This document shows positions 1-11,666 of a DNA stretch of 11,666 nt, piece by piece (the stretch's first letter is position 1; every line of letters starts with the position of its first letter). A program made the position numbers and the translations under genes. The DNA comes from Candidatus Methylomirabilota bacterium. Lineage in GTDB: Bacteria; Methylomirabilota; Methylomirabilia; Rokubacteriales; CSP1-6. The notes under the pieces were generated by a model. It saw only the letters and a list, made by a program, of their open reading frames with translations, had not been told where the DNA came from and did not search any database. The stretch spans positions 1-11,666 of the forward strand of contig JBKPAK010000058.1 in NCBI GenBank assembly GCA_046726415.1, in the 5' to 3' direction.

Positions 1-133
1 CCAAGGCGTGTCGGTCGAGCAGGAGGCCCGGCGTATCCTCGCCGAGGGCACGCGGGGCCAGCCGCGCGGAGATCGCCGCCCGGGCCGCCGGCGGAGCGCG
101 TCGGCGTCGCGATCTGGACCGGTCGCTGACGGC
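1..133 (+). pseudogene. Degenerate, internally deleted copy of the fitA-like/vapC TA locus (5' end outside window)
   Basis: By manual alignment, 1-55 matches 7151-7205 (51/55), 61-90 matches 7210-7239 (28/30) after a +1 indel at 56-60, and 91-133 matches 7751-7793 (40/43), the vapC 3' end (AERVGVAIWTGR-TGA). The three peptide blocks lie in three different frames. Confidence 0.9.
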
Positions 134-209
134 CCTCGTGGAGCAGAAGCGGGCGCGGCCGGAGCCGGAACGAAGGGGTGAGCGGCGAAGAACATCCGCC
201 GTCCGGTCA

Positions 210-1049
210 TCAAACCTCGATGATGTGCTTCTGGTAGTCCGGGTCGGGGCGAAAGACACGACGCATCGCCCTGTTTTCTATCTTTTCCTGCAGCCAGTCC
301 ACCGGCGCGTACTGAGTGCGCGTGGCGATCGACTCCTCTCCGAACAGCTGTGAGCGGATGGCGCGCTCCGTGGTCAGGCGCGCGGAATGTCGCCCCAGCC
401 AGAGGAGGAACGCCCGCTCTTCGACCCCTTTCAGGAGCACGAGATCGATCCCGCGTAGGGACGGGTACGGCGAGGTGAGTGGGAGCGCGTAGGGAGCCCG
501 CAAGAAGTTGCGCAAGGTTCGCTCGTCGGCATTGGCGGCGGGCGGTGACCCCGTGAATACGCGATGCCAGTAGGCGAAGGCGTCTTGTACCTGCTGACGA
601 CCCCACAGCCGCTTGAGCGCGGCGGGGGAATCCTCTAGGATCTCGACCCGATACGATCCGAAGAACTGGTACCAGTCGGGTGCGCTGACCCGTGGTCGCT
701 TGCCGCCACCGAAGAACGCCTGGGCCGCCCGGAGGTACGAGAGATCTTGGCCCACGCGACAGCCCTGGATTTCGATCCACGAGCTTGACGTGATGCCCCG
801 GCGCATGGCGTCCAGGTTCTTGACGAACTGTGGGAGGCGATCTCGGAGGAGGGCGTGGATCGCCCTGGTGGGACTGCCCTCGACATGGAATCGGCTGCCG
901 CGAAGCGCGACCGTGCTCCCGCCGAACGCGATGCGCGGGGCGAGCCGTCGCGCCGCCCGCGACAGGAGCGTGAAATCCGCCTGGATCGGCGTGCCGCCGC
1001 CACCCACGACGGCGGAGCCCAGGAGGATCGTGTTTCGATACTGCATCAT
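210..1049 (-). CDS. C-terminal part of the DUF4157 protein (or a translationally coupled separate gene) with a DUF4347/caspase-fold-like IEIQGCRVG motif
   Basis: Only the part of ORF 210..1520 from about AEWRMMQY onward reads as protein-like. It contains WIEIQGCRVGQ (Cys codon 759-761) and RVSAPDW. ATG at 1049 and ATG at 1046 overlap the TGA of the upstream ORF. Confidence 0.7.
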   Translation of the reverse strand: MMQYRNTILLGSAVVGGGGTPIQADFTLLSRAARRLAPRIAFGGSTVALRGSRFHVEGSPTRAIHALLRDRLPQFVKNLDAMRRGITSSSWIEIQGCRVGQDLSYLRAAQAFFGGGKRPRVSAPDWYQFFGSYRVEILEDSPAALKRLWGRQQVQDAFAYWHRVFTGSPPAANADERTLRNFLRAPYALPLTSPYPSLRGIDLVLLKGVEERAFLLWLGRHSARLTTERAIRSQLFGEESIATRTQYAPVDWLQEKIENRAMRRVFRPDPDYQKHIIEV

Positions 1050-2167
1050 GCGCCACTCCGCAGCGCGAGCCATTGGCGGTCCGATTCCAGCGCTCTCTCT
1101 GCCTCCTCCGGCATGGAGCCCGGGGCCGGGGCCACGGCCCCCTCCGCGAAGGCCCGCTCGGTCGCCGATCGAACCCACGCGCGCAAAAGAGGGTTGGCGG
1201 TGCCGCCCAGCCGACGGAAGATCGGTCCCGCCTGGGCATCGGCCCCCAAGAGGCCCGCCAGGTCTCCCTGATGGGCGATCTCCTCGGGAGAGTGATGCTC
1301 GAGGGCGGGTAGCTCGCCGGGGGTGTCGATCCTCCACATCCACTTGAAGACCGCCGGGTATCCGCCATTGATGAGCGCGATCTGCATCTCCAAGGGAGAG
1401 GAATGGGTCACGATAGTGACCCGCCCGATCTGCGGCATGCGGGCGAGATCGGCCACGATCTCCTCGATCGAATCGACCCCCGTCATGACGGGGCTGTAGC
1501 CCCAGCGTTCGAAGAACCATGCCTCGAGGTAATCAGGCGTGCCGTGCTTCGAGACATAGACCGGGTGGGACAGCAGTCGCGCGGCCCGGAGGGCCCCGGA
1601 GACGCGCGGCGGCCTTTGGGGGCCGAGGCGCATCACCGTGTCGCTGGCCTCCGCTTCGAGCGTTGCCGCACCGAGCCCCGCCCGCACCGACCCTGCGTCG
1701 AGACGCTCGGCGATGGGGATCGACCTCGGGACAGCGGGGCGACCGCCGTTGTACCACTGGGCCACGTGCACCAACTCGTGGGCGAGCAGGGAGAGCCCTT
1801 CCCCACGCGTTGGTGCGTAGGCGCTTCGACCGAAGACGATGTCCTCGCCGATCGTGTACGCGGCTGCGTCTCGGGCCTGCGCGGCCCGAGCAGCATGGTC
1901 ATCGGCGTGGATCCGCACCCGCTCGAAGCGCCATCCGAGGGTCGACTCCATCAGCGCGCGCACGGGCCGCGGGAGCGGCGCGGCGCGCCCGAGACCGGCG
2001 CGCGGGTCGGCCGGCGGGGAGTCCTGCGCGCGAGAACTGTTGAGCCACGCGCGGTCGGCTAACGCAGGCGAGAATGCCTCGCGTGGACGCGCCGGCGCGA
2101 AAAGGGATGGAGGTGCCGGCGCGCCACGGCTCGGCGAGAGCGGTGTGGCGACGGCGACGCGTCTCAC
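1046..2167 (-). CDS. DUF4157 (eCIS core domain) protein, N-terminal part
   Basis: Typical DUF4157 signature at about 1757-1976: LPRPVRALMESTLGWRFERVRIHAD..AAAYTIGEDIVF..YAP..LLAHELVHVAQ (HExxH). Start chosen at GTG 2167, which has GGGGA 9 nt upstream and a GTGA overlap with the upstream micro-ORF stop. The start is uncertain. Confidence 0.85.
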   Translation of the reverse strand: MRRVAVATPLSPSRGAPAPPSLFAPARPREAFSPALADRAWLNSSRAQDSPPADPRAGLGRAAPLPRPVRALMESTLGWRFERVRIHADDHAARAAQARDAAAYTIGEDIVFGRSAYAPTRGEGLSLLAHELVHVAQWYNGGRPAVPRSIPIAERLDAGSVRAGLGAATLEAEASDTVMRLGPQRPPRVSGALRAARLLSHPVYVSKHGTPDYLEAWFFERWGYSPVMTGVDSIEEIVADLARMPQIGRVTIVTHSSPLEMQIALINGGYPAVFKWMWRIDTPGELPALEHHSPEEIAHQGDLAGLLGADAQAGPIFRRLGGTANPLLRAWVRSATERAFAEGAVAPAPGSMPEEAERALESDRQWLALRSGA

Positions 2168-2276
2168 GATGTGATGTCCCCGGTCGTCGAGGCGAGGGCC
2201 GCCATGAGCGACGCGGCGCATTGCCCGCAGAACTTCACGTCCACCGGGTTCTCGTGCTCGCACGGGGACACTTCAT
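2164..2276 (-). pseudogene. Zinc-ribbon (CxxC..CxxC) micro-ORF with a 1-nt frameshift
   Basis: GGGAGG RBS, then ATG AAG TGT CCC CG|TGC GAG CAC GAG AAC. Adding one base near 2263 gives MKCPxCEHENPVDVKFCGQCAASLMAALASTTGDITS-stop. Not present in the ORF track. Confidence 0.75.
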
Positions 2277-2524
2277 CCAGGGCCTCCCGCCCGCTGCAGA
2301 GACCGATCGTGCCGCCCTACCCTAGTCGGGATGCTCCACGTGGGCAACGCCCCCGCGCTGGGAGGCGAGCCGGTGCCGACAGAGGGCACCCGATGAACAA
2401 GCGGCCTTTGTCGACGGAGTCGCCGGGCGCGCCGAGGAGCCGGGACTCGGCCTCATCGCCGCAGGCGCGTTCTCGGCGCCCTACGAGGACGTGGAACCGA
2501 AGAGAACGTAGGGCCCGCGCGCGC

Positions 2525-2553
2525 TTGACGGCCCCGGTCTCGTGTGCGAGAAC
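2525..2553 (+). promoter_or_regulatory. Possible sigma70-type promoter for the VOC/dioxygenase operon
   Basis: TTGACG (2525-2530), 17-nt spacer ending in TGc, then a weak -10 GAGAAC (2548-2553). Confidence 0.3.
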
Positions 2554-2629
2554 CTGGGCCCAGGTGACGGCGTCCGGGCGTGAACACTCGCGGCAGGGTC
2601 GGCCTGCATACGACGGGAAGGAGAGAGCC

Positions 2630-3058
2630 ATGGCGAGGATCAAACACATCGCACTGTCGACCGACGATCCCGTGAAGACCGCGGAGTTCTACAAGGATGT
2701 CTTCGGGCTGACGGAGCTGCGCCGAGAGCCCACCGACACCGGCGCCGAGGGCGTCTGGTTGAGTGACGGCTACATCTACTTCGCCATCCTCAAGTACGGC
2801 GGCGAGGACACGCCCAACCTCGGGGAAGGCCCGTCCACCGTCAAGGGCATTCACCACATCGGCTTCTACGTGGACGATCTCGAGGCGACGCGGACCTCGC
2901 TCGAGACGGCGAGCTGCACCGAGTGCCCGGGAAGCACCAAGGTCAACCGGAAGTTCAAGGGTCCTGACGGCGTCATGATCGACGTGCGGGCCAGGGGCTG
3001 GGACGAGCAGATCAAGGCCCGCATGCCGCTGTATCAGCTGACCCCGGCCTCCGCGTGA
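2630..3058 (+). CDS. VOC (glyoxalase/bleomycin resistance/dioxygenase) family protein, 142 aa
   Basis: AAGGAG RBS before ATG 2630. VOC motifs IKHIAL..TAEFYKDVFGL, GIHHIGFYVDDL and FKGPDGVMID. Confidence 0.9.
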   Translation: MARIKHIALSTDDPVKTAEFYKDVFGLTELRREPTDTGAEGVWLSDGYIYFAILKYGGEDTPNLGEGPSTVKGIHHIGFYVDDLEATRTSLETASCTECPGSTKVNRKFKGPDGVMIDVRARGWDEQIKARMPLYQLTPASA

Positions 3059-3086
3059 ACACCCGTGGGCGAGGGGAGGACACCCG

Positions 3087-4142
3087 ATGTTGAAACTCTC
3101 GGACATCAAGTCTTCGGACGCGGAGCTGCAGGAGTACTACGCGCAGCTGCGATCGCAGCACGTGACGCCCGCGTGGATCGGCGGCGGGATCAGCCTCGAG
3201 CCCAAGAGCAAGGCCGTCCCGTACGTGTGGCACTGGCGCGAGCTGCGCTCCCAGGCGATGCGAGCGGCCCAGCTCGTCGGCACCGAGCAGGCCGAGCGGC
3301 GGGTGCTCCGGCTGACGAACCCCGAGCTGGCGGGCGTGTCGGCGAGCAACACCATGGTCGCTAACATCCAGATCGTGATGCCGGGCGAGATCGCGCGCGC
3401 CCATCGCCATTCCGCCTCGGCGCTGCGCCTGATCATCGAGGGCAAGGGCGGCTACACGGTCGTGAACGGCGACCGCATTCCCATGTCTCCGGGGGATCTC
3501 GTGCTGACTCCCAACTGGACGTGGCACGACCACGCCAACGACACCGATGCGCCGATGATCTGGCTCGACGGCCTGGACACCCCGCTGGTGCGGATGCTGG
3601 AGGCCGGGTTCTACGAGGAGTACTACAAGGAGATCCAGACCGTCGGGGAGGGCGTCGATCCGTCCTTCGCGAAGTATGGCGACGGGGGGCTGCGGCCGGC
3701 GTGGGAAGCGCCTCCCTCGGCGCGTTACTCGCCGTTGTGGCACTACCCGATGTCCCAGGCCCGCGCCGCCCTAGAGCGTCTGGCCGCGGAGCACTCGGGC
3801 AGCCCGTTCGACGGCGTCATCCTCGAGTACACGAACCCGGTGACCGGCGGGCCCGCCATGCCGACCATCGCGTGCTACATCCAGCTGCTGCGCCCCGGCG
3901 CGCGGACCCAGGCGCACCGCCAGGTCGCCTGCACGAACTACCACGTGATCGAGGGCTCAGGTTACTCGGTGGTGGGCGGGCAGCAGCTCGACTGGGAGGA
4001 CAAGGACGTGTTCACGGTGCCCACCTGGACCTTCCGGGAGCATGTCAACAGCGGCCACCGTCCCGCCTTCCTGTTCAGCTTTACCGACGCGCCTGTGATG
4101 AAGGCGCTCGATCTCTACCGCGAGGAGACGAAGGCCCGATGA
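3087..4142 (+). CDS. gtdA: Gentisate 1,2-dioxygenase-like bicupin ring-cleavage dioxygenase
   Basis: GGAGG RBS. Motifs ERRVLRLTNP, PGEIARAHRHSASALRLIIEG, TPNWTWHDH, WLDGLDTP, LEYTNPVTGGPAMPTI and FSFTDAPV. The exact substrate is not determinable. Confidence 0.88.
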   Translation: MLKLSDIKSSDAELQEYYAQLRSQHVTPAWIGGGISLEPKSKAVPYVWHWRELRSQAMRAAQLVGTEQAERRVLRLTNPELAGVSASNTMVANIQIVMPGEIARAHRHSASALRLIIEGKGGYTVVNGDRIPMSPGDLVLTPNWTWHDHANDTDAPMIWLDGLDTPLVRMLEAGFYEEYYKEIQTVGEGVDPSFAKYGDGGLRPAWEAPPSARYSPLWHYPMSQARAALERLAAEHSGSPFDGVILEYTNPVTGGPAMPTIACYIQLLRPGARTQAHRQVACTNYHVIEGSGYSVVGGQQLDWEDKDVFTVPTWTFREHVNSGHRPAFLFSFTDAPVMKALDLYREETKAR

Positions 4143-4246
4143 AGGCGTCGTTCGCCGTTCCCGGCCCCGAGGGCGCGGCCTTCGAGCTGCGCGAGACCCC
4201 GGTGCCGGCGGCCGGCCTCGCGCTTATGGTGGACGAGGGCAGGTAA
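4139..4246 (+). pseudogene. Truncated N-terminus of an MDR (zinc-binding alcohol dehydrogenase/quinone oxidoreductase) family gene
   Basis: ATGA overlap with the dioxygenase stop. MKASFAVPGPEGAAFELRETPVPA resembles the MDR N-terminal pattern MKA....G....l.l.e.P.P, then diverges and stops after 35 aa. Confidence 0.55.
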
Positions 4247-4253
4247 CGAGCGA

Positions 4254-5514
4254 GTGAGCCGGCTCCCCGCGGCGCCCCCGGTCAGCACGAAGTTCGGGGC
4301 GCTGCACCATCGCGACTACCGCCGCTACTTCCTCTGGGCGCTCATCGGCATGACGGCCGAGAGCGTCGAGCACGTGGTCAGCTACTGGGTCATCTTCCAG
4401 TCCTTCCACTCGCCGACCCTCGGCGGGTTCGCCGTCATCGGCCACTGGGCGCCGTATCTGTTCTTCTCCGTGTACGCGGGCGCCCTCGCGGACCGGTACG
4501 ACTGCCGCAAGCTCATCCAGGTTGCCCAGGGGCTTCTGATGCTCGCGTCGCTCGCCTGGGCCGTGCTCTTCCTGACCGGCACACTGCGCGCCTGGCACGC
4601 GACCGTGATCCTGGCGATCCACGGGGCCGCCGGCGTGCTCGGGTCGCCGCCATTCCAGCTCATCGTCCACGACATCGTCGGTGCCGAGCATCTGCAGAGC
4701 GCGATCCGTCTCACCGCGATCAGCCGCTACTTCGCGATGCTGGTCGGGCCCGCCGTCGGGGGCGGGCTCATGCTCGTCCTCGGTCCCGGCGTGTCGCTGC
4801 TCGTCAACGTGCTGCTGTACCTGCCGCTCATCCTGTTCCTCTTCCGCCTGCCCTACACGGGGCACGCGGGCGAGGGGGAGGGGCCGCGGCAGGCGCCGCG
4901 CTTCAGTTTCGCGGAGGCGCGCCGGCTCCTCTCCGAGGTGAGCACCGAGCCGCGGATCATCCGAATGGTCGTGTTGGCCGGAGCGACGTCGCTCTTCGTG
5001 GGCAGCGCGTTCCAGGCACAGATGCCGGAATTCGCGCACCATCACGGCTCCGAGGAGGCCGACGTCTGGTACAGCGTGCTCTTCGGCGCCAACGCGGCCG
5101 GCGCCGTGATCGGCGCGCTGCTGCTGGAAAGCGTCACCGTCCTCCGCGGGGGGGGCGCGCGCGGCGATCGTGTGCGCTGTGATCTGGGGAACCGTGATGG
5201 CGATCTTCCCGCTCGCCCACAGCTACGCGGCGTCGGTGGCGCTGCTGGTGCTGGCTGGCATCTTCAACATCGCCTTCACGTCCATGGCGCAGGCGATCGT
5301 TCAGGTCCTGGCCCCGCCCCGGCTCCGGGGTCGCGTCGTCGGGCTCTTCAACACGTCGATGCTCGGGCTCCGGACGACCAGCGGCGTGACGGTCGGCGTC
5401 CTGGGCGCCCTGATCGGCGTCGAATGGTCGCTCGCGCTGAGCGCCTCGGCCGTGGTGCTGGTCGCCCTCGGCCTGCTCGTCGCCGACGTCCGCGCGCGCC
5501 CGTTGGACTCCTAA
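4254..5514 (+). CDS. MFS transporter (EntS/DUF894-like), frameshifted at the G8 tract 5148-5155
   Basis: Multiple hydrophobic helices, AGALADRYDCRKL motif A and APPRLRGRVVG. The two halves (ORFs 4254.. and 5170..5514) join as LRGGARAAIVCAVIWG if one G is removed. Either a pseudogene or a sequencing error. Confidence 0.88.
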
Positions 5515-5642
5515 ACCGGCTTGTCCCGCCTGGCCGTTGCTCCCTCGACGTCGAGGCGTACCCGTTGAACGAGAGGGCCGGAGTACGCGGCGTGGGGACC
5601 GCGCGTAGGAGCTGGGTGAAACAAAGGTAAGATCGGGTCACC

Positions 5643-6851
5643 GTGGAAGACGCCTCCAGCGAGCTGCGCCTGCTCCTCCAGGGCATGTGCTGCGACTACC
5701 TCCTGTTTCGCCACCTCGACGAGGGCGTGCCGCCCGAGGCCATCCGGATCAGGCAGGAGGTGTCCCTCGGCGCCGGCGCCTTCGCGGACATCGAGGTCCG
5801 CGCGGGCCAGGCGCCGCCGTACTTCGTCGAGGTCGATACGGGCTACTCCCGCGATCGCCTGCTCGAGAGCATCCGGCGAAAGTACGGCAAGCCCGTCCCC
5901 GGGACCGACGGCGCTGCGCGGGTCGTGGTGGCCGCCGACGAGAGCGTCCTCGGCGACCGGACGAGTGTCGAGCGTTTGCTGCGCGAGGCCCTGCGGCCCG
6001 GGCTGGCCCTCGAGATCTGGGACGAGCGCCACCTGCTCCGGCTCCTCGGTGAGCGCTTTGGTGTCTCCCTCAGCGCGCTGGGTGAGGACGACCTCCTCGC
6101 CCTGCGAAACGCCGTCGACCACGCCAAGGGCTCCTATGCCTTCGGCGACGGGTTCCAGAACGACCCCCTCCAGGCCACCCTCCTCTGGCACCTTGCCTTC
6201 TGGCGCGTGCGCCGGCTTCGCGAGGCCGGTCGGATCCTGCCCCGTTCGATCCTGCCGCCCGGCCTGTACCGGGATGTCGTGGTCGTCATGGCCGACCTCT
6301 GCTCATACTCGAGCTACGTGCGCGACACGCGCGACGAGGCGGTCTCGCGCCGCTCGCTGACGTCGTTCGCCTCCAGGACGCGCCACCGTGTCGTCAACGA
6401 CAGCGGGATGCTCTACCAGTTCCTCGGAGACTCGGTGGTCGGGCTCTTCGGCATCCCCGAGGCGCCGCCGGCATACGCGGAGCAAGCGGTGGAGTGCGCA
6501 CGCGGACTGGTCGACATCGGCGCCTCGGTCGCGACCGAGTGGCAGCGCCAGATCGACCAGATCCAGCCGGCCGCCGGGGTGCACGTCTCCATGACCCTCG
6601 GCGACCTCCAGGTGCTCTCGCTCCGACCCCTGAGCCGCACGCACATGGGCGTCATCGGCGACTCCATCAACCTCGCCGACCGCCTCAACACGGCCGCTGG
6701 ATGCGACGAGATCGTAGTGAGCAACACGCTGTACCAGCGCCTGCCCGACACTCTCCGCGCGGAGTTCCAGGAAGTGCCGCCGGTCGAGGCGAAGAACATC
6801 GGCCGGATCCGCGCCTGGAAGCTCGGCCCGCTCCGCCCCCCCGTCGGGTAA
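5643..6851 (+). CDS. Class III adenylate/guanylate cyclase-domain protein with an N-terminal PD-(D/E)xK nuclease-like domain
   Basis: The C-terminal half has VVMADLCSYS, QFLGDSVVGLFG, VIGDSINLADRL, IVVS and EAKNIG. The N-terminus has QEVSL..FADIEV..FVEVDTG and LEIWDERHLLRLL. The cyclase call is strong and the nuclease-fold call is moderate. Confidence 0.85.
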   Translation: MEDASSELRLLLQGMCCDYLLFRHLDEGVPPEAIRIRQEVSLGAGAFADIEVRAGQAPPYFVEVDTGYSRDRLLESIRRKYGKPVPGTDGAARVVVAADESVLGDRTSVERLLREALRPGLALEIWDERHLLRLLGERFGVSLSALGEDDLLALRNAVDHAKGSYAFGDGFQNDPLQATLLWHLAFWRVRRLREAGRILPRSILPPGLYRDVVVVMADLCSYSSYVRDTRDEAVSRRSLTSFASRTRHRVVNDSGMLYQFLGDSVVGLFGIPEAPPAYAEQAVECARGLVDIGASVATEWQRQIDQIQPAAGVHVSMTLGDLQVLSLRPLSRTHMGVIGDSINLADRLNTAAGCDEIVVSNTLYQRLPDTLRAEFQEVPPVEAKNIGRIRAWKLGPLRPPVG

Positions 6852-7034
6852 GTGCCGGTCGGAGCAGGCCCGCCTTTTCGTCCGTCCCAGCAGAAGTCTC
6901 AATCGCTGCAATCACCACAGTCACTGCCTTGCCCTCGATCTCGGTGTCGACTTCGAGGTGCGCTTGGCGCGAAGGCCGGTGCGACCGGATCTCGTGAAGC
7001 CGTGGCTGATCCCGCCCGCAGCGCATTTAATATT

Positions 7035-7077
7035 TGATATCACGTTGCGCTAGCCCTGATAGCATTATACGATAGCA
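7035..7077 (+). promoter_or_regulatory. TA promoter with FitA-type operator half-sites
   Basis: AT-rich patch containing -35 TTGCGC (7045-7050), a 17-nt spacer and -10 TACGAT (7068-7073). Boxes are TGATATCA (7035-7042), TGATAGCA (7057-7064) and CGATAGCA (7070-7077). Confidence 0.7.

Positions 7078-11666: not shown

Follow-up and report, generated by a model that had tools for sequence, protein, structure and literature searches.

Class III nucleotide cyclases form their active sites by head-to-tail pairing. Among the described members, the regulated soluble class IIIb enzymes CyaC of Spirulina (PDB 1wc0) and Cya2 of Synechocystis (PDB 2w01) are the best matches, in both sequence and structure, to the protein described herein, with the same fold, the same four catalytic residues and TM-scores of 0.80-0.83. 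The layout is also held in common, an N-terminal input being followed by a helical linker and the cyclase. However, the input in the present protein is a nuclease-fold domain without a Pfam family rather than a GAF, PAS, CHASE or similar domain, and the base-specifying pair is Q259/G336, whereas it is K/T in CyaC and E/G in Cya2. This input domain resembles PD-(D/E)xK nucleases of the AF1548, NucS, Mrr-like and Can2-Card1 types, with the same alpha-beta-beta-beta-alpha-beta core, an Asp on strand 2 and a Glu-x-(Lys) motif on strand 3 (Z-scores of 8.0-10.8 over 105-124 residues), but the identity is 7-14% and none of their Pfam families reaches its cut-off. Moreover, the canonical Lys of the (D/E)-x-K motif is replaced by Asp in this protein, whereas the majority of the wider family is canonical. 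A comparable logic is found in DisA, a DNA-integrity-scanning diadenylate cyclase in which a helical spine connects the synthase to a nucleic-acid-binding module, and this module gates production of the second messenger. The likeness would be an analogy in logic and not homology, as the DAC catalytic fold and the HhH DNA-binding fold of DisA are unrelated to the domains considered here.

Cyclases and nuclease folds are also found in systems of conflict. Pycsar has a class III-type cyclase in common with the window, i.e. the whole stretch of 11,666 nucleotides analyzed in the present study, but the Pycsar effector is a cNMP-activated TM or TIR protein, and no such gene was found in the window or among the 146 neighbouring ORFs of 23 related loci. 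The solved Pycsar cyclase PycC (7r65) is a weak match to the profile of the present family, with an E-value of 1.3e-3 versus 3.3e-14 for CyaC (1wc0). CBASS with a Cap4/NucC-type effector differs in that its CD-NTase and SAVED-type sensor are missing, as no CD-NTase, SAVED or other cyclic-oligonucleotide sensor family was detected in the protein or the window using Pfam and PADLOC. In the vWA-MoxR (VMAP) ternary conflict systems, a NaeI REase domain occurs with cNMP cyclases among the effectors, according to Kaur et al. 2020 (PMC7159879), and a restriction-endonuclease-fold domain and a cNMP cyclase are likewise placed in one polypeptide. However, those arrays ride on vWA-component proteins of three-gene systems and their nuclease is of the NaeI type, whereas the window protein stands alone.

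Results

The gene is located at positions 5643-6851 of the window (forward strand), begins with a GTG start codon and encodes a soluble protein of 402 aa composed of a nuclease-fold domain, a helical linker and a class III cyclase, as assigned from the open reading frame, its translation, its homologues and an AlphaFold2 model (pLDDT of 87.8 and pTM of 0.89 at full length). The open reading frame is as given in the original prediction, and the codon positions listed there for D49 (5787-5789), E63 (5829-5831) and D65 (5835-5837) are correct. The sole Pfam match in the protein is the cyclase domain (residues 210-385); the scan detected no TM, PAS, GAF, REC, ATPase or TPR module in the 402 residues, in agreement with the original prediction, and no recognisable cNMP-binding site coupling the cyclase product to the nuclease-fold domain. 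The gene product appears to be an uncharacterised signalling enzyme, with a restriction-endonuclease-like domain ahead of a nucleotide cyclase that looks functional.

Homologues of equal length number at least 558, and E63 is invariant in the 27 members that were aligned, so the acidic pattern D49/E63/D65 is not a product of chance. The two-domain family spans at least seven phyla, and the N-terminal domain is joined to a cyclase-homology domain in every complete protein seen. The spread is patchy: the family was present in 4 of the 61 genomes of the order, including that of the window, and one of these four is a weak partial match. No relative was found in viral contigs using two peptide patterns taken from the 27-member alignment, none of the 22 pattern matches being a relative. 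No published description of a stand-alone nuclease-fold/cyclase family was found in a search that left subscription journals and supplements outside its range. DUF2652 (PMC4886424) and the PAACC cyclase (bioRxiv 10.64898/2026.10.19.760177) were considered and set aside, as both are different families. Sequencing runs revealed the stretch in soil metagenomes. The only RNA-labelled run covering it contains one contig of 258 bases (6415-6672, with 10 differences, from a relative) and a piece of 38 bases, which does not show transcription of the window gene itself.

Residues 1-140 (5643-6062, forward strand) were predicted to adopt a restriction-endonuclease-like fold, with the topology alpha-beta-beta-beta-alpha-beta-alpha-beta-alpha in the AlphaFold2 model, in which strand 2 carries D49 and strand 3 carries E63/D65. 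The pLDDT of the domain modelled alone was 92.0, and the elements in the models are H4-26, E34-43, E46-54, E60-65, H70-81, E93-98, H106-116, E122-127 and H128-139. Using VIA-align, the domain matched 1y88 (Z of 10.8), 8z4i (9.3), 1xmx (9.1), R.BspD6I (9.0), Can2 (8.8) and FokI (8.3). Ten chains had a Z of at least 8, with titles including the restriction endonucleases or nickases R.BspD6I, N.BspD6I and FokI, the repair endonuclease NucS and Can2; Cdn1, VC1899, R.BspD6I, Can2, FokI, Card1 and NucS fell at 8.0-9.3, an ASFV RNA-polymerase subunit at 8.1 and Cap4 at a low 6.1. Foldseek returned SfsA (E of 4.2e-4) and EcoT38I (7.9e-4). Thus, the nuclease fold proposed for this region is borne out by the AlphaFold2 model together with the PD-(D/E)xK matches of both programs, and we are confident that the predicted structure contains the core of this fold. 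The stretch previously likened to the tail of Mrr-like domains, LEIWDERHLLRLL, corresponds to residues 123-135, where it had been placed.

At the sequence level, no Pfam, NCBIfam, PADLOC or PHROG family was found for the window domain, and the family at large likewise has no Pfam or NCBIfam entry for it. Among 30 N-terminal domains, PHROGs gave one match in one member (E of 0.0076). The nearest sequence family was the Pfam entry PF18154 (pPIWI_RE_REase), matched by 7 of the 30 members with a best E of 2.8e-4 and in all cases under the gathering cut-off of 26.1 bits; PF18154 did not match the window domain, nor did it match anything in 251 genomes of the phylum or in the control genomes. The nearest clusters in an ESM Atlas feature search carried PDDEXK_3, Mrr_cat_2 and MunI at 0.84 or below, under the level at which that tool regards a hit as more than a lead. 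A homodimer prediction for residues 1-180 gave a score of 0.00 against a mark of 0.42, which counts as evidence in neither direction.

The first acidic residue of the nuclease-type motif, D49, lies in 'FADI' on strand 2 (5787-5789, forward strand), is near-invariant in both the 27-member alignment and a separate alignment of the N-terminal domain, and is Asp in 58 of 60 full-length members. E63-V-D65 on strand 3 (5829-5837, forward strand) corresponds to the ExK motif, the Lys being replaced by Asp, and E63 is Glu in 60/60. The original prediction regarded conservation of the acidic residues as decisive, and these counts uphold it. D65 and E7 are near-invariant in the 27 aligned members, although conservation of E7 is confined to the clade of the window and is absent from the wider family. 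As for whether homologues carry EVK or EVD, position 65 in the 60 full-length members is Lys in 34, Asp in 21 and Ala, Met, Thr, Val or Cys in 5, with at least eight changes on the tree; among the 130 of 150 representatives with a residue at all three positions, the triad is D-E-K in 90 and D-E-D in 23, and the clade of the window is the D-E-D variant. Judging from these alignments, the catalytic Lys position is evolutionarily labile, whereas D49 and E63 are fixed.

Other positions are also conserved. K80-Y81, in the helix after strand 3 (5880-5885, forward strand), is conserved across the family: K80 is invariant in the 27 members, and the pair is KY in 108 and KF in 9 of 135 scorable representatives. 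In 'LEIWDE' on strand 5 (L123-E128, 6009-6026, forward strand), E128 is invariant and E124 and W126 are near-invariant in the N-terminal alignment. Even among representatives sharing less than 50% identity, D49, E63, K80, Y81, E124, W126 and E128 hardly ever change. The domain is acidic in all 27 members, with a net charge of -3 to -12 and a pI of 4.5-5.8. Invariant columns number 12 of 145 in the N-terminal domain versus 50 of 190 in the cyclase, and dN/dS against a relative of 89% identity was 0.31 and 0.14, respectively, indicating that the N-terminal domain is under purifying selection yet evolves faster than the cyclase. On the tree of the 60 full-length members, the changes at position 65 with D49 and E63 retained resemble the pattern of a binding site more than that of a hydrolase. 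Nuclease activity may nevertheless still be possible, even in the ExD form, because the near-invariant K80 in the next helix could be an alternative source of the catalytic Lys and because BamHI-type enzymes are active despite carrying an acidic residue where the Lys would be.

The predicted helical linker (residues 148-205, 6084-6257, forward strand) consists of helices at 148-170, 175-183, 186-194 and 200-203 in the AlphaFold2 model and ends in R201-x-x-L204-x-P206-G207 just ahead of the cyclase; R201, L204 and P206 are invariant and G207 is near-invariant in the 27 members. Matches to solved cyclases begin within this linker, at residue 193 for 5o5k and 194 for 4p2f. The catalytic domain (residues 206-395, 6258-6827, forward strand) was identified by profile, Foldseek and Pfam. 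Foldseek matched 5o5l at E = 7.3e-12 and 1wc1_C with a TM-score of 0.83 and an rmsd of 2.9 over 197 columns; PF00211 (Guanylate_cyc, gathering score of 21.9 bits) scored 20.8 bits on the protein and 22.0 bits in the six-frame genome scan. D218 (6294-6296, forward strand), the first metal-binding Asp, is aligned with the 'FSDI' Asp of CyaC, and the second, D263, closes 'QFLGD' (6417-6431, forward strand), in which Q259 takes the place of the base-specifying Lys/Glu and is aligned with K of CyaC ('dkfvGD') and E of Cya2 ('deFMGD'). G336 (6648-6650, forward strand), the second base-specifying position, is aligned with T of CyaC and G of Cya2, and N343-L-A-D-R347 (6669-6683, forward strand) supplies the transition-state Asn and Arg. 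We take the metal-binding roles of D218 and D263 and the transition-state roles of N343 and R347 from what is known of class III cyclases. Q259 and G336 are invariant in the 27 members, as are D218, D263, N343 and R347, the latter four being present in 57 of 60 stand-alone members. DQDGNR was the commonest state, in 17 of 34 representatives scorable at all six positions. The cyclase had been called complete, and these four residues are indeed all intact and in register with the CyaC and Cya2 motifs; with the full set conserved and CyaC and Cya2 as the closest solved relatives, the domain looks catalytically active. Its substrate is not readable from the sequence, since the specifying pair is Q/G, whereas the canonical pairs are Lys/Asp-Thr for ATP and Glu/Cys-Ser-Gly for GTP.

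Several relatives carry the module fused to another enzyme, a TIR domain in three and a Ser/Thr kinase in four. At least one cyclase catalytic residue is replaced in all seven of these proteins and the D-E-K triad is retained in six, probably reflecting about three independent events of cyclase loss, whereas the single FHA fusion retains both the triad and all cyclase catalytic residues. In a metagenome scan for the TIR fusions, the TIR part was covered in 1 of 15 loci, on a contig of 4.4 kb with the gene split over two ORFs.

No neighbour gene was conserved beside the family in the window and 27 further loci. A FitA-like RHH antitoxin (7083-7310) and a PIN toxin (7307-7789) do lie downstream of the cyclase gene, as the original prediction had noted, but no VapBC was found among the 146 neighbouring ORFs of 23 related loci, suggesting that the adjacency is peculiar to the window. 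No RHH or PIN cluster was common to the window and any of the 27 loci, and the relative of 89% identity has a GFO/IDH/MocA oxidoreductase in that place; a functional unit with the downstream pair is thus not supported by these loci. The 146 ORFs are mainly metabolic or transport genes and included no cNMP-binding, SAVED, CARF or TM effector; neither a complete defence system nor any vWA or MoxR match was present. PADLOC gave five generic matches among them (ABC ATPase, kinase, NUDIX, sigma-54 AAA and UvrD). A scan of 5300-7400 revealed a single promoter-like site, which lies around 7092-7064 on the minus strand, and no terminator. The genome as a whole contains 53 PF00211 matches and 13 cNMP-binding domain matches.

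Discussion

Herein, we propose that the nuclease-fold domain serves a soluble, dimeric class III cyclase as its regulatory input and is not a defence effector, a reading that we hold to be somewhat better than an even chance. Beside the observed fold, motifs and conservation, family range and lack of partner genes, we infer a dimer, a sensor role, a class of ligand and a product, arranged as follows. First, the C-terminal cyclase would be catalytically competent and would pair head-to-tail to build its active sites. Second, the N-terminal domain would control the cyclase through the helical linker; it keeps the metal-type acidic pair D49/E63 together with K80/Y81 and seems to have lost the strict need for a catalytic Lys, which is Asp in the clade of the window. 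Third, this domain may bind a metal-dependent ligand, with a nucleic acid or nucleotide as the likeliest candidate, although the ligand might be other than nucleic acid because an acidic domain in 27/27 members is unusual for a general DNA binder. Binding would then shift the arrangement of the dimer and alter cNMP output, and the product would feed the large cNMP network of the organism. Several observations favour such a sensor: the succession of input domain, helical linker and cyclase is the layout of regulated class III cyclases; the module persists in the TIR and kinase fusions, where cyclase catalytic residues have been lost; position 65 varies while D49/E63 are fixed, which points to a binding site rather than a hydrolase; and the gene, without conserved partners and among mostly metabolic and transport neighbours, resides in a genome rich in cNMP signalling. 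A sensing input had been raised in passing in the original prediction and fits the evidence better than the defence role placed before it.

In a bolder form, which we consider unlikely, the nuclease-fold and cyclase-homology pair might be a self-contained sensor of foreign, damaged or structured nucleic acid that has been wired to three outputs, i.e. its own cNMP synthesis, a TIR NADase and a Ser/Thr kinase, with the ExD clade binding without cutting. If this were true, the family would be a one-protein bacterial device of the type 'nucleic acid in, second messenger out', like cGAS or DisA in its logic and built from unrelated parts.

The main claim made earlier for this gene, a single-gene anti-phage or abortive-infection system in which infection prompts the cyclase to make a cNMP alarm, with the fused nuclease-fold domain as effector or as sensor of phage DNA, is now improbable. 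The nuclease fold and the acidic motif are real, and among the closest structural matches are the nuclease domains of Cdn1, Can2, Card1 and Can1, CRISPR ancillary proteins activated by cyclic oligonucleotides (Z of 7.3-9.3). The patchy distribution and the three TIR fusions are traits common in defence genes, and NaeI REase domains and cNMP cyclases are named together among conflict-system effectors in Kaur et al. 2020 (PMC7159879). However, the inference fails on context: the homologues show no defence-island association in the neighbourhoods examined, with no conserved neighbour in the window and 27 loci and neither an effector nor a complete system among the 146 ORFs. The protein is also without a recognisable cNMP-binding site for self-coupling, no relative was matched in viral contigs with the two peptide patterns, and the Lys position is Ala, Met, Thr, Val or Cys in 5 of 60 members. 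The PADLOC PycC models do match the window cyclase at 1.7e-12, but so do all six of the unrelated class III cyclase domains used as controls, five of them more strongly and down to 5.8e-20; the match is non-specific, and PADLOC PycC matches on lone cyclases should not be taken as Pycsar.

It is also doubtful that the protein acts primarily through its nuclease-fold domain, as a structure- or damage-specific nuclease for instance, with the cyclase domain serving mainly for dimerisation and nucleotide-dependent control and cNMP synthesis being secondary. Such a role would suit the canonical D-E-K in 90/130 representatives, the conserved K80/Y81, the triad retained in 6 of the 7 fusions that have lost cyclase residues, and the fact that NucS/EndoMS and the FokI cleavage domain, both of which work as dimers, are among the structural neighbours. 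Against these points, the cyclase set is kept in 57/60 stand-alone members, in which no part of the protein is better conserved, the cyclase has the more invariant columns, the Lys position is labile with ExD in the clade of the window, and the protein has no separate DNA-binding domain and an acidic N-terminal domain. RecA, RecR, RuvX and UvrD genes do lie within 3.5 kb of the family gene in 4 of 23 loci, but four such genes in 146 ORFs is near chance by a rough estimate made without a test, and these neighbours were rejected as support for a role in DNA damage. Finally, it is very unlikely that the N-terminal domain is a decayed nuclease fold used only for scaffolding or dimerisation, or for sensing a divalent metal or a small molecule that has nothing to do with nucleic acids, despite the acidic domain, the variable Lys position, the three carboxylates D49, E63 and D65 that would suit a metal site in the clade of the window, and the known structural use of inactive nuclease folds (as with the ASFV RNA-polymerase subunit), as the seven residues nearly always held at below 50% identity go beyond the needs of a scaffold and most representatives still carry the canonical ExK.

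What the input domain senses largely defines a class III cyclase, and a nuclease-fold input outside the families of Pfam and NCBIfam has been described herein. If this domain were only a scaffold, the protein would be one more among the 53 cyclase-domain matches of its genome. The exchange of an active cyclase for a TIR or kinase output is a natural experiment that reveals the constant part of the protein, the proposed sensor. If the sensor we propose does sense nucleic acid, a compact module of sensor and second messenger would be available, and in widespread soil phyla the family would couple cNMP signalling directly to the condition of DNA or RNA.

Gene and genomic setting

The cyclase-fusion ORF lies at positions 5643-6851 on the forward strand, starts with GTG and encodes 402 residues, and translation recovered D49 (5787-5789), E63 (5829-5831) and D65 (5835-5837) on the same strand, and LEIWDERHLLRLL at residues 123-135, exactly where the original prediction had placed them. 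The sole Pfam match is the class III cyclase domain at residues 210-385 (20.8 bits; cut-off 21.9), in agreement with the claim that no other recognisable module accompanies the cyclase, and the 402-residue protein had no match in NCBIfam. An MFS transporter gene (4254-5630) ends 12 bases before the ORF. On the forward strand, 232 bases beyond it, begins a gene for a FitA-like RHH antitoxin (7083-7310), followed with a 4-base overlap by a PIN toxin gene (7307-7789, forward strand), an arrangement typical of a VapBC pair. Upstream, a 405-residue ORF on the reverse strand (1046-2263) carries an eCIS_core domain (PF13699, E 4.5e-26), and no further contractile-injection genes were recognised beside it within the window. 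The remaining window genes encode a glyoxalase, a cupin, a solute-binding protein, a luciferase-like monooxygenase and a short-chain dehydrogenase.

Fold of the two domains

The AlphaFold2 models were confident for the full-length protein (pLDDT 87.8, pTM 0.89) and for the N-domain (pLDDT 92.0). In the model, the N-domain runs from a helix (4-26) through three strands (34-43, 46-54 and 60-65), a helix (70-81), a strand (93-98), a helix (106-116) and a strand (122-127) to a final helix (128-139), with D49 carried by the second strand and E63-x-D65 by the third; this predicted element order and motif placement is that of PD-(D/E)xK nucleases. VIA-align against 48,161 PDB representatives returned 10 chains at Z >= 8, led by AF1548 (1y88; Z 10.8, rmsd 2.7 over 112 residues) and followed by Cdn1 (8z4i, 9.3), VC1899 (1xmx, 9.1), R.BspD6I (2p14, 9.0), Can2 (7bdv, 8.8), FokI (2fok, 8.3), Card1 (6wxw, 8.2), an ASFV RNA-polymerase subunit (8q3b_E, 8.1), N.BspD6I (2ewf, 8.1) and NucS (2vld, 8.0), and the remainder of the list consisted mostly of restriction enzymes. 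Models without a true match often reach a best Z of 7-8, and the fold call therefore rests on the Z of 10.8 together with the motif on the right strands; Foldseek agreed more weakly (SfsA, 4.2e-4; EcoT38I, 7.9e-4). The N-domain of the window protein had no match in Pfam, PADLOC or PHROG, and PF18154 (pPIWI_RE_REase) gave sub-threshold matches in 7 of 30 relatives (best E 2.8e-4). The N-domain belongs to the PD-(D/E)xK fold, but in the window protein this domain lacks the defining Lys and scores below the threshold of every sequence family.

In both sequence and structure the cyclase domain is closest to CyaC and Cya2, two soluble enzymes of class IIIb. D218, D263, N343 and R347 are invariant in the 27-member alignment of the window's clade, as expected of the complete cyclase domain originally proposed, and are present in 57 of 60 stand-alone members. 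The base-specifying positions are unusual, with Q259 aligned to Lys of CyaC and Glu of Cya2, and G336 to Thr of CyaC and Gly of Cya2; DQDGNR, present in 17 of the 34 representatives that could be scored at all six positions, is the commonest family signature, and the Q259/G336 pair does not predict the product. The domain therefore shares the fold and catalytic residues of class III cyclases and differs in its non-canonical specificity pair and borderline Pfam score. The linker helices (148-203) terminate in an invariant R201..L204.P206 motif, and the regions that match two solved cyclases, 5o5k and 4p2f, start within the linker at residues 193-194, as expected for a transducer helix. Taken together, the models, structural searches and motif placement uphold the predicted architecture of a nuclease-fold domain joined to a cyclase.

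Family range and domain fusions

At least 558 proteins matched at E <= 0.001 in a word-indexed search; the best 120 of these are nearly all about 400 residues long and are named at source merely 'class 3 adenylate cyclase', and the closest named homologues among the matches listed are from Candidatus Rokubacteria / Methylomirabilota. Among species-representative genomes, homologues at 40-58% identity that cover most of the query (from residues 2-45 to about 395) are spread over seven phyla in addition to Methylomirabilota, including Acidobacteriota, Planctomycetota, Verrucomicrobiota, Armatimonadota and Pseudomonadota. An exhaustive HMMER search of 1.84 billion cluster representatives with residues 1-180 alone gave 189 matches at E <= 0.001, and every complete protein examined among them also carried the cyclase-homology domain, so that the two domains form an obligate pair; many matches of 100-260 residues look like contig-end fragments, since several extend into the first cyclase strand. 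Within the order, 61 genomes were scanned (34 of high quality), and the family turned up in four: the window's genome, one congener (88% identity), one genome with a distant copy (33%) and one with no more than a weak partial match, a patchy distribution. The window's own genome (7.6 Mb, 98% complete) holds one copy of the N-domain, 13 cNMP-binding domain matches and 53 PF00211 matches, of which the gene under study is the weakest. It is therefore a single divergent component of a very extensive repertoire for cNMP signalling. Many of the 53 matches sit in open frames of 1,100-1,300 residues. In addition, a soil metatranscriptome run yielded a 258-base contig that maps to window positions 6415-6672, in the cyclase domain. 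Its 10 differences assign it to a relative, and it hints weakly at transcription of the family in soil but is no proof for the window's gene.

Eight representatives are longer, with an N-terminal TIR_2 domain (three), an N-terminal Ser/Thr kinase (three), a C-terminal kinase (one) or an N-terminal FHA domain (one). Each of the seven fusions to TIR or kinase domains carries a substitution at one or more of the four catalytic cyclase residues: R347 in the TIR fusions P0146 (to Q), P0173 (to S) and P0235 (to A) and in the kinase fusions P0150 (to L), P0175 (C-terminal kinase; to E) and P0141 (to V, with N343 to H), and N343 (to Q) with D218 (to N) in the kinase fusion P0132. The D-E-K triad is retained in six of these seven, and the FHA fusion has both the triad and all cyclase catalytic residues intact. 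The seven fusions probably represent about three independent events, and the pattern is thus suggestive rather than statistical. It suggests that the constant job of the nuclease-fold and cyclase-homology unit is not cNMP synthesis, and that the cyclase chemistry lapses when another output enzyme is attached; this is our main ground for taking the N-domain to be an input. In all three TIR domains a Glu is retained at the presumed site of the catalytic Glu of bacterial TIR NADases. At L085, the only metagenome locus covering the TIR part of such a fusion, the gene (415-2121, forward strand) is split into two ORFs (415-1065 and 1171-2121), which suggests a frameshift, a stop codon or an error of assembly.

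Defence association

The patchy distribution and the TIR fusions resemble accessory or defence-like traits, and the gene had been proposed as a single-gene defence or signalling system. The neighbourhoods gave the defence inference no contextual support. In an all-against-all BLAST of 1,506 ORFs of at least 80 residues from the window and 27 related loci, no neighbour family was common to more than a few loci, apart from the gene itself and ORFs overlapping it in other frames, and the neighbours of the 89%-identical relative at L001 differ from those in the window. The 146 ORFs scanned, greedily chosen within 3.5 kb in 23 loci (157 chosen, 11 dropped as contig-end pieces or for the size limit), are mainly transport, redox, hydrolase and regulatory genes, and none belongs to the cNMP-binding, SAVED, CARF, vWA or MoxR families or to VapBC. 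The VapBC pair does lie downstream in the window, as noted originally, but an RHH/PIN pair is next to the cyclase at none of the 27 related loci. At E <= 1e-8, PADLOC picked out five of the 146 ORFs, all by generic matches: one ABC ATPase, one Ser/Thr kinase, one NUDIX protein, one sigma-54 AAA protein and one UvrD that has a tudor domain. The window cyclase matched the PADLOC PycC models at 1.7e-12; six of six unrelated class III cyclase domains did so too, five more strongly (down to 5.8e-20), and the match is therefore non-specific. By the family and neighbourhood tests, the gene is neither Pycsar nor CBASS. No relative was found in IMG/VR with two peptide patterns. A one-protein defence system is improbable.

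Repair genes were seen near the family gene in four different lineages: recA (L010:6571-7794, reverse strand; divergent, 39 bases from the cyclase ORF) and, within 3.5 kb, recR (L011:6236-6835, reverse), ruvX (L019:1102-1554, reverse) and uvrD (L023:3336-5531, forward), which by a rough estimate is not beyond chance. One BLAST cluster is common to L009:4050-5507, L010:11151-13979, L022:1728-4346 and L026:4270-5949, at most 8 kb from the gene. The L010 member of this cluster is a Ser/Thr kinase; in view of the kinase and FHA fusions, the cluster could be functionally linked to the gene, although kinases are abundant in these phyla.

Motif variation and the role of the N-domain

Residues at all three motif positions were present in 130 of 150 representatives, 90 being D-E-K, 23 D-E-D and 17 other, so that both states that the original prediction had set as alternatives exist. 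The K80-Y81 position is KY in 108 of 135 and KF in 9 of 135. A tree was built from 60 full-length sequences: the query, 19 genome loci, 15 window-clade members and 25 cluster representatives between 370 and 450 residues long (quick IQ-TREE search, SH-aLRT support only). Across this tree, 34 members have K at position 65, 21 have D and 5 have A/M/T/V/C, which takes at least 8 changes, 4-6 of them forced by well-supported branches. D49 is retained in 58 and E63 in all 60, and the acidic pair is therefore strictly constrained while the catalytic Lys is not. The window falls within a well-supported Methylomirabilota clade with D-E-D, whose sister group consists of D-E-K sequences from Acidobacteriota. 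The only Lys-65 members among the 27 of the window's clade, P0100 and P0103, have replaced D49 with E and A, respectively, which hints that positions 49 and 65 may be coupled. A constrained acidic pair with a labile Lys is more in keeping with a binding or metal site than with an obligate hydrolase. A nuclease regulated by its own cyclase-homology domain seems unlikely to us. The N-domain is nevertheless not called dead, because the invariant K80 could act from the neighbouring helix and some active enzymes, such as BamHI, have an acidic residue at the Lys position.

Pairwise Nei-Gojobori dN/dS against L001 was highest in the N-domain (0.31), compared with 0.14 in the cyclase and 0.11 in the linker (more distant pairs are near saturation). 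The N-domain is constrained but faster-evolving, as input domains often are. It is acidic in 27 of 27 members (pI 4.5-5.8), which speaks against strong non-specific binding to DNA and leaves room for a ligand other than nucleic acid. A scaffold, or a sensor of metal or a small molecule, is the least probable account, and quite doubtful.

Proposed mechanism

Alongside the established folds, motifs, conservation, family range and absence of partner genes, we propose, with moderate confidence in the whole, that the protein is a soluble and probably homodimeric class III cyclase in which the nuclease-fold N-domain would bind a metal-dependent ligand, with a nucleic acid or nucleotide as the likeliest candidate. 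Ligand binding might then be relayed by the helical linker, through which the N-domain would set the geometry of the catalytic dimer and thereby the output of a presumed cNMP. A role as nucleic-acid sensor is attractive but unproven. The nearest published architecture found comes from Kaur et al. 2020 (PMC7159879), who mention a NaeI-type REase domain that accompanies cNMP cyclases on the vWA-component effectors in three-gene conflict systems, a setting different from that of the window's gene. No description of the stand-alone nuclease-fold and cyclase family was found in the literature, subscription journals and supplements aside. On this proposal, the family would add an undescribed nuclease-fold input to the known regulated class III cyclases.
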